DNA from: Escherichia phage Gostya9
DNA: 64,000 nt
Sequence record: NC_047979.1
Reading direction: 5' to 3' (one strand)
Shown: positions 1-64,000 of the stretch, piece after piece
Position numbering within the stretch: position 1 is the stretch's first letter
How the letters are laid out: each line of letters begins with the position of its first letter
Notes under the pieces: model-generated
Told to the model about the DNA's origin: nothing
What the model saw: only the letters and a program-made list of their open reading frames with translations
Database searches by the model: none
Translations under genes and position numbers: made by a program

Positions 1-408
1 AATACAGTAACGTCTATTATTTTCCAGTTTAAGTCAAGGTGACTTAGTGGTTATGCCCTGCGGTATACTGGGGACTCGGTTAGGTTAGGGTCATGACTTC
101 CTACCTTTTTGCTGCTACTCAACAGGAGTTATCGCGAATTACCTGTGCTATTGTGCACCATTAGTGGCATCTCTCATGCCAGCATTTCCCACTTTGTGGA
201 TAGTTTGAAAAACTACTCCGATATGGAGGGAGAACTTCACTATCCTAGAATACCTTCTAAAGTTCTTCTTTAGCCTGGACATAGTTAAATCGTAATAAAA
301 CTATTCAGCAGACTGGTTGGTTAGCCTGGAACCAACTACCGCGTGGTTTAGGCAGTGCGCAACTAACCTCGGAAGCTTTTACGTTAAAAGCACCAGTTAT
401 CCAGTTCT

Positions 409-480
409 TACCGATCGTAGGATTCGAACCTACATCTTCCACCAGTTACGGCTTGATAATACCGTTTATACTAGATCGGC
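409..480 (-). tRNA. tRNA-like element (possibly degenerate tRNA or pseudo-tRNA); anticodon not assignable
   Basis: Minus-strand sequence GCCGATC...GTAGG-TTCGAAT-CCTAC-GATCGGT-A gives a canonical T-arm (5-bp stem, TTCGAAT loop) and a 7-bp acceptor stem with G1-U71 and discriminator A. The 40 nt between them do not fold into standard D and anticodon arms by hand (only an ACGG/CCGT 4-bp stem with a 10-nt loop). It lies directly downstream of an early-type promoter at 557-585. Confidence 0.4.
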
Positions 481-556
481 AGTGTTACTACATAAGTGAT
501 TTCCACACCCCACTATTTATAACTTAGAGAAGAATTACTCTCTAATTTATGAATAT

Positions 557-585
557 ATTATACAGAATTTATAAGCATTTAGCAA
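557..585 (-). promoter_or_regulatory. sigma70-type early promoter (TTGCTA-N17-TATAAT) directed toward the tRNA-like element
   Basis: Minus-strand reading gives TTGCTA, a 17-bp spacer, TATAAT, then the conserved box ATATTCATAAATT. Confidence 0.5.
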
Positions 586-1036
586 ATGAATTTTTAGAAA
601 ACTCGCTAGCAATCAAGGCGGCTGTTTTACCATCATAACGCCCTGGAAATTCTGCCTTAATAGTTTTCATTAAGAGAGCTTTGGTAATGCCTGGGTTTAG
701 TTTAACTAATTCTGCAAAGTATTTACGAATTTCAGTATCAGATAACTGAGGAGGCAGATACTCCTGCAACCACTTATTTAGAATGTATTCATACTGAGCG
801 GACTGCAAGCTATAACTATCAAGATCTTGACCATGAAGTTTAGCTTTCATTTGGTTAATGCTTTTTAGTTGAGCTTTGAGATAAGACACAAATTGTTCAG
901 AAGTGATGAAATCTTTATCAATACGCTGAAGATCCCCGATTATGGTCTGGTAGCTTTTAGCGACTTCTTTATCAGAACCATTAAACTTAGAATCCTGCAA
1001 AGCTCTACGCAAAACAGCTAAAATATTCTCTTCCAT
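569..1036 (-). CDS. hypothetical protein (155 aa)
   Basis: ORF with ATG start at 1036 whose ATG overlaps the TAA of the upstream small ORF (TAATG). No recognisable motif. Confidence 0.6.
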   Translation of the reverse strand: MEENILAVLRRALQDSKFNGSDKEVAKSYQTIIGDLQRIDKDFITSEQFVSYLKAQLKSINQMKAKLHGQDLDSYSLQSAQYEYILNKWLQEYLPPQLSDTEIRKYFAELVKLNPGITKALLMKTIKAEFPGRYDGKTAALIASEFSKNSFAKCL

Positions 1037-1206
1037 TATTTCATCCCCAATGCTTGGTTGAAAGATTGTTCTGTCATAACTGCTGAGACTTTGGCGAAAT
1101 CAAACTTTTTAGGGTTCGTAGTGATCTCAGCAACGTTGGAAGTTTTAACAGTTTTCGTAGTACGAATACCGCGAGTGTTAACACCAATGACGACCAAGTT
1201 TTTCAT
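1036..1206 (-). CDS. small hypothetical protein (56 aa, below the 60-aa ORF-track threshold)
   Basis: ATG at 1206-1204 preceded by GAGAGGAAG RBS and the promoter at 1238-1266. Translates MKNLVVIGVNTRGIRTTKTVKTSNVAEITTNPKKFDFAKVSAVMTEQSFNQALGMK. Its stop overlaps the next ATG. Confidence 0.45.
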   Translation of the reverse strand: MKNLVVIGVNTRGIRTTKTVKTSNVAEITTNPKKFDFAKVSAVMTEQSFNQALGMK

Positions 1207-1237
1207 ATTTCGCTTCCTCTCATTAATTTATGAAAGT

Positions 1238-1266
1238 ATTATACAGAAGTTTAAGTATTTAAGCAA
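1238..1266 (-). promoter_or_regulatory. sigma70-type early promoter (TTGCTT-N17-TATAAT)
   Basis: Minus strand TTGCTT, 17-bp spacer, TATAAT, followed by the CATAAATT box and an RBS. Confidence 0.5.
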
Positions 1267-1281
1267 ATAAATTTTTAAGTT

Positions 1282-1731
1282 TTAAGTTTTAGTGACAGCA
1301 GGCTTATAAAATGTATGCCCCTTAATCTTAGTTGTTTTCTTAAACTTCTTTGTCCAGTACGGTTTATCTTTACCACTATGGAAGTATAAGGCTCCATGTG
1401 TAGGATCTTGTGGTAAATCAACGTAGTATATCACTCTAGCTAAATTCTTGGCGGTTTGCCAAGCCTCATCGGTTTTATCAACTTTTGGTCTCTTAGATAC
1501 CCAAGAGAACTGGTTAGACTGATATACTACTTTACAGTAGGAATCTGGGAATTTACCGGAGTTTACACGGTTTTTAGTAACATGTGCAATCGCCGTCATT
1601 CCCTTTATGCCCTCACCACGACTTTCGAAATAGATATTTTTAGCAATGCAATCTATTTCTTTTGCATCGTGCGATGCCTGACTACTAAAGCTGAAGGTAA
1701 GGGCAGCTACTAAAAGCAAAGCTGCCTTCAT
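1282..1731 (-). CDS. secreted cell-wall hydrolase, SleB-like (Hydrolase_2 family) with N-terminal signal peptide
   Basis: MKAALLLVAALTFSFSSQAS signal-like N-terminus, then NIYFESRGE...AIAHVTKNR..YCKVVYQ..QFSW motifs typical of SleB/CwlJ-type hydrolases. ATG at 1731 has a GGAG RBS; the track start at 1749 is 6 codons upstream. Confidence 0.6.
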   Translation of the reverse strand: MKAALLLVAALTFSFSSQASHDAKEIDCIAKNIYFESRGEGIKGMTAIAHVTKNRVNSGKFPDSYCKVVYQSNQFSWVSKRPKVDKTDEAWQTAKNLARVIYYVDLPQDPTHGALYFHSGKDKPYWTKKFKKTTKIKGHTFYKPAVTKT

Positions 1732-1736
1732 TCTTT

Positions 1737-2054
1737 TTACTCCTGCCAATCGTATTCAATACGATTGGGGTTTTCTTTGTATCCCAAGTCAAGCAAATCA
1801 TTACGCATAGTTTGCTTAGCTACGGGATTCGAGGTTACTAGTACCACTTTCTTTGGTCTCTGCCCAAATTCTAAGAGTAAACGAAGAATTTGATAACCTT
1901 CCATACCATCTACAGCCAAATCGTTGTCGAAATAAACAAAATGGCCAGTGGTATCAGTCTTATTCAGAAACTCAACAGCGGCTTCTGGGGTTCGAATGAT
2001 AATGTCCATTCCGTGAAGATTACGCACATCATCAATCAAAATATGAAAAGTCAT
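1737..2054 (-). CDS. stand-alone receiver (REC)-like domain protein, putative
   Basis: 105 aa with REC-like landmarks: ILIDDV (acidic pair), VYFDNDL (acceptor-Asp position), VVLVTSNP (Thr), then Lys. Motif-level only. RBS GAGG; promoter at 2084-2112. Confidence 0.4.
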   Translation of the reverse strand: MTFHILIDDVRNLHGMDIIIRTPEAAVEFLNKTDTTGHFVYFDNDLAVDGMEGYQILRLLLEFGQRPKKVVLVTSNPVAKQTMRNDLLDLGYKENPNRIEYDWQE

Positions 2055-2083
2055 AATAGCCTCGTTTCACCAATTTAAAATAT

Positions 2084-2112
2084 ATTATACAGAAAACTTA
2101 ATAAATTAGCAA
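2084..2112 (-). promoter_or_regulatory. sigma70-type early promoter (TTGCTA-N17-TATAAT)
   Basis: Minus strand TTGCTA, 17-bp spacer, TATAAT, about 30 nt upstream of the ATG at 2054. Confidence 0.5.
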
Positions 2113-2495
2113 ATACATTTTTAAATTGTGAAACTAGTAAACCGATAAACAGCCTAGGGGCGCCACAGGCCATATCTTATGAGCCATGTACCTTTGATCT
2201 AGGGTTTGAATCATCAACGAATACTTTGCATCTTTTAGCTTTAGAAGTTTAGAAGTTTGAGTTCTTTAAACTTTTCAGCTTTCATACTTAAATGTTGATC
2301 TTTGAAGTTGTGTCGGTAATATCAACGACGCTTTGTTTTTACGTGTCAGATTAAATGTCTGATGTAATAAACATAATCTCCAATAGATTATACTTTATAG
2401 TATGGTCAGCGGTCTTATTTAACCTCGTATTTCAACCGCTGCTGCGAGGTAAGATGCTTGGGCTTTCGTCTACCGATTTACTAGCTTTTAAATTA

Positions 2496-3134
2496 TTACT
2501 CTACTTCAATGAAAGTAGAGGCATTGGACTCAGACAGAACAAAGTCAACATTAGTTGCAAAGTCCTGGTATTCTTCGTCGTGCTGCTTGATCAGCTTTTC
2601 CAGCTCCAGCGGATCAATCAAGAATGGGGTATTCTTGAGTTCCAACAGGTTGAGCTGCATTTTAACTTCATCTTCGGAAGTTTTCTTATCGCGGGTAGCC
2701 ATGCTATCCTGCAAACGCTCATATTTAGCATCAAACTGTGCTTTCTGCGTATTAAACTTAACCGTAGCGGCATGGAACTGCTTACGCATATTAGCCAGCA
2801 ACTGAGCTTTAAGTTCCATAGAACGTTTAGCTTCAATTGCTTCTGCAACAGTCATTTTACGAGAACCAATCTCAACGATTGTTTCCGCATTGCTCTTAAT
2901 CAATGCTGCTTTGATACGATCACGTTGGGACAGCATATCTAGTAGGGATTGGAAATCTGTCTTAATACGATTAGACAGATCTTCTACTTCGATTGCGGCA
3001 CCAACTACAACCTGGTTTTTATCCTTACCTTCACCAACAGCGATCAGAAGCTGTTGTTCAGTAGCTTTACGGATTTTAGCTTCCAGAGATTTGATGGTTG
3101 CCAGAGCACGAGTTTTAGAGATACGAGTGGTCAC
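2496..3134 (-). CDS. hypothetical protein (212 aa), probable GTG start
   Basis: Long ORF with AAGGAAG RBS 7 nt upstream of GTG at 3134 and no in-frame ATG nearby. Charged, coiled-coil-like composition. Confidence 0.5.
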   Translation of the reverse strand: MTTRISKTRALATIKSLEAKIRKATEQQLLIAVGEGKDKNQVVVGAAIEVEDLSNRIKTDFQSLLDMLSQRDRIKAALIKSNAETIVEIGSRKMTVAEAIEAKRSMELKAQLLANMRKQFHAATVKFNTQKAQFDAKYERLQDSMATRDKKTSEDEVKMQLNLLELKNTPFLIDPLELEKLIKQHDEEYQDFATNVDFVLSESNASTFIEVE

Positions 3135-3186
3135 TGTTTCTTCCTTACATGAAGTTTAAGGTTTGAATTTGTTTAAAGTTGGTCTA

Positions 3187-3369
3187 TTACAGACCCATTG
3201 CCAGTAAGGTACGCAGAACAGTATCTTTACTATTATCAATTTTAGGATTAGCACGATTTAGCAGATCAAAGATTTTCTGGACACCTGATTGACGTTCAGC
3301 CATACGACGGATACCCAGATTACGAGTAGCTTTCTTACCATTTTTACGAACATTTTTAGATACTGGCAT
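3187..3369 (-). CDS. small basic hypothetical protein (60 aa)
   Basis: ATG-initiated ORF immediately downstream of the promoter at 3411-3439; Lys/Arg-rich. Confidence 0.45.
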   Translation of the reverse strand: MPVSKNVRKNGKKATRNLGIRRMAERQSGVQKIFDLLNRANPKIDNSKDTVLRTLLAMGL

Positions 3370-3410
3370 ATTTGTTTTCCTTTTATTGTTTTCTCAAATT
3401 TATGAAATAT

Positions 3411-3439
3411 ATTATACAGAATTTTGGAGCCGGAAGCAA
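3411..3439 (-). promoter_or_regulatory. sigma70-type early promoter (TTGCTT-N17-TATAAT)
   Basis: Minus strand TTGCTT, 17-bp spacer, TATAAT, CATAAATTT box. Confidence 0.5.
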
Positions 3440-3440
3440 A

Positions 3441-4142
3441 TCAAATTTTCATTTTTTCGATCATAGCTGCAACACAATAGCTCTCAACTAAGGCATCGAA
3501 TGCTGGGTCGTGCTTAACCGGATATATCCCGTAACGAATGGTGTCCATCTTCTCCATTTTAGCTATTGCCCAGCTAATACCTTCGGTCTCTAGAGCCTTA
3601 TAACTGTATCCAGCTTGCATCCAGAGATTACGAAGGGATCGAACATTACCCAAATTCCAGAATTTCCACGGAACTATTTCTTCATTGGTTCCAGCATGGA
3701 AAGTGTTTGCAGAGTAGATAGTCATATCAAACTCTGGGCCATTGCCATAATACAAAGCATTTTCGCCTAGAGCCAATTCCATAATGTTTTTAGCCATAGA
3801 ATAAGCTGCATAGTTAGAGCCGAGCTTATTAGTACAGTGATGTTTACCATCTTGAAAAGCAATCAGCTTTGGATTACGCTCGTTCATAGCTTCCATAATG
3901 TGGAAAGCAGACGGACTATTTTTAGCTTGATCCATCCAGAATGCTAGAGTAGATGCTGTAACTTTGGCACCAGAATTAAGCTGATCCTGCACATCCAAAG
4001 TAACAAACACTAGATCAGGGTCTTTATCAATTCCGTGCATAGCCACAAAAGCGAAAGAAGGCATTACGATATGAGTAGTACCACAATCTCCCGGAGTTCC
4101 TAGAGATTCAATATCTAACATACCAAATGGTTTTACTTTCAT
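3441..4142 (-). CDS. putative 3'-5' exonuclease (DEDD / DnaQ-like fold)
   Basis: N-terminal FGMLDIESLG resembles DEDD exonuclease motif I (D-x-E); 233 aa. Motif-level inference only. Confidence 0.45.
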   Translation of the reverse strand: MKVKPFGMLDIESLGTPGDCGTTHIVMPSFAFVAMHGIDKDPDLVFVTLDVQDQLNSGAKVTASTLAFWMDQAKNSPSAFHIMEAMNERNPKLIAFQDGKHHCTNKLGSNYAAYSMAKNIMELALGENALYYGNGPEFDMTIYSANTFHAGTNEEIVPWKFWNLGNVRSLRNLWMQAGYSYKALETEGISWAIAKMEKMDTIRYGIYPVKHDPAFDALVESYCVAAMIEKMKI

Positions 4143-4170
4143 AACTTATCCTTTATTGTGTAGAAAACTA

Positions 4171-4407
4171 TTAAAGAGCTGTCTCTTTAATAGACTCCCA
4201 CTTCTTGGGGTCTTTAAAACCAGGAAGCATATCTTCACTAACATCCCAGTTTTCTTCCGTAGAAAAGTCTGGCCATTCATTCCAACTATCTTCCAGCTCT
4301 TCATACCAGGTATCCATTACCTCATGACTAGAAAGTCGTGTATAATCTCTAGCGGATTTATGAGTGCTAGCACGGTTAAAATCATTCTTTGCTACAAAAT
4401 TACGCAT
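4171..4407 (-). CDS. small acidic Trp-rich hypothetical protein (78 aa)
   Basis: ATG at 4407 with GGAG RBS; strongly acidic (EELEDSWNEWPDFSTEENWDVSED). Confidence 0.5.
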   Translation of the reverse strand: MRNFVAKNDFNRASTHKSARDYTRLSSHEVMDTWYEELEDSWNEWPDFSTEENWDVSEDMLPGFKDPKKWESIKETAL

Positions 4408-4415
4408 AGTTTCTC

Positions 4416-4442
4416 CAAAAATATGAGGGGCTTTCGCCCCTC
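4416..4442 (-). terminator. rho-independent terminator
   Basis: Hairpin GAGGGGC-TTTC-GCCCCTC followed on the minus strand by a U-rich tract. Confidence 0.5.
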
Positions 4443-4449
4443 TTATCTA

Positions 4450-4965
4450 TTACTTCGCTTTACGTTTACGAGCTGGTTTAGCGGATTTACGAGCAGAATC
4501 ACCCGTAAATTTAATACCCACACCATAGCATAGAGCACGAACGTTATCTTTGCTATATTCTACGCCGAAGATATTTGGCTTAACAGAACCAAACTGGCCA
4601 CGAGTATCACGCAGTACATCTGCCGTTGGTTTACGCTTCTGGTTAACTGCTTTCTCATAGTCTTTCATGGCCATGCCATTACGAGGGAACAACTCAGCTC
4701 CAGCATTGAAACTCAGTGTTACTGGAACAGATTTGTGACCGTAACCCTGTACATAGGTTACGAGGCGGACTACAGAACGAGTAGCATTCTTAGCCTTCGG
4801 CTTTTGACGAATCGGAGCCGGACGATTCAGTGCCTGTGCAGCTTGAGCATCAGTAGGATGCTTGCGCAGGTGGCGTTCCAGACGAGCTTTGCGGTTAGCC
4901 TCAGTCTGTGGGAAAGTTTTAACTGCCGGAGCTGCTTGAGTTTTTGCGTTTTTCTGCTTAGCCAT
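4450..4965 (-). CDS. basic hypothetical protein (171 aa)
   Basis: ATG start 39 nt downstream of the promoter at 5004-5032; Lys/Arg-rich N- and C-termini. Confidence 0.55.
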   Translation of the reverse strand: MAKQKNAKTQAAPAVKTFPQTEANRKARLERHLRKHPTDAQAAQALNRPAPIRQKPKAKNATRSVVRLVTYVQGYGHKSVPVTLSFNAGAELFPRNGMAMKDYEKAVNQKRKPTADVLRDTRGQFGSVKPNIFGVEYSKDNVRALCYGVGIKFTGDSARKSAKPARKRKAK

Positions 4966-5003
4966 TATTTGTTTTCCTTTTTGTTTATCAATTTATGAAG
5001 TAT

Positions 5004-5032
5004 ATTATACGAGAATTTGAAGCGTTTAGCAA
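5004..5032 (-). promoter_or_regulatory. sigma70-type early promoter (TTGCTA-N17-TATAAT)
   Basis: Minus strand TTGCTA, 17-bp spacer, TATAAT, CATAAATTGATA box. Confidence 0.5.
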
Positions 5033-5048
5033 ATGAATTTTTTAAAAA

Positions 5049-5327
5049 TTATCTGCCAACCATCTTAGCTTGTTCGGCATCTGAGACATATTGATACGCT
5101 CCTTTATTATACGCTGGAGCAGTACACATTTTCTTACGCTCAATCTCTTCTTGAGCTTTTCTTTCGCGTTCAGCTAATTCTTCATCCAGATAAACTAAAC
5201 GTTGTTCTGGAGGAGGTGGAAGACGTGTTTCTGGCTCCCCAATATTAGCCTTTCTTATTTGACGAGGTGATTGTACACGTTTTCTCAACGGTTTAAATCC
5301 TAATGAATTTGAGTTATAAATTCGCAT
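5049..5327 (-). CDS. hypothetical protein (92 aa)
   Basis: ATG with strong GAGGAGG RBS; promoter at 5355-5383. Confidence 0.55.
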   Translation of the reverse strand: MRIYNSNSLGFKPLRKRVQSPRQIRKANIGEPETRLPPPPEQRLVYLDEELAERERKAQEEIERKKMCTAPAYNKGAYQYVSDAEQAKMVGR

Positions 5328-5354
5328 AAAGCCCTCCTCACTTTCAATACGAAT

Positions 5355-5383
5355 ATTATACTAAATTAGAGGGCTTTAAGCAA
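5355..5383 (-). promoter_or_regulatory. sigma70-type early promoter (TTGCTT-N17-TATAAT)
   Basis: Minus strand TTGCTT, 17-bp spacer, TATAAT. Confidence 0.5.
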
Positions 5384-5403
5384 CTGAATTTTTAAATTAT
5401 TTA

Positions 5404-5880
5404 TTACATCTCCGCAAGTTCTTGCTCAGTAATAACTGTGTTACACAGTGCATCTACAGCTTCATTACCACTAATACCAGAATGTCCTTTAACCTTAATA
5501 AAGGTAGGATTAGTATTATGAAAGTTGATATACTGCTGTGTTAATTTAAATGCTTCCTGCCACAGCTCTAGGTTAAGAGGAACTTCACCATCTGCTTTCT
5601 TCCAGCCTTTCCTTTGCCAAGAGAACATCCAGCTTTCCATGCCATTTTTGCAATAAGCAGAGTCAGTATAGATAACACTTGGTCTATTATCCTTTTTAAC
5701 GGACCAACGTAGAGCTTCTACAATAGCCGTGAGTTCCATCTCATTATTTGTAGTTTTAGGATTATAACCAGATTTAGAGCCTAAACGATCGTCATTATCA
5801 TCATAGACAATAAAACCCCAAGCACCCGGGCCAGGGTTGGACTTACAAGCACCATCTGTGTAAATGTGGAAAACCGACAT
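5404..5880 (-). CDS. rnh: ribonuclease H
   Basis: N-terminal IYTDGACKSNPGPGAWG is the hallmark RNase HI motif; 158 aa. Confidence 0.85.
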   Translation of the reverse strand: MSVFHIYTDGACKSNPGPGAWGFIVYDDNDDRLGSKSGYNPKTTNNEMELTAIVEALRWSVKKDNRPSVIYTDSAYCKNGMESWMFSWQRKGWKKADGEVPLNLELWQEAFKLTQQYINFHNTNPTFIKVKGHSGISGNEAVDALCNTVITEQELAEM

Positions 5881-5882
5881 TA

Positions 5883-6392
5883 TTATTCCCCTTCGTAGGT
5901 ATCTTCAGGCCAATGTGATGGTTCACTATCTGCTGGTTTATACATTCTAGGTAGTGCTAATAGTGAGAGAAAAGCTGGCTCACTAAAGTAGTGAGTATAT
6001 TCTTTAAACTCTGAGAACCACTCAGTTACCTCTTGAATATCCTCTTCACAAGGTGAGAGAGTTTCTATGGAACAGGTTGCACCCCTCTTAGGTTTGGTTT
6101 TATAATAGTCATCTAGTACTCTTTGAACCTTCTGTGCTGTTTCCTCAGCAGTTAAAGATTCATCACACTCTATACTATCTATCTCCTCTGCTAGATAGTC
6201 CGGCCATTCCTCTCCCTGACCTACTCCATCATAACGAATGACTGGCTGGCAGTCCTCATCACTATTTAGTGCATGTAGTTCCATATAATGGAACGTTTGG
6301 GCTATTACATCTAGCAGCAACTTTAGTTGCTCTTTTGAGGCTGTCCCTTCTTTGTACTTAATATAGGCATTAGCTACTTTTGGATTAATCAT
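5883..6392 (-). CDS. acidic hypothetical protein (169 aa)
   Basis: ATG-initiated ORF downstream of the promoter at 6427-6455; very Asp/Glu-rich. Confidence 0.55.
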   Translation of the reverse strand: MINPKVANAYIKYKEGTASKEQLKLLLDVIAQTFHYMELHALNSDEDCQPVIRYDGVGQGEEWPDYLAEEIDSIECDESLTAEETAQKVQRVLDDYYKTKPKRGATCSIETLSPCEEDIQEVTEWFSEFKEYTHYFSEPAFLSLLALPRMYKPADSEPSHWPEDTYEGE

Positions 6393-6426
6393 ATTCGTAT
6401 TTATCCTTTGTTTATTAATTGAGTAT

Positions 6427-6455
6427 ATTATATTTAAATTTCACTAAATAAGCAA
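6427..6455 (-). promoter_or_regulatory. sigma70-type early promoter (TTGCTT-N17-TATAAT)
   Basis: Minus strand TTGCTT, 17-bp spacer, TATAAT. Confidence 0.45.
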
Positions 6456-6493
6456 ATGAAATTTAAGTATAATAGCCCCGAAGGCTATTTAAA

Positions 6494-7267
6494 TTATACA
6501 AACTCATACGCCGGGAACTTAGGTGAACGAACTCTATTACCTATAGTCGCTGTGGAACACCCCAATGCTCTAGCTGCTGCACTCATACTAACGTATTCCA
6601 CACCATCCACACGTACTGCCTTAAAGTGAGTAGGAATGGGTGTCTTTCCCTCTCTAATACTTTCTTGGTACTGCTTAGAAGCCTGAGACATCTTGCTCAG
6701 AGCCTCTTCAGTGTGCTTCTTCCCATAAAAGGAGTTATTCTCACCTGTTCGATCCCTACAACTATTACAGTACTCCCCATTAGTGTTATTAAGGGCTAGT
6801 AGGGAACCACAATCAATACATGTTTTTGAGCGAGTAGATACTCCTCCCTTCCAGTTATAGTTTAGCTCGCCTGGTCTACTCCACCGGGCTTTTCTTTCTT
6901 CTTTAGATAAGGACGCTATATGCTTTCTAACACTCTCACTAATTCTCTTAATAATCTCCTCTCTTCGAGGATTATTTGTGAGATTATCCCCGCCACCGTA
7001 GCTACCTATGTTGAACTCTGCTCCCAGCTCCTTAGCCCACTCTTCTTCTAGTAAGAACTGCTGATCTACTTCTTCAGTAGTATCTAAGATGTCAAATACA
7101 AAGTCTTGCTTTCCGGTTTTATCATAAGCTCTCTGTAGAAAAGCGTTATGGTGGTTCCCCTTACTTAGTGAGTAAAAATGTTTACGCTTTCTAGCCTCAA
7201 TATCCTTAGTCGATCCAACGTACTGTCTTCCCGTAGATAGCTGAGTTATACTATAGATGTAAATCAT
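6494..7267 (-). CDS. GIY-YIG homing endonuclease
   Basis: N-terminal IYIYSI...GRQYVGST...R..KH matches the GIY-YIG catalytic module; C-terminal region has repeated NUMOD-like Cys-containing DNA-binding segments. Free-standing gene upstream of thyA. Confidence 0.75.
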   Translation of the reverse strand: MIYIYSITQLSTGRQYVGSTKDIEARKRKHFYSLSKGNHHNAFLQRAYDKTGKQDFVFDILDTTEEVDQQFLLEEEWAKELGAEFNIGSYGGGDNLTNNPRREEIIKRISESVRKHIASLSKEERKARWSRPGELNYNWKGGVSTRSKTCIDCGSLLALNNTNGEYCNSCRDRTGENNSFYGKKHTEEALSKMSQASKQYQESIREGKTPIPTHFKAVRVDGVEYVSMSAAARALGCSTATIGNRVRSPKFPAYEFV

Positions 7268-8097
7268 GCTGCCATTTTACCAGTTAATTTAGGGTGATGT
7301 TTATATTCTTCCAGGATAAAGTCTTTGGGTGTTAGGGCCAGAAGATCTTCTAAGGAAGAGAAGTTTGGCAGTACTAGTCTAGGTAGCTCCAGGGGTTCTC
7401 TAGTTACTTGCTCCTTTACTTGGTCTAGGTGATTTAAGTAAATATGAGTGTCCACAAGATGTCCTGTTACTGACCCAGGTTTCTTTCCTGTGAGTGCAGC
7501 TAAAATATGACAGAGTAAGGCATAGCTAGCTATATTAAATGGTAATCCTAGAAATACATCACAACTAACCTGGTACCATGTTAAGTGTAGGTGTCCATCT
7601 CTTTGGTTTACAGAGAACATTACGTGGCAGGGAGAAAGCACAACGTCGTCAAGTTTTGCAGGATTCCATGCTGAGACTACCATTTTTCTATTATGAAAAA
7701 TATCGGATTTGATATCCTCGATTAGTTTCATAATCTGGTCTGTACCGAAGAAGTCTCTCCAGTTTTTCCCATAAATATATCCCAGATAACCTTCAGTGTA
7801 GCCTTTTTCGACCCCTTGTTTTTCATAATTAGGATGCCAGATAGTACGCTTCTCTCCTCTAGTCCCATGAGTATACTCTTCTAGATCATACAAGTTAGTA
7901 GATCCTGAGAGGAACCACAACAACTCCCCTACCACGGATTTCCACGCTAGTGCTTTTGTTGTTACTGCTGGAAACCCTTTAGTAAGGTCAAAAGAGACAA
8001 TATTATTTAGGGAAGAGATAGTACCTACACCTGTCCGGTCAGACACGTGGGTTCCCTCAGATAAAACTTTATTAATTAAATCAATATACTGTTTCAT
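7264..8097 (-). CDS. thyA: thymidylate synthase
   Basis: PCHVMF...YQVSCDVFLGLPFNIASYALL matches the ThyA active-site region (catalytic Cys in PCH). Confidence 0.9.
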   Translation of the reverse strand: MKQYIDLINKVLSEGTHVSDRTGVGTISSLNNIVSFDLTKGFPAVTTKALAWKSVVGELLWFLSGSTNLYDLEEYTHGTRGEKRTIWHPNYEKQGVEKGYTEGYLGYIYGKNWRDFFGTDQIMKLIEDIKSDIFHNRKMVVSAWNPAKLDDVVLSPCHVMFSVNQRDGHLHLTWYQVSCDVFLGLPFNIASYALLCHILAALTGKKPGSVTGHLVDTHIYLNHLDQVKEQVTREPLELPRLVLPNFSSLEDLLALTPKDFILEEYKHHPKLTGKMAA

Positions 8098-8630
8098 TAA
8101 TAAGTAACCAATTCCTGTACAAATCGCAGGCTGTTATCACTGTTTGCGCCAACTGCATAGACTAATCTAGTGGATTCATAGTTATAATCCAGTATCATAC
8201 TATCTAGGTATGTATCTGCCTCTAGCTTCTGTTCGCTAAAGATTGTAGATACAAAAGCACTTTCTATATGCCCATGTTGGTACATTTCTAGAAGAAGATT
8301 AGCTCCGCCTAGAACTACTGTTTGCTGATCTTTTAGAAAAGTAGGTAATGTATCACCTATCATTGATATGGGAGTGTAAATATCATGTGTAATATCGTCT
8401 GGCAGTGGACGATCAGCACGAATAAATAGGTCAGAAGTTCCAATCATACGTTCCCTAACGGCGTATGGAAGAGCTAAATAAGTACCTGCCCCAATAATAA
8501 TATTATCAGGATTTAGTACATCTAATTGTGAATAAAAAGCATCTAGTTCTTCTTTAAAAGAACCCCAGGGAAGCTTACCTCGGAGGCCGAACTCCCCATT
8601 CGGCCCAACTGCATACATTGCACTAATCAT
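8097..8630 (-). CDS. frd: dihydrofolate reductase
   Basis: MISAMYAVGPNGEFGLRGKLPW N-terminus typical of DHFR; 177 aa; start overlaps the thyA stop. Confidence 0.8.
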   Translation of the reverse strand: MISAMYAVGPNGEFGLRGKLPWGSFKEELDAFYSQLDVLNPDNIIIGAGTYLALPYAVRERMIGTSDLFIRADRPLPDDITHDIYTPISMIGDTLPTFLKDQQTVVLGGANLLLEMYQHGHIESAFVSTIFSEQKLEADTYLDSMILDYNYESTRLVYAVGANSDNSLRFVQELVTY

Positions 8631-9772
8631 AGGAAATCTCCAAATTCATTGCCCAGATCTTTTAGAGTATCAGTAGAAGTCTCAGTTACCTGACCTACAC
8701 GATAGGCTGCACCAATCTGGATTTCTTGTGGAGCAGGCTGTAGAGAAGTAGTATCCAACCAGTTCATGATCCACGGAATAGGGTTTTTAGTGATTACTGG
8801 TAAGTGACTAGGCCATTCTACGCCAATGTGCATAAACGCGTTACGTCCCACAAAGTACAGGTACTCTTCTAGCAGTTCTGCATTCAGACCAATCAGACTG
8901 CGACCTTTGAAAATGAAATGACCCCATTCAATTTCAGTTTTCAGAGTTTTCAGGAGCTGTGCTGGTGCTTTAGCCACTGCCTCATCTACCAGATCTTTGT
9001 CAAACTGCTGGAACATAATCTGGATGATTGTTTTAGACATCTGGGTGTGCAGAGCTTCATCTTTAGCGATCAATTGCAGATTTTTAGCGATACCTTGCAG
9101 AATATCGTTCTCTGCTAACGCAAAGGTGCACGCAAAGGATGCGTAGAATTGCATTGCTTCCAGACCGTAGATTGCAAAATAAGCATCTAACAGTTTAGCC
9201 TGAGTTTCACGCTTAACTTCAGGGAACTCAGTTTCTGGGTACGTATTGTCACCACGATGATCACGTACTGCGATGAAATACTGACCTAACTGGTACAGTT
9301 CATCGAACAGCTCAACAGAATCTGCGATACGTGCAAATGCTTCTTGGTTTTTAGTTACAGAATCAATAAATTCTGCCGGATCAGTCAGCACATTACGAAT
9401 AATGTTACTATAAGCACGGCTATGCAGGTCTTCAAAGTAGCTCCACTGCTTGAGCATACCTTCTAGTTCTGGACGGCTTACCAGCGGCATAATAGCTGCT
9501 TCAGGCGCTCGACTGATAAAGGAATCAGTTTGAGTCTGCCATGCTAAGTTCAGGAGTGTGATTTCCTGAATTTCACGTGGGAGATTGGGCCATTGTTTCT
9601 TATCGGCTTCTAAACTGATTTCTGTCTCAGTCCAAAATTGCGAGCGTTGCAGAAGTGCCAGACGCTCTAATTCTGGGTGTGCTACGCGTACATAATCTGC
9701 GATACCTAGAGAATCGCCCAGGAAAAGATCAGCGTTAGTATGATCCCAATTCAGGTTTAGTAAAGTAGTCAT
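8627..9772 (-). CDS. nrdB: ribonucleotide reductase (class Ia) small subunit
   Basis: 381 aa ferritin-like R2 protein with conserved iron-ligand and tyrosyl-radical region; promoter at 9804-9832. Confidence 0.85.
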   Translation of the reverse strand: MTTLLNLNWDHTNADLFLGDSLGIADYVRVAHPELERLALLQRSQFWTETEISLEADKKQWPNLPREIQEITLLNLAWQTQTDSFISRAPEAAIMPLVSRPELEGMLKQWSYFEDLHSRAYSNIIRNVLTDPAEFIDSVTKNQEAFARIADSVELFDELYQLGQYFIAVRDHRGDNTYPETEFPEVKRETQAKLLDAYFAIYGLEAMQFYASFACTFALAENDILQGIAKNLQLIAKDEALHTQMSKTIIQIMFQQFDKDLVDEAVAKAPAQLLKTLKTEIEWGHFIFKGRSLIGLNAELLEEYLYFVGRNAFMHIGVEWPSHLPVITKNPIPWIMNWLDTTSLQPAPQEIQIGAAYRVGQVTETSTDTLKDLGNEFGDFL

Positions 9773-9803
9773 TGATTTTCCTCTTTCTCACTATTTCAGG
9801 AAT

Positions 9804-9832
9804 ATTATAGCAAATCAGATAGCGATTAGCAA
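9804..9832 (-). promoter_or_regulatory. sigma70-type early promoter (TTGCTA-N17-TATAAT)
   Basis: Minus strand TTGCTA, 17-bp spacer, TATAAT, 32 nt upstream of the nrdB ATG. Confidence 0.5.
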
Positions 9833-9848
9833 GTAAAATTTCAAAGAA

Positions 9849-9872
9849 AAAGGAGACCCGAAGATCTCCTTA
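9849..9872 (-). terminator. rho-independent terminator after nrdA
   Basis: Hairpin AAGGAGATC-TTCG-GGTCTCCTT followed on the minus strand by TTTCTTT. Confidence 0.5.
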
Positions 9873-9878
9873 TTTTTA

Positions 9879-12209
9879 TTAGATAGTACAACCACCAGAA
9901 GCACAGCCCGCTGCTTCTTCACCAGCCCCACCACCATTTGCAGTGTTGAAGTTAGCATAATACCAAGTCTTCCAACCATATTTAACAGCAGTCATGAAAT
10001 CACGAACTACTACTGGGCCAGGAATAATTTCATTCTCAAACTTGGTGTAGTCATAGTACATATTCGTACTGATAGACTGACTGAAGAATTTCTGCATAGT
10101 TGCTACCCATTTGATCCATTCAATACGATCCACATCATAAGCCAGTTTATAGCTCATGAGAGTATCCCAATCAGTTGCACCTGGAGCGATTGCAATTACT
10201 TTATTCACTGCACTACCCTTGATAGATACAATCTTACGAGGTGGTTCAATAGAGTTAGTAACCCCCAACAGAACGGAAGAACTTTCTCCAGGCATCTGCG
10301 CAGTCAGAACAGAGTTACGCATACCGTATTTCAGAATATCTGCACGCAGAGATTCCCAATCCATTTCTAGACCTACGGATACCAGCTCATCAACAGTTTT
10401 CTTATACGTGTCGATTACCAGTGTTCCTTTAGATGGTTTAGTACGATTAAACCATTCACACGCACCTTGCTCTTTGGCTAGACGTACAGAGGCTTTATGC
10501 AGGAAGTAAGACAGTTTTTCAGCTTCACGATGAATCCAGTTACGTGCTTCAACGCCTTCATAAGCCAAACCTTCCGCCGCCATTGCACCTGCTGCGTTCA
10601 TCAGACCAATACCAACGTTACGACGTTTCTTAGCTGTATATTCCATAGTTGGGAACGGGTAATCCTGAATTTCAATGATGGTATCAACGAATTTCAGAAG
10701 AATATAGCAAGTTTTTTCCCACTCAGCCAGAGATTCCATGCGTCCAAGTACAACACCACCTAAGTTACACAGAGATACTTCCCCAATATCCTCCGGCTTC
10801 ATTTGATCAAGTTGTTCTTTTGTTTTATACAGCTCTGTAATGTGGTGGAATGGGCGTGTAGGCTGAGTAATTTCAAGGCATAAGTTACTCATACGGATCG
10901 GATCAAGGAAGTTACCGTGACGATTAGATTCCCCGATGTGGTGCGCATACATACGTCCTGTTTCCATTCGGATACGTAGCCAAGTATCTAGGATTTCTTT
11001 TGCAGAGACTTTAGGAGCTGCTGGAACTGTTTTTCCTTCGTGGTCGATCTTTGTAAGAGATGCCACACGTTTCTCCGCTGCCGCATAGATTTCTTCAAAT
11101 TTAGCCTCGTCATCACTATAAAACGCTTCATGAACTTCTGGAGCATAGAAGTATGACATTAGCGTAATATCTTCATTTTTCAGATAACGTTTTAACAAAA
11201 GATTATTAAAGTTCAGAGAATAATCCATCTTATCGATTTTATTCTCGTCTGTAGCACGTTGTTGCTTAACCTGCATCAACTGAATGATTTCAGGGTCAAA
11301 GTAAGGATAGGATACAGTAGCAGAACCACCACGAGTTTGCTGAGTATTAGCCTTTACTGATCGGTCAATGTGTCGATAATATGGCAGTTTTCCGGAATGC
11401 GGGAATGCCCCGTTTCGCACCGGATCAGCAATTGATCGGCTTTCAAGATGATACCCGATTCCCGCTCTGGCTGCAACCATTTTGAAGACGATGTGTTCGG
11501 CTGTGTCGATTGAATCCAATGTGTCAGTGGAATCAACGAGGCAACAACTAGCAAATCCACGGTCACTAGAGCGCAAGCCAACCAATGGCGGCGTAGGAAC
11601 GTTGATCTTGTGGAGTGACATTGCATTGTAGAGATCGATTGCATCTAGAATTGTCCAGTTAGGTTGAGATAGCATCGCCATTGCCATGCCCATATAGGCA
11701 AACTGCGGGGTTTCGTAAATTTCGCCAGTTGCGATATTACGACGGGAATACTTATCAAAGAATTGTTTCAGTCCTCCACTAGTGAAAAGACGGTCGCGAT
11801 CATGGTCGATAACCTGATTCAGAGCCTCAAACTGCTCATCGGTAATCCATGCACTCATGTCTTCCCATGCACCTACACTAACCATATGATCGTGGAAGAA
11901 GCGTAGAGAAGGCGGTTCGAAGGAATCATAAAGGCGTTTACGCATCTGCGCAAGACGTAATTCCTTTGCTGGCACGTCGTATGCTGGGTTATCTTTGATA
12001 AGACTTTCAGCAGCTTTAATTAACGCATCCATCAGAGTATCGGAATCTACAACCCCTTTAGGTAGAGTTTTTTGAGCAGCCATAGTAATGGCTGACCAAC
12101 TTACATCAACTGTTTTGCAACCATACTCTGCCCAACCATTGAGTTTTTCAGGAGCAAAGTCTTCTACAGTACCGTCACGTTTAATTACTTTTTCAATGCG
12201 ATGGCTCAT
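9879..12209 (-). CDS. nrdA: ribonucleotide reductase (class Ia) large subunit
   Basis: About 777 aa with ATP-cone-like N-terminus (MSHRIEKVIKRDGTVEDF) and a class I R1 catalytic core. Start placed at ATG 12209 with AAAGGAAAA RBS; the track ORF extends upstream from a non-ATG codon. Confidence 0.85.
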   Translation of the reverse strand: MSHRIEKVIKRDGTVEDFAPEKLNGWAEYGCKTVDVSWSAITMAAQKTLPKGVVDSDTLMDALIKAAESLIKDNPAYDVPAKELRLAQMRKRLYDSFEPPSLRFFHDHMVSVGAWEDMSAWITDEQFEALNQVIDHDRDRLFTSGGLKQFFDKYSRRNIATGEIYETPQFAYMGMAMAMLSQPNWTILDAIDLYNAMSLHKINVPTPPLVGLRSSDRGFASCCLVDSTDTLDSIDTAEHIVFKMVAARAGIGYHLESRSIADPVRNGAFPHSGKLPYYRHIDRSVKANTQQTRGGSATVSYPYFDPEIIQLMQVKQQRATDENKIDKMDYSLNFNNLLLKRYLKNEDITLMSYFYAPEVHEAFYSDDEAKFEEIYAAAEKRVASLTKIDHEGKTVPAAPKVSAKEILDTWLRIRMETGRMYAHHIGESNRHGNFLDPIRMSNLCLEITQPTRPFHHITELYKTKEQLDQMKPEDIGEVSLCNLGGVVLGRMESLAEWEKTCYILLKFVDTIIEIQDYPFPTMEYTAKKRRNVGIGLMNAAGAMAAEGLAYEGVEARNWIHREAEKLSYFLHKASVRLAKEQGACEWFNRTKPSKGTLVIDTYKKTVDELVSVGLEMDWESLRADILKYGMRNSVLTAQMPGESSSVLLGVTNSIEPPRKIVSIKGSAVNKVIAIAPGATDWDTLMSYKLAYDVDRIEWIKWVATMQKFFSQSISTNMYYDYTKFENEIIPGPVVVRDFMTAVKYGWKTWYYANFNTANGGGAGEEAAGCASGGCTI

Positions 12210-12289
12210 TTGGTTTTCCTTTTTATGGTTATCAGAATTTAGGAAATAGTTTACTTTATTCTCAGTCATTTGGCAAATAAAATTTTCTG

Positions 12290-12330
12290 ATAGAAAAGGC
12301 CCGGGTATTTTCATACCCAGGCCTTCTGTG
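12290..12330 (-). terminator. rho-independent terminator / hairpin between phoH and nrdA
   Basis: Stem GGCCCGGGTAT / ATACCCAGGCC with one mismatch and U-rich flanks. Confidence 0.4.
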
Positions 12331-12353
12331 TTGTCAGTCTAGTTTTTGGCCAC

Positions 12354-12551
12354 TTAAGTTCTCAGCAGAATATCTATTGAGGTACTTAGTTCATTATAAT
12401 TGAAGGGCCGATTTGGATTTGAGGTTACAATTTTCCACGCTAGGGTAGTCTTAGGACTATCTTCCCCTTCCTTACGTGTAATCATATTAGCAGCGCTCAA
12501 TGAGGTATGATGAATTTTAGTTTTTCGGCGTAGATGTACAACGTTTCCCAT
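12354..12551 (-). CDS. small basic hypothetical protein (65 aa), uncertain
   Basis: ATG at 12551 with GGAAGGTG upstream, in the gap between phoH and the nrdA terminator. May be non-coding. Confidence 0.3.
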   Translation of the reverse strand: MGNVVHLRRKTKIHHTSLSAANMITRKEGEDSPKTTLAWKIVTSNPNRPFNYNELSTSIDILLRT

Positions 12552-12552
12552 A

Positions 12553-13305
12553 CTACACCTTCCCCATGTCTTTAAAAATATCGTAGAATGCTTTAGACTC
12601 AGCAGAACGAACGTTATCAATCAATTCGATCATTGAGAATGGGGCATTTTCATACTTCTCATAAACTTCCATAAGAAGTGCTAGACCTGAGTCACCTTTA
12701 ATGTCTTTTTGGGCTATATCTCCACAGATAATTAAACGGCAGTCTTGTCCTACACGAGTTAGGAGACAAACCATTGCCTCAACGGAAATATTCTGAGCTT
12801 CATCGACAATTACATAGGAGTTGTTGAAAGTTCTGCCACGAGCATGTTCTATAGCCAAAAATTTAATTTTCTGACGTTCGACATATCCCTTATAGGCGTG
12901 ATCACCGATGGCCCATTTCATACCATCAGCTATTGGCTCCAACCAAGGCTCTAGCTTTTCTGCTAGATCACCAGGAAGCATACCAAGAGACTTACCTAGA
13001 GGTTCATTAGGACGGACGAGAATCACTTGCTCAATATCTGAGTGAGTGTCTACGAGTTCCTGAGCTGCAAGAACGGACGGGATAAAGGTTTTACCAGTAC
13101 CTGGCTCACCGATACCCACAGTCACTGTGTTGTTCTTGATCATATTGATATATGATTTTTGCTCGCGGTTTTTACCTACTAGGGATTTAGCAACTGGGTT
13201 GACGTAATCATTAGAAAAATCAGCCTGAATTACGTTACTCTCATATTTGTTGCCACGCTTTCTTGAACCATTGCGGTTCTCTCTTTTTTGACGTGCTTTT
13301 CCCAT
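12553..13305 (-). CDS. phoH: PhoH-like ATPase
   Basis: Walker A GEPGTGKTF and PhoH signature segments (VRP..PLG..LPGD..EK..PW). ATG at 13305 with GGAG RBS; the track start at 13314 is a GTG 3 codons upstream. Confidence 0.8.
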   Translation of the reverse strand: MGKARQKRENRNGSRKRGNKYESNVIQADFSNDYVNPVAKSLVGKNREQKSYINMIKNNTVTVGIGEPGTGKTFIPSVLAAQELVDTHSDIEQVILVRPNEPLGKSLGMLPGDLAEKLEPWLEPIADGMKWAIGDHAYKGYVERQKIKFLAIEHARGRTFNNSYVIVDEAQNISVEAMVCLLTRVGQDCRLIICGDIAQKDIKGDSGLALLMEVYEKYENAPFSMIELIDNVRSAESKAFYDIFKDMGKV

Positions 13306-13381
13306 AAATAACACTCCTATAGTGTACTTCGCTTCTAACAGAGGATCAACAAAAAGATCTTGTTTATCAACTTACAAATAT

Positions 13382-13410
13382 ATTATACCAGTATATATAG
13401 TAAAAAGCAA
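13382..13410 (-). promoter_or_regulatory. sigma70-type early promoter for phoH (TTGCTT-N17-TATAAT)
   Basis: Minus strand TTGCTT, 17-bp spacer, TATAAT. Confidence 0.45.
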
Positions 13411-13547
13411 CTACAATTTTAAATAAGCCTATGATATTGCATTTAAATAAAAAATTTGCTTGCTTATAAAGGTAGAAATATGATACTAGATAATCATTTA
13501 TTTATACGCGAAATATTACAGTATTAGATGGCGAAAGAAAAATTTAA

Positions 13548-13576
13548 TTGACATAGTGGGTAATATTTAGTATAAT
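13548..13576 (+). promoter_or_regulatory. consensus sigma70 promoter for nrdD (TTGACA-N17-TATAAT)
   Basis: Exact TTGACA at 13548-13553, 17-bp spacer, TATAAT at 13571-13576; divergent from the phoH promoter. Confidence 0.6.
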
Positions 13577-13709
13577 AAGTGTAAAAATTCTGAGGAGAAA
13601 ACTAACCCACAGTAACTACTGTAAAGAGTAGAACTGTCAGTACAGAAGTTTTAACGGGGTATAGAGGTCCTCGGTACTGTAGCTACAAAATTTATAGAGG
13701 AAATAATTA

Positions 13710-15536
13710 ATGACAGAGAATGAATTAATTGAGAATTGCAAAGGTCTGCTCACTCTAACTGCGGATAAAGACTTACAACATAATAATGCTAATAAGCCTA
13801 GTGAGATGTTCCATACTCAAAGAGACTTATTGGCCGGAGAAATCAACAAGTATTTAGTATCGCAGGAATTACCCAAACATCTATTAGACGCCCATAATCT
13901 AGGTAAGATACACATTCATGATATGGATTACAGAGCGCAGGGGTACACTAACTGTTGCTTAGTAGACCTTGGTGGCATGCTGAAGAATGGTACTAAAATT
14001 GGTAATGCAAATATTGAAACTCCTAAATCCATAACTACTGCATGTGCAATCACTGCCCAGATTATTGCACAAGTATCTGGTGCTCAGTATGGTGGCACCT
14101 CTATTGATCGTATCGACGAGGTTCTAGCCCCGTATGTCAGAAAGTCTTACAATAAACATCTGGGTCGTGGTCTACGTTGGCTCAAGGATGAAAGAAAAGC
14201 TGCCGTGTACGCTACTGAGCTTACTGAAAAAGAGTGTTATGATGCATTCCAAGCTCTAGAGTATGAAACTAATTCATTATTTAACTCTAACGGGCAGACT
14301 CCTTTTGTTACGCTTGGCTTTGGGCTAGGACAGGGGTGGGAGGAAAGGATGATTCAGAAAGCCATCCTCCAAAATCGTATTAAAGGTTTAGGTGCTGCTG
14401 AGTCAACCCCTATCTTCCCTAAACTAGTATTCTCAGTTAAAGAAGGATTAAATAAAAATCCAGGGGATCCTAACTACGATATAAAACAGCTAGCACTTGA
14501 GTGTTCTGCTACTCGTATGTATCCAGACTATTTAAGTTACGAGAAAGTTGTAGCTGTTACTGGTGATTTTAAAGCCCCTATGGGTTGTCGTAGTTTTTTA
14601 TCTGCTATCCCCTCTGGAGAAATTGCAGGGCGTAATAATTTAGGTGTAGTGTCTATCAATCTACCTATGGTTGCTGCTGAGGCAGATGGAGTTTTTGAAG
14701 ATTTCTGGGATATTCTAGACAAATATGTGGATGAGGCTTTTGAAGCGCATGACTTCTTCTTAAACAGACTGAAGAAAGTTAAGGCTAAACAAGCCCCTAT
14801 TCTTTATATGCACGGCGGTTTTGGTGTACGTTTAGATGGGGAAGAATATGTATGGCCTATTTTTGAAGGTAGATCTTCTGTATCTCTTGGGTACATTGGG
14901 GTCTATGAGATGTGTCAAATAATGTTTAGTTTACCACAGACTCATAGGGACTGTATTGAGTTTACAGAGGAAGTTCTCACTCACCTAAAAAATCGTTGCG
15001 AAGTTAAAGCTAACGAGACTAATCTTGGGTTTAGCTTGTATGCAACTCCTAGTGAGTCTCTATGTAATCGCTTTAATAAACTACTGGAACGTAGATTCCC
15101 AGAGTATTCTTGGCTAACAGATAAAGGCTATCTCACTAATAGTCACCATTTGGACGTAAGAGAGAAGGTAGCTCCGGATACTAAATTTGAGTATGAAGCT
15201 CATTTCACCAAAATAGCTAATGGTGGTAATATATCGTTTGTGGAACTACCACAAATGAAAAAGTTCCATAAAGCTCTTGAATACGTAGTAGATAAGGGAT
15301 TAGAATGTAGCCATTATATTGGTGTTAATATACCAATTGATGAGTGCTTCAACTGTGGGTATATGGGTGAATCTGTTGCCTCTGAACGTGGGTTTGTATG
15401 TCCGAGTTGTGGATCTGAAGAAATAGAGGTTACACGTAGGGTTTGTGGGTACCTGGGATCCCCGGGCAGTAGGCCTTTCAATTCTGGGAAACAAAAAGAA
15501 GTGCTTGGTAGAGTAAAACACTTAAATCTTAAGTAA
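13710..15536 (+). CDS. nrdD: anaerobic ribonucleoside-triphosphate reductase (class III)
   Basis: 608 aa; C-terminal CxxC...CxxC zinc site followed by the glycyl-radical motif RVCGYLG. Confidence 0.85.
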   Translation: MTENELIENCKGLLTLTADKDLQHNNANKPSEMFHTQRDLLAGEINKYLVSQELPKHLLDAHNLGKIHIHDMDYRAQGYTNCCLVDLGGMLKNGTKIGNANIETPKSITTACAITAQIIAQVSGAQYGGTSIDRIDEVLAPYVRKSYNKHLGRGLRWLKDERKAAVYATELTEKECYDAFQALEYETNSLFNSNGQTPFVTLGFGLGQGWEERMIQKAILQNRIKGLGAAESTPIFPKLVFSVKEGLNKNPGDPNYDIKQLALECSATRMYPDYLSYEKVVAVTGDFKAPMGCRSFLSAIPSGEIAGRNNLGVVSINLPMVAAEADGVFEDFWDILDKYVDEAFEAHDFFLNRLKKVKAKQAPILYMHGGFGVRLDGEEYVWPIFEGRSSVSLGYIGVYEMCQIMFSLPQTHRDCIEFTEEVLTHLKNRCEVKANETNLGFSLYATPSESLCNRFNKLLERRFPEYSWLTDKGYLTNSHHLDVREKVAPDTKFEYEAHFTKIANGGNISFVELPQMKKFHKALEYVVDKGLECSHYIGVNIPIDECFNCGYMGESVASERGFVCPSCGSEEIEVTRRVCGYLGSPGSRPFNSGKQKEVLGRVKHLNLK

Positions 15537-15542
15537 GCTAAT

Positions 15543-15576
15543 CAGCCAGGTTGCTAGTCGACCTGGCTTTTATTTT
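15543..15576 (+). terminator. rho-independent terminator after nrdD
   Basis: Hairpin AGCCAGGT-TGCTAGTCG-ACCTGGCT followed by TTTTATTTT. Confidence 0.6.
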
Positions 15577-15578
15577 AT

Positions 15579-15607
15579 TTGCTTTCAGCTAAAAATATAT
15601 GTATAAT
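15579..15607 (+). promoter_or_regulatory. sigma70-type early promoter (TTGCTT-N17-TATAAT)
   Basis: TTGCTT, 17-bp spacer, TATAAT, then ATAAATTTGAGGAGG box/RBS before the ATG at 15637. Confidence 0.55.
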
Positions 15608-15636
15608 AGATTTATAAATTTGAGGAGGTAGGAATT

Positions 15637-16017
15637 ATGGCTTTAAAACCGTATATAGTGGAGTCTACGTGTGGTGGTTTCCACCTGGGTGTGGATGATA
15701 TTGCTGAGGCTGTCTTTGCTGCCACAGGTGATTACTCTCATATAGAGGGTGCTGGATACCCCACCGTTATTGGTGATTGGGTGGAAACAAATCTAGATGT
15801 ATCGCCTTATAACCCGTATTGCTTGTTTGATGAAGACAGAGATGAAGTAAAATGTAATCTTGAATTTGTGTATAATAGAGTGTTAAAAGTATACCAACGT
15901 AGTCCCGAGGGATACGAAGATATTACTTGGAGTATTAAACAGTATCTTAAAGATGTATACTCTAGTTTTTCTGACGAAGGCCTAGAAACAGTTGCAGTGG
16001 AGTTTAATAATGACTAA
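15637..16017 (+). CDS. acidic hypothetical protein (126 aa)
   Basis: ATG with GAGGAGG RBS; acidic composition. Confidence 0.6.
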   Translation: MALKPYIVESTCGGFHLGVDDIAEAVFAATGDYSHIEGAGYPTVIGDWVETNLDVSPYNPYCLFDEDRDEVKCNLEFVYNRVLKVYQRSPEGYEDITWSIKQYLKDVYSSFSDEGLETVAVEFNND

Positions 16018-16243
16018 GAATGTGAAACACCTTAAATATCGTTTAATCTATAACGGACGTATGGAAACTGAAGAGCTAGCTCAATTAGCTATTAACTCTA
16101 ATGAGGTTATGGTGCGTGCGCTAGCAATTGAAAAGTTGCGGGCTTCTTATGAAAGTCGTATTATGGAACTAGAGGAGAAACTTTATGGACTTCTCGAAGC
16201 CGAAGCTAGAAGCAATTCAGAGGACAGGCCTACTAAGCAATAG
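16010..16243 (+). CDS. hypothetical protein (77 aa)
   Basis: ATG at 16010 overlaps the upstream stop (TAATGA coupling). Confidence 0.5.
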   Translation: MTKNVKHLKYRLIYNGRMETEELAQLAINSNEVMVRALAIEKLRASYESRIMELEEKLYGLLEAEARSNSEDRPTKQ

Positions 16244-16311
16244 AAGGTATGTATATAGGGAGTAATTTTACCTCAAAACATTATTGAAGGATTTAAGAGA
16301 GGGATTGTACA

Positions 16312-17139
16312 GTGCGTAGATTAATTATTATTAGCGGTGCAGGTTTGAGTGTTGAAAGTGGTGTACGAGCCTTCCGTACTGATACTGCTAGTGGTAAAGC
16401 ATTGTGGGATGATTATGATCTAGAAGAAGTATGTAATATTCATGCCTTTCGTGGTAATTTTTATCATAAAACTCATATGTTTTACAACAAGCGTCGTGAA
16501 GAGTTAGAAACTGTTGAACCCAATCTTGCACACTTGCGTATTGGTGAATGGCATAAGAAATACCAGGGTCAAGTAGTAAACTTGACTACCAACGTTGATG
16601 ACCTTATTGAGCGTGCTGGCGTTCCACATAGTGACATTCTGCACATTCATGGGTATTTAAAAGAGGTTGTTGTAGCTGATAGCTACAATAGTAGCAATAA
16701 ACGAGTTATTGATGTTGGGTATAGCTCTATTGACCCAGAGGATTATAAATGGGTTAAACCTAATGTAGTCTTCTTTGGTGAGCATGCTCCAGCGTACGCA
16801 GAAATGTACAATATTTTTGATGGTATTACCAGTCAAGATATGATTATTGTGGTTGGTTGCTCTAACCAAGTAATTAACTTCTACTGGGAATTATTCCCTG
16901 TTCTTAACCGTACTGCTGCGAAACTTATGGTGGTTAACTACTACGATATTACCCTCGCGGCAGAACCAGGCTATCAAGGTATGACTCGTAGTGAGATGTA
17001 CCAACTGGAAGAACGGGGTATTCCTTACTGGGGTAAAGGTGCGGTAGATGCTTTCAGTGACCCTGATTTTATTGCTCGTGTGGAAGCCCATTTAGAGGGT
17101 AGACCTTATATGCCGGGGAACAAATATGTCCATAGTTAA
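16312..17139 (+). CDS. Sir2-family (sirtuin-like) NAD+-binding protein lacking the zinc-ribbon module; probable GTG start
   Basis: Sirtuin motifs in order: GAGLSVESGVRAFR (GAGxS..SG..FR), TTNVDDL (TQNxD-like), HIHGY (catalytic His), PNVVFFGE, VVGCSNQV. No CxxC...CxxC Zn-binding insert. GTG at 16312 with AGAGAGGG upstream; no in-frame ATG before the GAG motif. Confidence 0.7.
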   Translation: MRRLIIISGAGLSVESGVRAFRTDTASGKALWDDYDLEEVCNIHAFRGNFYHKTHMFYNKRREELETVEPNLAHLRIGEWHKKYQGQVVNLTTNVDDLIERAGVPHSDILHIHGYLKEVVVADSYNSSNKRVIDVGYSSIDPEDYKWVKPNVVFFGEHAPAYAEMYNIFDGITSQDMIIVVGCSNQVINFYWELFPVLNRTAAKLMVVNYYDITLAAEPGYQGMTRSEMYQLEERGIPYWGKGAVDAFSDPDFIARVEAHLEGRPYMPGNKYVHS

Positions 17140-17308
17140 ATCTGTATGTACACATCCCGATGATATATTTGTATGGGCGGATGGTAGTTGGTGTTATCGA
17201 TGTGAGCTATGGGAAATGGACTATAAATCCGATGACTATGGTGTCATATATGTTGATACGGTTGAGTATGATACGTTCTTAGAAAGGAACAAAAATGGAA
17301 ATAAGTAA
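17126..17308 (+). CDS. small Cys-containing hypothetical protein (60 aa)
   Basis: ATG-initiated ORF overlapping the Sir2 stop; four Cys residues. Confidence 0.4.
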   Translation: MSIVKSVCTHPDDIFVWADGSWCYRCELWEMDYKSDDYGVIYVDTVEYDTFLERNKNGNK

Positions 17309-17681
17309 TACTCCAATTATTTTTCTAGACATTGATGGGGTGCTTAATTCGAGCATCTCCCATCACCATGCACCTGATGATGAAAAGGTTTTCTTTGGAA
17401 GTGACTGGGTTTTTAAACCGCTTCTCAAGGTTTTTCAGGACTTTATTCGTCCTTCTCCAATAATGATTGTTGGGGTATCCTCATGGTTCTCTGTCAGGAA
17501 TGAGATGGAGAACGTTCAGATTATGACCGGATTAGGTCTTATCGATCGTTTTCTTGGTATAACGGGTTTTACTGGTGGTGGGCTATCTAGAGGTAATTCT
17601 GTTCTTCACTTCGTTGAAAAGCATAAGCTCAAACATTGGTGCTATGATGTATCAGTATCCAACGGTTATAGTCAACGGTAG
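17295..17681 (+). CDS. HAD-like hydrolase, putative
   Basis: N-terminal IIFLDIDGVLN resembles HAD motif I (DxDG[TV]); the rest is unassigned. A second ORF (17575-17781) overlaps in another frame. Confidence 0.4.
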   Translation: MEISNTPIIFLDIDGVLNSSISHHHAPDDEKVFFGSDWVFKPLLKVFQDFIRPSPIMIVGVSSWFSVRNEMENVQIMTGLGLIDRFLGITGFTGGGLSRGNSVLHFVEKHKLKHWCYDVSVSNGYSQR

Positions 17682-17783
17682 AACTGGAATAAATCTTCAA
17701 GATTTAAGAGCTGTTAGCTATATGCTAGAATTTAGTCCAGATCTTGAAATGTGTAAAGCTCTACAACAATTTAAGGTGTAAAT

Positions 17784-18212
17784 ATGTTCAATAATGTATT
17801 CTCTAAAGAAGCTAACCCAATATTGGTTAATTTTTGGCGTACTCTTCCAGCCAACCTGTACAATGAGGCTATTAATGCTCTGAAAATATGGTGTGAGAAT
17901 AATGAAATCTCCTTTGCTTTTAAGGATGAGATTGAAGAAGCTCCCTGTATTGGTTTAATTGTGCAGGTAGAGGATGGCTTTGAAGAGATTGTCGGCTGGA
18001 AAGAGTTGGATGAAATGGGATTGGTTTTTGCATTAAACTATAAGCTGTTTATGCCTAATAAACACCGTATTGTTGTTAATTATAAAACCAGTGAATCTCC
18101 TGGTTTTCAAGTTAATGAACATTACGGTTGGTCTTACTCACCGGAAGAAGTAAATGATGGTATCCAAAGACTTCGTCGTTTTGGTTATCAAATTCCGGGT
18201 TTAACTGCCTAA
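17784..18212 (+). CDS. hypothetical protein, paralog A of a tandem pair
   Basis: 142 aa; shares conserved blocks with the next gene (SFAFKDEIEEAPCIGL / KELDEMGLVFALNYKLFMP / FGYQIPGL). Confidence 0.6.
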   Translation: MFNNVFSKEANPILVNFWRTLPANLYNEAINALKIWCENNEISFAFKDEIEEAPCIGLIVQVEDGFEEIVGWKELDEMGLVFALNYKLFMPNKHRIVVNYKTSESPGFQVNEHYGWSYSPEEVNDGIQRLRRFGYQIPGLTA

Positions 18213-18221
18213 GGGGGCACA

Positions 18222-18614
18222 ATGGAACAAGTATATTGGCGTCAGATTGATCCTAGTTTGGTGAAGAGTGCGGAGAAGCTGCTACAACGTTGGTTGGGGG
18301 TAAGACAAGCCTCCTTCACTTTTCCGGAGCAGCAAATAGACGATCCCTGTGTTGGTGTTTTCCTATCAGGCTACGCTAGGGAAGTGGAATTGGATTGGAA
18401 TGAATTGTCTGCTATGGGTTTAATTGTTGCACTAGATTTCTCTTTGTTCCATCCAAGTGGTTTGGCAATATGTCGTGTGCCTGATGACGGTTGTTCGCCC
18501 CATCTTTTACAGGTGGAAGATAATATTTGGGAGTACCCTCCAGATATTCTCAAAGAAGCTAAAGAACAATTAAATCGTGTTGGGATTTATGTTCCAGGCC
18601 TGAATGATGAATGA
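18222..18614 (+). CDS. hypothetical protein, paralog B of a tandem pair
   Basis: 130 aa; aligned blocks SFTFPEQQIDDPCVGV / NELSAMGLIVALDFSLFHP / VGIYVPGL mirror the upstream gene. Confidence 0.6.
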   Translation: MEQVYWRQIDPSLVKSAEKLLQRWLGVRQASFTFPEQQIDDPCVGVFLSGYAREVELDWNELSAMGLIVALDFSLFHPSGLAICRVPDDGCSPHLLQVEDNIWEYPPDILKEAKEQLNRVGIYVPGLNDE

Positions 18615-18638
18615 TTTTTATTAGCTGAACTCTGATTA

Positions 18639-18664
18639 CCGAGTCATTTTGGCTCGGTTTTCTC
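18639..18664 (+). terminator. rho-independent terminator
   Basis: Hairpin ACCGAG-TCATTTTGG-CTCGGT followed by TTTTCTC. Confidence 0.5.
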
Positions 18665-18705
18665 TATGCTCAAAGACACTGGTAGCAGCATCCGGAAAAT
18701 TTTAC

Positions 18706-18734
18706 TTGCATGATGCCCAAAATCTTGATATAAT
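18706..18734 (+). promoter_or_regulatory. sigma70-type early promoter (TTGCAT-N17-TATAAT)
   Basis: TTGCAT, 17-bp spacer, TATAAT; followed by about 600 nt with no ORF of 60 aa or more before the next gene. Confidence 0.5.
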
Positions 18735-19331
18735 ATTTATATTGAATTGAGAGACATTAGTAAAAATTGATTTTGCTAATTTTTCTTAGTGAAGCTGACA
18801 AGGGATTTACGGCGAGAGGAATCGATGACCCGTAAATAGCTGCATAAGGTACGTTGCTAGAGCTTTACGAAAAAGTTTTTTCTTGTTTACAATCCGCGAT
18901 ACGGAACAGTTAGGCTGCCCCATTAAGGGTTGTTTTAACTGTTACGTGTTAGTTTTTAAACAACTAATTAATAGAATACTTAGCGATCTGCGTCCCATAG
19001 GAACCCTGGTAAGGCCTCGAAGCAACCTAGTATGAGGTGGTTGTGAAGTGAGATGGGAGGAGTGAAAAACTACCGAGACGTGATTCTGTAAGTTATATTG
19101 CATCTAGTATGAGCTAGTATATGAAGCATTAGGTGAGCAAATCTGGCTTAGCGGCCATCCTCAAGGATTTGTGCGGTATAATGAGGCAGCAGCGCAGCGT
19201 GAAAGTGGAAGTTGCCACCCCACTTCAGTATTTGCAATTAATTTGTTGAGAAATTGACAGTAACAGTTGTTCTATTCTTTCTGAATAGTCCTAAAGAAAA
19301 CTTATTTCATTTCCAACACAGGAGTATTGTT

Positions 19332-22121
19332 GTGTTTTCAATCCTACAAGGTCATGCAGGATTTCATCGCGATTTAGCCACGGGCAATTGGCGAGAAGTT
19401 AAAGCAGAAGATTATCTTTTTGCTAAAAGATTTTCCTCAAAGCATCCTGAAGGTAAACCAGCTTCAATGCCCTTCAAGTTTGATGTAATTGACGAAGTTG
19501 ATCCTCAAACCCTAGTAGAAATGCTCCCTCTTATGAGACGTTTAACGTCTGACCCTCATATCGTTGCGGTACGAGGTCGATGTCTTGCACCTAAAAATAA
19601 TGTGCGGCGTAAGAAGGGCAACTTTAATGTATCTAATCCTAGTAATATTATTGCTATGGACGTGGATGGTATTGTAGATACAGGTGGTTGTAACAAGTTT
19701 GATCTTGTTGGCATGGCTCGACATATTATTAGGATGTTAAATAGTATTAGTGAGGATATGTTTCCTCTTGATGCAGGGTTTATTGCTCATGCATCGTCTT
19801 CGGCTGGGCTAAAACCAGGTATCCGAATGCACTTAATACTAGAATCTAATGTTAAAGTAACTCAGGGTCAAATCAAGTTCTTATTTACATCTATCAACGA
19901 AAGTAGTAGACAAAAGTATGGCTTTGATATTGCCGACTTAGCTTATTACTCTTCCGTACAGCTCCATTATTTTGCAGATCCTCTATTTATTGATGGTATA
20001 GTTGATCCGTTTAAAGCGGAGGGTGCTTCACGTCTGGTATTTGTTAAGGGTTCTAAAGTAAATTTACCTAATAATCTAGTTGACTATGAAACAACTAGAG
20101 GAGAGTTTAAAGAGGAATTCTACTCTTTACTCGATCAAATTAAAGGTAAAAAAGCTGCCTCTGATAAAGTAGAGGAAACTATCAGTGAGCTAGAAGAGGC
20201 TGATGATGGGGTATACTTACGTATTATTCCAAAGCTATATCACCGAGCGTTAGAGGATGGGGTAGATTTTGGTTGGCTAGAAAAAGAAATCCGCCCAGCT
20301 TTATCAGAATATATTGCAACTAAAGATAATAGCCGTAATATTCAAGACTACTTTAACAACGGTCGAAAACAGGCTCTGAAAGCATTTGTTAATAATTCTA
20401 AACGTGATATACCCGATGTTTTAAAAGGTATTCCGCTTAAAAAGCTAGAAACTAATTCACTAGAGACCGACAACTTCTTGAAATTAAATACTGTACCACC
20501 AGAAGGCTATATGACTTTTGTAAAAGCAAGTCTAGGTACAGGTAAAACCACGGCGGTTGTGCGTTGGCTGGATTCAGGAGTTATTAAAGGTAATTTCTTA
20601 GCAGTTACCAACACTAGAGCACTGGTATCTTCAAATGCTAAGAAATTTAGTGCAGGACAATACGATAAGTCTGTAGATATGCTTAATTTTAAGCGTGGTG
20701 CTATTGACCGTATGTCCACAACCATTCACTCTTTGCATAAGTTTAAGAGTTTTATTGGTCAAATTGATGCAATCTTTATAGATGAATGTGATGCAGTAAT
20801 GAATGACCTATTATTCGCCCCGGTTGTTAAGCAACGTCGTGAGTGTATTCAGGTTCTTCGTGATATTCTTGCAACTGCAAAAATCATTATACTATCCGAT
20901 GGTGATATTAGTGCCGAGACGATTGAAGCATATGGTTCTTTGATTGAGTTCGATAAACCAGTTGCATTCTATAATCATCACCGTAAGATGCTGTCAAAAG
21001 CTCATGCTTATGAGTTCCCTGATGAGTCCAGTATTTGGGTTGCACTTCAGACTTCTCTAGAGATGGGTGAGAAATCTATTCTAGTATCTGATTGTGGCCC
21101 TGATGAGCTGAATGAGAAGGGTATGGCACTACGTCGTAATACTGGTGCATTAGTTAAAGAAATCCATTCAAACTCCACTTCAGATGTGGATATTCGACGT
21201 ATTCTGGATTATACAACTAATGAGCTAATTGATCAACAAATTGATTGCTTATTATGTAGTCCATCCGTAACGAGTGGTGTTGACTTTAACTATTTCGATA
21301 ATGTATTTGTTATTACTAGAACCAGTAATCAGGCGCCAAACATGCGTTTTCAAGCAATCAGGCGCGACCGTGGTGCTCAGAATATCTATTATTTTATTGA
21401 TAAATCCACTAGTGGATTCTCTGCGGGTTCTGAACAATATAATATCGATGAAGGTTGGCTGGAGTTAGCACAGCAATTATATGCACGTCGCAGGGAGCTG
21501 GAGTCTAGGAACTATACTAGTACTTTACGTTATTACTTGCTTGATCAGGGTGCAACTATTGATATTTTCAGTGAAAGCTGGGGAACTATTGAAGGTGCTG
21601 GTAAAGAATACACAGAAGAGCGAATCAAAGCTATTCTACATTCAACTCCTGATTATTGTGCTCCACGTCATGCGGATGCGTATGAGGCTAAACTACTTAT
21701 TGTTCGCTATTATCATCTTGAGTCTATTAAAGATGTAACAGTTGAGCATGTTGAACAATATATCAAAGATAAGCCGAATGATCGAGCTGCATTCTTCCAT
21801 AAGATGCACGAGATGTTCTGGGAAGATATTAAGAAGTGTTCAAATGTGACCATTAAACCATTCATAGAAGCTCTGAAAGGTAAGAAGAAAGATTTCTTCC
21901 TTAAAACAGGTCAGAGTGCTAACCCAAAATATGCTAGAATGTATCTTGGTATGATGGGTATTGGTAAAGATATGAACACGGAGAATATCGTAGACTGGTA
22001 TAGAACCTACTGCAAAATCGAATGTATGCCAATTCCTTTCAAATTCATGACAGAAGAAGAGAAAGCTATGGCAGAAGAAGCAATGTCAGAGCTAGGTGCT
22101 AGAAATGACAGTGAAGAATAA
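19332..22121 (+). CDS. putative replication initiation protein: N-terminal AEP-like primase domain fused to a P-loop helicase/ATPase
   Basis: About 929 aa. N-terminal IIAMDVDG (AEP motif-I-like hhhDhD) and a His-containing segment (FIAHASSSAGLKPGIRMHLIL); central Walker A SLGTGKTT and Walker B IFIDECD. Start placed at GTG 19332 with AGGAG RBS; the track ORF begins upstream at a TTG. Confidence 0.55.
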   Translation: MFSILQGHAGFHRDLATGNWREVKAEDYLFAKRFSSKHPEGKPASMPFKFDVIDEVDPQTLVEMLPLMRRLTSDPHIVAVRGRCLAPKNNVRRKKGNFNVSNPSNIIAMDVDGIVDTGGCNKFDLVGMARHIIRMLNSISEDMFPLDAGFIAHASSSAGLKPGIRMHLILESNVKVTQGQIKFLFTSINESSRQKYGFDIADLAYYSSVQLHYFADPLFIDGIVDPFKAEGASRLVFVKGSKVNLPNNLVDYETTRGEFKEEFYSLLDQIKGKKAASDKVEETISELEEADDGVYLRIIPKLYHRALEDGVDFGWLEKEIRPALSEYIATKDNSRNIQDYFNNGRKQALKAFVNNSKRDIPDVLKGIPLKKLETNSLETDNFLKLNTVPPEGYMTFVKASLGTGKTTAVVRWLDSGVIKGNFLAVTNTRALVSSNAKKFSAGQYDKSVDMLNFKRGAIDRMSTTIHSLHKFKSFIGQIDAIFIDECDAVMNDLLFAPVVKQRRECIQVLRDILATAKIIILSDGDISAETIEAYGSLIEFDKPVAFYNHHRKMLSKAHAYEFPDESSIWVALQTSLEMGEKSILVSDCGPDELNEKGMALRRNTGALVKEIHSNSTSDVDIRRILDYTTNELIDQQIDCLLCSPSVTSGVDFNYFDNVFVITRTSNQAPNMRFQAIRRDRGAQNIYYFIDKSTSGFSAGSEQYNIDEGWLELAQQLYARRRELESRNYTSTLRYYLLDQGATIDIFSESWGTIEGAGKEYTEERIKAILHSTPDYCAPRHADAYEAKLLIVRYYHLESIKDVTVEHVEQYIKDKPNDRAAFFHKMHEMFWEDIKKCSNVTIKPFIEALKGKKKDFFLKTGQSANPKYARMYLGMMGIGKDMNTENIVDWYRTYCKIECMPIPFKFMTEEEKAMAEEAMSELGARNDSEE

Positions 22122-22338
22122 AAAATGGGAAACAAGGAAGTTTCCAGTAAAAGAACGTAAAGTTCCCATTTATGATACTTCGGAGAAGCTATGTAGGGTG
22201 GTACCGCACAGATTAGCTGGCATCCCTAACATATCCGAGTGGCTACTTAAACAACGGAGGACTAGCGTATCCCTTCGCATAGGGTTTGAGTTAGATAAAG
22301 TATATGCTGAACTTTCTTCTTTGCTCAAAGAATCATAA
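22105..22338 (+). CDS. small basic hypothetical protein (77 aa)
   Basis: ATG at 22105 overlapping the end of the upstream gene. Confidence 0.4.
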   Translation: MTVKNKKWETRKFPVKERKVPIYDTSEKLCRVVPHRLAGIPNISEWLLKQRRTSVSLRIGFELDKVYAELSSLLKES

Positions 22339-22347
22339 AAAATTTAT

Positions 22348-22376
22348 TTGCATAGTTCAAAAAATTTCTGTATAAT
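22348..22376 (+). promoter_or_regulatory. sigma70-type early promoter (TTGCAT-N17-TATAAT)
   Basis: TTGCAT, 17-bp spacer, TATAAT, then CATAAATTTGAGAGAGGAG box/RBS. Confidence 0.55.
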
Positions 22377-22407
22377 AGATTCATAAATTTGAGAGAGGAG
22401 TTTAAAT

Positions 22408-23112
22408 ATGGCTGGTTCTCGCAGAAAGAAACATATCCATGAAATCCCGGATGAAGTCTTTAAAAAGGTTATAGAGCATCTGGAGAACGGCGGTACTAAG
22501 AAAGCAGCATGTGAAATGCTCGGCGTATCATCCAACCCAACTATGGAAAGGATGATAGAAGAGTGGCAAGATCGCCAAATTCAAGTTGCCGAGATGAAGA
22601 AAAAGAAACGTGGTACACTCATTGAAGGCATCGAGTTAGCTAACGTTATTGAACAGTATTTATCTGGTGATTCTTTTGAAGAGATTGCCGATCGTAATTA
22701 CCGCTCTGTAGCAATGGTTAAATCTGTTCTGGAACGATATGGTGCTCTACTTCGTTTGAACGATATTGTAGATCCATTGAATCCACCAATTATTCCTGAC
22801 GATGCTGTAGCAGAAGAATTTGAGGTAGGTGAGCTTGTTTGGGTTCCTGGATACCAGTGTATCGGTGAAATCAAAAAAGCAATGGATAATCCTGTTGGTT
22901 GTTACCGTGTATGGCTTCTATCAGAAGGCAAACAACAGAACGTTCATTATATGAATTACGAGCTGGCTTCTGTTAAACATCTGGAAAAGCTAGGGGTTGA
23001 CGTAAAATCTCTGGGGTATAAATGGTCTCGGGAAGAAGTTATCACACTGATTAACGAAGCTGTTAAGGCCGCCCTGAAACTTGATAAAGAAAAAGGAAAA
23101 CGCCGTGAGTAA
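22408..23112 (+). CDS. putative HTH DNA-binding protein (234 aa)
   Basis: N-terminal helix-turn-helix-like segment (GGTKKAACEMLGVSSNPTMERM); strong RBS. Confidence 0.5.
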   Translation: MAGSRRKKHIHEIPDEVFKKVIEHLENGGTKKAACEMLGVSSNPTMERMIEEWQDRQIQVAEMKKKKRGTLIEGIELANVIEQYLSGDSFEEIADRNYRSVAMVKSVLERYGALLRLNDIVDPLNPPIIPDDAVAEEFEVGELVWVPGYQCIGEIKKAMDNPVGCYRVWLLSEGKQQNVHYMNYELASVKHLEKLGVDVKSLGYKWSREEVITLINEAVKAALKLDKEKGKRRE

Positions 23113-23356
23113 ACTAACTGATTTACTTAAAGATGGGGAAGTAAAAACACTATATCGTAGAAGCTGGGGTAACGATAATAACGGCTTAGTGTTACTAACT
23201 TTAGATGCTGACTCGGATGTAGCTACTCAACATACCTGGGTAGCGGGCAACTATCCATATAGCGAGGTTGTTTCATTAACAGTATGCGAAGCTGTTGCAG
23301 ACGATTGGGAGATTGCCAGCATTGATGATATGCTCGCTGTTGGCCTAGTGGAGTAA
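23105..23356 (+). CDS. hypothetical protein (83 aa), probable GTG start
   Basis: ORF overlapping the upstream stop; GTG at 23105 preceded by AAGGAAAA. Confidence 0.4.
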   Translation: MSKLTDLLKDGEVKTLYRRSWGNDNNGLVLLTLDADSDVATQHTWVAGNYPYSEVVSLTVCEAVADDWEIASIDDMLAVGLVE

Positions 23357-23373
23357 CTACTTAAAAATTTCAG

Positions 23374-23402
23374 TTGCTTAATCCTACAATTCTTGATATA
23401 AT
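23374..23402 (+). promoter_or_regulatory. sigma70-type early promoter (TTGCTT-N17-TATAAT)
   Basis: TTGCTT, 17-bp spacer, TATAAT. Confidence 0.5.
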
Positions 23403-23459
23403 ATTCTCATAGTTTGAAAGAACTATTCTGTTTAATTCTTAATTAAGGAAATATAAAAT

Positions 23460-23870
23460 ATGACTACTCCAACTCAGTGGACTGATGAACTGTTTGAAAA
23501 AATGTCTTCCGAATACGTTGCTCGTATGGAGCAATTCCCAGAGGATGAACGTCCGAGTGTTAGCATGGAAATTGTTAGTGAAATTGCCCAGGAAAATGGT
23601 GTAACTCCGAACGGTTTTCGTATGAAGCTGACTAAAGCAGGTTTGTATATCAAGAAAGCTGCTGGCTCCGCTTCTAAATCTAGTGCATCTACTGGAGAAA
23701 AAGCTTCCGGTGGTTCTCGTACCTCCAAAGCCCAGGCCCATGCGGATCTTCGTTCAGCATTCTCTGATGCTGGCTTAGCACCAGATTTTCTGGATGATGC
23801 AATTATCGACAAACTGACTGGTAAAGCGGCTGCTCATCTGGCTGAAGCAATCCGAGCTATCACTAAGTAA
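23460..23870 (+). CDS. hypothetical protein with Ser/Ala-rich linker (136 aa), codon-optimised
   Basis: ATG with AAGGAAA RBS; low-complexity central segment (AAGSASKSSASTGEKASGGSRTSKA); codons biased toward ctg/cgt/ggt. Confidence 0.6.
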   Translation: MTTPTQWTDELFEKMSSEYVARMEQFPEDERPSVSMEIVSEIAQENGVTPNGFRMKLTKAGLYIKKAAGSASKSSASTGEKASGGSRTSKAQAHADLRSAFSDAGLAPDFLDDAIIDKLTGKAAAHLAEAIRAITK

Positions 23871-23884
23871 TAGGGAGATTATAC

Positions 23885-24172
23885 ATGAATAAACAAGAAA
23901 TTATCTCCGCATGTGAAGCCCATAATGAGTTCTACCTTCATTATGAGAAACTACGCCAAAAGGGTACTACATACCTTCAGGGTACTATGGATTTTTCTGA
24001 TAAGTACCTAAGTAAACGTTTTGCTCAGGAGCGTATCCGTCAACCAAAAGATGACGAAATTCTAGTGTTTAGTCGCACTAATGACAGCTTCCGTTTCATT
24101 CCTGTTGCGAAAGTTCGTCGCATTACGAGCCTTCAGTCAGAGTTAGATCGTGCTTCTCCAGTAGGCCGATAA
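23885..24172 (+). CDS. hypothetical protein (95 aa)
   Basis: ATG with GGGAG RBS; followed by the terminator at 24184-24206. Confidence 0.55.
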   Translation: MNKQEIISACEAHNEFYLHYEKLRQKGTTYLQGTMDFSDKYLSKRFAQERIRQPKDDEILVFSRTNDSFRFIPVAKVRRITSLQSELDRASPVGR

Positions 24173-24183
24173 GATAGCAATTA

Positions 24184-24206
24184 AGCCCCTATATGGGGCT
24201 TTTTGT
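24184..24206 (+). terminator. rho-independent terminator
   Basis: Hairpin AGCCCC-TATAT-GGGGCT followed by TTTTT. Confidence 0.65.
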
Positions 24207-24223
24207 GTATTTGAGAAACGTAA

Positions 24224-24532
24224 ATGAGCGATCAGGTAAACCAAAACTATGAAGGACACGTTGATGATCAGTCAATCCTTCTATGGGAAAAAGAAGGGGA
24301 ACAAATAAGATTGACAGTATCTGAATTTCGTGGGAATCTATACATGGGAATTAGGTATTGGCTCCAGGATATTACTGGAGAATGGTTTCCAACGAAATCC
24401 GGCTTCTCTTTTCCGTACACTCTAGAAACTACTTCGCAGCTATTCTATGCTTTTACGCAAATCCTTAGTGAATCTGAGGTTCTTGCCGAAGTACAGAAAC
24501 GAGCTGAAGAACTCAAAGCCAAGAATGCCTAG
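24224..24532 (+). CDS. hypothetical protein (102 aa)
   Basis: ATG-initiated ORF flanked by two terminators. Confidence 0.55.
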   Translation: MSDQVNQNYEGHVDDQSILLWEKEGEQIRLTVSEFRGNLYMGIRYWLQDITGEWFPTKSGFSFPYTLETTSQLFYAFTQILSESEVLAEVQKRAEELKAKNA

Positions 24533-24546
24533 TTCTTGGCTTTTTC
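24518..24546 (+). terminator. rho-independent terminator
   Basis: Hairpin GCCAAGAA-TGCCTAG-TTCTTGGC followed by TTTTT. Confidence 0.65.
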
Positions 24547-24559
24547 TTTATAAATGTAT

Positions 24560-24588
24560 TTGCTTTCAACTCAGTTTTGTTATATAAT
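24560..24588 (+). promoter_or_regulatory. sigma70-type early promoter (TTGCTT-N17-TATAAT)
   Basis: TTGCTT, 17-bp spacer, TATAAT, 30 nt upstream of the ligase N-terminal gene. Confidence 0.55.
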
Positions 24589-24619
24589 ATTTATATAAAT
24601 TAATGAGAGATATAAATAA

Positions 24620-25591
24620 ATGACTAATGTAAAAGAATTTATTAAACGCTGTCAAGAAGCATATTATCAGGGCATGTCTTTAATCTCTGATGAGGAGTAT
24701 GATCGCCTGGTAAAACGCTTCCCGTTAGAGGAAGAGATCGGGCCTAAGGGTGATATTCCACACCTATATCGTATGTATTCTTTACAGAAAGTTTATTATA
24801 ATCGTGGAGATAAACCCCCATTTGACCCGTTAGGTCAAGTAGAAACTGATAAGTTAGATGGTTGTGCGATTTCCCTGCTATATATTAACGGTGAATTTGT
24901 TCAAGCACTAACTCGTGGTAATGGTATTCTGGGAAATGATGTCACAAGCAACGTAAGATTGCTGAACATCCCTAAAAAGATTTCCCAAAAAGTACCTACT
25001 CAAATCACTGGTGAAGTTCTAATTACAAAAGAAGTAGAAAATAAACGTAACTTTGCCTCTGGTGCTATTAACCTCAAAGATAGTGATGATTTCATGCAAC
25101 GTATCGGGGAAGGTGGTTTAATCTTCGTTGCATACGGTATCCAGTGTTCTGCTGAATCTGTAGGTATTACAGAAGCGTATTTAAAAGATATGCTTTGGCT
25201 AGAGAATGAGAACTTCTTAACAGTTGTTAATGTGCGTTCCTTCTTTAAATGGATTCCGACGGACGGTAAAGTTGTTCGTATTAATGACAATAACAAATTC
25301 TTCCGTGAAGGTTGGACTAATAAATTTCCTCGTGGGGCATTCGCTATTAAAGAGGATGAAGAAGGCGAGATTACAACTCTTACTAAAGTTGAATGGCAGG
25401 TAGGGGCTTCTGGTAAAGTAACTCCAGTCGGTTATTTTGAACCAGTAATTATTGATGATGCTACAATTGTTAAAGCGACTCTTAATAATGTTGATTATAT
25501 TAACTCTCTCGATCTAGAGATCGGTTGCCAGATTCGAGTGATTCGTGCTGGTGGTGTAATCCCGTGCATAGTAGAGCGAGTTTATGATTAA
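24620..25591 (+). CDS. ligA: NAD-dependent DNA ligase, N-terminal subunit (adenylation + OB-fold domains)
   Basis: 323 aa with the KxDG adenylation motif (DKLDGCAIS) and an OB-fold segment (EWQVGASGKVTPVGYFEPVIIDDATIVKATLNN); ends before the Zn-finger region. Confidence 0.75.
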   Translation: MTNVKEFIKRCQEAYYQGMSLISDEEYDRLVKRFPLEEEIGPKGDIPHLYRMYSLQKVYYNRGDKPPFDPLGQVETDKLDGCAISLLYINGEFVQALTRGNGILGNDVTSNVRLLNIPKKISQKVPTQITGEVLITKEVENKRNFASGAINLKDSDDFMQRIGEGGLIFVAYGIQCSAESVGITEAYLKDMLWLENENFLTVVNVRSFFKWIPTDGKVVRINDNNKFFREGWTNKFPRGAFAIKEDEEGEITTLTKVEWQVGASGKVTPVGYFEPVIIDDATIVKATLNNVDYINSLDLEIGCQIRVIRAGGVIPCIVERVYD

Positions 25592-25641
25592 TACATAACC
25601 CTTTGCTACCCCTCTACCATATCGGAATTATAAAGTGGTTA

Positions 25642-25670
25642 TTGACATTTTCGCCGCTTAGGTATATACT
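25642..25670 (+). promoter_or_regulatory. sigma70 promoter in the ligase inter-subunit gap (TTGACA-N17-TATACT)
   Basis: TTGACA, 17-bp spacer, TATACT. Confidence 0.45.
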
Positions 25671-25734
25671 ATTATCATTCAGTTGAGGGATAGAAAGTTA
25701 TGGCGAGGGTAAGCAAAGTTAGTTAAAATTGTAG

Positions 25735-25763
25735 TTGCTAAATGCTTAAATACTTGCTATAAT
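25735..25763 (+). promoter_or_regulatory. sigma70-type early promoter (TTGCTA-N17-TATAAT, extended -10 TGcTATAAT)
   Basis: TTGCTA, 17-bp spacer, TATAAT, then ATAAATTGATAAGGAAG box/RBS before the ATG at 25794. Confidence 0.55.
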
Positions 25764-25793
25764 ATTTATATAAATTGATAAGGAAGAAATTTG

Positions 25794-26573
25794 ATGAAAA
25801 TCGAAATTCCAACACAATGTCCCTCTTGTGGTTCTAAGCTAGATCTTGTCAACGGACAATTATTCTGTCGTAATAAGTCCAACTGTCCAGCGCAATCAAG
25901 TAAGTTAATTGAGAACTTCTGTACAAAAATGAAGTTAAAGGGCTTTGGCCCGAAAACTATTGAGAAGCTGGAGCTGACGAAGATTTCAGAACTATTTTAC
26001 CTAACCGAAGAAGATTTGGTTAGAGCCGTGGGTAGCAAGGTTGCCGCTAAGTTAATTAGCGAATTAAATACTAAAGTTCGCGGAGACATTGACTTTGGTT
26101 CAGTTCTCGGTTCTTTAGGAATCCCTCTAATTGGAGAGGTTGCAGCAAAGAAATTATCCCAAAATTGCACTAGCTTCCACGATGTGAAGGCTGACGGCAG
26201 GGCTGGAGAAAACTATAAAGCCTGGCTAAATTCCCCACAAGGCAAGGATGTTATCGAATTACCGTGGAAATTCACAACCGGTATTAAAGGTGCTAAAGCT
26301 GAGGTCAGCATTACTGATGGTCTAGTAGCCCAACCAAATGGAATCACGGTGTGTATTACCGGATCTTTGCAAGATTTTGCAAATAGAACGGATGCAACAA
26401 ACTATCTAGAAGGTCTAGGGTATACTGTTAAAAAATCAGTTACCAAAGACGTTAAATACCTCATCTGTGAGGATGAATCTAAGCGTTCTTCCTCATCTTA
26501 TAAGAAAGCCGAAACGAATGGGATAGAAATCCTGTCGATTAAAGAACTATTGGAGAAAAATAATAATGTCTAA
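25794..26573 (+). CDS. ligB: NAD-dependent DNA ligase, C-terminal subunit (Zn-finger, HhH, BRCT-like)
   Basis: Starts with the four-Cys zinc-finger region (CPSCGSKLDLVNGQLFCRN...C) that follows the OB-fold in bacterial LigA, then HhH-like and C-terminal BRCT-like segments; 259 aa. Confidence 0.7.
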   Translation: MKIEIPTQCPSCGSKLDLVNGQLFCRNKSNCPAQSSKLIENFCTKMKLKGFGPKTIEKLELTKISELFYLTEEDLVRAVGSKVAAKLISELNTKVRGDIDFGSVLGSLGIPLIGEVAAKKLSQNCTSFHDVKADGRAGENYKAWLNSPQGKDVIELPWKFTTGIKGAKAEVSITDGLVAQPNGITVCITGSLQDFANRTDATNYLEGLGYTVKKSVTKDVKYLICEDESKRSSSSYKKAETNGIEILSIKELLEKNNNV

Positions 26574-27333
26574 ACTGAACTGGAACGTAGAAGGTGTAAC
26601 CGAGTCTCTGAAAGCAAAAGCCACTGCTCTGGGTGTTGCTGTAATCTCTCAAGAACAAGTAGCTGCTATCGCTGCTGAACTGGCTGCTGAAACTGGCAAA
26701 GACGTTACCGCTCGCTCTGTTGGCTCTAAGCTGCGTAAAGAAGGTTTCGAAGTACAGAAAGCTAACGAAGTACAGAAATCCCCGTGGACTCCTGAGCAGG
26801 AAGCTGAACTGGTTGATTTCCTGAACTCTCATGCTGGTCAGTATACTTATGCTGAAATCGCTGCTGCTGTAGCTGGTGGTCAATTTGGTGCTAAGCAGGT
26901 ACAGGGTAAGATCCTGAGTCTGGAAATGACCGCTTCTGTTAAACCAACTGAAAAAGCTGCTGCTGTTCGTTCCTTCACTCCTGATGAAGAAACTGATTTT
27001 GTTAATCAGGTTGTTGCTGGTGCTACTATTGAAGCTATTGCTGCTCACTTCGGTCGTAATATCAAGCAGATCCGTGGTAAAGCTCTGAGTCTGCTTCGTG
27101 AAGGTCGTATCGCTGCTATGCCGGTACAGGAAACTTCAAGTGCTAAAACTCGTGAAGATCTGCTAGAAGGTCTGGATCTGGCTAACATGACTGTTGCTGA
27201 GATCGCTGAGAAAACTGGTAAGTCTGAGCGCGGTGTTAAATCTATGCTGTCTCGTCGTGGTCTGGTTGCTAAGGACTATGATGGTGCCGCTAAGCGTGCT
27301 AAACTGGATGCAAAAGCTGCGGCTGCTGAATAA
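26566..27333 (+). CDS. abundant DNA-binding protein candidate with three internal repeats
   Basis: 255 aa; strongly host-optimised codons; three related segments (AAIAAELAAETGK..., YAEIAAAVAGGQFGAKQVQGKILSL, ATIEAIAAHFGRNIKQIRGKALSL) resembling HTH units. Position before helicase/primase/polymerase would fit a D5-like protein. Confidence 0.5.
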   Translation: MSKLNWNVEGVTESLKAKATALGVAVISQEQVAAIAAELAAETGKDVTARSVGSKLRKEGFEVQKANEVQKSPWTPEQEAELVDFLNSHAGQYTYAEIAAAVAGGQFGAKQVQGKILSLEMTASVKPTEKAAAVRSFTPDEETDFVNQVVAGATIEAIAAHFGRNIKQIRGKALSLLREGRIAAMPVQETSSAKTREDLLEGLDLANMTVAEIAEKTGKSERGVKSMLSRRGLVAKDYDGAAKRAKLDAKAAAAE

Positions 27334-27352
27334 TCTGGTAAATTAAACCTAA

Positions 27353-27382
27353 GGGGTGGGGGCTATGCCTCTACCCCTTTTT
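27353..27382 (+). terminator. rho-independent terminator
   Basis: GC-rich hairpin GGGGTGGGGGC / GCCTCTACCCC (with G-U pairs) followed by TTTTT. Confidence 0.55.
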
Positions 27383-27415
27383 GCATTTAGAAGGCACGAA
27401 AGCGTGCAAAGGAGA

Positions 27416-28888
27416 ATGACCTTGTTTAACGTGCAAGCTGTAGTGTTGAAGATGCTTCTAGCTTCCGAACAGAAGCAAATAGCATTGGAAACATTCTCAA
27501 AACTGCATAAAGATCATTTTAATGACGCTTTCTCCTCAATTTACCAAGCCGTCCAGAATTATTATAAAAAATATAACACAATGCCGTCCATTGACGCACT
27601 GATGCTTGAGGCTAATAGGAACGCCCGCCTTTCTCAAGCTCTAGTCGTTTTAGCTAACACTCAAATTCCAGAAGTTAGCATGGAACAGGCACTTGAAGTC
27701 CTAGAGGCCGAGTATACACAGGATTTATTCCTGAAGCTTCTAGAAACAGACGTGCTTCAAGATTTAACAATGCTGGATCAGGGAGAAATTCTTAACCGAG
27801 TTGCCTCCCTTCACTTAAAATTAGAAGAGAAAGTAACGAATACTGGAAAAGTATTCAACGCAGATAACATGCGTATTTTCCAGAGAGAAGAAGATACCAA
27901 ACTGAACTTAATCGCTCTTGGTATTTGTAATGAGTTCGACGCTCAAATTGGTTTAGCTCGCACAGAAACGTTACTGCTTGGTGGTTGGCGTGGTACTGGT
28001 AAATCCATTATCTGTTCAAACATACAGGTTCAGCAATATTTGAATGGAGATATTGCTCCATACTTCTCAATTGAGATGAAAGAACATGAAGTATTTAGAC
28101 GTAATCTAGCTATGTTAGCTGGTGTATCAGCACTAGCAATGCGTAATAATACTCTAGAAGGTGCAGCTCTGTTGAGATTAGCCAGAACTAGAGCTAGGAT
28201 GTTTAACGGTGGTGAAGAGCTTTTCGATAACTTCGTTAAACAGTACACAATGGCTAAGATGAGTGATTTCTACGATATGGAAAGTAAGCTAATAGAAGGA
28301 TATGAGCTACATACTCCTATGATTATTGTTTATGATCCTGAGCTGTCTATTACAACAGTTGACGTAGAATTAAATAAATTAGTTGCTAGATATGGGGATA
28401 AAGTTACAGTAGCTTTACTAGACTATATTAACCAAACCCGACTTCCAGACTCTAAAACCATTGATATGTATGACTGGAAAGAACAGATGGTTGTTAGCTC
28501 GTCTTTCAAATCTATCTGCCAGAAACATAACGTGGCTGGTGTAGCTCCTTACCAGATCGATCAAGATGGTAGAACACGTATGTCGAAGGGGATTCTTGAT
28601 TCCGCAGACATGGCTGCTAATCTTAATGCTGCAAAAGCTGATAATGGTCAAGGTGCTATTATGTTTGACTTCGTTAAGACTCGGTCTTCTGATAGCGTGA
28701 AGTTTATGCCTAAAATGAACTGGGAAACCCTGCGGATGGATAACACTACCAACCTAGCAATGGAAGATATATCTCAAATGGAAGCTGAGTTCGTTATCCC
28801 TATTGAGAAGGATAAGCCGACTCAATCTAAACGTGCTAAGAAAGACAAAGCTGAAAATTCAACAGGTGAACAGGCCAGCGATATATGA
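27416..28888 (+). CDS. DnaB-like replicative DNA helicase
   Basis: About 490 aa with RecA-like P-loop (LLGGWRGTGKSIIC). ATG at 27416 with AAAGGAGA RBS, downstream of the terminator; the track ORF begins upstream inside the hairpin. Confidence 0.6.
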   Translation: MTLFNVQAVVLKMLLASEQKQIALETFSKLHKDHFNDAFSSIYQAVQNYYKKYNTMPSIDALMLEANRNARLSQALVVLANTQIPEVSMEQALEVLEAEYTQDLFLKLLETDVLQDLTMLDQGEILNRVASLHLKLEEKVTNTGKVFNADNMRIFQREEDTKLNLIALGICNEFDAQIGLARTETLLLGGWRGTGKSIICSNIQVQQYLNGDIAPYFSIEMKEHEVFRRNLAMLAGVSALAMRNNTLEGAALLRLARTRARMFNGGEELFDNFVKQYTMAKMSDFYDMESKLIEGYELHTPMIIVYDPELSITTVDVELNKLVARYGDKVTVALLDYINQTRLPDSKTIDMYDWKEQMVVSSSFKSICQKHNVAGVAPYQIDQDGRTRMSKGILDSADMAANLNAAKADNGQGAIMFDFVKTRSSDSVKFMPKMNWETLRMDNTTNLAMEDISQMEAEFVIPIEKDKPTQSKRAKKDKAENSTGEQASDI

Positions 28889-29418
28889 TAACACAGGAAA
28901 GGCTAAAAGAGTTATTTGATTACTCCCCAGTTTCTGGGGAGTTTACTAGAAAAGTATCTAGAGGTAATCAGAAAGCTGGTAGTATAATAACCAGAAAAGA
29001 CTCTAACGGTTATATAATTATTGGTATAGATGGCAAGGATTACAAAGCCCATCGGATGGCTTTTCTATTTATGGAAAATACATTGCCGGAAAAAGTAGAC
29101 CATGTAAACAGAATACCTTTTGATAATAGGTGGTGTAATCTAAGAGACGCCACAGCTCAGGAAAATAGTAGAAATAAAACCGCATGTAGTAAGTCTGGAT
29201 ATTTGGGAGTTGCTTGGGATATCGAAAAACAAAGATGGAGAGTTCAAGTAAGAGACTCTAATAGCACTCTTAAAAATGGTGGCAGATTTAAGTATGAAGA
29301 GCTAGAGCTAGCTGTAAATTCAGCAAATATATTAAGGACTAAGTTACATGGAGAACGTGCTGTTATAGAAATTTTTGATACATCTAATTATCCTTCACTG
29401 GAGGAGTTAAATTCATGA
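28885..29418 (+). CDS. HNH homing endonuclease
   Basis: HVNRIPFDNRWCNLRDATAQENSRN matches the HNH catalytic motif (H...N...N). 177 aa, inserted between helicase and primase with overlapping start/stop codons. Confidence 0.7.
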   Translation: MITQERLKELFDYSPVSGEFTRKVSRGNQKAGSIITRKDSNGYIIIGIDGKDYKAHRMAFLFMENTLPEKVDHVNRIPFDNRWCNLRDATAQENSRNKTACSKSGYLGVAWDIEKQRWRVQVRDSNSTLKNGGRFKYEELELAVNSANILRTKLHGERAVIEIFDTSNYPSLEELNS

Positions 29419-30305
29419 GTCGAATAACAGAATTACTTGATCTTAAGGGAATTGAGTATAAAGATACTGGTGGAGATATTTTAATCTGTTGTCTAAATCC
29501 AGATCATGATGATAAACACCCAAGTTTGCGTATTGACCCTGAAACAGGTATTATGCACTGCTTGAGTTGTGGCTTCGGTAAAGGTATACCGAGCATTTAC
29601 CATTATTTTAATGAGACTCAGTACCGACAGTCCCCAAGACTATCCCAAGTACGTAAAAAGATTTCAGAGATTAGAAATGGATCTACAAATCTTGCAATCC
29701 CAGAATCTGCTTTTCTTTTTGAAGGTGATTTCCGAGGTATCAGTTCTAAGACCTTAAAGAAATATTTTGCTTTCCAACACCAAGAGGACTGGGAGGGCAG
29801 AATTGTATTCCCAATCACAGATGCTGTTGGACGCAATATCCTATTTTTGGGTCGTTCTATAAACAGTTCTGCCCCTCCTAAATACTTAGTAAAACCAAAA
29901 CAAGTTTCACCACCAATTTTCCCTGTACGATATAATACTCCAGTTCTTATTCTAGTTGAAGGCATCTTTGATATGCTGAAGCTAGAGGATAATGGTATAG
30001 ACTATGCTTCCTGCTGTTTTGGTACACATCAGTTTACTTCCGATAACATTGCAGATAAGTTCAGTCCTTATATTATTGCCGGTGTAAAAGTTGTTGTTAT
30101 CTTACTAGATAATGATGCTTCTGGTAATAAAGCTGCCCAGTCTCTAGCGAAGTTAATTCGTACAAAAACGCGTTTAACACCTGTAGTTGCTAACTTTCTT
30201 CTGCCTGAAGGTAAAGACCCTGGTGACTTAAATAAAGAAGAAGTCGATACGTTAGCAAAACGTATTGAAATTTTAGTTGCTGAATCGCTTAAAGATTTGG
30301 TATAA
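29415..30305 (+). CDS. DNA primase (DnaG-type: CHC2 zinc finger + TOPRIM)
   Basis: CLNPDHDDKHPSLRIDPETGIMHCLSCGFGKG (CHC2 Zn-binding) and VLILVEGIFDMLKLEDNG (TOPRIM acidic motif); GGAGG RBS. Confidence 0.75.
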   Translation: MSRITELLDLKGIEYKDTGGDILICCLNPDHDDKHPSLRIDPETGIMHCLSCGFGKGIPSIYHYFNETQYRQSPRLSQVRKKISEIRNGSTNLAIPESAFLFEGDFRGISSKTLKKYFAFQHQEDWEGRIVFPITDAVGRNILFLGRSINSSAPPKYLVKPKQVSPPIFPVRYNTPVLILVEGIFDMLKLEDNGIDYASCCFGTHQFTSDNIADKFSPYIIAGVKVVVILLDNDASGNKAAQSLAKLIRTKTRLTPVVANFLLPEGKDPGDLNKEEVDTLAKRIEILVAESLKDLV

Positions 30306-30367
30306 TATATTGGTAAGTTAGAGAAGAAACACTGAAGTTATACTTACTTACCAAGAGGAGATTAAAT

Positions 30368-33300
30368 TTGAAAATTGCAGTAGTTGATAAAGCTCTAAAC
30401 AACACTCGTTATGATAAACATTTCCAGCTATACGGCGAGGAAGTTGATGTATTCCATATGTGTAACGAGAAGTTATCCGGTCGTTTGCTCAAAAAGCATA
30501 TTACTATCGGGACCCCGGAAAACCCATTTGACCCGAATGATTATGATTTTGTTATACTGGTAGGTGCCGAACCTTTCCTGTACTTTGCGGGTAAGAAAGG
30601 TATTGGTGATTATACTGGTAAACGTGTAGAGTATAATGGATATGCTAACTGGATTGCTAGTATCAGCCCAGCCCAGTTACACTTTAAACCTGAAATGAAA
30701 CCAGTTTTTGATGCAACAGTAGAGAGTATCCACGATATTATCAATGGTCGTGAGAAGATTGCAAAAGCTGGTGATTACCGTCCTATTACTGACCCTGATG
30801 AGGCAGAAGAATATATCAAGATGGTGTATAATATGGTTATCGGACCTGTCGCATTCGACTCCGAAACCTCAGCACTATACTGTCGAGATGGTTATCTGCT
30901 TGGTGTTTCTATTTCTCACCAAGAGTATCAGGGTGTATATATCGATTCTGATTGTCTCACAGAGGTTGCAGTATATTATCTCCAGAAAATTCTGGATAGT
31001 GAAAACCACATTATTGTTTTTCACAACTTGAAGTTTGATATGCACTTTTATAAGTACCATCTGGGACTTACTTTTGATAAAGCACATAAAGAACGCAGGC
31101 TCCATGATACCATGTTGCAGCACTATGTTCTAGATGAACGTCGTGGTACTCATGGCTTGAAATCTCTAGCAATGAAGTATACCGATATGGGTGACTATGA
31201 CTTCGAACTAGATAAGTTCAAAGATGATTACTGCAAAGCACATAAAATCAAGAAAGAAGATTTCACCTATGATCTGATTCCGTTTGATATTATGTGGCCA
31301 TATGCATGTCTTACTCACGATTCCCAAGTTCGGATGGCTTCAGGGAATTGGAAGACTATTGGGGAACTTGTTCGCACCAAATCTACAGAAGCTGTAGTAT
31401 CATTCAACGAGTCAACTGGGCAATTTGAGAACAAACCGATTACTGGATGGTATAAAAATGAACATAAATCCAAGCAATGGAAGAAGTTAATAGTTAAATC
31501 TCAGCAAAGAAACTCTAAGGGTACTATTAATGGGCCAGTATTTACACCAGATCATAGGGTATTAACTCAGAATGGATACATAGAAGTCCAAGATATTATT
31601 CCAGGACAGGATAAAATCCTAACTGAAGAACTTGCTTTACCATCTGATAGTAAGCAAGTATTAATGGCATCCCTATTTGGGGATGGTGCTCTGGTATCTA
31701 GAAATAATTGGGGCGCGGGTCTACAACTGACACAGTCAGAAGCGCATAAAGAGTATCTAGATTTTAAGGCAGCCTCTCAAGTAGAAACACCAACTCTTAG
31801 TTCCTCTACAAAAGGAGATAAAAAAGCATATACGTATAGTTTCCCCTATACCTCGGAGTATTCTGACTTATTCTCTACCTTAGAGGTACGAGATAATACT
31901 ACAAAATATAAGTTAAAAATTACTAAGAAAAATCTAGAAGGGTTAGATGAAAAAGCACTAGCTATTTGGTATCAAGATGATGGTAACCTGCCACAAGGAA
32001 ACGCACGCATTTGGTCTAGAACAGTTGCTGATTGTAAAGAAGAGCAGCAAAATTTCATAGAATGGTGTAAAAATCTAGGCATTACAGCACGCTACCATAA
32101 CGATGGAGAAAATAACCAGTTCTTTGTATTAGATAATGAAGAACTATTCCCTTTGATTGCTCCATATATGCATAGCTCTATGGCTTACAAGGTGCCAGAA
32201 AGATTCAAGCACTTAGTAGGAACAGGAACTTGGGATTTTTCAACATCTAAGTACTACTATGCAGAAGTGTATGGGGTTGAGGATTGGGTAGTTCCAGCCT
32301 CTAGAAGAGGTTACTCTACCAGTTGGTGTATAGATGTAAAAGATAACCATAACTTTGTAACTAAAGTTGGTGTAGTTCACAACTGTAAAGATACAGATGC
32401 TACCATACGTTTGCACAACTTCTTCTTACCAAAAATTGAGAAGAATGAAAAACTTTGCAGTCTATATTACGATGTTCTAATGCCTGGTTGTGTATTCCTA
32501 CAGCGTGTCGAAGATCGTGGTGTACCTATCTCTATTGATCGTTTGAAAGAAGCTCAGTATCAATTGACTCATAATTTGAATAAAGCCCGTGAGAAACTGT
32601 ATACTTATCCAGAAGTTAAACAGCTAGAACAAGATCAGAATGAAGCATTTAACCCGAACTCTGTTAAGCAGCTGCGTGTTCTTCTGTTCGATTATGTTGG
32701 TTTGACTCCAACTGGTAAGTTAACGGATACTGGTGCAGATTCTACGGATGCAGAAGCTCTGAATGAACTGGCTACGCAGCATCCAATTGCTAAAACTCTA
32801 CTAGAGATTCGTAAGCTGACTAAGCTGATCTCTACTTATGTTGAGAAGATTCTTCTGAGTATTGATGCAGATGGTTGCATTCGTACTGGTTTCCATGAAC
32901 ATATGACTACTTCTGGTCGTCTGAGTTCTTCTGGTAAACTGAACCTGCAACAGCTACCTCGTGATGAATCTATCATTAAGGGTTGTGTAGTTGCACCACC
33001 TGGATACCGTGTAATCGCATGGGACTTAACAACTGCGGAAGTTTATTATGCTGCTGTTCTATCTGGTGATAGAAATATGCAACAAGTATTTATCAACATG
33101 AGAAATGAACCCGATAAATACCCTGACTTCCACTCTAACATCGCCCACATGGTATTTAAATTGCAATGTGAACCTCGTGATGTTAAAAAGTTATTCCCAG
33201 CTCTGCGTCAAGCAGCTAAGGCAATTACCTTTGGTATTTTGTACGGTTCTGGCCCGGCTAAAGTAGCACATTCTGTTAACGAAGCATTGCTAGAACAAGC

Positions 33301-34012
33301 AGCCAAAACTGGGGAACCATTTGTTGAATGTACTGTTGCAGATGCTAAAGAGTACATTGAGACTTACTTTGGTCAATTCCCACAGCTTAAGCGTTGGATT
33401 GATAAGTGCCACGATCAAATCAAGAATCATGGGTTTATCTATAGTCACTTTGGTCGTAAACGTCGTCTACATAATATCCACTCTGAAGACCGTGGCGTTC
33501 AGGGTGAAGAAATTCGTTCTGGGTTTAACGCAATCATTCAGTCTGCTTCTTCTGATAGTCTCCTTTTAGGTGCTGTAGATGCAGATAATGAGATCATTTC
33601 TCTTGGCCTAGAACAAGAGATGAAGATTGTTATGCTGGTTCATGACTCCGTAGTTGCTATTGTTCGTGAAGACTTGATTGATCAATACAATGAAATTCTG
33701 ATTCGTAATATTCAGAAAGACCGTGGTATCAGTATTCCTGGCTGTCCGATTGGTATTGATTCAGATTCTGAAGCTGGAGGTTCTCGTGACTATTCTTGTG
33801 GTAAGATGAAGAAACAGCACCCATCAATCGCTTGTATTGATGATGACGAATATACTCGTTACGTTAAAGAAATGCTTCTTGATTCTGAATTCGAGTATAA
33901 GAAATTAGCTGCAATGGATAAAGAGCATCCAGATCATAGCAAATACAAGGATGATAAGTTTATTGCTGTATGTAAGGATCTGGATAACGTGAAAAGGGTT
34001 CTCGGTGCTTAA
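30368..34012 (+). CDS. DNA polymerase (family A, T5 D7-9-like) interrupted by an in-frame intein
   Basis: 1214-aa ORF starting at TTG 30368 with AAGAGGAG RBS. Removing the 359-aa insert leaves 855 aa, the T5 polymerase size as I recall it. C-terminal region carries Pol I palm-like motifs (KAITFGILYGSG; HDSVV). Confidence 0.85.
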   Translation: MKIAVVDKALNNTRYDKHFQLYGEEVDVFHMCNEKLSGRLLKKHITIGTPENPFDPNDYDFVILVGAEPFLYFAGKKGIGDYTGKRVEYNGYANWIASISPAQLHFKPEMKPVFDATVESIHDIINGREKIAKAGDYRPITDPDEAEEYIKMVYNMVIGPVAFDSETSALYCRDGYLLGVSISHQEYQGVYIDSDCLTEVAVYYLQKILDSENHIIVFHNLKFDMHFYKYHLGLTFDKAHKERRLHDTMLQHYVLDERRGTHGLKSLAMKYTDMGDYDFELDKFKDDYCKAHKIKKEDFTYDLIPFDIMWPYACLTHDSQVRMASGNWKTIGELVRTKSTEAVVSFNESTGQFENKPITGWYKNEHKSKQWKKLIVKSQQRNSKGTINGPVFTPDHRVLTQNGYIEVQDIIPGQDKILTEELALPSDSKQVLMASLFGDGALVSRNNWGAGLQLTQSEAHKEYLDFKAASQVETPTLSSSTKGDKKAYTYSFPYTSEYSDLFSTLEVRDNTTKYKLKITKKNLEGLDEKALAIWYQDDGNLPQGNARIWSRTVADCKEEQQNFIEWCKNLGITARYHNDGENNQFFVLDNEELFPLIAPYMHSSMAYKVPERFKHLVGTGTWDFSTSKYYYAEVYGVEDWVVPASRRGYSTSWCIDVKDNHNFVTKVGVVHNCKDTDATIRLHNFFLPKIEKNEKLCSLYYDVLMPGCVFLQRVEDRGVPISIDRLKEAQYQLTHNLNKAREKLYTYPEVKQLEQDQNEAFNPNSVKQLRVLLFDYVGLTPTGKLTDTGADSTDAEALNELATQHPIAKTLLEIRKLTKLISTYVEKILLSIDADGCIRTGFHEHMTTSGRLSSSGKLNLQQLPRDESIIKGCVVAPPGYRVIAWDLTTAEVYYAAVLSGDRNMQQVFINMRNEPDKYPDFHSNIAHMVFKLQCEPRDVKKLFPALRQAAKAITFGILYGSGPAKVAHSVNEALLEQAAKTGEPFVECTVADAKEYIETYFGQFPQLKRWIDKCHDQIKNHGFIYSHFGRKRRLHNIHSEDRGVQGEEIRSGFNAIIQSASSDSLLLGAVDADNEIISLGLEQEMKIVMLVHDSVVAIVREDLIDQYNEILIRNIQKDRGISIPGCPIGIDSDSEAGGSRDYSCGKMKKQHPSIACIDDDEYTRYVKEMLLDSEFEYKKLAAMDKEHPDHSKYKDDKFIAVCKDLDNVKRVLGA
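31307..32383 (+). mobile_element. intein with LAGLIDADG homing-endonuclease domain inside the DNA polymerase
   Basis: Begins with Cys (CLTHDSQVRMASGNW, block A), TPDH (block B TxxH), two LAGLIDADG-like motifs (LMASLFGDGAL and IWYQDDGNL), ends VVHN followed by extein +1 Cys (CKDTD). Confidence 0.75.
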
Positions 34013-34502
34013 TTTCAAATTGCCCGTCTATGCGTTACGGGCGTTTGTATCAATTGAGCAAGAAGGTGATTATTCCGTAATTACAACAAGATATAATAAA
34101 TATGTGCTAGATAACAGGAAGTTGCCTGGCACGTTTTCTCAACGTAGGCTTATTCTATTTGAGAAACGGAAAGAATTACCATATAAGCTCTATCCTATTA
34201 GAGGTAGAATATCAATGTTGTCTCAATTAGTTGGGTCAAAGCGTAACCAATTTATAGATTCTGATGGAAATCTTATTAATTGGAAGAAAACAACGTTCTA
34301 CGATGTTGTCACCTCTAAAGTTTTGCATTCAGCTAGAATTTACAATGGAAAATACCAATGCTACGTGGCTAAAGTCCCTTATCCATTTGTATTATCCTAT
34401 GTTCCAGCTTATATAAGCTATATTCTGGTAAATAATAGCCCTGTTATTTATCAAGTCCATCAAGAGGAGCCTGAAATTCCTAGACTTAGAATAAAATTAT
34501 GA
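34005..34502 (+). CDS. hypothetical protein (up to 165 aa; start uncertain)
   Basis: ORF overlapping the polymerase stop and the D10 start; first in-frame ATG is internal (about 34215); a GTG/TTG start is possible. Confidence 0.4.
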   Translation: MLNFKLPVYALRAFVSIEQEGDYSVITTRYNKYVLDNRKLPGTFSQRRLILFEKRKELPYKLYPIRGRISMLSQLVGSKRNQFIDSDGNLINWKKTTFYDVVTSKVLHSARIYNGKYQCYVAKVPYPFVLSYVPAYISYILVNNSPVIYQVHQEEPEIPRLRIKL

Positions 34503-35851
34503 AGGTTGTTATATCTAATAAAGCCTATTTCAAGCCCGATGATGAACTTTGGGATTATTGTAGTAAGCAAACCACTTACCACATAGAGACAATGACTAGT
34601 AAATACCCTATTATGTATAAGAATAGTGGTGTTGTTGCCAAAGAGATTAAGTGGATTCCTATTACGCGTCTGGATTTACTAGATGCTAAAGGAATAAAAT
34701 ACGAATTAGTTGATAAACGCACGTTAGCTCCGGTAGATATACCAAAACCGTCGTTTAAACTGCGTGAAGAAGATCAGCTTCCAATATACGAAGAGTGCGA
34801 TGATACCTGCATTATTAATGGTAAGCCTGGATTTGGTAAAACTATCCTAGCACTTGCACTTGCGTATAAATTTGGCCAGAAAACTTTGGTAATCTGTACG
34901 AATACATCCATTCGTGAAATGTGGGCGGCGGAAGTTCGTAAATGGTTTGGGTTTGAACCGGGCATCATAGGTTCTGGGAAATACAATATCGATCCACCAA
35001 TTGTAGTCAGTAATATTCAAACAGTGAATAAGCATGCGAATAATCTTTCTAAAGTATTCGGTACTGTTATAGTTGATGAAGTTCACCATTGTGTAGCTAC
35101 AACTTTCACTAACTTCCTAGAAATATCATGTGCTCGCTATAAAATTGGACTATCCGGCACACTAAAACGTAAGGATGGCTTGCAAGTTATGTTCAAAGAT
35201 TTCTTTGGATATAAAATCTTTAGTCCTCCAGTTAATAATACTGTTGCTCCTACAATCCACAGGTACTCCGTACCAGTTGAATTGTCTGGAAACCAAAACG
35301 TACCGTGGGCATTACGTGCTAACGATGTGTATAACCATCCTGAATATCGAGGGGCTATTATAAACCTAGCACATTTATATGTGAATATGGGGCATAAAGT
35401 ACTCATTGTAAGTGATAGAACAGAGTTAATCCAAACAGTACTAGAAGCTCTTACGCAGCGGGGTGTCACAACCTATGAAATTATAGGGGCAACCCACTTA
35501 GATGACCGATTAAAAATTCAGGAAGATATAGCAAAAGGTGGGCCTTGTGTACTTGCAGCAGCTCAAAGTATCTTCTCTGAAGGTATTTCCCTTAATGAGC
35601 TATCTTGTTTAATAATGGGAAGCCTCATTAATAATGAATCTCTCATTGAACAGCTTGCAGGCCGTGTTCAACGTATTGTCGATGGTAAACTCGACCCTAT
35701 TGTTGTAGATCTAATTATGAAAGGTGGCACTGGACTAAGACAGGCTTCTGGACGTATGGCAGTATACCGTAACAATGGGTGGAAAACTATTACTATGACT
35801 CCTGAGAAAGCAGTTCAATTAGCCAAAATTGCATTTGGCAACAGCTCATAA
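34499..35851 (+). CDS. D10: SF2 DNA helicase (T5 D10-like)
   Basis: Walker A GKPGFGKT and DExH box VIVDEVHH; 450 aa. Confidence 0.75.
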   Translation: MKVVISNKAYFKPDDELWDYCSKQTTYHIETMTSKYPIMYKNSGVVAKEIKWIPITRLDLLDAKGIKYELVDKRTLAPVDIPKPSFKLREEDQLPIYEECDDTCIINGKPGFGKTILALALAYKFGQKTLVICTNTSIREMWAAEVRKWFGFEPGIIGSGKYNIDPPIVVSNIQTVNKHANNLSKVFGTVIVDEVHHCVATTFTNFLEISCARYKIGLSGTLKRKDGLQVMFKDFFGYKIFSPPVNNTVAPTIHRYSVPVELSGNQNVPWALRANDVYNHPEYRGAIINLAHLYVNMGHKVLIVSDRTELIQTVLEALTQRGVTTYEIIGATHLDDRLKIQEDIAKGGPCVLAAAQSIFSEGISLNELSCLIMGSLINNESLIEQLAGRVQRIVDGKLDPIVVDLIMKGGTGLRQASGRMAVYRNNGWKTITMTPEKAVQLAKIAFGNSS

Positions 35852-35863
35852 ATGATGTATAAT
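35835..35863 (+). promoter_or_regulatory. sigma70-type promoter (TTGGCA-N17-TATAAT)
   Basis: TTGGCA, 17-bp spacer, TATAAT, then CATAAATTTGAGAGAG box; no convincing ORF follows for about 200 nt. Confidence 0.45.
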
Positions 35864-35934
35864 ATATACATAAATTTGAGAGAGAAAGTTTCGGATTGAT
35901 AAGAAAGTCCGAAGCAGAAAAATAAAAATTTTAG

Positions 35935-35964
35935 TTGCTAAATTCTCTTGAAATCTAGTATAAT
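35935..35964 (+). promoter_or_regulatory. sigma70-type promoter (TTGCTA-N18-TATAAT)
   Basis: TTGCTA, 18-bp spacer, TATAAT, then CATAAATTCGAGGAG box. Confidence 0.45.
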
Positions 35965-36071
35965 ATATACATAAATTCGAGGAGAAAACAAAAATTAAAT
36001 TCTTCGATTATGAAAGGCTATATTTACTAGCTAGAGGAAATTCCGACCTAATTATTAAGCTATTCAAAAGA

Positions 36072-36356
36072 ATGCTTACAGAGCCTGATGCTCACCAATT
36101 ATTGGTCGGTTCCTCATTCATTTTGAATGAATCAACAATAGTTGATAATCCAAATAAATTGTCTAATAGACAACTGGCAGAATATCTAGGAATTTTAAGT
36201 CTACGAAATTATGCCGAATACAAGTTTACAAACGATCCTAGTTTGGACATACAATATGTTCCAGTATGGATACCACGTTTAGTAATCGACACTAACCCAC
36301 TAATCGCAATTAACAAATCGAAATTAATCTTTAAAGAGGAAATAAAATATGGCTAA
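36072..36356 (+). CDS. hypothetical protein (94 aa), uncertain
   Basis: ATG-initiated ORF without a clear RBS; its stop overlaps the start of the next gene. Confidence 0.3.
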   Translation: MLTEPDAHQLLVGSSFILNESTIVDNPNKLSNRQLAEYLGILSLRNYAEYKFTNDPSLDIQYVPVWIPRLVIDTNPLIAINKSKLIFKEEIKYG

Positions 36357-37122
36357 GTCTTGGGGCGAAACTACTGGCGGTTCTAACGATAAAATCGAAT
36401 TCCTGAAGTTCAATAACGGTATCACTCGTGTTCGTATCGTTTCTGGTGTTCTTCCACGTTATGTTTATTGGCTGACTAATAAAGAAGGTGGCGTAGCTCC
36501 TTTCGAATGTCTCCGTTTTAACCGTGACAAAGAGAGCTTTGTTCGTGGTAAAGCTGATCCGGTTCATGAGATGGGCTTCTTTGAGAAAGAGCTGGATAAA
36601 GATGGTAATCGCGTTCCACTGAAACCGAAGAAAAACTATATCGCTTTTGTTATCGACCGTTCTGATAACAAACTGAAAGTAATGGAAGTCAAAGCTACTA
36701 TTCTGAAAGGCATCCAGTCTATCATGAAACAGTTGAATCTGGCAACTCCGTTTGATATTGATATTTCTATCGAGAAAAAAGGCAAAGGTTTCGATACTGA
36801 GTATGATGTACAGCAGATTGCTGCTATGCAGTTCCAGATTAAGCTACAAGATCCTAACAGTGCAGAATCTAAGCAATATGCTGCAGATGTAGATCTGATT
36901 GGTGAAGCTATGTGTGATGAAGATGGCGACATCATTAAGTTCGAGAAAGTTCCTTCTCTGGAACAAACCTATCCGGTTCCTACCTATGAAGAGCAGAAAG
37001 AAGCAATTCAAGCCTTCATGGAAGGTCGTGAGAATAAAGATGATGATGCCAAGTCTGGTAATAGCAATGCTGGTTCCCAGAAAGGTATTGACCAAGAAGC
37101 TGCAAGCGATCTGGACGACTAA
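36349..37122 (+). CDS. putative ssDNA-binding protein (acidic C-terminal tail), D11-position gene
   Basis: 257 aa; strong RBS AAAGAGGAAAT; host-optimised codons; acidic C-terminus ending ...EAASDLDD as in phage SSBs. Function inferred, not demonstrated. Confidence 0.45.
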   Translation: MAKSWGETTGGSNDKIEFLKFNNGITRVRIVSGVLPRYVYWLTNKEGGVAPFECLRFNRDKESFVRGKADPVHEMGFFEKELDKDGNRVPLKPKKNYIAFVIDRSDNKLKVMEVKATILKGIQSIMKQLNLATPFDIDISIEKKGKGFDTEYDVQQIAAMQFQIKLQDPNSAESKQYAADVDLIGEAMCDEDGDIIKFEKVPSLEQTYPVPTYEEQKEAIQAFMEGRENKDDDAKSGNSNAGSQKGIDQEAASDLDD

Positions 37123-37128
37123 TAAATA

Positions 37129-37153
37129 GAGGGGCTTCGGCCCCTTTCTTTTT
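37129..37153 (+). terminator. rho-independent terminator
   Basis: Hairpin GAGGGGC-TTCG-GCCCC followed by TTTCTTTTT. Confidence 0.65.
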
Positions 37154-37158
37154 AACTT

Positions 37159-38136
37159 ATGAGAATATTATTTAGTGCTGATCATCATATTAAGCTGGGC
37201 CAAGATAAGATACCCAAAGAATGGCAGAAGCGTCGCTTCCTGATGCTAGGGGAACGGTTAAATGATATATTCCATAATCATAACTGTGATCTTCATATTA
37301 TTGGTGGTGATTTATTTGATCATTCCGACCCGTCGTCGGAAGAAGTAGAACTTCTAGAAAAATTTATGTCTAGGCTAGATCATATAGGAATGGTATTTAC
37401 AGGTAATCATGAATTAATAACTAAAACCATTTCATGTCTATACCATTATGCGGGAGTTATTAATAAAGTAACTAGTGGAAAGTGGGAAGTAATTACCAAA
37501 CCATATCGTTCCCCTGAATTTGATATTGTTCCGTATGATGAGATTCATAAACCCAAGTGGAAACCTGCTGAATCAAAACTATGTTTCACGCATGTTCGTG
37601 GCGAAATCCCTCCACATGTAAAACCAGAAATTGATCTAACTAAGTACAACTGTTATGATACTGTAATTGCTGGCGATCTACATTCTTATACTAATAGCCA
37701 GACTATCGGATCTACCAGACTTCTCTACCCAGGGTCTCCATTAACTACATCGTTCCATAGAGAACGCACAAAAGGTACGAATGGTTGCTTTATCATTGAT
37801 ACCGACACATTAAAAGTAGAATGGATTGAACTAGGTGATTTACCACAACTGATTCGTAAAACAATCGGAGCTGGTGAAGAAATGGAACCTAGTGATTATG
37901 ATCGTGTAGTCTACGAAGTTACTGGTGACGTTGTTCAATTAAAGTCTATCAAAGACTCTGATTTATTAGATAAGAAGATTAACCATCGAGTTACTAAAGA
38001 CGCTAAGTTAAATCTTGTTGATCTTGATATGTTAGGTGAACTTGAACTTTACTTCCGTGAAGTTGAGAAGCTACCTCAAGGCGACATTGATAGAATCTTG
38101 GCTAGAGCTGCGAAATATGTCAAAGATTACAATTAA
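37159..38136 (+). CDS. D12: SbcD/Mre11-like nuclease (T5 D12-like)
   Basis: Calcineurin-like phosphoesterase motifs: SADHHI (D-x-H), GGDLFDH (GD), FTGNHE (GNHE). Confidence 0.8.
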   Translation: MRILFSADHHIKLGQDKIPKEWQKRRFLMLGERLNDIFHNHNCDLHIIGGDLFDHSDPSSEEVELLEKFMSRLDHIGMVFTGNHELITKTISCLYHYAGVINKVTSGKWEVITKPYRSPEFDIVPYDEIHKPKWKPAESKLCFTHVRGEIPPHVKPEIDLTKYNCYDTVIAGDLHSYTNSQTIGSTRLLYPGSPLTTSFHRERTKGTNGCFIIDTDTLKVEWIELGDLPQLIRKTIGAGEEMEPSDYDRVVYEVTGDVVQLKSIKDSDLLDKKINHRVTKDAKLNLVDLDMLGELELYFREVEKLPQGDIDRILARAAKYVKDYN

Positions 38137-39955
38137 GACACTAAAATTTAGTAACGTTATGTCTTACGGTAAGGACATCGTAATTCATTTCGATAAGAAT
38201 CCAGTTACTCAACTAATTGGCGGCAATGGGCTAGGGAAATCCACTATCGCCACTGTTATAGAAGAGCTATTCTATAATAAAAATTCTCGCGGTATCAAGA
38301 AGGATGCATTGTTCTCTTGGAATGCCCCTAAGAAAGAATACGATATGCACGCTTATTTCTCGAAAGATGATGATGAGTATGAGCTGCATAAAGTTGTCAA
38401 GTCAACTGCTAAGGTTACACTCATTAAGAATGGGGAAGATATTAGTGGACATACGGCAACCCAAACATATAAGATGATTGAGGAGATTATGGGTGGTGAC
38501 TTTCAAACATTCACCAAACTGATTTATCAATCAGTGGGTTCCAACCTAGACTTTCTAAAAGCAACGGATGCAACACGTAAAGCGTTTCTTGTTAATTTGT
38601 TCAATCAAGAGCAATACAAAGAAATGTCGGAAACTATTAAGGCTGACCGTAAAGAAATAGCAAATACCTTAAATAATTTGCAGGGCCAAATGGCTGTAAT
38701 TACGAAAATCCTTAATGGAAAAAATAATCTAGGAACTTTGCAGGAACCTGTAGAAGTACCGGAGTTTAATGAAGAGCCATTAGCACAAGAACTTACTGAA
38801 TCGAAAATTAAGGCGGCATTAGCCAAGTCTCAAGAGGCTAATATTACTAAGTTGCGTAATTTGGACAAAGCTGTACAAGTTGCCGAACAATCTTTCGAAC
38901 CTTTCAAAAATTTGCCCGCGCCCACCGACCAAAATGAAGAGATCTCAAGTGTTACGCGTGACCTAACGATTGTGACCTCACGTGCGAGCGAAGTTAAGAA
39001 ACGTTATCAGAAGTTCAAGCAAGAGGCTTCAAATACTGAATGCCCTACTTGCGGTACTCATCTGGATACAACTGCTGCTCAAAAAGCAATGGATATGGCT
39101 AGAACAGAATATGATCCTCTGTTCAAAGAGAAGCAGTCTCTTGAAGCTAAGCTAGAACAGTTGAAGAAAGAACAACTTGAGTACGTTGCGTATACTAGAG
39201 CAAAAGATGCTTTGGATAAAGCAGTGGCAGCTAGAGACGAGTTCAAAAATTCAATGAGTGATGCTTCTTTTGAAGAACTCAATGTGCAAATCCTACAGGT
39301 GCAAATCCGACAATTAGAACAGGAAATCGCTGATGGCCGCTCTAAAGTTGCGATTGCCAAAGAGCATAATGCAAATGTCGAATTAGCTAATGCAAAATAT
39401 AAAGCGAAACTAGAACAGATTGAGAAAGCTGAAGCAGAAATGACTGAGATTACTTCCAAACTTGATGGAGTAGCCGAAGCTGTAGCTGATCTTGATATTC
39501 TAATTGCTGCTTTGAAAAATCTGGTAGGATATAAACTAGAGCATAGTGTGAAAGTATTTGAAGAACTAATTAATAAATACCTTTCCATTATGACTGGTGG
39601 TAAATTCGCACTTGGATTTGAGCTTGATGAAACGAAATTACAAGTAGTAATCTTCAATGATGGAAACCGTACCAGTATGGAGAACTGCTCTACTGGTCAG
39701 CAAAGTCGAATTAATCTAGCAACCCTGCTAGCTATTCGGATGCTGTTAACATCTATTAGTAAAGTTAATATTAATCTTCTATTCCTTGATGAGGTAATTA
39801 GCTTTATTGATACGAAAGGACTTGATACTCTCGTTGAACTATTAAATGAGGAAGAAAGTCTAAATTCTATCATTGTTTCTCACGGGCATACGCATCCATT
39901 GGCTCATAAGATTACTGTCAAGAAAGATGCAGAAGGATTTTCCTACTTAGAATAA
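38117..39955 (+). CDS. D13: SbcC/Rad50-like ATPase (T5 D13-like)
   Basis: N-terminal Walker A GGNGLGKST, long coiled-coil with a central CPTCGT zinc-hook-like CxxC, C-terminal signature/Walker B region (LLFLDEVISFID). ATG at 38117 overlaps the D12 end. Confidence 0.8.
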   Translation: MSKITIKTLKFSNVMSYGKDIVIHFDKNPVTQLIGGNGLGKSTIATVIEELFYNKNSRGIKKDALFSWNAPKKEYDMHAYFSKDDDEYELHKVVKSTAKVTLIKNGEDISGHTATQTYKMIEEIMGGDFQTFTKLIYQSVGSNLDFLKATDATRKAFLVNLFNQEQYKEMSETIKADRKEIANTLNNLQGQMAVITKILNGKNNLGTLQEPVEVPEFNEEPLAQELTESKIKAALAKSQEANITKLRNLDKAVQVAEQSFEPFKNLPAPTDQNEEISSVTRDLTIVTSRASEVKKRYQKFKQEASNTECPTCGTHLDTTAAQKAMDMARTEYDPLFKEKQSLEAKLEQLKKEQLEYVAYTRAKDALDKAVAARDEFKNSMSDASFEELNVQILQVQIRQLEQEIADGRSKVAIAKEHNANVELANAKYKAKLEQIEKAEAEMTEITSKLDGVAEAVADLDILIAALKNLVGYKLEHSVKVFEELINKYLSIMTGGKFALGFELDETKLQVVIFNDGNRTSMENCSTGQQSRINLATLLAIRMLLTSISKVNINLLFLDEVISFIDTKGLDTLVELLNEEESLNSIIVSHGHTHPLAHKITVKKDAEGFSYLE

Positions 39956-39958
39956 AAC

Positions 39959-40441
39959 ATGGCCGTAGATAGTAGAGAGAAAGGCAAACGTGGTGAATAT
40001 CAGGTAAGAGATATTCTACGTGAGCGTACTGGTCTTGAGTGGGAACGTGTTCCAGGCTCTGGTGCTTTTGGCCAGAGCCACGGACTGAAAGGTGACATTT
40101 ACCTTCCCCCACAAAGTGGACATATTAGTAAATACTGCTTCGAAGTTAAGTGGTATAAAGACGACGCATTATCAAGTAATTTATTTAATGTTGGTGAATC
40201 CACTCTAGAGAAGTGGTGGCAGCAGTGCTCACGTGAAGGTGAGCAGATGAACTCCAAACCTGCATTAATATTCAAAAAAGACAGAGGACAGTGGTTAATA
40301 GCTTTGGATAGCTCAGACCCGATGGTTGACAACTTAATGAGTCGTACCCATATGGTGTTAAATAAGAAAGATATGGAAATTGTAATAGGGTTGTTTGAAC
40401 CGTGGCTACATCATGCATCTGTTGAGGACTTAATTAAATAA
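39959..40441 (+). CDS. PD-(D/E)xK nuclease, Hjc-like Holliday-junction resolvase candidate (D14-position)
   Basis: GKRGEYQVRDILRERTGLEWERVPGSG ... GDIYL ... CFEVKW reproduces the Hjc-type layout (Gly-rich N-term, SG, catalytic D ... E-x-K). Confidence 0.5.
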   Translation: MAVDSREKGKRGEYQVRDILRERTGLEWERVPGSGAFGQSHGLKGDIYLPPQSGHISKYCFEVKWYKDDALSSNLFNVGESTLEKWWQQCSREGEQMNSKPALIFKKDRGQWLIALDSSDPMVDNLMSRTHMVLNKKDMEIVIGLFEPWLHHASVEDLIK

Positions 40442-41316
40442 TGAGTAAATCCTGGGGAAAATTTATTGAAGAAGAGGAAGCTGAAATGGCTTCCCGTCGC
40501 AACCTAATGATTGTCGATGGAACTAACTTAGGCTTTCGCTTCAAACATAATAATAGTAAGAAACCATTTGCCTCAAGTTATGTTTCCACTATTCAGTCTC
40601 TGGCAAAGTCTTATTCTGCTAGAACTACAATAGTTTTAGGGGATAAGGGGAAATCTGTATTTCGTCTAGAACATCTACCAGAGTATAAAGGTAATCGTGA
40701 TGAAAAGTACGCACAACGTACGGAAGAGGAGAAAGCATTAGATGAGCAGTTCTTTGAGTATTTGAAAGATGCTTTCGAGTTGTGTGAAACTACATTCCCA
40801 ACTTTTACCATTCGTGGCGTAGAAGCAGATGATATGGCAGCTTATATTGTTAAACTCATCGGGCATTTATATGATCACGTTTGGTTGATTTCTACTGACG
40901 GTGACTGGGATACCTTATTAACTGATAAAGTTTCTCGTTTCTCTTTCACAACACGTCGTGAATACCACCTTCGTGATATGTATGAGCACCATAATGTTGA
41001 CGATGTAGAGCAGTTTATCTCTCTAAAAGCAATTATGGGTGATCTAGGGGATAATATTCGTGGTGTTGAAGGTATTGGGGCAAAACGCGGGTATAACATT
41101 ATTCGTGAATTCGGTAACGTTCTGGATATTATTGATCAGCTTCCACTGCCTGGAAAACAGAAATATATACAGAATTTAAATGCTTCGGAAGAATTGCTCT
41201 ATCGAAACTTAATTCTGGTTGATTTACCAACCTACTGTGTAGACGCTATTGCTGCTGTAGGTCAAGACGTATTAGATAAGTTTACAAAAGATATTTTGGA
41301 GATTGCAGAACAATGA
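40441..41316 (+). CDS. D15: flap endonuclease / 5'-3' exonuclease (T5 D15-like)
   Basis: N-terminal LMIVDGTNLGFRFKH and downstream acidic clusters typical of the FEN/5'-nuclease family; 291 aa. Confidence 0.85.
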   Translation: MSKSWGKFIEEEEAEMASRRNLMIVDGTNLGFRFKHNNSKKPFASSYVSTIQSLAKSYSARTTIVLGDKGKSVFRLEHLPEYKGNRDEKYAQRTEEEKALDEQFFEYLKDAFELCETTFPTFTIRGVEADDMAAYIVKLIGHLYDHVWLISTDGDWDTLLTDKVSRFSFTTRREYHLRDMYEHHNVDDVEQFISLKAIMGDLGDNIRGVEGIGAKRGYNIIREFGNVLDIIDQLPLPGKQKYIQNLNASEELLYRNLILVDLPTYCVDAIAAVGQDVLDKFTKDILEIAEQ

Positions 41317-41759
41317 TTAAAATTAAGTTAACTCATCCAGATTGTATGCCTAAGATTGGTTCCGAAGATGCCGCAGGTATGGATCTGCGAGCATTCTTTG
41401 GTACTAACCCTGCAGCGGATTTACGTGCTATTGCACCAGGCAAATCCCTAATGATTGACACCGGTGTCGCGGTAGAAATTCCGCGAGGTTGGTTCGGTTT
41501 GGTGGTTCCGCGTAGTTCTTTAGGAAAGCGCCATTTGATGATCGCAAACACCGCAGGAGTGATCGACTCAGACTATCGTGGTACTATTAAGATGAACCTT
41601 TATAACTACGGTTCTGAAATTCAAACTCTGGAGAATTTTGAAAGACTTTGCCAACTAGTGGTACTACCACATTACTCAACTCATAACTTTAAAATCGTTG
41701 ACGAACTAGGGGAGACTAATCGTGGGGAAGGCGGATTTGGAAGTTCAGGAAGTAAATAA
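41313..41759 (+). CDS. dut: dUTP pyrophosphatase
   Basis: dUTPase motifs AGMDLRA, RSSLG, GVIDSDYRG and C-terminal RGEGGFGSSG. Confidence 0.85.
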   Translation: MIKIKLTHPDCMPKIGSEDAAGMDLRAFFGTNPAADLRAIAPGKSLMIDTGVAVEIPRGWFGLVVPRSSLGKRHLMIANTAGVIDSDYRGTIKMNLYNYGSEIQTLENFERLCQLVVLPHYSTHNFKIVDELGETNRGEGGFGSSGSK

Positions 41760-41775
41760 TTTTACTGATCCTAAT

Positions 41776-41985
41776 ATGGTAGGTATTGATACTAATGTGT
41801 CAACTTATCAGACTAAAACTACTGAACCAGAAACATTTATACTAAAAACAGACAAAGAAGGTAATGTTACTTTCTGGGATCCTGAAGGTTTTGTAGAGCT
41901 TTGTACTAATACAGATAATGAGCAGTTAAAATTACTACTAACTATTTATAATCTTGGTATTATAGAAGGTTGTAGAAGAGAATAA
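41776..41985 (+). CDS. small hypothetical protein (69 aa), uncertain start
   Basis: In-frame ATG at 41776 (a GTG at 41722 is also possible); ends just before the bidirectional terminator. Confidence 0.35.
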   Translation: MVGIDTNVSTYQTKTTEPETFILKTDKEGNVTFWDPEGFVELCTNTDNEQLKLLLTIYNLGIIEGCRRE

Positions 41986-41987
41986 TA

Positions 41988-42022
41988 GAAAACCCCAGTG
42001 GACAAAATCCACTGGGGTTTTA
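41988..42022. terminator. bidirectional rho-independent terminator at the early/late convergence point
   Basis: Perfect 9-bp stem CCCCAGTGG / CCACTGGGG with 7-nt loop, flanked by GAAAA upstream and TTTTA downstream. Confidence 0.75.
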
Positions 42023-42042
42023 TTGTACTTAGCATCATAAAA

Positions 42043-42240
42043 CTATGCTAAGTTCTCTATATTAACAAGTTTATTTACAAAGGCTTTAAGTTCTTCAGCG
42101 AAGTTACCGCGACCACCCAAACCGTTACCGATCCAGGAACCAATTAAACCACCGATCGCACCACCGATACCAGCCGCACCAGCTTCACCGCCGAAACCGT
42201 CGCCACCGAGATTAGTAGGTAAAAGAGTCGTGTCAGACAT
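42043..42240 (-). CDS. small glycine-zipper protein (about 65 aa; a longer 106-aa form from ATG 42363 is possible)
   Basis: ATG at 42240 with GGAG RBS 8 nt upstream. MSDTTLLPTNLGGDGFGGEAGAAGIGGAIGGLIGSWIGNGLGGRGNF carries repeated GxxxG motifs; last minus-strand gene before the convergent terminator. Confidence 0.45.
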   Translation of the reverse strand: MSDTTLLPTNLGGDGFGGEAGAAGIGGAIGGLIGSWIGNGLGGRGNFAEELKAFVNKLVNIENLA

Positions 42241-42275
42241 AGGAAAATCTCCATATATGGATTTGTTAAGCGGAT

Positions 42276-42291
42276 GTAACCAACTGGTTAC
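42276..42291. promoter_or_regulatory. perfect 7-2-7 inverted repeat GTAACCA-AC-TGGTTAC, candidate operator
   Basis: Lies about 40 nt upstream of the small-gene ATG; a second 10-bp palindrome CCATATATGG (42251-42260) abuts the RBS. Confidence 0.35.
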
Positions 42292-42461
42292 GCTGGTAAG
42301 TATACTCGTTAACATATTATTTACCATGATATGCGTGTAAATAAATTGTAAATAGTTTGGCATTGGTACTCTTATAATGCAATGGACGTCACGACTTGAA
42401 CAAAATGAGGAAGCTATGTTTAAACGCGGTGCGGTCGCAGGTAAGGTGAGAAAGTAACAAC

Positions 42462-42486
42462 TAAAAAAGGAGCCAAACGGCTCCTT
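42462..42486 (-). terminator. rho-independent terminator after the tail-fibre gene
   Basis: Hairpin GGAGCC-GTTT-GGCTCC followed on the minus strand by TTTTTT. Confidence 0.6.
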
Positions 42487-42497
42487 AATTATTGTGG

Positions 42498-45167
42498 TTA
42501 TGGCAGATCGTTGTTAACCACATTGCCCTTCAACGCAGCTATCTCCGCTTTCAAACTATCAATTTCTGCTTTGAGCGCTTGAGTGGCACCCATCAAGTCC
42601 ATAATAATAGGGTTAGTATCAATTGAAGGTCTGTCTCGGGTCTTCTGTGAAACAATTTTCTTCTCGACTTCACGACGAATAAATTTATGTTCAATGCGTT
42701 GTTCTTTGATTTGTTCTGTAATACCAGTCTCGGGGTCGGTATGATCTACAGTAACCTCTACAGGTACATCCTCATATATATCCTTATAAACATCCTCGTA
42801 TACATCCTCATAAATCTCTTCATTGTGCTTCACATATTGTGGGGTGACTTTCTCCGATTCTTCTGCAATAATACCAAATCTTATTCTTTCTTGTTCATCG
42901 TCCTTATAAATAAAAGTGACCATGCGTTGTGCCATGATGCGGTTTAAAGCATCAATAGGATTACCGTCATTGATCTCCTTTTTATATGCTAAGCCCGATG
43001 TTCCTTGCAGTGCAAGGGTTCCGGCAGCACTCGGAAGTCTAATCCAATGCTCAGGCGAACCTGCTACGGTATATGTTTGAAATCCATAGCTCCCTACAGT
43101 TTCGCTAAACCCCACACGGTTTCGAATAACTCCATTTGCTGCTAAGTTACAAACATAAGACGCTGCACCATTGGATTTAAACGTTGCAGCGTCGGTTCCT
43201 GCGTCCCCGCCACCCGCTGTAATTCGCCCGGTAATATTGGTAGAGAACGCAATTGCAATCCCAGTACCCGCACCCCCAATGGCTAACGGAGTAGAATGAT
43301 ACGAGCCATCCTCATTGTAGTAGTAGAATGCGTAGCCCCCGCTGATAGCAAGCCCTGATCGCCATCTTACAGTAGATGGACTGGAAGGTCCGGTATAAGC
43401 TGTGTAAGCCGAACCCGGTCCCGTCGCTCTAATTAATACGCTGTCTTGACTATAACCCCCAGTTGTCCTGAGCTGACCAACTTCCCCAAATGAACTAGTC
43501 TTGTGAGCTGGTAGCGTGACTGTTTTAGCTGAAGCGCTGTAGTTAAAGACAACATTAGTGTTACCAGTATCGTTCTCCTGGAGTCGTATGTTACCGCCAT
43601 CCATAACCATAACATAGCCAGTTACATCATCTGGGGCGCCAACTTCTTCAAATTTAATTGCTGGGTTAACACTCTTGATTAAAAGAGGATTACCAGCGTT
43701 CGCCCCAAATTCTGCATTAAGGTTAAACTTCTGCTTTTTGGTAAAAGTATTTTCAGCATCAAGTTTAGCTAGGCTGGAGGGGTCCAGTGAATCCGCATAC
43801 CCTTTCGCGCGGTTAGCTTCCTCTGTTGCTAGGGTGGCTTTCTGCCCTGCGGTTGCAGCGCTGCCTGCGGCTGCTGTAGCTTGTTCCACCGCTTCGGTTG
43901 CACTAGCACCAGCTTGAGCTGCAGAAGCTGCGGCAGCGTCTTTTAGCGGGGTTATTGTATTAATTGCTTCCGTCTTAGCGGTGTTGACCGCAGCAACACC
44001 CGATGTTTTAACTGTATTAACTTCTTCGACTGCGTCGGCTTTAGCTATTGCGACTTCAGTCAACGCGGAGTCTTTAATTGCTTGAGTATCTGTTTTTAAC
44101 TGAGTAACGTCAGCTTTAAGCTGGGTAACTGTAGTTACAGCAGCACTAGCTGTGCTAGCAGATCCCGCCGCGTCAGCTTGTGCTTGGCTAGCAGCGTCTT
44201 CACTAGCTTTTGCGTTAGTTTCTGAAGTTTTTGCAGCAGTTTCTGAGTTTTTTGCTGATTCAGCATCAGCAGCAGCTTGTGTAGCGAATATTTCTGCCTC
44301 ATCCCTAAATCCTTTAGAGTCAGAAGCAGCACTAGCACTATTAGCAGCATTAATCTCAGAAGTTTTAGCCGCAGAAGCAGATGCAGCAGCATTAGTTTCT
44401 GAGATGTTTGCTGCGGAGGCCGCGGCAGCTGCAGTAGTTTCGCTAGCGTTTGCATTAGTTTCTGAAGTTTTAGCTGCCAGTTCACTAGCCTTTGCATTGG
44501 TTTCTGAAGTTTTAGCTGCGGTTTCACTATTAGCAGCCGCAGTAGCAGAAGAAGCAGACTGAGTTGCAGATTGCTGAGAAGATGCTGCAGAGATTTCCGC
44601 TTCATTTTCAGAGTCCTTAGCATTTAGCTCTGACTGCTTAGCATTAGTTTCTGATGTTTTAGCTGCTGAAGCAGAAGCAGCCGCAGCAGTTTTACTACTA
44701 TTAGCGTTGGTCTCAGAAGTTCTAGCTGCGGTTTCACTAGCTTTTGCGTTAGTTTCTGAAGTTTTAGCTGCGGTTTCACTAGCTTTTGCGTTAGTTTCTG
44801 AAGTTTTAGCTGCGATTTCACTAGCTTTTGCATTAGTTTCTGAAGTTTTAGCAGCGGTTTTACTATTGGCAGAAGCAGTAGCAGAAGAAGCAGACTGAGC
44901 TGCGGATTGCTGAGAAGATGCCGCAGAAATTTCTGCGGCATCTTCCGAATCTTTAGCATTTAGCTCTGACTGTTTTGCATTAATTTCAGATTGCTTAGCT
45001 GCTGCAGCAGATGCTCTAGAAGACCCTATTGCAGAGGTTAGCTCTCCTGCAGTAATAGAGCTAATTGTGTTTCCCAGAACTACGGTATACTTAGGGTATT
45101 TACTTGCAGTTATACTATTCTGGTCCATAGTGACCATTTGTTGTAGAATTATTTTAGTTATAGCCAT
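42498..45167 (-). CDS. ltf: L-shaped tail fibre protein (pb1-like) with tandem repeats and C-terminal intramolecular chaperone domain
   Basis: 889 aa; central Ala/Ser/Thr-rich tandem repeats (TSETNAKASE x several, plus two about 70-aa duplicated blocks); C-terminal segment (GLAYKKEINDGNPIDALNRIMAQRMVTFIYKDDEQERIRFGIIAEE ... coiled coil) resembles S74-type self-cleaving chaperone domains. ATG overlaps the upstream stop. Confidence 0.7.
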   Translation of the reverse strand: MAITKIILQQMVTMDQNSITASKYPKYTVVLGNTISSITAGELTSAIGSSRASAAAAKQSEINAKQSELNAKDSEDAAEISAASSQQSAAQSASSATASANSKTAAKTSETNAKASEIAAKTSETNAKASETAAKTSETNAKASETAARTSETNANSSKTAAAASASAAKTSETNAKQSELNAKDSENEAEISAASSQQSATQSASSATAAANSETAAKTSETNAKASELAAKTSETNANASETTAAAAASAANISETNAAASASAAKTSEINAANSASAASDSKGFRDEAEIFATQAAADAESAKNSETAAKTSETNAKASEDAASQAQADAAGSASTASAAVTTVTQLKADVTQLKTDTQAIKDSALTEVAIAKADAVEEVNTVKTSGVAAVNTAKTEAINTITPLKDAAAASAAQAGASATEAVEQATAAAGSAATAGQKATLATEEANRAKGYADSLDPSSLAKLDAENTFTKKQKFNLNAEFGANAGNPLLIKSVNPAIKFEEVGAPDDVTGYVMVMDGGNIRLQENDTGNTNVVFNYSASAKTVTLPAHKTSSFGEVGQLRTTGGYSQDSVLIRATGPGSAYTAYTGPSSPSTVRWRSGLAISGGYAFYYYNEDGSYHSTPLAIGGAGTGIAIAFSTNITGRITAGGGDAGTDAATFKSNGAASYVCNLAANGVIRNRVGFSETVGSYGFQTYTVAGSPEHWIRLPSAAGTLALQGTSGLAYKKEINDGNPIDALNRIMAQRMVTFIYKDDEQERIRFGIIAEESEKVTPQYVKHNEEIYEDVYEDVYKDIYEDVPVEVTVDHTDPETGITEQIKEQRIEHKFIRREVEKKIVSQKTRDRPSIDTNPIIMDLMGATQALKAEIDSLKAEIAALKGNVVNNDLP
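44140..44960. repeat. tandem direct repeats (about 39-42-nt units and larger duplicated blocks) inside the tail-fibre gene
   Basis: Near-identical units such as GCGGTTTCACTAGCTTTTGCGTTAGTTTCTGAAGTTTTAGCT recur at 44721, 44761 and 44801, encoding the TSETNAKASE repeats; these also generate spurious poly-Leu/poly-Ala ORFs in other frames. Confidence 0.7.
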
Positions 45168-45589
45168 TATTGAGTCACCCCATCGCTAATATAAATTTTG
45201 CCTTCCATAATACGGAAAGAACTAGCAGCATTACCAACAGCTGTTCTAGTAATAATTACATCATAGTACCCAGCTAATCTCTGTCTGGGGTTATATCTAT
45301 CTCTTTCTTTGGATGCTTTGGAAGCAATAGTAGCTACAGCACTAACAGGTAGACTTATAGAGGCTACCCCCTGTGCAGCATCAACAATAGATGTAGTAAA
45401 AGATGCTAAAGTTTCAGCCCCATCTTCAAAGCTACTTTTAATACTTCCTCTAAGAGAAAAGCCAGTAAGGTCTACTGGTGTAGATGTAGGGGGATAAACA
45501 CTATCATCTACATCCATAAATTGCATAAGTAAACCATAAGGTACGTTCTCATCTACTACTAAATCAATAACTCTATTTTCTGTACTCAT
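45167..45589 (-). CDS. tail collar-like protein (p132-position, 140 aa)
   Basis: Size and position immediately upstream of the tail fibre match the T5 collar protein as I recall it; no diagnostic motif. Confidence 0.45.
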
Positions 45590-45593
45590 TATT

Positions 45594-47678
45594 TTACCTT
45601 ATATGGATATACCCGTTTTGCAGGTCTATCTTCATTTTGTAAGATCCCTCTGGGTTAGAGGATAGTGCTGCTGCACGATCATATATAATATTTACACCTA
45701 TTTGTGATAAGAAAGCATTATTAGCAACAATTTTACTAGCAGTTACCGTACCATTAACTATCATATCACCATGTAAAACCATTGCAGGGCTAGCCCATGC
45801 TGAACCATTCCACTGCCTAGTAAACGCTGTTCCAGGTGCATCACTTTTATACTCAGTCAATACATCATACTTAACAGGGCCACTACCGAAGTTAGATGTA
45901 AAAAACGAATTGGCTTGAGAATCATTCCATGCCGTTAAATTAGTAATAGCAACGGAGTACATACCGGGACCACGTTGTCCATTAGCACCTGGACTACCAT
46001 TGGCCCCTGGCCTACCATCAACCCCTTCTGTACCACTCCATTGAACTACATCTGACCAACTGGTTCCAGATACTAACTGATTAGTAACAGGGTCTAAAGT
46101 ACCAGTAGAACAATAAATATTCTGAGTATTAGATGTTCTATTCGGTGGAGTTTTAGACCAACCTGAAGGTGGGTATGCAGGACTTGTTGGTTTAGCAGGC
46201 AATGAAGTACCTAGAATATAGATAAATACTGTCTGCTTACCTTGTATACCTGTTGCTATATCGATGTCACCGTTAGGTGTACCAATTACAACCCCACTAG
46301 AGATTCTTAACGTATCCCCATCATAACGAATGTACTGTGTAGCATTACCAATGTCCAGTTTTGGTTTAGCAGTAGCGTTATCCATGCCCATCCAAATGCC
46401 GGATTTTGTGTCTCCCCAAGTTTTGCCTTGAGTATAGATTGCTGGGTTGTCTTGACCAGTTAAGTTAGTCATTACAAAGTTCGCAGCATTAATGGTTTTA
46501 GTTATTACACTTCCATCAACGTTAACTATCTTTTTAATAGGGTCAAAAGATATTGGTGCTTTTCCTTCTGCATCTAGAAGACCTATATTAATAGCACCGG
46601 TGGCAGCATCTATTAAGAAGGTTTGTTTCCAGGTCGATCCATCTTTAATTTTACCCTTAATGTGCGCGTAATTTACTTCGATACCAGTTTCATTAACAAA
46701 ACTATTATCTAGTGGAGTACTCTCATTTAATATAAATGTCTGTACTGCGGAATCAGTAACATCTTGGGCATCTGGTCCCCAGGCAATAGATGACACTTTA
46801 AATTTATGTTCTACTTTCCACGGGAATGAGATAATTGTTGCAGCTTGAGCAGCACCAACGTTAATCTTTTGAGCTTTAGTCCAACCACTACGTGCGAACT
46901 CTGCTGAGTCTATATAAGAAACAACAAACTCTCTAACGTTAGCACCAGCACCACGTTCCCAGTCCCATTCTACTCTAACATCATATCGTTCCTTACCATC
47001 TGCAATTCGTGCAGCTTTAAACACGATATTAACAGGAGCTGTAGGAGGCACAAAGTTATATTTAACTTCAAAGACGGTAGGATACTCAAAATACCCTGAG
47101 GAATCAACTGTTACCCCGTCAGGTAGGGTTACTTGTCCTGAGATCCTTACTTTATAGAATCCAATAGGTACTCCACCAAACATAATAGTTGGCATCAAAG
47201 CACCCACGTAATATTTAATCCAAGGACTATCTGCACTAGAATTATCTTTTAACTCTATAGTACAATAATCGGCCTCCCCGGTAGTATCTATATAAACTAT
47301 TGGAGAACCAACACCAACGTCCACCGGTTCTGACTCGCATCGAGCACCCGTGATTCTAGGTGCTGATTTCATTCTAAAAGTTTGTTTGTCAGATAAATTA
47401 ATACCTATCTGAGCATTAAGTAGTTCAGAGTCTATTATAGAATCATAAAATGCACCCTGAACTTCATAAGTTGTCGTAGGTTTTAAGTTATTAATAGTTA
47501 CAGAGAATGTATCAACACCAGTAAAATCCCTACGAGTGATGTTGTTACCTTCTTTAAGCCAGAAGGATCTACCAATAACGTCGTAATCCGAGTAAATGGA
47601 GTGCTGGATATACGCTAAGGTATATCCAGTCAGTACGCTATTTAAGACCATCTTGGCTGGTGCATTATTTGAAATCAT
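45594..47678 (-). CDS. baseplate/tail tip protein (pb4-like) with Ig/FN3-like beta-rich repeats
   Basis: About 694 aa, beta-rich Gly/Thr/Ser composition. ATG at 47678 overlaps the upstream stop (TAATG); the track ORF starts 5 codons upstream at a GTG. Confidence 0.5.
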
Positions 47679-50527
47679 TAAATGGATGCCCACTCCACAG
47701 ACTGTTCTCCATCATCTCCTTCAGCTCTAATACGAAAATACAATTTTCTATTTATACCTAGAGCACCGCTGTTCTGGAGAGCAAAGTCTGCCTTATTATA
47801 TATTAATAAATAGTCATAAGTATACTGATTTTCAATACGTACACTTCTTAACATCCTATTTTGCGAATCGTGTATTTCAAGTGTATAAAATATACTATCT
47901 ATTATATCTTCTTCAGGTATTCTATCCCAAGCTAGTTTCACATCTGGGCCAACAAACTCAGTTACATCTCCAGAAGCAGTATTAGTTACCCTAAAATTAG
48001 ATACTACACTAAGGTTTTTAGCAGAATTAAGTTCTATAGACAGAGTCACCGGGGAACTTCTTCTACCATTAATATCTACTGCCCTTATCTCAAATATAGC
48101 CAGACCTGCTGGTTCCCCAATTATCTCTTGGATCATACGTTCGTTAGGATTATTCTCTAACTGTTGTACTATGTAAGGTTCAGCATGACCGGAATGCACG
48201 ATAGAGTAATAAACTACGTTATTAGTTAAGCTTGGAAGCCAGGATAATTCACCATTTTTTCCTATAGAACCAACTAAACCACCAGGTGTAGGAGTATACT
48301 TAAAATCTCTAGGTGGAAGGACATTGTTACTAATATCTGGTATATCATTACCACTATTATCTACTTGATCAGAGTTGATGAATACATCTTCTCCATACTC
48401 CTGTAGAGTAACATTTATCTTACCTTCTCTAGAGTTTTCCACTTCGTCTACTAGGAAGTACTTCCTATCCCACCCATAACGGCCATATGTGAATGCAATA
48501 GCATCGTTAGGTTCAATACCAATGAATTGATACGGCAATGAGAAAGAAAGTGTTCTTGAGTATCTGGATTTCTTAAGTTCTCTATCAGCAAAACTTCTTG
48601 CAGTATAGTAATTAGTAATATTAGCAAAAGATAGTTGTAATTTTTTATCTAGGTTCTTGTCCTGTTCCTTATACTGGGAGTTATAGAATGTAATGGAATT
48701 AGTTTTCCAGCTAAGGGCTGGATCTACGATAGATGCTTGAACTGAGTTGAATTTATTTCTACCAGTAGTATCTGATAGCTCCAAATCACCGTAAGTATCT
48801 AGAAAATTAATCTCTAACGGAGTATTAGAGTATTTTTCTACAGTAACCCTGTACTGGCCAGATAAGTTGTTAATAGCCCCACCAAAGGATTCTAATATAC
48901 CTTGAACGTTTTTAAATACTGATTCAGAAGTGTCTAGTATGGTGTTTAGTTGAACTATTTGACGATGCTCGGAGTAAGAATCTTCCCAACCAACGTAGCG
49001 CCAGTAGGGTTGCCAGCCAACTTGGTAAGATTCATCAATTATATCTAGAATCTTAGCTTCGGCGATTACCTGCTGCAGCGGGAACTGATCAATGGTGATA
49101 TTAGCCCCGTAACGTTCGGAAGTCAAATAATCCATTAACTGCCAGATACCGTTTAAGCTAGTTTTGTTGGCCACTACAGAACCGTCAGAATGGTAGACTT
49201 TTACTTTTTTACCTTGAATTTCAGCACTAACTTCAGGAATATCAGTTCTGTTTTCATTAATAGTAAAACGCACTACGGCATAAGCGGTATCTAGTAGCTT
49301 ATATCTGGCGTCCCAGTACTCCGGTCCATTGCCATTCATATTCTGAAGGTAGAACCCACGTTCTCTAGCTATATCTACTAGTACTTCAGAAGCCGTTTGA
49401 TTAGACTTTCCGTGGTAAGTCCAAATCCTTATATCACCATTTCCATCATTATACCTATACTCTTGACCATGAACGGATGGACTACTAGAGGAAATTCCAG
49501 ATGCTATCCTCTGCATGGTATCTCCTACTATTTTTTTAGTACCGAAGCAGGTTCTAGCGGAGCTATCATTATCGTCTACACAAATCATAGGGTTATCACC
49601 AAAGGAGAAATCAAGAAAACCATCAATCTCTCCCTCAGCAAAGGCGTATACGACATAAACTATGTTGGGATTGTGTAGTTCTGTATCAGCAAAAATAGGT
49701 ATCCCCGGTATTTTCTGTACACCATAAACTACTGGTATATATTTAGCAGCAAGGTTAAAATCTATATCTACTTCCTTAGTAACAGTTTCATAGTATTTTT
49801 TAAGGCTGTAGCTTCTAGATAAACCAAATAATTTTTTCTTTGATTTTAGCTTGTATCTTTCTTCCTGTACTTGGTACTTTGCCAGTATAGATATACTTTT
49901 ATTAGCATGAAAGAACCCATAGTCTTCTTGGTACTCAGGTCTTTTAGCACCGTTAGATGGTACTAGCTGTCCAGCTACAACTTCAAGCCCCCTATGAGAA
50001 GCATCATCAGTATATCTGCCATTAACCCTATCAAAGTCATAGAATTGGTTAGAACAATTCCAGGTAATTGTAGAAGTTCCTACTCCAGAGGTACTAATGT
50101 TATCTTTAATGCCTCCTCCAGTAATCCTTCCCCTAAAGTACAGTAAAGGACCATTTGTATCTGGGTCTACTGGCAGAATAGAACCATCTTCAGTAATAAT
50201 TGCTTGATGAATTGATACGGTTCTATCTAAGAAGGACACGCCATTTTGTACTAGTTTTAGCACTTCATCCTGTGCTGTGCCAGTAATGGTAAAAGATAGA
50301 CTTCCAATAGATAAATCTCTGTTTTGTTTGTGTGGGCTAATAGACTTAACTTTACCCGCTTGGTATAGGATGCCATTATATATTACATCTCTAAAATAAT
50401 CAGTTAAATAAATAAAAGCAGTACTAGTACCAGTAGAGCCAGGTAACTCTAGAGAAATTAGACTAGCAGTTTTTATTCTGCTATTATTTTTTAAGTAGTT
50501 TCTAGCACTATCTAGTATTTTTTTCAT
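47678..50527 (-). CDS. baseplate hub protein (pb3-like)
   Basis: 949 aa, which matches the T5 pb3 length as I recall it; sits between Dit and pb4-like genes; start overlaps the Dit stop. Confidence 0.6.
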   Translation of the reverse strand: MKKILDSARNYLKNNSRIKTASLISLELPGSTGTSTAFIYLTDYFRDVIYNGILYQAGKVKSISPHKQNRDLSIGSLSFTITGTAQDEVLKLVQNGVSFLDRTVSIHQAIITEDGSILPVDPDTNGPLLYFRGRITGGGIKDNISTSGVGTSTITWNCSNQFYDFDRVNGRYTDDASHRGLEVVAGQLVPSNGAKRPEYQEDYGFFHANKSISILAKYQVQEERYKLKSKKKLFGLSRSYSLKKYYETVTKEVDIDFNLAAKYIPVVYGVQKIPGIPIFADTELHNPNIVYVVYAFAEGEIDGFLDFSFGDNPMICVDDNDSSARTCFGTKKIVGDTMQRIASGISSSSPSVHGQEYRYNDGNGDIRIWTYHGKSNQTASEVLVDIARERGFYLQNMNGNGPEYWDARYKLLDTAYAVVRFTINENRTDIPEVSAEIQGKKVKVYHSDGSVVANKTSLNGIWQLMDYLTSERYGANITIDQFPLQQVIAEAKILDIIDESYQVGWQPYWRYVGWEDSYSEHRQIVQLNTILDTSESVFKNVQGILESFGGAINNLSGQYRVTVEKYSNTPLEINFLDTYGDLELSDTTGRNKFNSVQASIVDPALSWKTNSITFYNSQYKEQDKNLDKKLQLSFANITNYYTARSFADRELKKSRYSRTLSFSLPYQFIGIEPNDAIAFTYGRYGWDRKYFLVDEVENSREGKINVTLQEYGEDVFINSDQVDNSGNDIPDISNNVLPPRDFKYTPTPGGLVGSIGKNGELSWLPSLTNNVVYYSIVHSGHAEPYIVQQLENNPNERMIQEIIGEPAGLAIFEIRAVDINGRRSSPVTLSIELNSAKNLSVVSNFRVTNTASGDVTEFVGPDVKLAWDRIPEEDIIDSIFYTLEIHDSQNRMLRSVRIENQYTYDYLLIYNKADFALQNSGALGINRKLYFRIRAEGDDGEQSVEWASI

Positions 50528-51138
50528 AAACTTTCCCGTAAATTTAATGAGATGCCGGAATATGTTCCGTTATTATTTAATGTAGATCCGAAAGCATCAC
50601 CATTCATGAGTTTTGTTCTAAACAGTATCCCATTAAATACTGGTTTTTCAGCTCCAGTGGTGGTTATAAATAGGTCAGGGTATACGTTAATAGACCATGA
50701 ATTGCCAGATCTATTAAATGATGTTATTTTATAAACTTTTGGGTGATTGGATAATTTAAATAAATCACCTGGTTTAGGGATACCAGTAAGAACACCTCCT
50801 GTATTCATAGTAATATTGGAACCTCTTTGTCCTGCTGGTATATTTACTAAGTTAGTATTGCCCCTAACCCTAAAAGCTTCATACTGAGGTAATATAACAT
50901 CTATATAGCCACCGGTCCTTTTGTACTCTAGAATAAAAGCATCTAGAACACTATATTCATCTGGAAATAATTCTGGATAAGAAATATTTATACCCCAGTA
51001 TTGAGCAGATACCTTAACTTCGTTAACTTTACCATTTGGTAACTCATCACGAATTACTGGGTCATTATCAATCAGGTTAACACTTTCGAATCCTAAGCCT
51101 GAAAGTTCTGGATTCGTGTATGGGTCTGGTAATCTCAT
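50524..51138 (-). CDS. distal tail protein (Dit, pb9-like)
   Basis: 204 aa immediately downstream of the tape-measure gene, the conserved Dit position in siphovirus-like tail modules; AGAGGAG RBS. Confidence 0.6.
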   Translation of the reverse strand: MRLPDPYTNPELSGLGFESVNLIDNDPVIRDELPNGKVNEVKVSAQYWGINISYPELFPDEYSVLDAFILEYKRTGGYIDVILPQYEAFRVRGNTNLVNIPAGQRGSNITMNTGGVLTGIPKPGDLFKLSNHPKVYKITSFNRSGNSWSINVYPDLFITTTGAEKPVFNGILFRTKLMNGDAFGSTLNNNGTYSGISLNLRESL

Positions 51139-51165
51139 AGTTAATTTCTCCTCTTTAATAACAAT

Positions 51166-51194
51166 ATTATAATAGTATTAGAAAATTTTATCAA
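51166..51194 (-). promoter_or_regulatory. sigma70-type promoter (TTGATA-N17-TATAAT) within the late tail operon
   Basis: Minus strand TTGATA, 17-bp spacer, TATAAT, 28 nt upstream of the Dit ATG. Confidence 0.45.
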
Positions 51195-51210
51195 GAAATT
51201 TTTATTTTTC

Positions 51211-51240
51211 CATAAAGAAAAGGAGGACTCAAAGTCCTCC
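51211..51240 (-). terminator. rho-independent terminator/attenuator after the tape-measure gene
   Basis: Hairpin GGAGGAC-TTTGA-GTCCTCC followed on the minus strand by TTTTCTTT. Confidence 0.5.
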
Positions 51241-51247
51241 TCCAGTT

Positions 51248-54200
51248 TTAAGAATTTCCTAGTGTTTTTAGGCTAGCACCATTCTCATTCAGAGCTAATT
51301 CTACTGCATCCCTCAGAGCACCGCTATTACTAGAGGCGAACTCTCTAAAACTAGCAGCATCCATAGCACTAATATTCAGGATGATAGGTCTTCCTGAAGC
51401 TGAATTAGAGGAATTTTTTAACTCATCATTAGGTGTAGCTTTCATAGGAACCATAGGAGTAATTACTTCTGTACCGTGTTCTCCCATCTGGTAGCTAACC
51501 CCTGGGTACATATTACCACCTTCGGCACGCGGCACAAATGAGTTGGCATTACCAATACCTTTCTCACCCCGTACATAAGATAGTTCTCCAGCATTAGCAG
51601 ACATAGATACATCAATGCTCTTCTGACGCTCTCCAAGAGTTAAATAACTAGTGGTATTTGCTCCAGAATCCACAGAGGGCATAGAGGATGCATTAGAAGC
51701 AGCGGCTAAGGATAGTGCGCCTGCAGCAGCCGCAGTGGCCATCATCGTTAACCCTAATGGTAAGAACGGTTGGGTAGCTGCAGCGTTCATCATAGCTACG
51801 GCTGTAGATATGATTATTTGCTTTTTAGCTTCTCGCTGCTGTATCTTAGTCTTTTCTGCCTCCAACTTCTTGATTTTAGCTTTAGATTCCTCAGATTTAC
51901 CATCACGCTTCTGTTCTGCTGCAATAGCCTGGTCTATTGCACTTATTTGCTGGTTAGCAGAATATGCCATCATCTGTCCCACCATCTGCATACCTGCAGA
52001 TATGGTTGTTATGCTATCCAAGCTATCTTGTGCATTAGCCACCACTGCTAAGGAGAAATTACCTATGCTGTTAGCCAATGCTGTAGAAGCAGAATCCACT
52101 TCTGACATCTTAGCTATAGCCTGATCATACATAGACATTCTATTCTCAAAATCAGCAAACTCTTTATCAGCACCAGATAATCCATTGGTAGGAGTGAATG
52201 TACCCCCTAGTGAGGATACGACTGATTTGTACGTTTGATCCTCTCTTTGCTTTTTAAGCTGTTCTAGGGCCGCTGAAGTTTTATAAATCTCATTACGATA
52301 CCTGATCTCTTCCTCGGTATTGCCCTTAGATAGTTCCAGCTGTTGCTGCAGAATGGATAGTCTTTCCGTAAGAATTTGGGATTGGCCAGTAACATTTCTC
52401 TGTGTTTGGCTAACCTCTAATGCATCCATGAGGGCTGATACATGTGAGGCAGTTGCCTGATTTTCTGCTTCCCATAGCTCTCTACTTATTTGTGCCTGAG
52501 CGCGCCTTGACTGTTCTACCTTAGCTTGACCATCCGCTTGTTTAGAGTATAATTCCGTTTTTTCCTGCTCTAACTGCAGCTCTAGTCTTAACTGCTCCAA
52601 ACGATACTGAGTACTCGTCATAGTGCGGTCATTAAGAAGAGCTATTTCTCTATCAATACCAAGAATCTTATCTGTGTAATCCTTGACCTTCTTCTGAGCT
52701 TCCATTCCCTGGTTAGTGAGTTTAATTTTCTCCAGCTGAATTTTTTCAATTTCTCTCTCAACAGCTTTGTTCCCCTGGTTTGTTTGAAGAACACGGCGTA
52801 AAGCAGCTTCTTGCTCTTCTAACTGTTGGAGTTCTAAACGCCTACCAGCTTCCTGTGCCTTTTCTTTATCCTTAGTTTGATTATATACATCAGCTATCTT
52901 CTGTTGAACTGCTAACTGATTTTTAGTTTCATTACCAGTTAGTTTAACGTACTCAGATAGAGCCTGGGATGCAGTTTTCATTTCAGACAGGGTGTTATAA
53001 CCCAGGTTAAGGTTTTTAACGTACTCATCTGCACTTTTACCAGTACCTTGAGATAGTGATTCTATATTTTTTATAGCATCTGCTAGTGTAGCACTAGTTT
53101 TAGCGGCGGTATCTGTACTCTGAGCAACGTTCTGTATATCATTAGCTAGGTCACTAGCAGTTTTCTTAGTTTGATTATATGCTTTCTGTTGTTCAGTTAG
53201 TCCTTTTAGTACTGTAGAGTTAAAGTCATATACAGCACCAGGATCAGTAGTATCCCTATGTAGATTAATCTGTTTCTGGAACTCTGGGTTAGCTTTTGCA
53301 GCAGCCGCACCCGCAGCTTGATAGGCTGACTTCCAAGCATTAAGGTTTTCAGTAGAATCCTCTACTTCCTTATCTAGTCTGGCTACTTGTAGACCCATAG
53401 CCGCTGTTTCTTCTACAAACTTTTTATTAGCTTCGGAAGAACCTATGCGCATCCCTCCTACTTCAAATCCCCCAGCAGCTAACCCAACGGGCATTCCCTC
53501 GCCCACCAACCTAATAGCGGCGGCAGTACTAGCGTCTGCTTGCTCCATTCGTTTATCGAACTCAGATTTTAGCTTATTACGCTTATCCAGGGATTCCCTA
53601 TACATATCTAGAGCTTTATTATACCCCTCTTCAGAGGCAGATAGACTTAAAGCAACAGCACCAACGTTGGTAGGATCTATCTGTCTATTAGTTTTTTCTT
53701 GAGCTCTAGCTGCTTCAGCAGATACAGAAGCCTGAGAAGTATAAAATACTGTGTTGATAGCATCAATTACTGGTCCTAAGTACTTAGCAGCAGCTTGTTG
53801 TATTGTTCTTAGTGCAGCATCTGCGTTAGCAGCAAACTGCTCCCACGGAGTAGCACGTAAAACTTCATCTAAGTAACCAAAACGTTTAGTAGACTCTGCT
53901 ATAACAGCATTAGCATACGCTTGCTGTTTCTGGAAAGTAGTGAGACTATTAATATTATAAGTTATACCCGTGTTAGCAGCATTTAGCTGTTTAACATAGT
54001 CAGCATATGCGTCATTAAGACGAATAGTAACACCAAGTTCATCCAGAAGTTCGATTTCCTGTTTTGATACACCCTTAATTACACGGTTAAGTGCATCAGT
54101 CATATCAACACCAAGAACAGCAGCAGCACGACGGGCTACTAGACCAAATTTATTAAGTTGCTCGGCATCAAATCCGTATGCAGAAGCAGAGGATGCTTGT

Positions 54201-54955
54201 CTCATAGCTTCTTCAAAGGAAATAGCGTACCCGGCTGCTTCTTGTAGTGATCTAGCAAGAGACTGAACAGGAGTACCTGTCTGAGTACCCACTATAACAC
54301 CAAATTCTTCTAGACGATTTAGCTGGTCACCTAGTTTAAGTTGTTCGAGTGCAGATTGCAGAACGAAGATGTTAGAAGCAATAGCAGCGTACAGAAGAGG
54401 TAAACCACCACCAACTTTAGCCATTGCCGCAAAGTTACGAGTAGCTCCGCGTGCTGAACCAGAAGTATTACCAATAGCTCTAGAAGCTCTACCAGCGGCA
54501 CCAGCAGTATCATTAAAACCTCTAGCTGTACCGCCTAAAACTCTATTGGTGTCGTACAATCTATCTTGAACTTTCTCTGTTGCAGCTGCAACATCATTAC
54601 CCATTGCTTTAACAGACCTAGATACTCCATCAAATCCAGCCTCTAGTTTGTCTGCTACTTCAATCATTGCAATAGATAGATCATCCAGCTTAGCACCTAT
54701 ACTATCAATAGATTTAGTGATACCAGCCATACCCCTACTAGCTTGCATTTTAGTAAGACTTTTCGCTGCTCTGTCTGCCGCCCTCTCAATGGAGTATAGA
54801 GTTTTGGGCATTTTACCTAACTGTTCATTTGTCAGTTCGGAAGCAGCAGCAGCATTTTCTAATGCATCAGATACGTTTTCGATAGACTTTGCAGTACGGG
54901 TTGCCCCCTTCTGTTTAACGTCTATTAGTAATTCTCGTATTAGCTTATCAGTCAT
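51248..54955 (-). CDS. tail tape measure protein (pb2-like)
   Basis: 1235 aa, largest late ORF; Ala/Gln/Glu-rich coiled-coil body with Gly-rich hydrophobic segments near the C-terminus, the usual TMP architecture. Confidence 0.8.
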   Translation of the reverse strand: MTDKLIRELLIDVKQKGATRTAKSIENVSDALENAAAASELTNEQLGKMPKTLYSIERAADRAAKSLTKMQASRGMAGITKSIDSIGAKLDDLSIAMIEVADKLEAGFDGVSRSVKAMGNDVAAATEKVQDRLYDTNRVLGGTARGFNDTAGAAGRASRAIGNTSGSARGATRNFAAMAKVGGGLPLLYAAIASNIFVLQSALEQLKLGDQLNRLEEFGVIVGTQTGTPVQSLARSLQEAAGYAISFEEAMRQASSASAYGFDAEQLNKFGLVARRAAAVLGVDMTDALNRVIKGVSKQEIELLDELGVTIRLNDAYADYVKQLNAANTGITYNINSLTTFQKQQAYANAVIAESTKRFGYLDEVLRATPWEQFAANADAALRTIQQAAAKYLGPVIDAINTVFYTSQASVSAEAARAQEKTNRQIDPTNVGAVALSLSASEEGYNKALDMYRESLDKRNKLKSEFDKRMEQADASTAAAIRLVGEGMPVGLAAGGFEVGGMRIGSSEANKKFVEETAAMGLQVARLDKEVEDSTENLNAWKSAYQAAGAAAAKANPEFQKQINLHRDTTDPGAVYDFNSTVLKGLTEQQKAYNQTKKTASDLANDIQNVAQSTDTAAKTSATLADAIKNIESLSQGTGKSADEYVKNLNLGYNTLSEMKTASQALSEYVKLTGNETKNQLAVQQKIADVYNQTKDKEKAQEAGRRLELQQLEEQEAALRRVLQTNQGNKAVEREIEKIQLEKIKLTNQGMEAQKKVKDYTDKILGIDREIALLNDRTMTSTQYRLEQLRLELQLEQEKTELYSKQADGQAKVEQSRRAQAQISRELWEAENQATASHVSALMDALEVSQTQRNVTGQSQILTERLSILQQQLELSKGNTEEEIRYRNEIYKTSAALEQLKKQREDQTYKSVVSSLGGTFTPTNGLSGADKEFADFENRMSMYDQAIAKMSEVDSASTALANSIGNFSLAVVANAQDSLDSITTISAGMQMVGQMMAYSANQQISAIDQAIAAEQKRDGKSEESKAKIKKLEAEKTKIQQREAKKQIIISTAVAMMNAAATQPFLPLGLTMMATAAAAGALSLAAASNASSMPSVDSGANTTSYLTLGERQKSIDVSMSANAGELSYVRGEKGIGNANSFVPRAEGGNMYPGVSYQMGEHGTEVITPMVPMKATPNDELKNSSNSASGRPIILNISAMDAASFREFASSNSGALRDAVELALNENGASLKTLGNS

Positions 54956-54970
54956 AATTTATTTTTCCCA

Positions 54971-55003
54971 ATAAAAAAGGCTCTGGGCAAATCACCCAGA
55001 GCC
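54971..55003 (-). terminator. rho-independent terminator
   Basis: Hairpin GGCTCTGGG-TGATTTG-CCCAGAGCC followed on the minus strand by TTTTTTAT. Confidence 0.55.
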
Positions 55004-55038
55004 AAGCCTCATCGTGGAACGCCCATTGGAGGAAACTT

Positions 55039-55530
55039 TTACCGTGCTCGAGATTTGGCATGTGGCTTAACGTTAGGTATTCTACCGTTTTGCGGTTTAT
55101 GCTTCTCAGCACGTTTACGTGCAGCGTCTACAGCTTTAGCATCAAATATATTGATAATGTGTAGAACAAATTCTTTTTCTATAGGATCGGTAATCCCATA
55201 AATATCGAATAAGACACCTAAAGCAGCTTTGTCTTTGCCTATAAATATAGGAAAGTCACCCGGTATGAAACAGTCAACTAGACTGTTATAGATATTCATA
55301 CTAATAGCTACAATAGGTGGAAAGTCTTCAAGTTCAACAGGCATAGCCTTAGGATCAGGTTCTATACCCATTGACTCACAAAGTATTAAGTATTGTTGTT
55401 TAGTCATTTTAGATGCTGAGCTTTTAATACACTTATCTGCAAAATCAGCAACAGCATCTAGTAGTTCTTTACGCTTTTGAGCTACGAAAAGTGTCGAGGT
55501 GGAACACTGTCTGGTTGATCCAAGAATCAA
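55039..55530 (-). CDS. tail assembly chaperone, downstream ORF (T-like; possibly expressed as a frameshift fusion)
   Basis: Directly upstream of the tape-measure gene; overlaps the preceding ORF by about 60 nt in the +1 frame; the track start is a TTG, and the first in-frame ATG (55407) lacks an RBS. Confidence 0.45.
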   Translation of the reverse strand: MILGSTRQCSTSTLFVAQKRKELLDAVADFADKCIKSSASKMTKQQYLILCESMGIEPDPKAMPVELEDFPPIVAISMNIYNSLVDCFIPGDFPIFIGKDKAALGVLFDIYGITDPIEKEFVLHIINIFDAKAVDAARKRAEKHKPQNGRIPNVKPHAKSRAR

Positions 55531-55873
55531 ACGCAGCAGAGTTCTGCATAAGCATTACAGCATTATCACGACTAAATGGAACTTCAGTAGTAGGATCAGC
55601 ATCTGTTTCAATCAGCATCAGCTTTTCAACGTCGCCTACAGTCAAACCAGTCCAACCTTTAATTGCAGCATCAACGAAAGCTTCAATAAACTTATCGTCA
55701 TCCTGTACTTGAATTAGGGTACCATTAACCCATTCATCGCGTTTGGCAGAAGAGATAACACGTTTAGAAGTAGCACGAGACATATAATTAAGCTCTAGCT
55801 TAAAGTTTGGCATACCTGGGTATGAAAGAGTAATAGTACGGGTATCAAGAGTAATATCTTTTAAGTTAATCAT
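55469..55873 (-). CDS. tail assembly chaperone, upstream ORF (G-like)
   Basis: 134 aa between the tail tube region and the tape-measure gene; ATG overlaps the upstream stop. Confidence 0.5.
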   Translation of the reverse strand: MINLKDITLDTRTITLSYPGMPNFKLELNYMSRATSKRVISSAKRDEWVNGTLIQVQDDDKFIEAFVDAAIKGWTGLTVGDVEKLMLIETDADPTTEVPFSRDNAVMLMQNSAAFDSWINQTVFHLDTFRSSKA

Positions 55874-56769
55874 TATTTTCTTTCTCCAAAGAAGTTTATT
55901 TCTACAGGGTCTGAATCAGCAGTAGGGATTACATCATACTCTACCTGATACAAATCTGAGAAGTTTAGGCGTTTTGAAATACGTGCTAAAGGGAATGTTA
56001 TAGAAACATATTTATTTTTAATAATTAGTGGAGTTCTTGTTTCAGGATCTAGATTCAAGAACTTATCTCCTACCAATCTCTTAACATAATAGAAAGCTAG
56101 CGTTGCGGAAGCATTCATCTCATTGACATAAGCTCGTTTATTAGTATAAACTTTGTTTATATCAAATATACTTCTATCCTCTCTCCAAGAACATTGTTGC
56201 TGGAAGGACATAGATGCTGAAACTAATGCAGGCAATGGTGCGCTATTGGTATACACAGCCGGAGGACTATATGGGAGTACCTCACCTTGTGTAATTGTAT
56301 ATCCATCACGGAAAGTAGATACTTCAGAGAATTTTCCAGACTCAATACCAACATTTAGAATCGGTATACTCTTATCTAGAGAAAAGTCAACTGTTGATAC
56401 ATAACAGTTTTCAAAATAAATACAGCTATTATTATGATTAATAATATACATATTGAACATAATAGGTTCAATATTGGGAGTATTTCTTGGCAAAAATAAA
56501 GAATTTCCCTCACGCGTGAATCCCATCCAGTCAAAGAAATTAGACTCAATAAGCGTAGTACTGAAATTTATTGCCAATGAAATAGATGAAGGATCTTGAG
56601 CATTAATAATAGAGTCTGCATAGTTAGTACGATTATGGATAGTACGCCTAAGGGTTTTAAACTCCTGAAAAGACGTACTAGCATCATAGTTAGAGAGGGC
56701 ATCGAAATGATACCCTCTACCGTCATACTCAATAACTATTTTAGACTCTCGCATGAGAGAATAAAACAT
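55873..56769 (-). CDS. tail protein (298 aa), function unassigned
   Basis: ATG-initiated ORF immediately downstream of the major tail tube gene. Confidence 0.45.
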   Translation of the reverse strand: MFYSLMRESKIVIEYDGRGYHFDALSNYDASTSFQEFKTLRRTIHNRTNYADSIINAQDPSSISLAINFSTTLIESNFFDWMGFTREGNSLFLPRNTPNIEPIMFNMYIINHNNSCIYFENCYVSTVDFSLDKSIPILNVGIESGKFSEVSTFRDGYTITQGEVLPYSPPAVYTNSAPLPALVSASMSFQQQCSWREDRSIFDINKVYTNKRAYVNEMNASATLAFYYVKRLVGDKFLNLDPETRTPLIIKNKYVSITFPLARISKRLNFSDLYQVEYDVIPTADSDPVEINFFGERK

Positions 56770-56773
56770 TTAA

Positions 56774-58168
56774 TTAACCACCTGCTGTTACAGTAATCTG
56801 CTTAGTGCCTTTAACTCCAGAACCATCTTTAGCAGTAGCTTCTATGGTTACTACACCAGTTTTACTAGCATCTGCTGTTAACAGTCCTGCTGCACTGATA
56901 GTAGCTGCGTCACCAGCAGTGATAGCCCAAGTAACTTCCTTATTCTGTGCAGAAGAAGGAGTAACTTCAACACTCATTTGGAGAGTAGCCGAGTTGTTTA
57001 CTGTAGTAACATCACCAGCAGATTTAACAGTAATTGCGGTTACAGCATCAGTAGACCCATCACCATTAACAATCAAGTTATTAATAGTTGTTTTAGTATA
57101 CTTGTTAGAAAATCCAAGATAACCTTCGTCACCAGTATCCAAATCTGTAGGAATAGCCTTAAATTCCACTGAGGTACCAAGTACATCATCAGTTTCAATA
57201 GTAGGAATATTAACGTGCGCCTGTTTAGCTACTAGAATAGCTGCAGGACGTTCTTCGTCATATTCACCACCAAGTACCAGAGCGATTTCGAAGCGGTTAA
57301 CTACTTTCAGAGTTTTGATAAGATCTTTATACAGTTCCATAGAACCAAGAGATTTATCATTCAGATAAGCAGTTAATGAACCCGTTAACTCAAACGCACC
57401 AGTAAATGAACCGATAGGAATATTTACACGGGACATAATATTTGGGGTTAGATATGTGATGTTGTTATTAACGGTAAAAGTACCACCAGTAATAGGTATG
57501 TCATATGCCTTACCAGAATCCATATCCTTAATTTTCAGGATAGTTAACTTGTTCTTAATGTAAGAACTCTGAATAGTCATATAAGTTTCATCATCAATAC
57601 CTAGCGCATCTGGATCAAATGGTTGCTCATCCAGTGGGATTAGCTGATTACCATTACCAGACCAAGTTACACGACCAATATCTTCAATATCAACGTTAAC
57701 TTCTGCCTGGTTGATCTGGCAAGAGTCAATGTAACTCCACGCATTGTCAGTCAGAATGTAAATATGCAGCATAGCCAGTTCGTGATATGCGTTATCTTTG
57801 AAGTTAACCATGAAGTTAGTAGCATTATTATGTGCTCCAGTATCTCCATCAAGGTCAATAGCTTTACCACTAGAAAGTGCATGCCATAACATATAGTCAG
57901 GAACAATTTGTTTACCAGTAGTTGTATCCTCGTATGGTAGGATATAGGTGGAAAAGCTCCACTCAGCCGCGTTCAAGGAATCGTTAAAACGTTTAGAACC
58001 ACGAGTAGGACGCGGACCAGCTTCGTTAACAGTAATATCTGTTGAGTTACTGTCCTGACCCCAAGAAATATCATCCTGAACTAGAATCTCTTGCGTGTTG
58101 GTCGTATCATGACCAGTCTTAACCGTAGACACGAAGATTCGAGTATTACGTAATAGTTGTAAAGACAT
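56774..58168 (-). CDS. major tail tube protein (pb6-like) with C-terminal Ig-like domain
   Basis: 464 aa, which matches the T5 pb6 length as I recall it; C-terminal Big_2-like segment (VTAITVKSAGDVTTV...TWAITAGDAATISAAGLLTA...VTIEATAKDGSG). Confidence 0.7.
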   Translation of the reverse strand: MSLQLLRNTRIFVSTVKTGHDTTNTQEILVQDDISWGQDSNSTDITVNEAGPRPTRGSKRFNDSLNAAEWSFSTYILPYEDTTTGKQIVPDYMLWHALSSGKAIDLDGDTGAHNNATNFMVNFKDNAYHELAMLHIYILTDNAWSYIDSCQINQAEVNVDIEDIGRVTWSGNGNQLIPLDEQPFDPDALGIDDETYMTIQSSYIKNKLTILKIKDMDSGKAYDIPITGGTFTVNNNITYLTPNIMSRVNIPIGSFTGAFELTGSLTAYLNDKSLGSMELYKDLIKTLKVVNRFEIALVLGGEYDEERPAAILVAKQAHVNIPTIETDDVLGTSVEFKAIPTDLDTGDEGYLGFSNKYTKTTINNLIVNGDGSTDAVTAITVKSAGDVTTVNNSATLQMSVEVTPSSAQNKEVTWAITAGDAATISAAGLLTADASKTGVVTIEATAKDGSGVKGTKQITVTAGG

Positions 58169-58194
58169 TTAATTATTTTCTCCTAATCTGTAAC

Positions 58195-58680
58195 TTATCT
58201 GCGAAGTGACCTACGTGGAGGCTGATACCTCACTGTTACATTTATTTCTGCTAAACCATATGGGGCCAGTAGACCCTCATCTGTACTAACTGATGTAATG
58301 CTCATATCAGTCGCCTCACATGGGACGGTCGATCCATTAGGTTTACTAACAGTATATTCTAAATTTCCACCTGTGTCAATAACGGTTTTTATATCCGCCA
58401 CGAGTTTTTCAAGCTGCTCTTGAATGTCTGTTTTCTCTTTATCATAGACCAGAATTGGAAGTTCTAAAAACATCCACTGTTGACCTGAAGGAAGATACTG
58501 CCCAGTTTCAGTTCCGATATGAACTGCAACATAAGGAAACTCTCGTATCTCCTCAAACTTATAAGTTTGACGTGAGACGTTTCCATACAAGTTATTAAAA
58601 TATTCATCTGGTTGAGAGCCATCCATTTGTGTAGCTATTCGGTCAACCAGAGCTTGTGCTATACTTGTTCTGTGATCCAT
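58195..58680 (-). CDS. tail completion/terminator-like protein (161 aa), by position
   Basis: Small ORF between the head-completion genes and the tail tube gene. Confidence 0.35.
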   Translation of the reverse strand: MDHRTSIAQALVDRIATQMDGSQPDEYFNNLYGNVSRQTYKFEEIREFPYVAVHIGTETGQYLPSGQQWMFLELPILVYDKEKTDIQEQLEKLVADIKTVIDTGGNLEYTVSKPNGSTVPCEATDMSITSVSTDEGLLAPYGLAEINVTVRYQPPRRSLRR

Positions 58681-58683
58681 TTA

Positions 58684-59451
58684 TTAGGTCCCTTGATTAA
58701 CCTTAATTTTGTATCTGGAGTGAATTAAGTCTCTTGCAGCTTTAGCTATCGCCTCTCCAATTAGTCTTTGAGGGTTTCTAGCACCAGGGTAGGGTCGTAA
58801 TGATAATCTTCGATATGTAGATACTGCAGGATTAAATACTGAATATGGACGTACCATATAATTATATGTAACATTTAATTCAGGAGCACCTTTGCTAGTC
58901 CCAGCATCTCTAAGCATAACATCTTTAACTTTTAGAGAATTTGCAAAACGACCTGTTCTAAATTTAAGTGGAGCTCCTGCTTTTTTCATATCCTTTATTA
59001 AGTATTCTTTGGCAACCAACTCCAGAATAACCTTCATATTACTATTTGATACAAAACGACCAGAAGCCCCTGTTACTGCACCTGAGTATCCATCCTCAAC
59101 ATCACTAGGGTCCCCAAAGTTTACCTCTACTCTACCAGTAGAGCGTTTTTTACCTACAGAAGATTTCTTACCGGCGGTTGCTTGAATAAGGCTTTCTAAG
59201 GCCCCTAGATCTCCAGTTAGGTCTAAGCTAGAAGAAACTGCTTTTAGAATAGAGGCTGTCCTAACACTAAGGAGATCCTGAGATACCGGTTTTGAGAATT
59301 TAAAAGATACTTGAGCAACAGTACCATCTCTAGTAGGATCCTTTAATCCTGTTTCAACAGAATATACAACAGTATTCTTATTGTTCTCGGAACGCCCAAC
59401 ATTATCTAGCTGCTCTTTAATAATTCGTGTAGCTAAATCAGAAAGAGACAT
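58684..59451 (-). CDS. head-tail joining structural protein (255 aa), by position
   Basis: ATG-initiated ORF in the connector region. Confidence 0.35.
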   Translation of the reverse strand: MSLSDLATRIIKEQLDNVGRSENNKNTVVYSVETGLKDPTRDGTVAQVSFKFSKPVSQDLLSVRTASILKAVSSSLDLTGDLGALESLIQATAGKKSSVGKKRSTGRVEVNFGDPSDVEDGYSGAVTGASGRFVSNSNMKVILELVAKEYLIKDMKKAGAPLKFRTGRFANSLKVKDVMLRDAGTSKGAPELNVTYNYMVRPYSVFNPAVSTYRRLSLRPYPGARNPQRLIGEAIAKAARDLIHSRYKIKVNQGT

Positions 59452-59963
59452 TATACTCTCCTGTAAACTTCAATAATAGTACGAATATGCTCTGGAATAC
59501 CAGACTTAGTATTATTAAAAGTAACTGTTTCACCCCCAATAGTCTTGGCTTGACGATAATCTTGTTTATGCCAGTGATCTACTAATAGACATGCTGCAAG
59601 TTTGAGATCTTCAGGGATTGGGTTAAATCCACCTTGTGTGTACTCTACATCCATATAACCTTCTGGGGGATTAAATTTAAGAAGTATAACCCCATCAGAG
59701 TATAATCTGTATTGCTCGGGGTCTATCTCCTTATCATTAATAGTCATTTTGGTTACTGAAGTAGCTGAGGGAGAACTTAAAAAGTATTTTTTACGAGTAG
59801 GTTTTGTATTGATTAACTGGTCTACCGCGTCAGCATCATCCATACCTAAAAGGCTAGTAATCAGCGCATTGGCAGCAGTAATCATCATCTCTACTCCAGA
59901 TTCTAGTTCAGGTCGTTTTAAACCACCGTATAATCTATAGTCTTCAGCTGTGATGATTTGCAT
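59451..59963 (-). CDS. head completion/adaptor-like protein (170 aa), by position
   Basis: First gene downstream of the major capsid gene. Confidence 0.35.
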   Translation of the reverse strand: MQIITAEDYRLYGGLKRPELESGVEMMITAANALITSLLGMDDADAVDQLINTKPTRKKYFLSSPSATSVTKMTINDKEIDPEQYRLYSDGVILLKFNPPEGYMDVEYTQGGFNPIPEDLKLAACLLVDHWHKQDYRQAKTIGGETVTFNNTKSGIPEHIRTIIEVYRRV

Positions 59964-59974
59964 TTATTTTTCCT

Positions 59975-60006
59975 AATAATAAAAAAGGAGAGCCGAAGCT
60001 CTCCTT
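59975..60006 (-). terminator. rho-independent terminator/attenuator after the major capsid gene
   Basis: Hairpin GGAGAGC-TTCG-GCTCTCC followed on the minus strand by TTTTTTATTATT. Confidence 0.6.
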
Positions 60007-60025
60007 ATCGGCTGAAAAGCCTGTA

Positions 60026-61402
60026 TTAAGATGCAGCGTAAGCACCGGATACAACGCCGTTCTCGAAGTAACGTTGCAGGTTAACACGCTGAGTAACGTA
60101 GTATGCGTCACGCTGTTTGCCAGCTTGGCGCTCACGTTCAACAGTAACAGCACGCTGACGTGGCATCACGAAGTTATCTTTATAAACAATAACCGCGAAC
60201 TCTTTACCAGCTGCTTTAGCTGGGAAGTACTCAGAAACTACAACCGGCAGACCATAAATACGACCAACCTGACCCTGCAGTTTAACAGCATCATTACCAA
60301 CCTGAGCAACATCCTGCCATTCTTCGTCTTCCAGCAGATCGTAGTAAGCATCCATAGATACAATCAGTACCAGTTTGGACAGTTTCAGACCATGACGGCC
60401 CAGCTTACGACGCAGTTTAGAGATAGTTTTAGCAGTTACCAGAACAGAACCATCAGCTTTAGCTTCGGTAGTAACTTTAGCACTATCTTCACTAGCAAGA
60501 GTCAGCAGACCTTTCGGCTTACCGGAACCATCACCAGTCATGAAGGCTTCTTCAATAGAAACAGCGTGTGCTTCAATTAGACGCTTACGAAGCAGTGGCA
60601 GCAGGGAGAAGATTGCATCTTCTTCAGTTTCATCAGTAATGAAGGATTTAGCAGCCAGTTTGTAAGTACTGAAGTGGATTTCTGTAAGAGCGCCTGTAAC
60701 TTCGCTACCAGTAGTATTGTCACTACCATAAGCAGAAGCAGCAACCCAAGTAGCTCTACCAGCATCCGGTTCAACCAACATAGTAAGAATCTTACTGGAC
60801 ATCGGCAGTTCTTCGAACAGTGCGCCAACTACCAGCTCTTTCTGCAGGTCACGGATAATACGCTGAGAGAAAATAGTTTCATAGCTTTCACTAGAAACTT
60901 CTACAGAAGAGGACTGATTCACTGCTTTCAGGTGTTTTTGACCGTGTTCGGTTTCAAATACGCCTTTTTCCATTACATAGGACAACAGAACCAGTTTTTC
61001 TACTTCGTCTTCAAAGTTTTCCTGAGTACCATACAGTGCTTTAGCAACACTATTACCAACGAAGGAACGACCTTCACGAGCTGTTAGCAGGGATTTAATT
61101 TCGTCCTGAAGACCAACAATAGTTTCCTGTTGTTTTTCTACAGTTTGTGCAAACAGTTCTGCACTCTTCTTAGATTTTTCATCCAGGGACTTAACCAGTT
61201 CCAGAGCTTGTTCCAGTTTCTGACGATCTTCGCCAACTGCTTTAGAAACCAGGGCATTCATACGAGCCAGTTCTTTTTCTTCCTGCTCTTTACGCATACG
61301 TTCAGCTTCCTGAGCTTTCTGAGCAGCGGTCAGACCTTCCAGAGATTTAGCCAGATCACCCAGACCAAGTTCTTCTTTCAGCTTATTAATATCAATAGTC
61401 AT
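60026..61402 (-). CDS. major capsid protein precursor (pb8-like, HK97 fold with N-terminal scaffolding domain)
   Basis: 458 aa, which matches the T5 pb8 precursor length as I recall it; N-terminal about 150 aa coiled-coil (KLKEELGLGDL...QEEKELARM...), host-optimised codons. Confidence 0.8.
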   Translation of the reverse strand: MTIDINKLKEELGLGDLAKSLEGLTAAQKAQEAERMRKEQEEKELARMNALVSKAVGEDRQKLEQALELVKSLDEKSKKSAELFAQTVEKQQETIVGLQDEIKSLLTAREGRSFVGNSVAKALYGTQENFEDEVEKLVLLSYVMEKGVFETEHGQKHLKAVNQSSSVEVSSESYETIFSQRIIRDLQKELVVGALFEELPMSSKILTMLVEPDAGRATWVAASAYGSDNTTGSEVTGALTEIHFSTYKLAAKSFITDETEEDAIFSLLPLLRKRLIEAHAVSIEEAFMTGDGSGKPKGLLTLASEDSAKVTTEAKADGSVLVTAKTISKLRRKLGRHGLKLSKLVLIVSMDAYYDLLEDEEWQDVAQVGNDAVKLQGQVGRIYGLPVVVSEYFPAKAAGKEFAVIVYKDNFVMPRQRAVTVERERQAGKQRDAYYVTQRVNLQRYFENGVVSGAYAAS

Positions 61403-61419
61403 TTTTAAATAATTCTCCG

Positions 61420-62052
61420 TTATTCTTTAACGTAGCCTAAAGCTATCGCAAGTTTTTCTAGTTCAGAAAGATTACGTTCTTGAGCTGGGACAGCTTTAGA
61501 ACTTATTGCAGTAAAAGATTTACGCCATTCAGTATAATCATGACCATTCATACTCTTAGCGAGATTGAATGTTGAGTCCTGATTACAAGGTACAGAAACT
61601 ACCGAAACTTCGTATAGTTCTAAATCTTTAATAATAAATATATCAGTAGCTTCATCCCATTCTGCATCTAGGCAGCGGAATCCGATACTAAAAGTTTTCA
61701 GTACACCGTTTTTAATTAGTGAAAAGATAGCTGGGTCAGAACTTTCATAGATCTCACATTCAATTTCGAGACCCATTTCAGTAGGGTTAAGATCAATACA
61801 CTTACCGATTGGACGACGATGATCGTGTCCGAAAAGAATAATCGGGTTTTTCATGTAGTTAGTAAGTGCATTAGACGTTTTCCACGCAGAAGCAGGAATT
61901 ACATCACCAGCGCGATCTTTACTAATTGTATTAGCGAATCCACGGATTTTTACAACGCCCTCTTTGGATTCGCTATCAATAGATTTAATATAAGCATCTA
62001 AATGAACGGGTGCTGATTTTAACTTGTTATAGTCAATAGCAGCTTGTGTCAT
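61420..62052 (-). CDS. prohead maturation protease (pb11-like, HK97-type)
   Basis: 210 aa immediately upstream of the capsid gene; the ILFGHDHRRPIGK segment resembles HK97-family protease catalytic regions. Confidence 0.65.
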   Translation of the reverse strand: MTQAAIDYNKLKSAPVHLDAYIKSIDSESKEGVVKIRGFANTISKDRAGDVIPASAWKTSNALTNYMKNPIILFGHDHRRPIGKCIDLNPTEMGLEIECEIYESSDPAIFSLIKNGVLKTFSIGFRCLDAEWDEATDIFIIKDLELYEVSVVSVPCNQDSTFNLAKSMNGHDYTEWRKSFTAISSKAVPAQERNLSELEKLAIALGYVKE

Positions 62053-62055
62053 TTA

Positions 62056-62793
62056 TTAGTCTCCAGGAACAACAGGATTAACTGTCACAGCACATATAGT
62101 AGAGTCCTTGCTTACTTGCTTACTATCTGTTACAGTTACTTTATAAGAGCCGGCATCCTCAGCTGCTGCTGCAGGCTTAGTATAGGTAGCTTCTGAAGCA
62201 TCCGGAATAGGAGAACCATCTTTAGTCCATGCATAAGTATATGGACCAGTACCACCAGTTGCAGTAACAGAAAGTGTTAATGCTGCTCCCTCTTCGACTG
62301 ACATGCTAGCAGCTAAATCTGTAGAAAGAGTTAATGGTGGAATAACTGTAGTCACACACTCAACAGACGTTATACTAGCTTGTTTACTATCAGTAACTAC
62401 TACTTTATAAGTACCAGCGTCTTCCGCAGCTGCTGTAGCTTTAGTAAAGTTAGGTCCTGATGCTTCTAGAGGAGAACCATCCTTAGTCCAAGCATACGTA
62501 TATGGAGCTGTACCGCCACTAACTGTTACGCTTAGATTAATTGCCTCTCCAGTATCAACTTCCAAAGTGCTATCTAGATCCTTAGTAAAAGCCAGAGGAG
62601 GAAATGCTTTATCATAAGCCTCTACAAATTTCTTCCATACTTTACGGTTAGTATGCGCAGATGAAAGTCCTAGTTCTCTACGCAGAAAAGCATAGCTAGG
62701 AACATATTCATGCGCAGCGACCGTAGCAAAGAAGATATGAGATTCTGGCAGGTTTTCACCAAAAATGGTCTTTAGACCATTATAATCAATCAT
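62056..62793 (-). CDS. capsid decoration-like protein with two tandem Ig-like domains
   Basis: Two near-identical about 50-aa repeats (SVTVSGGTAPYTYAWTKDGSP... and SVTATGGTGPYTYAWTKDGSP...); sits between portal and protease. Confidence 0.5.
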   Translation of the reverse strand: MIDYNGLKTIFGENLPESHIFFATVAAHEYVPSYAFLRRELGLSSAHTNRKVWKKFVEAYDKAFPPLAFTKDLDSTLEVDTGEAINLSVTVSGGTAPYTYAWTKDGSPLEASGPNFTKATAAAEDAGTYKVVVTDSKQASITSVECVTTVIPPLTLSTDLAASMSVEEGAALTLSVTATGGTGPYTYAWTKDGSPIPDASEATYTKPAAAAEDAGSYKVTVTDSKQVSKDSTICAVTVNPVVPGD

Positions 62794-64000
62794 TCTTTAT
62801 CTCCCTCGGTGGAACCTTGAGGTCTACCACCTTCTTGACCAGATACACCTGTTGCAGAACCAGCAACGTTAGCAGGAATACGAATCCTATTCATCTGCTC
62901 ATCATCTAAAGGTTCAAGGTTCAGCTCTAAACGAGCTTCGTTACCAGTCATAATACCATTATTAACCAATGAGGTTAAATGTTTAGCCTCAGCTTCTTTA
63001 TCTGGTGTTAATGCAGCTACCTCCTTAGTATTAGGGGTAATCCTATAACCAAAAAAGAAAGTAAGAGAACTAGTCAGTTTGTTCAGCATAGGAATGATAG
63101 TCATATAATAGAACAATTCGATGTTTGGTCGAATATTCGCATTATTACCACCATCAATCAGTACTTGCGGAACACCAAAGGCTAGACAGATAGATTTATT
63201 AAATCCTGCGATGTCTTCCTTAAAGTCTAGATCTTTAAAAGAGGATATTTGGGAGTACGGTTTAGCTTTCATACCACCATCTAGAATCAGGACAGAAGAC
63301 TGACCCGTACTAGGATTATAATCGAGTTGTAATTCTTCTTGTTTACGCTCACGCAATTTCTTGTTCAGGATTTCATCCGTTTCAAGAATAAGACCAATCA
63401 CGGTTCCGTTATCTAGGAACTTCTCTTTAAAGTTAAGCATTTTAGAACGCTTCTCAAGAGAATCAATAACAGTAGCAACACGAGATTGTCCAGAAATTTG
63501 AGAATTTGTGCCACACACGTAACTGTTATCCTTTATAAAGATAATCTCATCTACGCGATAGTTTATCTGATTATTAAATATAAATTTTTTGATAAACTTA
63601 TTGGCATCTGCCTCGACCTGCATAAGAGCGGCCGGGACGTGGTAAAGCGATGTGCCATCCCAATAGATGTATGCACAACCCTCAAAAAGTAGGTCAGTGA
63701 CTACAAGTCTACGGAATGTGCTTATATCCATGAATGGATTAGGTCGTACATTTAAGAGAGTGTCTAGAGTCTTTGTTTTGACGCCATTAGCGTACGTAAC
63801 AATATTATATTTATCTCCGACAGTATAAGAACACTCCGCCGCACTATCTATAACCATATTGGCAGTTCGATTGAGAATCTCAATCTTGCTATAGGCTTGT
63901 CCAGTGGTAAAAGGCTTACGGTTAGTGCGATGACTAACTGGTTCCATGTCTCTTATAATACGTTGACCCGGATTTAGCTTTTCAGTAATCCAGCTTTTAA
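62790..64000 (-). CDS. portal protein (pb7-like), 5' end probably beyond the window
   Basis: At least 385 aa from ATG 63947; the reading frame stays open for the remaining 53 nt to the window edge, so the true start may lie just outside. Confidence 0.6.
   Translation of the reverse strand, partial: KSWITEKLNPGQRIIRDMEPVSHRTNRKPFTTGQAYSKIEILNRTANMVIDSAAECSYTVGDKYNIVTYANGVKTKTLDTLLNVRPNPFMDISTFRRLVVTDLLFEGCAYIYWDGTSLYHVPAALMQVEADANKFIKKFIFNNQINYRVDEIIFIKDNSYVCGTNSQISGQSRVATVIDSLEKRSKMLNFKEKFLDNGTVIGLILETDEILNKKLRERKQEELQLDYNPSTGQSSVLILDGGMKAKPYSQISSFKDLDFKEDIAGFNKSICLAFGVPQVLIDGGNNANIRPNIELFYYMTIIPMLNKLTSSLTFFFGYRITPNTKEVAALTPDKEAEAKHLTSLVNNGIMTGNEARLELNLEPLDDEQMNRIRIPANVAGSATGVSGQEGGRPQGSTEGDKE

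What the first reader, a model, noticed from the sequence alone, without database searches (positions are those of the whole stretch)
26566..27333. Codon-optimised DNA-binding candidate with three internal HTH-like repeats
This gene, like 23460-23870, 36349-37122 and the capsid gene, uses strongly host-preferred codons against an AT-rich background, implying very high expression. The protein has three related about 30-aa segments ending in xQ(V/I)(Q/R)GK(I/A)LSL, suggesting a tandem DNA-binding array.
Basis: partly seen in the sequence, partly recalled or inferred. Interest (0 to 1): 0.35.

Follow-up and report, generated by a model that had tools for sequence, protein, structure and literature searches.

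The report
Phage T5 D5 DNA-binding protein gene
This gene is the long-known, very abundant double-stranded-DNA-binding protein D5 of T5-like phages; it is ordinary as a discovery, though it turns out to be built from four, not three, small helix-turn-helix DNA-binding modules.

Summary
The ORF 26566-27333 (+, 255 aa) is real. It is the ortholog of bacteriophage T5 gene D5: 99% nucleotide identity to genes annotated "D5 protein/DNA-binding protein" in Tequintavirus genomes, and PHROG 323 "transcriptional regulator, D5-like" at E 1.7e-71. It lies in the conserved replication module ligA-ligB-D5-DnaB-primase-PolA.

The codon observation is confirmed. Its E. coli CAI of 0.70 is the highest of 56 ORFs (median 0.26) and z = 15 against recoding with background codons.

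The repeat observation is partly right. The strict motif Q(V/I)(Q/R)GK(I/A)LSL occurs twice, not three times. Those two units are clearly homologous (0/1000 shuffles; profile-profile 96%). Two further degenerate units bring the total to four three-helix HTH domains (AlphaFold2 pLDDT 93).

DNA binding by D5 was established in 1979, and a 2026 preprint shows D5 triggers a type IX retron. The gene is already known. The four-fold GcrA-like array is a modest added detail. Interest is low.

The parts
26566..27333 (+). D5 gene: 255-aa abundant early double-stranded-DNA-binding protein of T5-like phages (27.0 kDa, pI 6.8)
   Evidence: ORF. 99% nt identity to annotated D5 genes in 512 phage records. 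PHROG 323 'D5-like' at E 1.7e-71 over aa 1-253. Annotation of DT571/2. Residues G53, W74, V149 and G232, named for T5 D5 in PMC13405049, are all present at those positions.
26578..26745 (+). HTH unit 1 (aa 5-60): helices 11-22, 29-43, 49-58; recognition helix ARSVGSKLRKEG
   Evidence: AF2 secondary structure. Invariant R50, K55, L56, R57. hhalign to unit 4 is 51%, E 1.6e-4. Weak match to an engrailed homeodomain variant, E 0.006.
26782..26925 (+). HTH unit 2 (aa 73-120): helices 76-88, 95-101, 109-118; carries motif copy QVQGKILSL (aa 111-119, nt 26896-26922)
   Evidence: Invariant Q113, G114, K115, L117. The combined unit 2+3 profile aligns to GcrA DBD residues 2-48, hhalign 94%.
26971..27105 (+). 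HTH unit 3 (aa 136-180): helices 139-150, 155-162, 166-178; carries motif copy QIRGKALSL (aa 168-176, nt 27067-27093)
   Evidence: Invariant G171, K172. This is the unit most like the GcrA DBD: hhalign score 30.7 against 9.0 +/- 2.3 for shuffled GcrA.
27151..27270 (+). HTH unit 4 (aa 196-235): short helix 205-207, helices 210-217 and 221-231; recognition helix ERGVKSMLSRRG; sigma-70 region 4-like HTH core
   Evidence: Pfam Sigma70_r4_2 at aa 204-230, 29.7 bits against cut-off 25.7. AF2. Invariant G223, L228, R230, R231. hhalign to unit 3 is 80%.
27283..27327 (+). C-terminal helix (aa 240-254) after the conserved DYDGAAKRAKLD segment; role unknown (possibly a protein-protein contact or cooperativity)
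   Evidence: AF2 helix 240-254. D237 and G240 invariant, K246 nearly invariant. The role is inference only.
27351..27384 (+). Intrinsic terminator directly after the D5 stop: 13-bp stem, 3-nt loop, T-run
   Evidence: Terminator scan. RNA fold -25.7 kcal/mol, z -2.9. No Rfam family in 24000-29000.
25642..25763 (+). Two strong sigma-70 promoter-like sites upstream of ligB; candidate promoters of a ligB-D5 transcript (inferred)
   Evidence: TTGACA-17-TATACT (11/12) at 25642-25670 and TTGCTA-17-TGnTATAAT (10/12) at 25735-25763. The total number of such sites is not above shuffles, so this is weak. The D5 ATG overlaps the end of ligB by 8 nt.

Best explanation
This is the T5 gene D5 ortholog: an early, very highly expressed, non-enzymatic protein that binds double-stranded DNA.

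Architecture. The protein is a string of four small three-helix helix-turn-helix domains at aa 5-60, 73-120, 136-180 and 196-235. They are joined by short, partly conserved linkers and followed by one C-terminal helix. Units 2 and 3 are a clear internal duplication and are remote homologs of the GcrA-type DNA-binding domain. Units 1 and 4 are more diverged HTH domains, and unit 4 has a sigma region-4-like core.

Most likely mechanism (inferred).
- Each unit lays its basic, highly conserved third helix (R-S-x-G-x-K-L-R, Q-G-K-x-L-S-L, R-G-K-x-L-S-L, R-G-x-K-x-x-L-x-R-R-G) into a DNA major groove.
- One monomer therefore contacts several successive grooves.
- The residues that give GcrA its base specificity are not kept, so binding is largely independent of sequence.
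- Large amounts of D5 coat phage duplex DNA in the replication/transcription compartment. This is why the gene has ribosomal-protein-like codon usage and its own terminator.

Link to phenotype. Coating of the template is the probable route by which D5 affects DNA replication and the early-to-late transcription switch reported in the literature. The same HTH surface is what the type IX retron-Kva2 senses.

What is shown and what is inferred.
- Shown here: identity, architecture, conservation pattern, codon bias, synteny.
- Taken from the literature: DNA binding, the replication and late-gene phenotype, the retron trigger.
- Inferred: groove-by-groove binding, lack of sequence specificity from the residue pattern, and coating as the mechanism.
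For: Identity:
- 99% nt identity to annotated D5 genes in 512 phage records.
- PHROG 323 'D5-like' at E 1.7e-71.
- Neighbours are D2, D3, ligA, ligB, dnaB, primase and pol, as in DT571/2.
- The same order is kept in about 50%-identical relatives.

Architecture:
- AF2 pLDDT 92.9, four helix triplets plus a C-terminal helix. pTM 0.52 fits beads on a string.
- Unit 2 against unit 3: z 8.1, 0/1000 shuffles; hhalign 96%.
- Units 3-4 give 80% and units 1-4 give 51%.
- A natural 5-unit variant, P0121, has unit 2 duplicated.

Fold:
- The unit 2+3 profile against GcrA 1-49 gives hhalign 94%, E 1.2e-7.
- Unit 3 scores 30.7 against 9.0 +/- 2.3 for shuffled GcrA.

Functional surface:
- The third helices are the most conserved part: 0.80 against 0.63 overall, 0/10000 random sets. 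They hold 20 of the 37 positions at or above 90% within the helices, linkers and C-tail tabulated.
- They carry net charge +1 to +4, while the whole protein is neutral.
- In the alignment, D5 G114-K115 fall on GcrA G38-K39, and by the unit 2/3 alignment so do G171-K172. D5 W74 falls on W3 and T94 on S20. All of these GcrA residues contact DNA (PMC5887438).
- GcrA's base-reading R33, N34, H41 and R42 are replaced.
- Retron-escape substitutions G53D and G232D hit nearly invariant glycines, in and just after the recognition helices of units 1 and 4.

Abundance:
- CAI 0.70, rank 1 of 56, z 15; ENC 31.
- The other high-CAI genes encode stoichiometric proteins: capsid, an SSB-like protein, the D3 DNA-binding protein.
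- D5 is among the major virion-associated proteins of phage phiR2-01 (PMC8624392).

Literature:
- D5 runs as a 26-kDa monomer and binds retron msdDNA through its HTH (PMC13405049).
Against: - No DNA-bound structure or footprint exists. The relative arrangement of the four units is not predicted with confidence (pTM 0.52).
- The sequence relationship of units 1 and 4 to units 2 and 3 is weak. HMM scores are only just above shuffled controls, so 'four copies of one repeat' could instead be two repeats plus two unrelated HTH domains.
- The GcrA link fails Pfam's own model. There is no PF07750 hit for the whole protein, and only 1 of 30 repeat sequences hits, at E 0.035.
- The PDB sequence search puts GcrA at E 0.62.
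- The protein has no net positive charge (pI 6.8), which is unusual for a DNA-coating protein.
- Cooperative, sequence-independent duplex binding rests on my memory of 1979-1983 biochemistry papers that the library does not hold.
ENC and the raw codon table are independent of them.
Confidence: 0.85

Rival explanations
1. D5 is primarily a sequence- or structure-specific transcription factor. In this reading it is a GcrA-like or sigma-appropriating activator of T5 late promoters and repressor of early ones. It would act through contacts with host RNA polymerase, and its effect on replication would be secondary.
For: - The repeats resemble the DNA-binding domain of GcrA, a monomeric activator that works with sigma-70.
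- Unit 4 passes the Pfam Sigma70_r4_2 cut-off.
- The PHROG name is 'transcriptional regulator, D5-like'.
- The 1979 title links D5 to late gene expression.
- How T5 switches from early to late transcription is still unknown (PMC7472727).
Against: - No counterpart of GcrA's sigma-interacting domain was detected. There is no PF07750 hit, and the C-terminus is a single 15-aa helix.
- GcrA's base-reading residues are not conserved.
- Capsid-level codon optimisation and abundance fit a stoichiometric DNA-coating role better than a regulatory one.
- The gene sits inside the replication module, not next to late genes.
- The two roles are not mutually exclusive.
Confidence: 0.2
2. It is an alternative RNA polymerase sigma factor, as annotated in Salmonella phage Shivani.
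For: - Pfam Sigma70_r4_2 scores 29.7 bits, above its 25.7-bit cut-off, at aa 204-230. There are also weak Sigma70_r4 and Sigma70_r3 hits.
- The record KP143763 names the gene 'RNA polymerase sigma factor'.
Against: - Only 27 residues, the HTH core, match.
- There is no Sigma70_r2 hit even at E <= 10.
- NCBIfam sigma70-ECF scores 15.2 bits against a 42.9-bit cut-off.
- The rest of the protein consists of three more HTH units, not sigma regions 1-3.
- T5 genes of all temporal classes are transcribed by the sigma-70 holoenzyme (PMC7472727 abstract).
Confidence: 0.02
3. It is a single-stranded-DNA-binding protein (annotation in Klebsiella phage vB_Kpn_3), or a transposase-like protein (JGI names for some homologs).
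For: - Database names only.
- Weak HTH-level similarity to IS630 and ISAzo13 transposase N-termini, 12-14 bits.
Against: - The model is all-alpha, with no OB fold.
- A separate SSB-like gene is present at 36349-37122 (PHROG 1607, E 2e-106).
- No transposase catalytic domain is present. The hits lie far below cut-offs of 100-200 bits.
Confidence: 0.02

Closest known systems
Bacteriophage T5 D5 protein (T5.118; PHROG 323 'transcriptional regulator, D5-like')
   Same: - Same gene: same length and same residue numbering as T5 D5 (G53, W74, V149, G232).
- 95-99% nt identity to hundreds of Tequintavirus D5 genes.
- Same position between ligB and dnaB.
   Different: Nothing of substance. This copy differs from DT571/2 by about 1% at the nucleotide level.
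GcrA DNA-binding domain of Caulobacter crescentus (PDB 5yiu; Pfam PF07750, N-terminal part)
   Same: - N-terminal W-T-x-E helix, S/T at the start of helix 2, and G-K in the middle of the recognition helix.
- Profile-profile probability 94%.
- Both act as monomers.
   Different: - GcrA has one DBD plus a long linker and a sigma-70-interacting domain. D5 has four HTH units in tandem and no detectable SID.
- GcrA's base-reading residues R33, N34, H41 and R42, which read m6A-GANTC, are not conserved.
- The Pfam GcrA model does not hit D5.
Myb/SANT and homeodomain-like tandem repeats (e.g. c-Myb R1R2R3, SNAPC4, Timeless DBD)
   Same: - Tandem array of about 50-60-aa three-helix units, each starting with an aromatic residue and an acidic helix.
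- Each unit uses helix 3 in the major groove.
   Different: - All scores lie below the family cut-offs.
- The regularly spaced tryptophan triad of Myb is absent.
- D5 is a phage protein expressed at structural-protein levels. By my recollection of older biochemistry, not checked here, it binds without sequence specificity.
Sigma-70 region 4 (Pfam PF08281)
   Same: The HTH core of unit 4 (aa 204-230) passes the Pfam cut-off.
   Different: There is no region 2 or 3 and no core-binding determinants, so the protein is not a sigma factor.

Membership tests
T5 D5 protein family (PHROG 323) | Full-length sequence match to the family profile | tested here: met
   E 1.7e-71, 242 bits, aa 1-253 of 255. 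726 homologs, with full-length alignment at 50-98% identity.
T5 D5 protein family (PHROG 323) | Near-identity to genes annotated D5 in Tequintavirus genomes | tested here: met
   99.0% over 768/768 nt to DT571/2 D5. 430 records fall at 95-99%.
T5 D5 protein family (PHROG 323) | Position in the early replication module (ligA-ligB-D5-dnaB-primase-polA) | tested here: met
   Window ORFs. DT571/2 annotation. Vibrio phage D259 and a JGI contig at about 50% identity.
T5 D5 protein family (PHROG 323) | Binds double-stranded DNA; required for continued replication and late gene expression | not testable with these tools
   Known only from the literature: the title of McCorquodale 1979 (cited in PMC12630848) and HTH-msdDNA binding in PMC13405049. 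The original papers are not held.
Sigma-70 family sigma factors | Region 4 HTH (-35 recognition) | tested here: inconclusive
   PF08281 scores 29.7 bits against 25.7, but covers only profile positions 23-49 of 54. PF04545 scores 18.4, below its 24.1 cut-off.
Sigma-70 family sigma factors | Region 2 (core binding, -10 recognition) | tested here: not met
   No Sigma70_r2 hit at E <= 10. TIGR02937 scores 15.2 bits against a 42.9 cut-off.
GcrA family (Pfam PF07750) | N-terminal three-helix DNA-binding domain | tested here: met
   [not shown]
GcrA family (Pfam PF07750) | Match to the curated family model | tested here: not met
   No PF07750 hit for the whole protein at E <= 10. 1 of 30 repeat sequences hits, at E 0.035. 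PDB profile search puts GcrA at E 0.62.
GcrA family (Pfam PF07750) | C-terminal sigma-70 region-2-interacting domain | tested here: not met
   After unit 4 only a 15-aa helix remains. There is no PF07750 hit. No direct alignment to the SID sequence was run.
GcrA family (Pfam PF07750) | Base-reading residues for methylated GANTC (R33, N34, H41, R42) | tested here: not met
   In the alignment these positions are A109, K110, L117 and S118 in unit 2. By the unit 2/3 alignment they are I166, K167, L174 and S175 in unit 3. GcrA contacts are taken from PMC5887438.
Myb/SANT repeats (Pfam PF00249) | Match to the curated model; tandem three-helix repeats | tested here: not met
   PF00249 scores 18.0 bits against a 24.4 cut-off at aa 71-100. 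9 of 30 repeat sequences give weak hits. The tandem three-helix architecture itself is present.
Single-stranded DNA-binding proteins (OB fold) | OB-fold beta barrel | tested here: not met
   The AF2 model is all-helical at pLDDT 93. There is no SSB family hit.

The most novel reading that the evidence does not exclude
D5 is a phage 'chromatin' protein. In this reading a four-fold tandem array of GcrA-type domains, made in capsid-like amounts, coats replicating T5 DNA. That coat would be the unidentified, non-specific factor that keeps T5-like genomes free of host Dam, Dcm and R-M methylation, and perhaps of restriction. It would also set the template state that switches transcription from early to late.

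PMC10644984 reports that the anti-methylation mechanism of T5/BF23 is unknown and non-specific, and that no soluble inhibitor was found in lysates. A descendant of a methylation-reading domain that occludes the major groove would fit this. Nothing here tests it.
Probability: 0.08. Interest if true: 0.6.

Novelty: already known. Interest (0 to 1): 0.15.

Why it matters
As a discovery it matters little, because the gene is the classical T5 D5 DNA-binding protein. Three points are useful.

- Annotation clean-up. Public records variously call it a sigma factor, an SSB, a transposase or hypothetical. The sigma, SSB and transposase names fail their defining features.
- A concrete domain map. It comprises four HTH units, conserved recognition helices and a link to the GcrA fold. 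This map explains the positions of the published retron-escape mutations. It also gives specific residues to mutate in order to separate D5's replication, transcription and defence-trigger roles.
- Codon bias as a marker. The set of codon-optimised genes (D5, D3, the SSB-like protein, capsid) shows that codon bias in this phage marks stoichiometric DNA-coating and structural proteins.

Tried and rejected
- Sigma-factor reading. Rejected: only the HTH core of region 4 matches, there is no region 2, and NCBIfam scores far below its cut-off.
- SSB and transposase annotations. Rejected: the fold is all-alpha, there is no catalytic domain, and a separate SSB-like gene exists.
- Sequence search of the PDB with the whole-family profile. 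No relative with a solved structure was found; the best hit was a designed engrailed variant at E 0.006.
- PDB search with the repeat profile. The top hit was an entry named 'CAP REPEAT' (8vd6). It matched five weak, individually non-significant stretches on the generic helix1-helix2 segment, so I did not pursue it.
- BFVD fold search. It returned only D5 orthologs and loosely similar multi-HTH phage proteins with low TM-scores.
- Rfam scan of 24000-29000. No RNA family was found.
- The 169-aa ORF on the minus strand (26539-27048). Its Ser-rich product (SSNSFNSSTSNN...) is the mirror image of the GCT-rich sense strand, so I treat it as an artefact.
- Attempts to read the original D5 papers (PMC355262, PMC353123) and Davison 2015 (PMC4743489). 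None is held.
- The DRT4 paper. It concerns T5 ORF55, not D5.
- Literature search for 'T5.118/D5-like'. It returned only unrelated papers.
- The HMM of units 2+3. It does not convincingly recover units 1 and 4, so I do not claim that all four are copies of one repeat at the sequence level.
Full report
**What is there.** Window 26566-27333 (+) is an intact ORF of 255 codons, from ATG to TAA. Its start overlaps the last 8 nt of the upstream gene. A strong intrinsic terminator follows 18 nt after the stop: 27351-27379, a 13-bp stem with a T-run, -25.7 kcal/mol, z -2.9. No Rfam family is present in 24000-29000. The 169-aa ORF on the opposite strand is a mirror artefact of the GCT-rich sense strand.

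**Identity.**
- The DNA is 99.0% identical over its whole length to the gene annotated "D5 protein/DNA-binding protein" of Escherichia phage DT571/2. It matches 512 phage records, 430 of them at 95-99%.
- The protein matches PHROG 323 "transcriptional regulator, D5-like" at E 1.7e-71 over aa 1-253.
- In DT571/2 the surrounding genes are D2, D3, the split NAD-ligase ligA/ligB, D5, dnaB (D6), primase and DNA polymerase. The window has the same order.
- So do relatives at only about 50% identity, namely Vibrio phage D259 and a JGI metagenome contig.
- The residues named for T5 D5 in a 2026 preprint (G53, W74, V149, G232) are all at those positions here.
- The window is therefore part of a Tequintavirus (T5-like) genome and the gene is D5.

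- The gene's CAI is 0.703, the highest of 56 ORFs. The median is 0.262.
- Recoding the same protein 5000 times with the window's background codon usage gives 0.316 +/- 0.026, so z = 15.
- ENC, which needs no reference set, is 31.1 against 42-55 for most neighbours.
- Leu is CTG in 89% of cases against 19% elsewhere. Ile is ATC in 80% against 23%.
- A fifth is 4450-4965 (DUF7022).
- GC3 is not raised (0.31). The gene's 47% GC reflects 45 alanines, not codon choice.
- In Vibrio phage D259 the D5 gene also has the lowest ENC of its neighbourhood (38.2), though less extremely.
- The inference of very high expression fits proteomics of phage phiR2-01, where D5 is among the major virion-associated proteins (PMC8624392).

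**The repeat observation.**
- The motif as written occurs twice, as QVQGKILSL (111-119) and QIRGKALSL (168-176).
- The two units around these copies are significantly related. Smith-Waterman score is 55, z 8.1, 0/1000 shuffles. On sub-alignments of 34 homologs, hhalign gives 96%, E 2e-9.
- The whole-protein off-diagonal score is exceeded by 3 of 500 shuffles.
- A third, degenerate copy is ERGVKSMLSRRG at 221-232.
- These two are related to each other and to unit 3 at lower confidence: hhalign 51% and 80%, single-sequence z about 3.
- An HMM of units 2+3 finds them only just above shuffled controls.

**Structure.**
- The AlphaFold2 model is confident locally (pLDDT 92.9) but not globally (pTM 0.52).
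- It shows four helix triplets: 11-22/29-43/49-58, 76-88/95-101/109-118, 139-150/155-162/166-178 and (205-207)/210-217/221-231. A C-terminal helix spans 240-254.
- The protein is therefore four three-helix HTH domains with a period of about 57-68 aa.
- A natural homolog with five units (P0121, unit 2 duplicated) and longer arrays of similar units (P0254 and others) show that the module multiplies by duplication.

**What the units resemble.**
- In Pfam, only unit 4 passes a cut-off: Sigma70_r4_2, 29.7 against 25.7 bits, HTH core only. The others give sub-threshold HTH_23, Myb and HTH_33 hits.
- The unit 2+3 profile aligns to this sequence end to end, with hhalign 94%, E 1.2e-7.
- Unit 3 alone scores 30.7 against 9.0 +/- 2.3 for shuffled GcrA. 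Unit 2 scores 16.2, unit 4 scores 17.5 and unit 1 scores 13.9. Unit 2 exceeds the shuffle maximum, while units 4 and 1 only reach it.
- In the alignment the invariant D5 G114-K115 fall on GcrA G38-K39. By the unit 2/3 alignment, G171-K172 do so too. D5 W74 falls on W3 and T94 on S20. All of these GcrA residues contact DNA. The base-reading R33, N34, H41 and R42 are replaced (PMC5887438).
- The curated GcrA model does not hit D5, and no sigma-interacting domain is apparent. D5 is therefore not a member of the GcrA family. Its repeats are best described as GcrA-like HTH domains.

**Where selection acts.**
- Across 34 homologs (50-81% identity), the third helices have mean column conservation 0.80 against 0.63 overall, with 0 of 10,000 random sets reaching that value. 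They hold 20 of the 37 positions at or above 90% within the helices, linkers and C-tail tabulated.
- They carry net charge +1 to +4, whereas the whole protein is neutral (34 K+R, 34 D+E, pI 6.8).
- Two of the retron-escape substitutions reported for T5 D5, G53D and G232D, hit nearly invariant glycines in or just after the recognition helices of units 1 and 4. W74* truncates the protein before unit 2.

**How it most likely works.**
- Shown here: D5 is a monomer-sized string of four HTH domains, its recognition helices are the conserved surface, and the gene is tuned for very high expression inside the replication module.
- From the literature: D5 is a DNA-binding protein affecting replication and late gene expression (McCorquodale 1979, title as cited in PMC12630848). 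It runs as a 26-kDa monomer, and its HTH binds the msdDNA of retron-Kva2, triggering abortive infection (PMC13405049).
- From my own memory of papers not held in the library (Rice et al. 1979; Fujimura & Roop 1983): D5 is the most abundant early protein, binds duplex DNA cooperatively and without sequence specificity, and modulates T5 DNA polymerase on nicked duplex. I could not verify this here.
- Inferred: each unit places helix 3 in a major groove, so one molecule spans several grooves. Loss of GcrA's base-reading side chains makes binding largely sequence-independent. Stoichiometric coating of phage duplex DNA is how replication and the early-to-late switch are affected.

**Rivals.**
- A direct, promoter-specific transcription-factor role (probability about 0.2) is not excluded and is not exclusive of coating. 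Against it are the absence of a sigma-interacting domain, the non-conserved base-reading residues and the capsid-level codon optimisation.
- The sigma-factor annotation fails on region 2.
- The SSB and transposase names fail on fold and domain content.

**Distribution.** A full scan of 1.84 billion representative proteins finds only 537 relatives at E <= 1e-3 and 76 at E <= 1e-30. Most are 235-260 aa. The family is thus small and essentially confined to T5-like phages, with Escherichia, Salmonella, Klebsiella, Pectobacterium, Vibrio and marine metagenome sources.

**Verdict.**
The codon bias is fully confirmed. For the repeats there are two strict and two degenerate copies, making four HTH units.
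- The object is already known. The added value is the domain map, the GcrA-fold link and the correction of conflicting public annotations.
- The most novel reading not excluded is that this abundant groove-occluding protein is the unidentified non-specific factor keeping T5-like DNA unmethylated (PMC10644984). I give it about 8%.

Noticed in passing
window 30458-34012 (+): The DNA polymerase ORF is 1184 aa, against about 855 aa in DT571/2. Residues about 293-642 match Intein_splicing (weak, E 4.7e-4) and a LAGLIDADG homing endonuclease (PF03161, E 8e-10; PHROG 11023). This suggests an intein inserted between the 3'-5' exonuclease and polymerase domains.
   Followed up: partly
window 28885-29418 (+): A 177-aa HNH homing endonuclease (PHROG 99, E 4e-57; PF13392) lies between the DnaB-like helicase and the primase. 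In DT571/2 the two replication genes are adjacent, so this is a mobile insertion.
   Followed up: partly
window 23460-23870, 36349-37122, 4450-4965, 60026-61402: The other strongly codon-optimised genes are D3 (PHROG 1725 'DNA binding protein', no Pfam hit), an SSB-like protein (PHROG 1607), a DUF7022 protein of unknown function and the major head protein. In this phage, codon bias seems to mark stoichiometric DNA-coating and structural proteins. The DUF7022 gene is the odd one out, with no known role.
   Followed up: partly
window 27351-27418 (+): The start of the downstream DnaB-like helicase lies inside the D5 terminator hairpin, both as listed here (GTG 27356) and as annotated in DT571/2 (ATG 27365). 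An in-frame ATG at 27416 sits right after AGGAGA but with only 1 nt of spacing. The true start is unclear.
   Followed up: no
window 24620-26573 (+): The NAD-dependent DNA ligase is split into two genes, ligA at 24620-25591 and ligB at 25791-26573. A 200-nt spacer between them holds two strong promoter-like sites, at 25642-25670 and 25735-25763. ligB has ordinary codon usage (ENC 55) although it probably shares a transcript with D5 (ENC 31).
   Followed up: no
proteins P0237, P0255, P0254, P0121: Relatives with more units exist. P0121 is a 5-unit D5 with unit 2 duplicated. There are also 500-600-aa proteins with a sigma-region-4-like N-terminus followed by four to eight similar HTH units, or about ten tandem units. 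These look like a broader, undescribed class of tandem GcrA/HTH_23-like arrays.
   Followed up: no
window 408-481 (-): There is a single tRNA-Ser gene (anticodon ACT as printed by ARAGORN) at the left edge of the window. It is probably the end of the T5-type tRNA cluster.
   Followed up: no
phage records OR848168.1, OR847187.1; proteins P0020, P0038: Near-identical D5 sequences are deposited under 'Listeria phage' records (13.6 and 4.8 kb, unannotated) and as partial 'Enterococcus faecalis' proteins. For a Tequintavirus gene these are most likely contamination or mislabelled entries.
   Followed up: no

What the first reader, a model, noticed from the sequence alone, without database searches (positions are those of the whole stretch)
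31307..32383. Full-size intein with LAGLIDADG endonuclease splits the replicative DNA polymerase
The polymerase ORF is 1214 aa, but a 359-aa in-frame insert shows intein landmarks in order: Cys1 (CLTHDSQVRM), TxxH block (TPDH), two LAGLIDADG motifs (LFGDGAL, WYQDDGNL), terminal VVHN and a +1 Cys. Removing it leaves 855 aa. The polymerase would then depend on protein splicing, and the intein is a mobile element that can home into intein-less relatives.
Basis: partly seen in the sequence, partly recalled or inferred. Interest (0 to 1): 0.75.

Follow-up and report, generated by a model that had tools for sequence, protein, structure and literature searches.

The report
Homing intein in T5-like DNA polymerase
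The DNA polymerase gene of this T5-like phage is interrupted by a genuine self-splicing, mobile protein insert (an intein carrying its own DNA-cutting enzyme), but the same element at the same site is already annotated in a sequenced relative, so it is real but ordinary.

Summary
The observation and the interpretation both hold. Window 31307-32383 (+) is a 359-aa in-frame insert in the 1214-aa family A DNA polymerase ORF (30368-34012) of a T5-like phage. Intein-free T5 and DT57C align base-for-base across the gap. The insert has every class 1 intein landmark and a confident HINT plus LAGLIDADG model.

Three refinements:
- It sits inside the Exo III motif of the proofreading domain (YA|CKD; Klenow YAAED).
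- The +1 Cys replaces an Ala found in intein-free alleles.

The intein occurs in only 6 of 447 T5-like phage records. Synonymous divergence between the window and phage smaug is 0.085 in the intein and 0.70-0.83 in the exteins, which indicates recent horizontal spread. More distant T5-type polymerases in metagenomes carry a 43-51% identical intein at the same site.

GenBank MZ501103 (phage SelmaRatti) already annotates this allele as an intein at exactly these boundaries. No experiment or dedicated paper was found. Verdict: correct, already known, low interest. Splicing and homing are inferred, not shown.

The parts
30353..30360 (+). Shine-Dalgarno sequence AAGAGGAG, 7 nt upstream of the TTG start of the polymerase precursor
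   Evidence: Read directly from the sequence. The N-terminal MKIAV(V/I)DK is conserved in distant homologs P0002 and P0003, which start at the same position.
30368..34012 (+). Intein-containing DNA polymerase precursor ORF (1214 aa plus stop), T5 D7-9/pol ortholog
   Evidence: ORF. (Pfam DNA_pol_A_exo1 at residues 137-313, DNA_pol_A at 732-1119). (95-98% nt identity to T5-like polymerase genes).
30368..31306 (+). N-extein (313 aa): N-terminal region plus most of the 3'-5' exonuclease domain, ending ...MWPYA with the Exo III tyrosine
   Evidence: junction. (alignment to Klenow RYAAEDAD).
31307..32383 (+). Intein (359 aa), Cys1 to Asn359
31307..31636 (+). N-terminal lobe of the HINT splicing domain (approx. 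residues 1-110). Block A Cys1 at 31307-31309; block B T80-P-D-H83 at 31544-31555.
   Evidence: NCBIfam intein_Nterm above cutoff. Profile hits to Mtu RecA, DnaB, DnaE and DnaX mini-inteins over positions 1-117. Foldseek TM 0.60 to Mtu RecA. C1, T80 and H83 are 99-100% conserved in 100 homologs.
31637..32221 (+). I-SceI-type LAGLIDADG homing endonuclease domain (approx. residues 111-305). Motif 1 LMASLFGDG at 31661-31687 (D126); motif 2 LAIWYQDDG at 31958-31984 (D225); conserved MAYKVP at 32180-32197 (K295).
   Evidence: Pfam PF03161, 39 bits vs GA 25. Profile vs PDB: I-SceI E=1.3e-23 over its whole length. Foldseek: I-SceI and I-WcaI TM 0.66, rmsd 3.5 A. G125/D126 and D224/D225 align to the I-SceI metal ligands G43/D44 and D144/D145 (PMC2425494).
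32222..32383 (+). C-terminal lobe of the HINT domain (approx. residues 306-359). Block F WCIDVKDNHNFV at 32324-32359; block G VGVVHN at 32366-32383.
   Evidence: N349, F350 and N359 conserved at 95-100%; alignment to C-terminal blocks of mini-inteins; beta strands modelled at high confidence.
32384..32386 (+). +1 Cys codon (TGT), first residue of the C-extein. It replaces Ala (GCA/GCG) of intein-free alleles.
   Evidence: The +1 residue is Cys in 92 and Ser in 7 of 99 family members.
32384..34012 (+). C-extein (542 aa plus stop): the rest of Exo III (CKDTD), then the polymerase domain

Best explanation
This is a canonical class 1 intein with an embedded I-SceI-type LAGLIDADG homing endonuclease. 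It is inserted between Ala313 and the residue equivalent to Klenow Ala499, inside the Exo III motif (Y-A|A-K-D) of the proofreading domain of a T5-like phage's replicative family A DNA polymerase.

Inferred mechanism: the 1214-aa precursor is translated. Cys1 makes the N-S acyl shift, helped by block B Thr80/His83. The +1 Cys attacks the thioester. Asn359, helped by the penultimate His358, cyclises and releases the intein. An S-N shift then yields an 855-aa polymerase with YACKD in place of the ancestral YAAKD.

The free intein (or the precursor) uses its two LAGLIDADG motifs (Asp126, Asp225) to cut the uninterrupted Exo III site in the polymerase gene of a co-infecting intein-free T5-like phage. 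Recombinational repair then copies in the intein and the Cys codon (homing).

Shown here: exact in-frame insertion, all catalytic residues, fold, family membership, sporadic distribution, and intein/extein divergence discordance. Inferred: splicing, cleavage and homing.
For: Exact 1077-nt insertion relative to T5 and DT57C with no other indel. All five other carriers keep the ORF open.

Landmark residues are present and 93-100% conserved across 100 homologs: Cys1, T80xxH83, G125-D126, D224-D225-G226, K295, N349-F350, Asn359, +1 Cys.

Profile hits: intein_Nterm above cutoff, LAGLIDADG_2 above GA, I-SceI 1e-23, and mini-inteins 1e-10 to 1e-5 in PDB.

The AlphaFold model has pLDDT 91.6 and pTM 0.88. 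Its best full-length matches are the endonuclease-bearing inteins TliVMA, PI-PfuI and PI-SceI. Its domains superpose on I-SceI (TM 0.66) and Mtu RecA intein (TM 0.60).

The insertion lies in Exo III.

Mobility: present in 6 of 447 T5-like records. Window vs smaug, dS is 0.085 in the intein against 0.83 and 0.70 in the exteins. The window's exteins are closest (98%) to intein-free DT57C. Intein dN/dS is 0.12-0.40, and 0.08-0.32 in the endonuclease part, so it is under purifying selection.

Carriers SelmaRatti, smaug and Kenya-K36/K42/K44 are deposited as phages with named hosts. The polymerase must therefore be functional in them, which implies splicing.

Independent GenBank annotation as an intein with the same boundaries.
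Against: No experiment: neither splicing nor endonuclease activity has been shown for this allele in anything I could find.

Two curated intein profiles are below threshold: PF14890 at 23.9 vs 35.8 bits, and TIGR01443 at 12.8 vs 15.6 bits.

Intein dN/dS is about ten times higher than in the exteins, so some relaxation of constraint is possible.

Co-conversion tracts expected from homing are not clearly resolvable, because the flanks are highly conserved in all phages.
Confidence: 0.93

Rival explanations
1. The intein still splices, but its endonuclease is dead or dying. The element is now only inherited vertically or moved passively by ordinary phage recombination, at the late stage of the homing cycle.
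For: Intein dN/dS of 0.12-0.40 is much higher than in the exteins at 0.01-0.04. Prevalence is only about 1-3%. T5-like genomes are highly mosaic, so general recombination could move a 1-kb segment. No activity data exist.
Against: Both catalytic Asp residues, the conserved Lys295 and all family-invariant positions are intact. dN/dS within the endonuclease part is 0.08-0.32, well below 1. The intein is 97% identical between Tequintavirus and Epseptimavirus hosts whose exteins have dS 0.7-0.8, and the discordance ends within about 100 nt of the intein boundaries. That is what site-specific homing predicts, rather than random recombination.
Confidence: 0.2
2. The insert is a lineage-specific accessory domain of the polymerase that is not removed. 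In other words it is not an intein.
For: PF14890 and TIGR01443 fall below their curated cutoffs. No splicing experiment exists.
Against: It splits the catalytic Tyr from the catalytic Asp of Exo III. About 99% of close relatives lack it with no compensating change other than Ala to Cys. It has every splicing residue and a HINT fold. Homologs of the insert sit in unrelated host proteins: PhoH, a cytidylyltransferase, RNA ligase, UvsX.
Confidence: 0.01
3. The intein has been co-opted as a conditional switch, for example redox-sensitive through Cys1, Cys+1 and Cys341. Until splicing occurs the phage would have a polymerase without proofreading, or no polymerase.
For: Cys1, the +1 Cys and a 90%-conserved Cys341 in block F are present. 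The insertion lies in the exonuclease domain while the polymerase domain is left contiguous in the C-extein.
Against: There is no evidence of any kind here. The rarity of the intein among otherwise near-identical phages argues that it gives no needed function. The Cys residues are the ordinary nucleophiles of class 1 inteins.
Confidence: 0.04

Closest known systems
Intein of Escherichia phage SelmaRatti (Bas34) DNA polymerase, GenBank MZ501103, locus bas34_0034, annotated 'intein-containing DNA polymerase precursor' with mat_peptide 'intein'
   Same: Same host gene, same insertion point, same length (1077 nt). 96.1% nt and 95.3% aa identity. The annotated boundaries map exactly to window 31307-32383. 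The unannotated copies in Salmonella phages smaug and Kenya-K36/K42/K44 are equally close.
   Different: 17 amino-acid differences, none at a catalytic position. The window's exteins are nearer to intein-free DT57C (98%) than to SelmaRatti (97% for the N-extein, 92% for the C-extein). The window also carries the hegJ-type HNH gene, which SelmaRatti lacks. The SelmaRatti annotation is computational only (PMC8594841).
Endonuclease-bearing inteins PI-SceI (yeast VMA1), PI-PfuI and TliVMA
   Same: Same architecture: a HINT splicing domain split by a two-motif LAGLIDADG endonuclease. These are the best full-length structural matches (E 3e-12 to 3e-9). Same class 1 residues: Cys1, TxxH, HN, +1 Cys.
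   Different: Only 10-15% identity. The relative domain placement differs (TM 0.3 overall). The protein is smaller (359 aa vs 430-540). The endonuclease belongs to another LAGLIDADG subfamily (PF03161, not PF14528).
I-SceI and I-WcaI (mitochondrial group I intron-encoded monomeric LAGLIDADG endonucleases, PF03161)
   Same: The endonuclease domain is homologous over the whole length of I-SceI (profile E=1.3e-23; TM 0.66, rmsd 3.5 A). The metal-binding G43/D44 and D144/D145 and the C-terminal YKLP motif are conserved (PMC2425494).
   Different: I-SceI is free-standing and intron-encoded in a yeast mitochondrial rRNA gene. Here the domain is nested in an intein in a phage protein-coding gene. About 18% identity. 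The target sequence must be different and is unknown.
Metagenomic PolA Exo III inteins (P0002, P0003, P0004, IMG/VR contig IMGVR_UViG_3300043464_001836, and UDG-PolA fusion polymerases such as P0007 and P0010)
   Same: Homologous intein (30-51% identity) at the same Y(A/G/S)|C-x-D position of family A polymerase exonuclease domains. 43 of the 99 full-length top hits are in this context.
   Different: Host polymerases are 25-56% identical to this one. Many of these inteins end Ser-Asn rather than His-Asn. None of them is named or studied.

Membership tests
Intein (class 1, HINT superfamily) | In-frame insertion that is precisely absent from orthologs, at a conserved site of the host protein | tested here: met
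   1077-nt gap and no other indel against T5 and DT57C. The site is the Exo III motif.
Intein (class 1, HINT superfamily) | N-terminal nucleophile (Cys/Ser) and block B TxxH | tested here: met
   Cys1 and T80-P-D-H83. These are 99-100% conserved in 100 homologs.
Intein (class 1, HINT superfamily) | C-terminal His-Asn followed by a Cys/Ser/Thr at +1 | tested here: met
   VVHN|C. Asn is 100% conserved, and +1 is Cys in 92 and Ser in 7 of 99 family members.
Intein (class 1, HINT superfamily) | Scores above curated profile thresholds | tested here: inconclusive
   TIGR01445 intein_Nterm 29.3 vs 24.5 bits: met. PF14890 23.9 vs 35.8 bits and TIGR01443 12.8 vs 15.6 bits: not met. A family profile does reach solved mini-inteins at E 9e-10 to 1e-4.
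Intein (class 1, HINT superfamily) | HINT fold formed by the N- and C-terminal segments | tested here: met
   Model pLDDT 91.6. Foldseek hits to Mtu RecA, DnaB and DnaX inteins at TM 0.53-0.60, and to PI-SceI, PI-PfuI and TliVMA at E down to 3e-12.
Intein (class 1, HINT superfamily) | Autocatalytic protein splicing | not testable with these tools
   Inferred only: the carriers are deposited as phages with named hosts, although the insert splits an active-site motif of an essential enzyme.
LAGLIDADG homing endonuclease, I-SceI subfamily (Pfam PF03161) | Two LAGLIDADG motifs, each ending in a catalytic acidic residue | tested here: met
   LMASLFGD126G and LAIWYQDD225G. They align to I-SceI D44 and D145 (PMC2425494).
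LAGLIDADG homing endonuclease, I-SceI subfamily (Pfam PF03161) | Profile score above the gathering threshold, and homology to I-SceI | tested here: met
   PF03161 39 bits vs GA 25. I-SceI E=1.3e-23 covering residues 11-232 of 237. TM 0.66.
LAGLIDADG homing endonuclease, I-SceI subfamily (Pfam PF03161) | Site-specific cleavage of the empty allele and homing | not testable with these tools
   Indirect support only: 6 of 447 records carry it, and intein dS is 0.085 against extein dS 0.70-0.83.
   No PF14528 hit at E<=1 for the insert or the whole ORF.
T5-type family A replicative DNA polymerase (host protein) | 3'-5' exonuclease plus PolA domains, orthologous to T5 D7-9 | tested here: met
   PF01612 and PF00476. 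94-98% nt identity of the exteins to T5 and DT57C pol. Klenow E=1.6e-50.

The most novel reading that the evidence does not exclude
The intein is an actively homing element that is invading T5-like phages now. Its I-SceI-clade endonuclease would cut the intact Exo III site of the essential polymerase gene in co-infecting intein-free phages, so it would act both as a selfish gene drive and as a weapon in phage-phage competition. It would also be an uncharacterised meganuclease specificity in a genetically tractable lytic phage system.
Probability: 0.45. Interest if true: 0.4.

Novelty: already known. Interest (0 to 1): 0.22.

Why it matters
For annotation, the gene should be labelled as an intein-containing polymerase precursor. 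Four of the six public records carrying it call it plain 'DNA polymerase', and one has no annotation. Length-based or alignment-based comparisons of T5-like polymerases will otherwise be misled.

Biologically it is a textbook example of an intein in an active-site motif of a replication enzyme. The only modest added value is threefold. T5-like phages offer about 99% empty target sites and easy crosses, so this allele could serve as a model for intein invasion dynamics in lytic phages. Its endonuclease is an I-SceI relative of unknown specificity. The same Exo III site is occupied by related inteins in many uncultured phage polymerases.

Tried and rejected
1. Single-sequence AlphaFold model of the intein: pLDDT 35, unusable. 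Replaced by a model built with a 16-sequence alignment.

2. The word-indexed protein search found only one distant relative, a PhoH intein at 29% identity. The exhaustive HMMER search was needed to see the family.

3. phmmer of the single sequence against PDB gave only a marginal DnaX mini-intein hit at E=0.27. The profile search resolved it.

5. Search for intein-free alleles carrying a Cys 'footprint' (YACKD) that would mark precise intein loss: 0 contigs in IMG/VR, against 34 with the Ala allele. Not searched in GenBank phages.

6. Co-conversion tracts. Identity to smaug rises to 94-96% in the last ~100 nt before the intein and is 92-93% for ~100 nt after it. All phages are conserved there, so the tract length cannot be fixed. 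I make no claim beyond 'short, about 100 nt or less'.

7. IMG/VR contig L041, which matches the N-junction pattern, was tested as the possible source of the window. It is not. It is a divergent T5-like phage with 43% aa identity.

8. Literature searches for a description of a T5-like polymerase intein. These found only a generic methods sentence in the BASEL paper, and a general statement that bacterial DNA polymerase I can host inteins (PMC4760082).

9. Scan of the whole window for a second intein of this family or a paralog of the HNH gene: none.
Full report
**1. Observation**

The window encodes a 1214-aa ORF at 30368..34012 on the + strand, starting at TTG. A strong Shine-Dalgarno sequence, AAGAGGAG, lies 7 nt upstream. 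Distant homologs begin at the same conserved MKIAV(V/I)DK.

Pfam places a 3'-5' exonuclease domain at residues 137-313 and a family A polymerase domain at 732-1119. The exonuclease match stops at profile position 154 of 173, exactly where the insert begins.

The reverse strand is closed, and no alternative ORF of 60 aa or more overlaps the insert.

**2. Genome and boundaries**

The window is a T5-like phage (Demerecviridae, Tequintavirus). The polymerase gene matches 447 phage records, and a 24-kb stretch around it is at best about 94-95.5% identical to any record. The window is therefore a distinct, mosaic member of the group.

Only six records cover the whole gene. In the next 34 listed, and presumably in the other 407 (none of which matches the insert itself), the match splits into two pieces covering 70% of the query. 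The insert alone finds just those six: SelmaRatti, smaug (two accessions) and Kenya-K36, K42 and K44.

Aligned to intein-free T5 and DT57C, the gene shows a single clean 1077-nt gap:

- Intein-free: ...TGG CCA TAT GCT | GCA AAA GAT..., reading WPYA-AKD.
- Window...TGG CCA TAT GCA [TGT CTT ... CAC AAC] TGT AAA GAT..., reading WPYA[C...HN]CKD.

The residue after the intein is therefore Cys, where intein-free alleles have Ala. The spliced product is 855 aa, the same length as the DT57C protein, but with an Ala-to-Cys substitution.

Alignment of the spliced protein to the Klenow fragment puts WPYA|CKDTDAT opposite RYAAEDADVT, the Exo III motif. From established knowledge, Klenow Tyr497 and Asp501 of this motif are proofreading active-site residues. 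The intein thus separates the equivalents of those two residues.

**3. What the insert is**

*Sequence profiles.*

| Profile | Score | Threshold |
|---|---|---|
| NCBIfam intein_Nterm (TIGR01445) | 29.3 bits | 24.5 |
| Pfam LAGLIDADG_2 (PF03161) | 39 bits | 25 |
| Pfam Intein_splicing (PF14890), spanning residues 10-359 | 23.9 bits | 35.8 |
| NCBIfam intein_Cterm (TIGR01443) | 12.8 bits | 15.6 |

The first two are above their cutoffs and the last two are below.

*Family size.* An exhaustive HMMER search found 2034 relatives, 830 of them at E<1e-10. Nearly all match the full 359 residues as an internal segment of a larger protein.

*Conservation.* In 99 full-length family members:

- The first residue is always Cys and the last always Asn.
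- The +1 residue is Cys (92) or Ser (7).
- The positions conserved in at least 80% of sequences are exactly the expected blocks: C1, L2, T80, H83, G125-D126, D224-D225-G226, K295, N349-F350, N359.

The window's copy has all of them.

*Comparison with solved structures by sequence.* A profile of 16 members hits I-SceI at E=1.3e-23 over essentially its whole length, and I-WcaI at 2.6e-22. Its terminal segments hit the Spl DnaX, Mtu RecA, DnaE, DnaB and NrdJ-1 mini-inteins at 9e-10 to 1e-4. The alignment puts G125/D126 and D224/D225 on the I-SceI metal ligands G43/D44 and D144/D145 (ligands listed in PMC2425494).

*Predicted structure.* The alignment-based AlphaFold model is confident, with pLDDT 91.6 and pTM 0.88. 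Its best full-length PDB matches are the endonuclease-bearing inteins TliVMA, PI-PfuI and PI-SceI. Its core superposes on I-SceI and I-WcaI (TM 0.66, rmsd 3.5 A) and its splicing lobes on the Mtu RecA intein (TM 0.60).

The insert is therefore a class 1 intein whose homing endonuclease is of the I-SceI/PF03161 type.

**4. Evidence on how it behaves**

Splicing and homing cannot be tested here. Three lines of indirect evidence bear on them.

(a) *Viability.* The carriers are deposited as phages with named hosts, yet the insert splits an active-site motif of their replicative polymerase. All carriers keep the 1214-codon frame open. Splicing is the obvious inference.

(b) *Distribution.* The intein is in 6 of 447 GenBank T5-like records. 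In IMG/VR, 34 contigs have the empty Ala allele, none has an empty Cys allele, and one divergent contig has an occupied site.

(c) *Discordant divergence*.

| Window vs smaug (Epseptimavirus) | Nucleotide identity | dS |
|---|---|---|
| N-extein | 87.5% | 0.83 |
| C-extein | 87.6% | 0.70 |
| Intein | 97.0% | 0.085 |

The window's exteins are closest (98%) to DT57C, which has no intein. The switch from high to low identity occurs within roughly 100 nt of each intein boundary. A more exact tract cannot be read, because those flanks are conserved in all phages.

Intein dN/dS is 0.12-0.40, and 0.08-0.32 in the endonuclease part, against 0.01-0.04 in the exteins. The intein is less constrained than the polymerase but clearly not neutral.

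Together these results fit recent, site-specific horizontal transfer of a still-functional element. That is the standard homing cycle.

**5. Deeper history**

More distant T5-type polymerases from metagenomes (P0002, P0003, P0004 and IMG/VR contig L041) carry a 43-51% identical intein at the same YA|C position. Their exteins are 46-56% identical to the window's. The association with this polymerase lineage is therefore old.

Beyond that, 43 of the 99 full-length top hits sit in a Y[AGSN]|intein|[CST]xD context. Six of the eight hits sampled are family A polymerase hosts, five of which also have an N-terminal UDG-like domain. Exo III of PolA is thus a heavily used intein site in uncultured phages.

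More remote relatives (about 25-30% identity) occupy PhoH, a cytidylyltransferase, mycobacteriophage RNA ligase and a jumbo-phage UvsX.

**6. Comparison with what is known, and novelty**

GenBank MZ501103 (Escherichia phage SelmaRatti, BASEL collection) annotates locus bas34_0034 as 'intein-containing DNA polymerase precursor', with a mat_peptide 'intein' whose coordinates map exactly to window 31307-32383. The BASEL paper says only that inteins were identified during comparative annotation (PMC8594841).

The other carriers label the gene 'DNA polymerase', or have no annotation.

I found no open-access paper describing or testing this intein. A general survey notes that bacterial DNA polymerase I can host inteins (PMC4760082).

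The element is a standard intein in every respect tested, and the same allele is already publicly annotated. I therefore rate it 'already known', with low interest. The small additions made here are:

- the Exo III placement;
- the Ala-to-Cys change at +1;
- the I-SceI-type endonuclease;
- the quantitative evidence for recent spread;
- the breadth of the PolA Exo III intein family.

**7. Rivals**

- *Splicing-competent intein with a dead endonuclease.* Possible but disfavoured by intact catalytic residues, dN/dS below 1 and the sharp discordance.
- *Non-excised accessory domain.* Effectively excluded.
- *Co-opted conditional switch.* Pure speculation with nothing in its favour beyond the presence of cysteines.

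**8. Surroundings**

The gene order is DnaB-like helicase (27356-28888), HNH endonuclease (28885-29418), primase (29415-30305), polymerase, a 165-aa ORF, then D10-type helicase (34499-35851). This is the T5 replication module.

The HNH gene is T5's hegJ/P-TflX type. It is present in 60 of 432 relatives and absent from the four other intein carriers fetched. It is a second, independent mobile element 1.9 kb upstream of the intein.

No further intein of this family, and no paralog of the HNH gene, occurs in the window.

Noticed in passing
window 28885-29418 (+): A free-standing HNH_3 homing-endonuclease gene (177 aa) is wedged between the DnaB-like helicase and the primase, overlapping both by 4 nt. 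It corresponds to T5 hegJ / 'putative H-N-H-endonuclease P-TflX'. It is present in about 60 of 432 T5-like records and absent from the four other intein-bearing phages fetched. The window therefore combines two independent mobile elements in its replication module.
   Followed up: partly
L005 (Salmonella phage Kenya-K44) 7132-9500, equivalent to window 34499-35851: In Kenya-K44 the D10-type helicase gene, intact in the window (450 aa), is annotated as two 'DNA helicase' fragments (339 nt and 1023 nt). They are separated by a 717-nt hypothetical ORF. This looks like another insertion (an intron or homing-endonuclease gene) in a replication gene.
   Followed up: no
window 20000-44000: No record in the phage collection is closer than about 94-95.5% over this 24-kb stretch. 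Identity to individual relatives swings between about 80% and 100% in 90-nt windows along the polymerase gene. The window is a distinct, strongly mosaic Tequintavirus.
   Followed up: partly
Intein family (proteins P0006-P0051 etc.): 35 of the 99 full-length relatives end in Ser-Asn, and 8 in Lys/Ala-Asn, instead of the canonical His-Asn. These are mostly the inteins in UDG-PolA fusion polymerases. The window's copy has the canonical His358.
   Followed up: no
L041 (IMGVR_UViG_3300043464_001836, 114-kb contig), minus strand around 594-616: A divergent T5-like phage genome from a metagenome (43% aa identity over N-extein plus intein) has an intein at the same YA|CLTHDS junction. This extends the allele beyond cultured Tequintavirus and Epseptimavirus.
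   Followed up: partly
window 408-481 (-): A single tRNA gene (tRNA-Ser, anticodon ACT as reported by ARAGORN) lies at the left edge of the window. It is presumably the end of the T5-type tRNA cluster.
   Followed up: no

Follow-up and report, generated by a model that had tools for sequence, protein, structure and literature searches.

The window analysed here is a 64,000-nucleotide stretch of the genome of Escherichia phage Gostya9, a T5-like phage, and the locus of interest lies at the boundary between its early and late regions. The structures that an earlier note had described there were all found in the sequence, on the minus strand. In window coordinates, the genes and features of the locus are as follows:

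41313–41759, plus strand, dUTPase gene (from the ORF list and domain search)
41722–41985, plus strand, ORF with a DUF7369 domain (from the ORF list and domain search)
41989–42021, no strand assigned, resident T5-type bidirectional terminator (strong hairpin; T5 annotation)
42043–42240, minus strand, chimeric ORF of 65 aa, Gostya9 gp075 (HOT33_gp075; from the ORF list and protein identity)
42043–42095, minus strand, codons 49–65 of gp075 and its stop (EELKAFVNKLVNIENLA, then stop), relic of the 3′ end of the resident T5-type ltf gene
42096–42240, minus strand, codons 1–48 of gp075 (MSDTTLLPTNLGG...GRGNFA), phrog_9288-type 5′ end with the MSDMTLLPT motif and glycine zipper
42249–42252, minus strand, Shine-Dalgarno sequence GGAG, 8 nt before the ATG
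42251–42260, minus strand, 10-bp palindrome CCATATATGG, overlapping the GGAG ribosome-binding site (RBS)
42276–42291, minus strand, leader stem-loop, a 7-2-7 repeat (GTAACCA-AC-TGGTTAC; GUAACC-AGUU-GGUUAC on the sense strand)
42299–42326, minus strand, promoter-like region with a -10 box TATACT (42304–42299) and a weak -35 box TGGTAA (42326–42321)
42467–42486, minus strand, terminator hairpin 3′ of the tail-fibre gene, which arrived with the Seuratvirus block
42498–45167, minus strand, mosaic lateral tail-fibre gene of 889 aa, with a T5-type N-terminus and a Seuratvirus-type distal part
42096–44199, minus strand, Seuratvirus-derived block of ~2.1 kb, with ~95% identity to Seuratvirus phages

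The small ORF does stand alone between the tail-fibre terminator and the bidirectional terminator, being flanked by the hairpins at 42467–42486 and 41989–42021. The counterpart of the latter is annotated in T5 as an 'efficient bidirectional rho-independent transcription terminator', and a transcript of the small ORF would end there. Both of the lengths proposed earlier, 65 and 106 aa, can be read from the minus-strand frame at 42043–42363, the longer from the far ATG at 42363 and the shorter from the ATG at 42240. The 65-aa start is preferred because the ATG at 42240 has an RBS in front of it, and the upstream extension does not stay in frame in phage HK6 and is missing from the other family members; the 106-aa form was accordingly rejected. 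The 65-aa protein shows 100% identity to 'hypothetical protein HOT33_gp075 [Escherichia phage Gostya9]' (P0001). Counting bore out the description of its core as glycine-rich and built on GxxxG repeats, with 26% Gly and seven GxxxG motifs.

Profile comparison assigned the first part of this ORF to the phrog_9288 protein family: gp075 matches the family profile in hmmscan with E=5e-19 over positions 1–46 of 234 only, and profile positions 47–234 have no match in it. Codons 1–48 were aligned with 17 full-length family members, and the 48 N-terminal residues share 94% protein identity with Seuratvirus copies. As in phrog_9288, the MSDMTLLPT motif is followed by the zipper pattern ..GGEAGAAG[IL]GGA[IV]GGLIGSW[FI]GNG.., and the placement of the ORF is also that of the family, namely after a lateral tail-fibre gene, behind a terminator, and with its own -10 box and leader stem-loop. 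In Seuratvirus, a gp075-like start (MSDMTLLPTNLGGDGFGG...) opens a frame of 235 codons directly after the side tail-fibre gene; SLUR75 (VAY27924.1) has it intact, and in Skure it is broken by an in-frame TAG. JenK1 (YP_009219305.1) and damhaus (QHR69938.1) likewise have, behind the side tail-fibre gene, a gene of 235 aa that begins with this N-terminus, so that the post-fibre position is kept in a Nonagvirus (JenK1) and in a member of the Drexlerviridae (damhaus), where three more small genes follow. Carriers of phrog_9288 belong to Seuratvirus, Nonagvirus, Sashavirus, Hanrivervirus and other siphophages, and their proteins are uncharacterised and 231–238 aa long. A full-length query returned 169 homologues, and among the 120 matches listed nearly all are 223–270 aa; in viral contigs, 29 of 30 copies are 231–238 aa. 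The full-length protein P0008 covers profile positions 1–233 (E=3e-130).

Full-length members, of about 231–238 aa, combine the N-terminal motif and glycine zipper with a Q/N-rich segment, a long helix carrying a CCCETN motif, and a C-terminal tail KLPTPPTPPTGCC (KLPTPPTPP(T)GCC). In comparison with the proteins of SLUR75, JenK1 and damhaus, gp075 shares the 48 N-terminal residues, the RBS, the leader hairpin, the -10 box, the fibre terminator, and the post-fibre position, but it lacks residues ~50–235, including the Q/N-rich segment, the CCCETN helix, and the KLPTPPTPPTGCC end, and in their place has a C-terminus of 17 foreign residues from ltf. Judged by these alignments, gp075 is a fragment rather than a complete member of phrog_9288. 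The earlier picture of a stand-alone small protein that evolved for the T5 early/late junction was therefore abandoned, since gp075 consists of phrog_9288 positions 1–46 joined to the 3′ end of ltf, and its full-length homologues of 231–238 aa identify it as a piece of a larger gene. The glycine-zipper stretch itself is a truly conserved protein module; it is its status as a stand-alone small gene that falls. Thus, gp075 is a truncated, chimeric member of a catalogued but uncharacterised family.

Neither the 65-aa ORF nor full-length members had significant matches in Pfam, NCBIfam, or PADLOC, a PDB profile search with the parent family gave no relatives (E>0.5), and a literature search returned nothing on the gp075 ORF or on the phrog_9288 family. 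An AF2 model of the full-length protein, built from 44 sequences, has a mean pLDDT of 54, rising to 65–81 over residues 161–220, and at this low confidence it comprises a disordered N-terminus and one helix (residues 87–221) that carries the CCCETN motif. Towards the N-terminus it has only a short helix, at residues 24–33 and likewise of low confidence. Holins and other small lysis proteins of the membrane have at least one clear transmembrane helix and belong to a lysis cassette; in the ORF list of the window, gp075 is not adjacent to lysis genes. Our guess is that the parent could be an accessory protein of coiled-coil type, associated with the membrane and produced from a host-type promoter.

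The last 17 codons of gp075 have a different origin. In MET_P1_100_107, a Tequintavirus, the L-shaped tail-fibre gene ltf ends in ...EVEELKVLVNKLINTDNLA and a stop at the homologous place, where Gostya9 has EELKAFVNKLVNIENLA and a stop; when EELKAFVNKLVNIENLA is set against EELKVLVNKLINTDNLA of MET_P1_100_107, the last codons and the stop align, and the spacer, terminator, and downstream DNA are alike. The 3′ end of gp075 thus has the position and sequence of a T5-type Ltf/pb1 C-terminus, that is, of the end of an ltf gene immediately before the bidirectional terminator. The junction GCTG|AAGAAC falls at ~42095/42096, with ~2 nt of microhomology: T5-type DNA identity extends to position 42097 of the window, and in a three-way alignment of Gostya9, HK6, and Skure, identity with Skure ends at ...AACTTCGCTG / ...GGTAACTTCGCTG, past which Gostya9 and HK6 read AAGAACTTAAAG...TAG, the 3′ end of ltf. 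Because the two homology tracts abut at ~42095/42096, codons 1–48 were assigned to the donor and codons 49–65 with the stop to an ltf relic.

On its other side, the donor tract runs deep into the tail-fibre gene. Identity to the 59-kb Seuratvirus phages Skure, SLUR25, and SLUR63 is ~94% over window positions 42113–42520, and over 42113–44199 it reaches 94.8% for Skure and 95.6% for both SLUR25 and SLUR63; the sequence becomes T5-type again near 44337. In an alignment that included Skure and HK6, the block could be traced on to 42096, beyond an 18-nt indel. The block contains the distal ~565 fibre codons with the Peptidase_S74 chaperone domain, the terminator (a hairpin also present at the equivalent spot in Skure and HK6 in the DNA alignment), the promoter, the leader, and the first 48 phrog_9288 codons. 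Among 50,697 phage records, HK6, a Tequintavirus, is the sole one that spans the whole region. T5 and most of its relatives match only as far as the bidirectional terminator; ltf of T5 ends directly at that terminator, with no small gene there. The ORF is not conserved across T5-like genomes, being absent from T5 and most relatives, and the junction is common to HK6 only.

Exchange of lateral tail-fibre modules has been described in T5-like phages and small siphophages, where this locus is very variable (PMC8594841, PMC10644984). In agreement with the mosaics described for DT57C (LtfA/LtfB), in the BASEL collection (PMC8594841), and in a comparison with BF23 (PMC10644984), the distal part of the Gostya9 fibre was swapped while the N-terminal attachment part remained T5-type, and this is the most variable locus of such genomes. 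Gostya9 differs from these cases in that its swap also took the start of the donor's next gene, leaving an open chimeric ORF. The fibre mosaic is a classic lateral-fibre module swap, and the small ORF is collateral to it.

These observations lead to the explanation that gp075 is a by-product of tail-fibre module exchange, a recombination scar and not a dedicated toxin or lysis gene, to which a probability of about 0.8 is given. An ancestor of Gostya9 and HK6 exchanged the distal part of its L-shaped tail-fibre gene for a ~2.1-kb cassette from a Seuratvirus-like siphophage. In such donors, a terminator comes after the fibre gene, and beyond it lies a phrog_9288 gene of 231–238 aa with a promoter of its own. 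The downstream crossover fell inside the phrog_9288 gene, after codon 48, by illegitimate recombination at ~2 nt of microhomology, so that the start of that gene continues in frame into the final 17 codons of the former ltf. The resulting 65-aa chimera kept the donor's promoter, leader stem-loop, RBS, and start codon, with ~80% of the parent protein lost.

Leader sequences from 29 distinct loci were compared, taken from Seuratvirus, Nonagvirus, Sashavirus-like phages, Hanrivervirus, other T1-like phages, and Epseptimavirus, and were aligned. The -10 box aligns across genera (TATACT, TATGCT, TAGAAT, CATACT) at a constant 6–7 nt from the hairpin, and in Gostya9 it sits 7 nt upstream of the stem-loop; a promoter scan of Gostya9 also gives TTTACA-16-TAATAT at 42341–42314. 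Some relatives have a near-consensus promoter, TTGTCA-16-TAGAAT, with the predicted start at the foot of the stem. The earlier suggestion of dedicated control is consistent with this aligned promoter-like region, which the ORF has to itself.

The perfect 7-2-7 inverted repeat proved to be a real and conserved cis element, with compensatory changes in four phage groups. A 5-bp stem is found in constant register in 27 of the 29 distinct leaders, and pairing is seen in 99.3% of its alignment cells but in no more than 54% once the partner is shifted along. Two stem pairs have compensatory A-U to G-C double changes, the variants being GTAAC/GTTAC, GTAGC/GCTAC, and GTGGC/GCCAC, and the Hanrivervirus form GTAAC/GTTGC gives a U.G wobble on the sense strand only. 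The loop varies freely, being inverted in HK6 relative to Gostya9. RNAalifold independently recovers this helix and no other, and the helix is also present in the minimum free energy (MFE) fold. The thermodynamic z-score of the leader is unremarkable (-1.29), so the case for the hairpin rests on covariation, and it is this conservation with covariation that makes the repeat more than a chance occurrence. No Rfam family matches the leader; the only matches, below threshold, fall on the bidirectional terminator (His_leader, 34 vs 49 bits) and were taken as hairpin noise. Most likely, the repeat forms a stem-loop that sits at the predicted mRNA 5′ end, or close to it, and acts as a stabilising hairpin, an RNA structure being favoured because the U.G wobbles are on the sense strand; possibly, it is instead a symmetric protein operator. 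In either case, it was brought in by the donor cassette and does not represent an early/late switch of T5. Stem-loops of the ompA type at mRNA 5′ ends were reported to stabilise transcripts by Emory, Bouvet and Belasco in 1992. The element described here resembles them in being a short hairpin 6–7 nt after the -10 box, near the predicted transcript 5′ end; its stem is conserved and its loop free, and a stabilising effect in gp075 is putative.

The second symmetrical element fared differently. The 10-bp palindrome at the RBS is present, at 42251–42260, but its frequency is at chance level, with 60 perfect 10-bp palindromes in the window and 77 +/- 8 in shuffled sequences. In the window, pairing between this palindrome and the start-codon region is possible. 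Only near-identical leaders of the Seuratvirus type retain CCATATATGG, which is absent from those of Nonagvirus, Hanrivervirus, and Epseptimavirus. Since it is both at chance level and confined to Seuratvirus-type leaders, no meaning was attached to it.

Disrupted copies of phrog_9288 are common elsewhere. In KurtStettler, a fibre gene is fused to a phrog_9288-type gene, which accounts for the 'chaperone' annotation given there; in T1-like contigs, the N-terminus has become linked by in-frame deletions to the last part of the cluster's fourth gene; and in Epseptimaviruses, a decayed pseudogene with an in-frame TAG occupies the same slot as in Gostya9. Frameshifts and many short truncated alleles were found in addition. 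Alleles that retain the N-terminus only are represented by Gostya9 and HK6, Epseptimavirus (109 aa), T1-like phages (92–99 aa, at least 22 contigs), and several metagenomic clusters. This array of broken alleles points to a dispensable accessory gene with a breakpoint-prone tract of glycine codons.

Whether the remnant has been under constraint since the fusion was addressed by comparing Gostya9 with HK6. Promoter-like boxes, hairpin, RBS, and ATG are intact in both phages. The HK6 copy shares the junction and has a 1-nt deletion that gives it a different and shorter tail, for a total of 54 aa. M4, a residue invariant in the family, is replaced in all three T5-like truncated lineages (Gostya9 has T, HK6 has L, and Epseptimavirus has R), and HK6 also has S35F and a replacement of G27, with invariance judged on 44 full-length proteins. 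Over the first 49 codons, pN/pS between Gostya9 and HK6 is 0.19 (11 synonymous and 6 nonsynonymous differences), with a range of 0.14–0.27. This could reflect purifying selection after truncation or, equally, inheritance from functional donors; because the Gostya9 block is closer to Seuratvirus (95.6% to SLUR25) than to HK6 (92.3%), the low ratio was not read as proof of function, and much of the divergence between the two phages may date from functional donor genes and have been followed by homologous exchange. Near-invariant N-terminal sites are violated in 11 of 164 cases in truncated alleles and in 34 of 881 in independent full-length ones, so truncated alleles do not stand clearly above full-length ones. 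Neither pN/pS nor the invariant-site counts separated relaxed from retained constraint. On balance, the gp075 peptide is somewhat more probably without a selected function, and continued selection on it is a tentative possibility. Transcription of the remnant, and its translation into a short glycine-zipper peptide, may nevertheless continue.

The main competing explanation holds that truncated gp075 is a functional, autonomous glycine-zipper membrane peptide, kept by selection for exclusion, lysis timing, or toxicity. The undamaged ORF and signals in both carriers and the pN/pS of 0.14–0.27 are what this would predict, as are the independent origins of the N-terminal-only alleles listed above and the in-frame state of three of the fusions; moreover, the uncharged stretch AGAAGIGGAIGGLIGSWIG resembles membrane glycine zippers and weakly matches PF13488 (E=0.097). 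However, the tails of the sole two carriers differ by a frameshift, family-invariant residues have changed (M4 in all three T5-like lineages, S35 and G27 in HK6), and the low pN/pS could have been established before the transfer. On the Kyte-Doolittle scale, the highest-scoring 19-residue window reaches only 1.27, borderline and below the 1.6 usual for a transmembrane helix. Most T5-like phages have no such ORF. Retention of the 5′ end is expected without selection, because deletions must spare the essential fibre gene upstream and the repetitive GGT/GGC tract is a likely hot spot for breakpoints. This competing explanation is considered unlikely. The same evidence bears on a narrower version, in which a zipper module of ~45 residues is autonomous and membrane-active and, retained with its promoter and hairpin, makes gp075 a working mini-protein, for instance in exclusion or depolarisation. 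Recurrent N-terminal-only alleles could reflect selection for such a module instead of a deletion hot spot, and the module, if real, would explain their recurrence in several T1-like lineages as well as in Tequintavirus and Epseptimavirus; we regard this version as distinctly improbable. When the 49-aa module was used in an exhaustive HMMER search, 10 cluster representatives were returned, all belonging to this one phage family, so other architectures do not contain the module. Of the earlier proposal of a lysis, superinfection-exclusion, or toxin factor under dedicated control, the promoter-like region thus survives and the dedicated small factor does not, a truncated chimera standing in its place, for which any of these roles is unlikely.

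Likeness to known glycine-rich proteins does not alter this assessment. With PF13488, the hydrophobic segments of tape-measure proteins, and class II microcins such as MccV, gp075 has in common a repeated GxxxG/A spacing and an uncharged stretch of Gly, Ala, Ile, and Leu. Its match to PF13488 (Gly-zipper_Omp), at 13.1 bits, is below the 25-bit gathering threshold, and the likeness is one of composition only. Double-glycine leaders are 15–25 residues long, end in GG or GA, and are hydrophobic at positions -4, -7, and -12 and acidic at -8. A peptide of this kind, processed and exported like a class II microcin, was suggested by the Gly/Ala-rich composition of gp075 and by its 13-residue N-terminus ending in GG; against the consensus, that N-terminus is too short and has N at -4 and L at -8, so that only -7 fits. 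The NLGG motif exists, yet NLGG(D) is an indel of a Seuratvirus-type subset and is absent from most homologues, which read MSDMTLLPTGGFGGEAG, and a leader role was not upheld. In a Pfam search to E<=10, no bacteriocin or microcin family was found, the only matches being PF13488 and PF20721 (E=3). The neighbours, in HK6 as in Gostya9, are the dUTPase gene, the DUF7369 ORF, and the S74 tail fibre; neither an immunity gene nor a C39-peptidase ABC exporter is among them, and the parent is a protein of 235 aa with a long predicted helix and not a peptide precursor. The microcin-like reading was rejected on these grounds and is almost certainly wrong. Alternatively, the cis elements alone might matter, the imported terminator, promoter, and hairpin serving to insulate or stabilise fibre expression or to yield a short noncoding transcript. 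Conservation of the terminator at 42467–42486 and of the leader hairpin with the donor suits this proposal, which is also compatible with the fibre-swap explanation. In contrast, T5 and most relatives express ltf without these imported elements, and the hairpin lies downstream of the fibre terminator and is therefore outside the fibre mRNA, leaving this a very remote prospect.

With gp075 explained as a scar of fibre exchange, a candidate toxin or lysis gene is removed from consideration, and the locus illustrates that a fibre swap can leave behind an ORF that is open, well signalled, and probably vestigial, a caution for the annotation of small phage proteins. The analysis also draws attention to phrog_9288 as a widespread, uncharacterised and frequently disrupted family that accompanies the lateral tail-fibre genes of at least five phage groups, and whose leader contains a small covarying stem-loop absent from Rfam.

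Three hairpins around the phrog_9288-type gene, which lies next to the lateral tail-fibre gene (ltf), differ between Gostya9 and a close relative by an exact inversion of the loop. The loop of the bidirectional terminator (41989-42021) reads CAAAA in Gostya9 and TTTTG in the Tequintavirus HK6, that of the leader hairpin (42276-42291) reads AC versus GT in the same pair, and that of the fibre-gene terminator (42467-42486, plus strand) is AAAC in Gostya9 and GTTT in the Seuratvirus Skure. Read from sequence, these differences are small inversions with the stems on both sides.

The leader also carries, upstream of its -35 region, a direct repeat of TTTACA-like hexamers (spacing 11-13 nt) that is kept in the leaders of Seuratvirus, Nonagvirus, Hanrivervirus, and Epseptimavirus. 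A second promoter, an UP-like element, and a regulator site are all possible explanations for it.

Window 42336-42352, minus strand: TTTACA-N5-TTTACA, found at the same place in loci L006-L010 and L015-L017

On the dUTPase (dut) side, the stretch over the bidirectional terminator (41929-42026, plus strand) gave a sub-threshold Rfam match to His_leader (34.4 bits versus a gathering score of 49), most likely no more than a strong hairpin followed by a T-run. An 87-aa DUF7369 ORF (T5.132 homologue, phrog_5592), conserved across T5-like phages, is located at 41722-41985 (plus strand) and shares 38 nt with the dut 3′ end in a different frame.

The phrog_9288 gene itself is interrupted in several phages. 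In Skure, codon 83 has changed from CAG to an in-frame TAG (L002:3880-3882) within a 235-codon gene that is otherwise intact and is annotated as two separate ORFs; the TAG could reflect either an amber mutation or an error in sequencing. Three Epseptimavirus phages have a second, more divergent copy at the corresponding position, with ltf on one side and the dut-side terminator on the other.

L006:4794-5342: second phrog_9288 copy, vaffelhjerte
L090:1294-2000: second phrog_9288 copy, MET_P1-88
L091:1294-2000: second phrog_9288 copy, S147

An in-frame TAG after ...NAITQ is common to all three; what sets them apart are truncations or frameshifts in the vicinity of a poly-A run close to the CCCETN motif. 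This copy is decayed; its N-terminal ORF, 109 aa long, has the annotation "hypothetical protein".

Elsewhere, the gene has been fused or shortened in frame.

L005:3520-5052: bas22_0024 (510 aa, "putative lateral tail fiber chaperone"), Escherichia phage KurtStettler
L092-L094:4001-4279: in-frame deletion alleles of the phrog_9288 gene (proteins P0006, P0007, and P0131), T1-like contigs

KurtStettler bas22_0024 is a deletion fusion in which a piece of the distal fibre, bearing a Peptidase_S74 domain, is joined to the phrog_9288 protein from residue 19 on, and its chaperone annotation covers the S74 part only. The T1-like contigs (~49 kb) carry at least three different in-frame deletions, through which the accessory cluster is lost; in the products, the N-terminal 59-75 residues encoded by the gene are followed directly by the final residues of the cluster's fourth gene (phrog_7239, ...ELAKRIAVKVIAVLG...). 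Since the short alleles P0128, P0129, P0133, and P0134 break directly after the GNG[WF]GG tract, there are hints that the glycine-codon repeats are a breakpoint hot spot.

A Seuratvirus-derived block (42096-44199), recognised by sequence identity, makes up the distal two-thirds of the lateral tail-fibre gene in Gostya9, and T5-type sequence returns from 44337 onward, within Ala/Ser/Thr-rich shaft repeats. This block is nearer to Seuratvirus (95.6% identity with SLUR25 and SLUR63) than to HK6 (92.3%), suggesting that exchange took place more than once.
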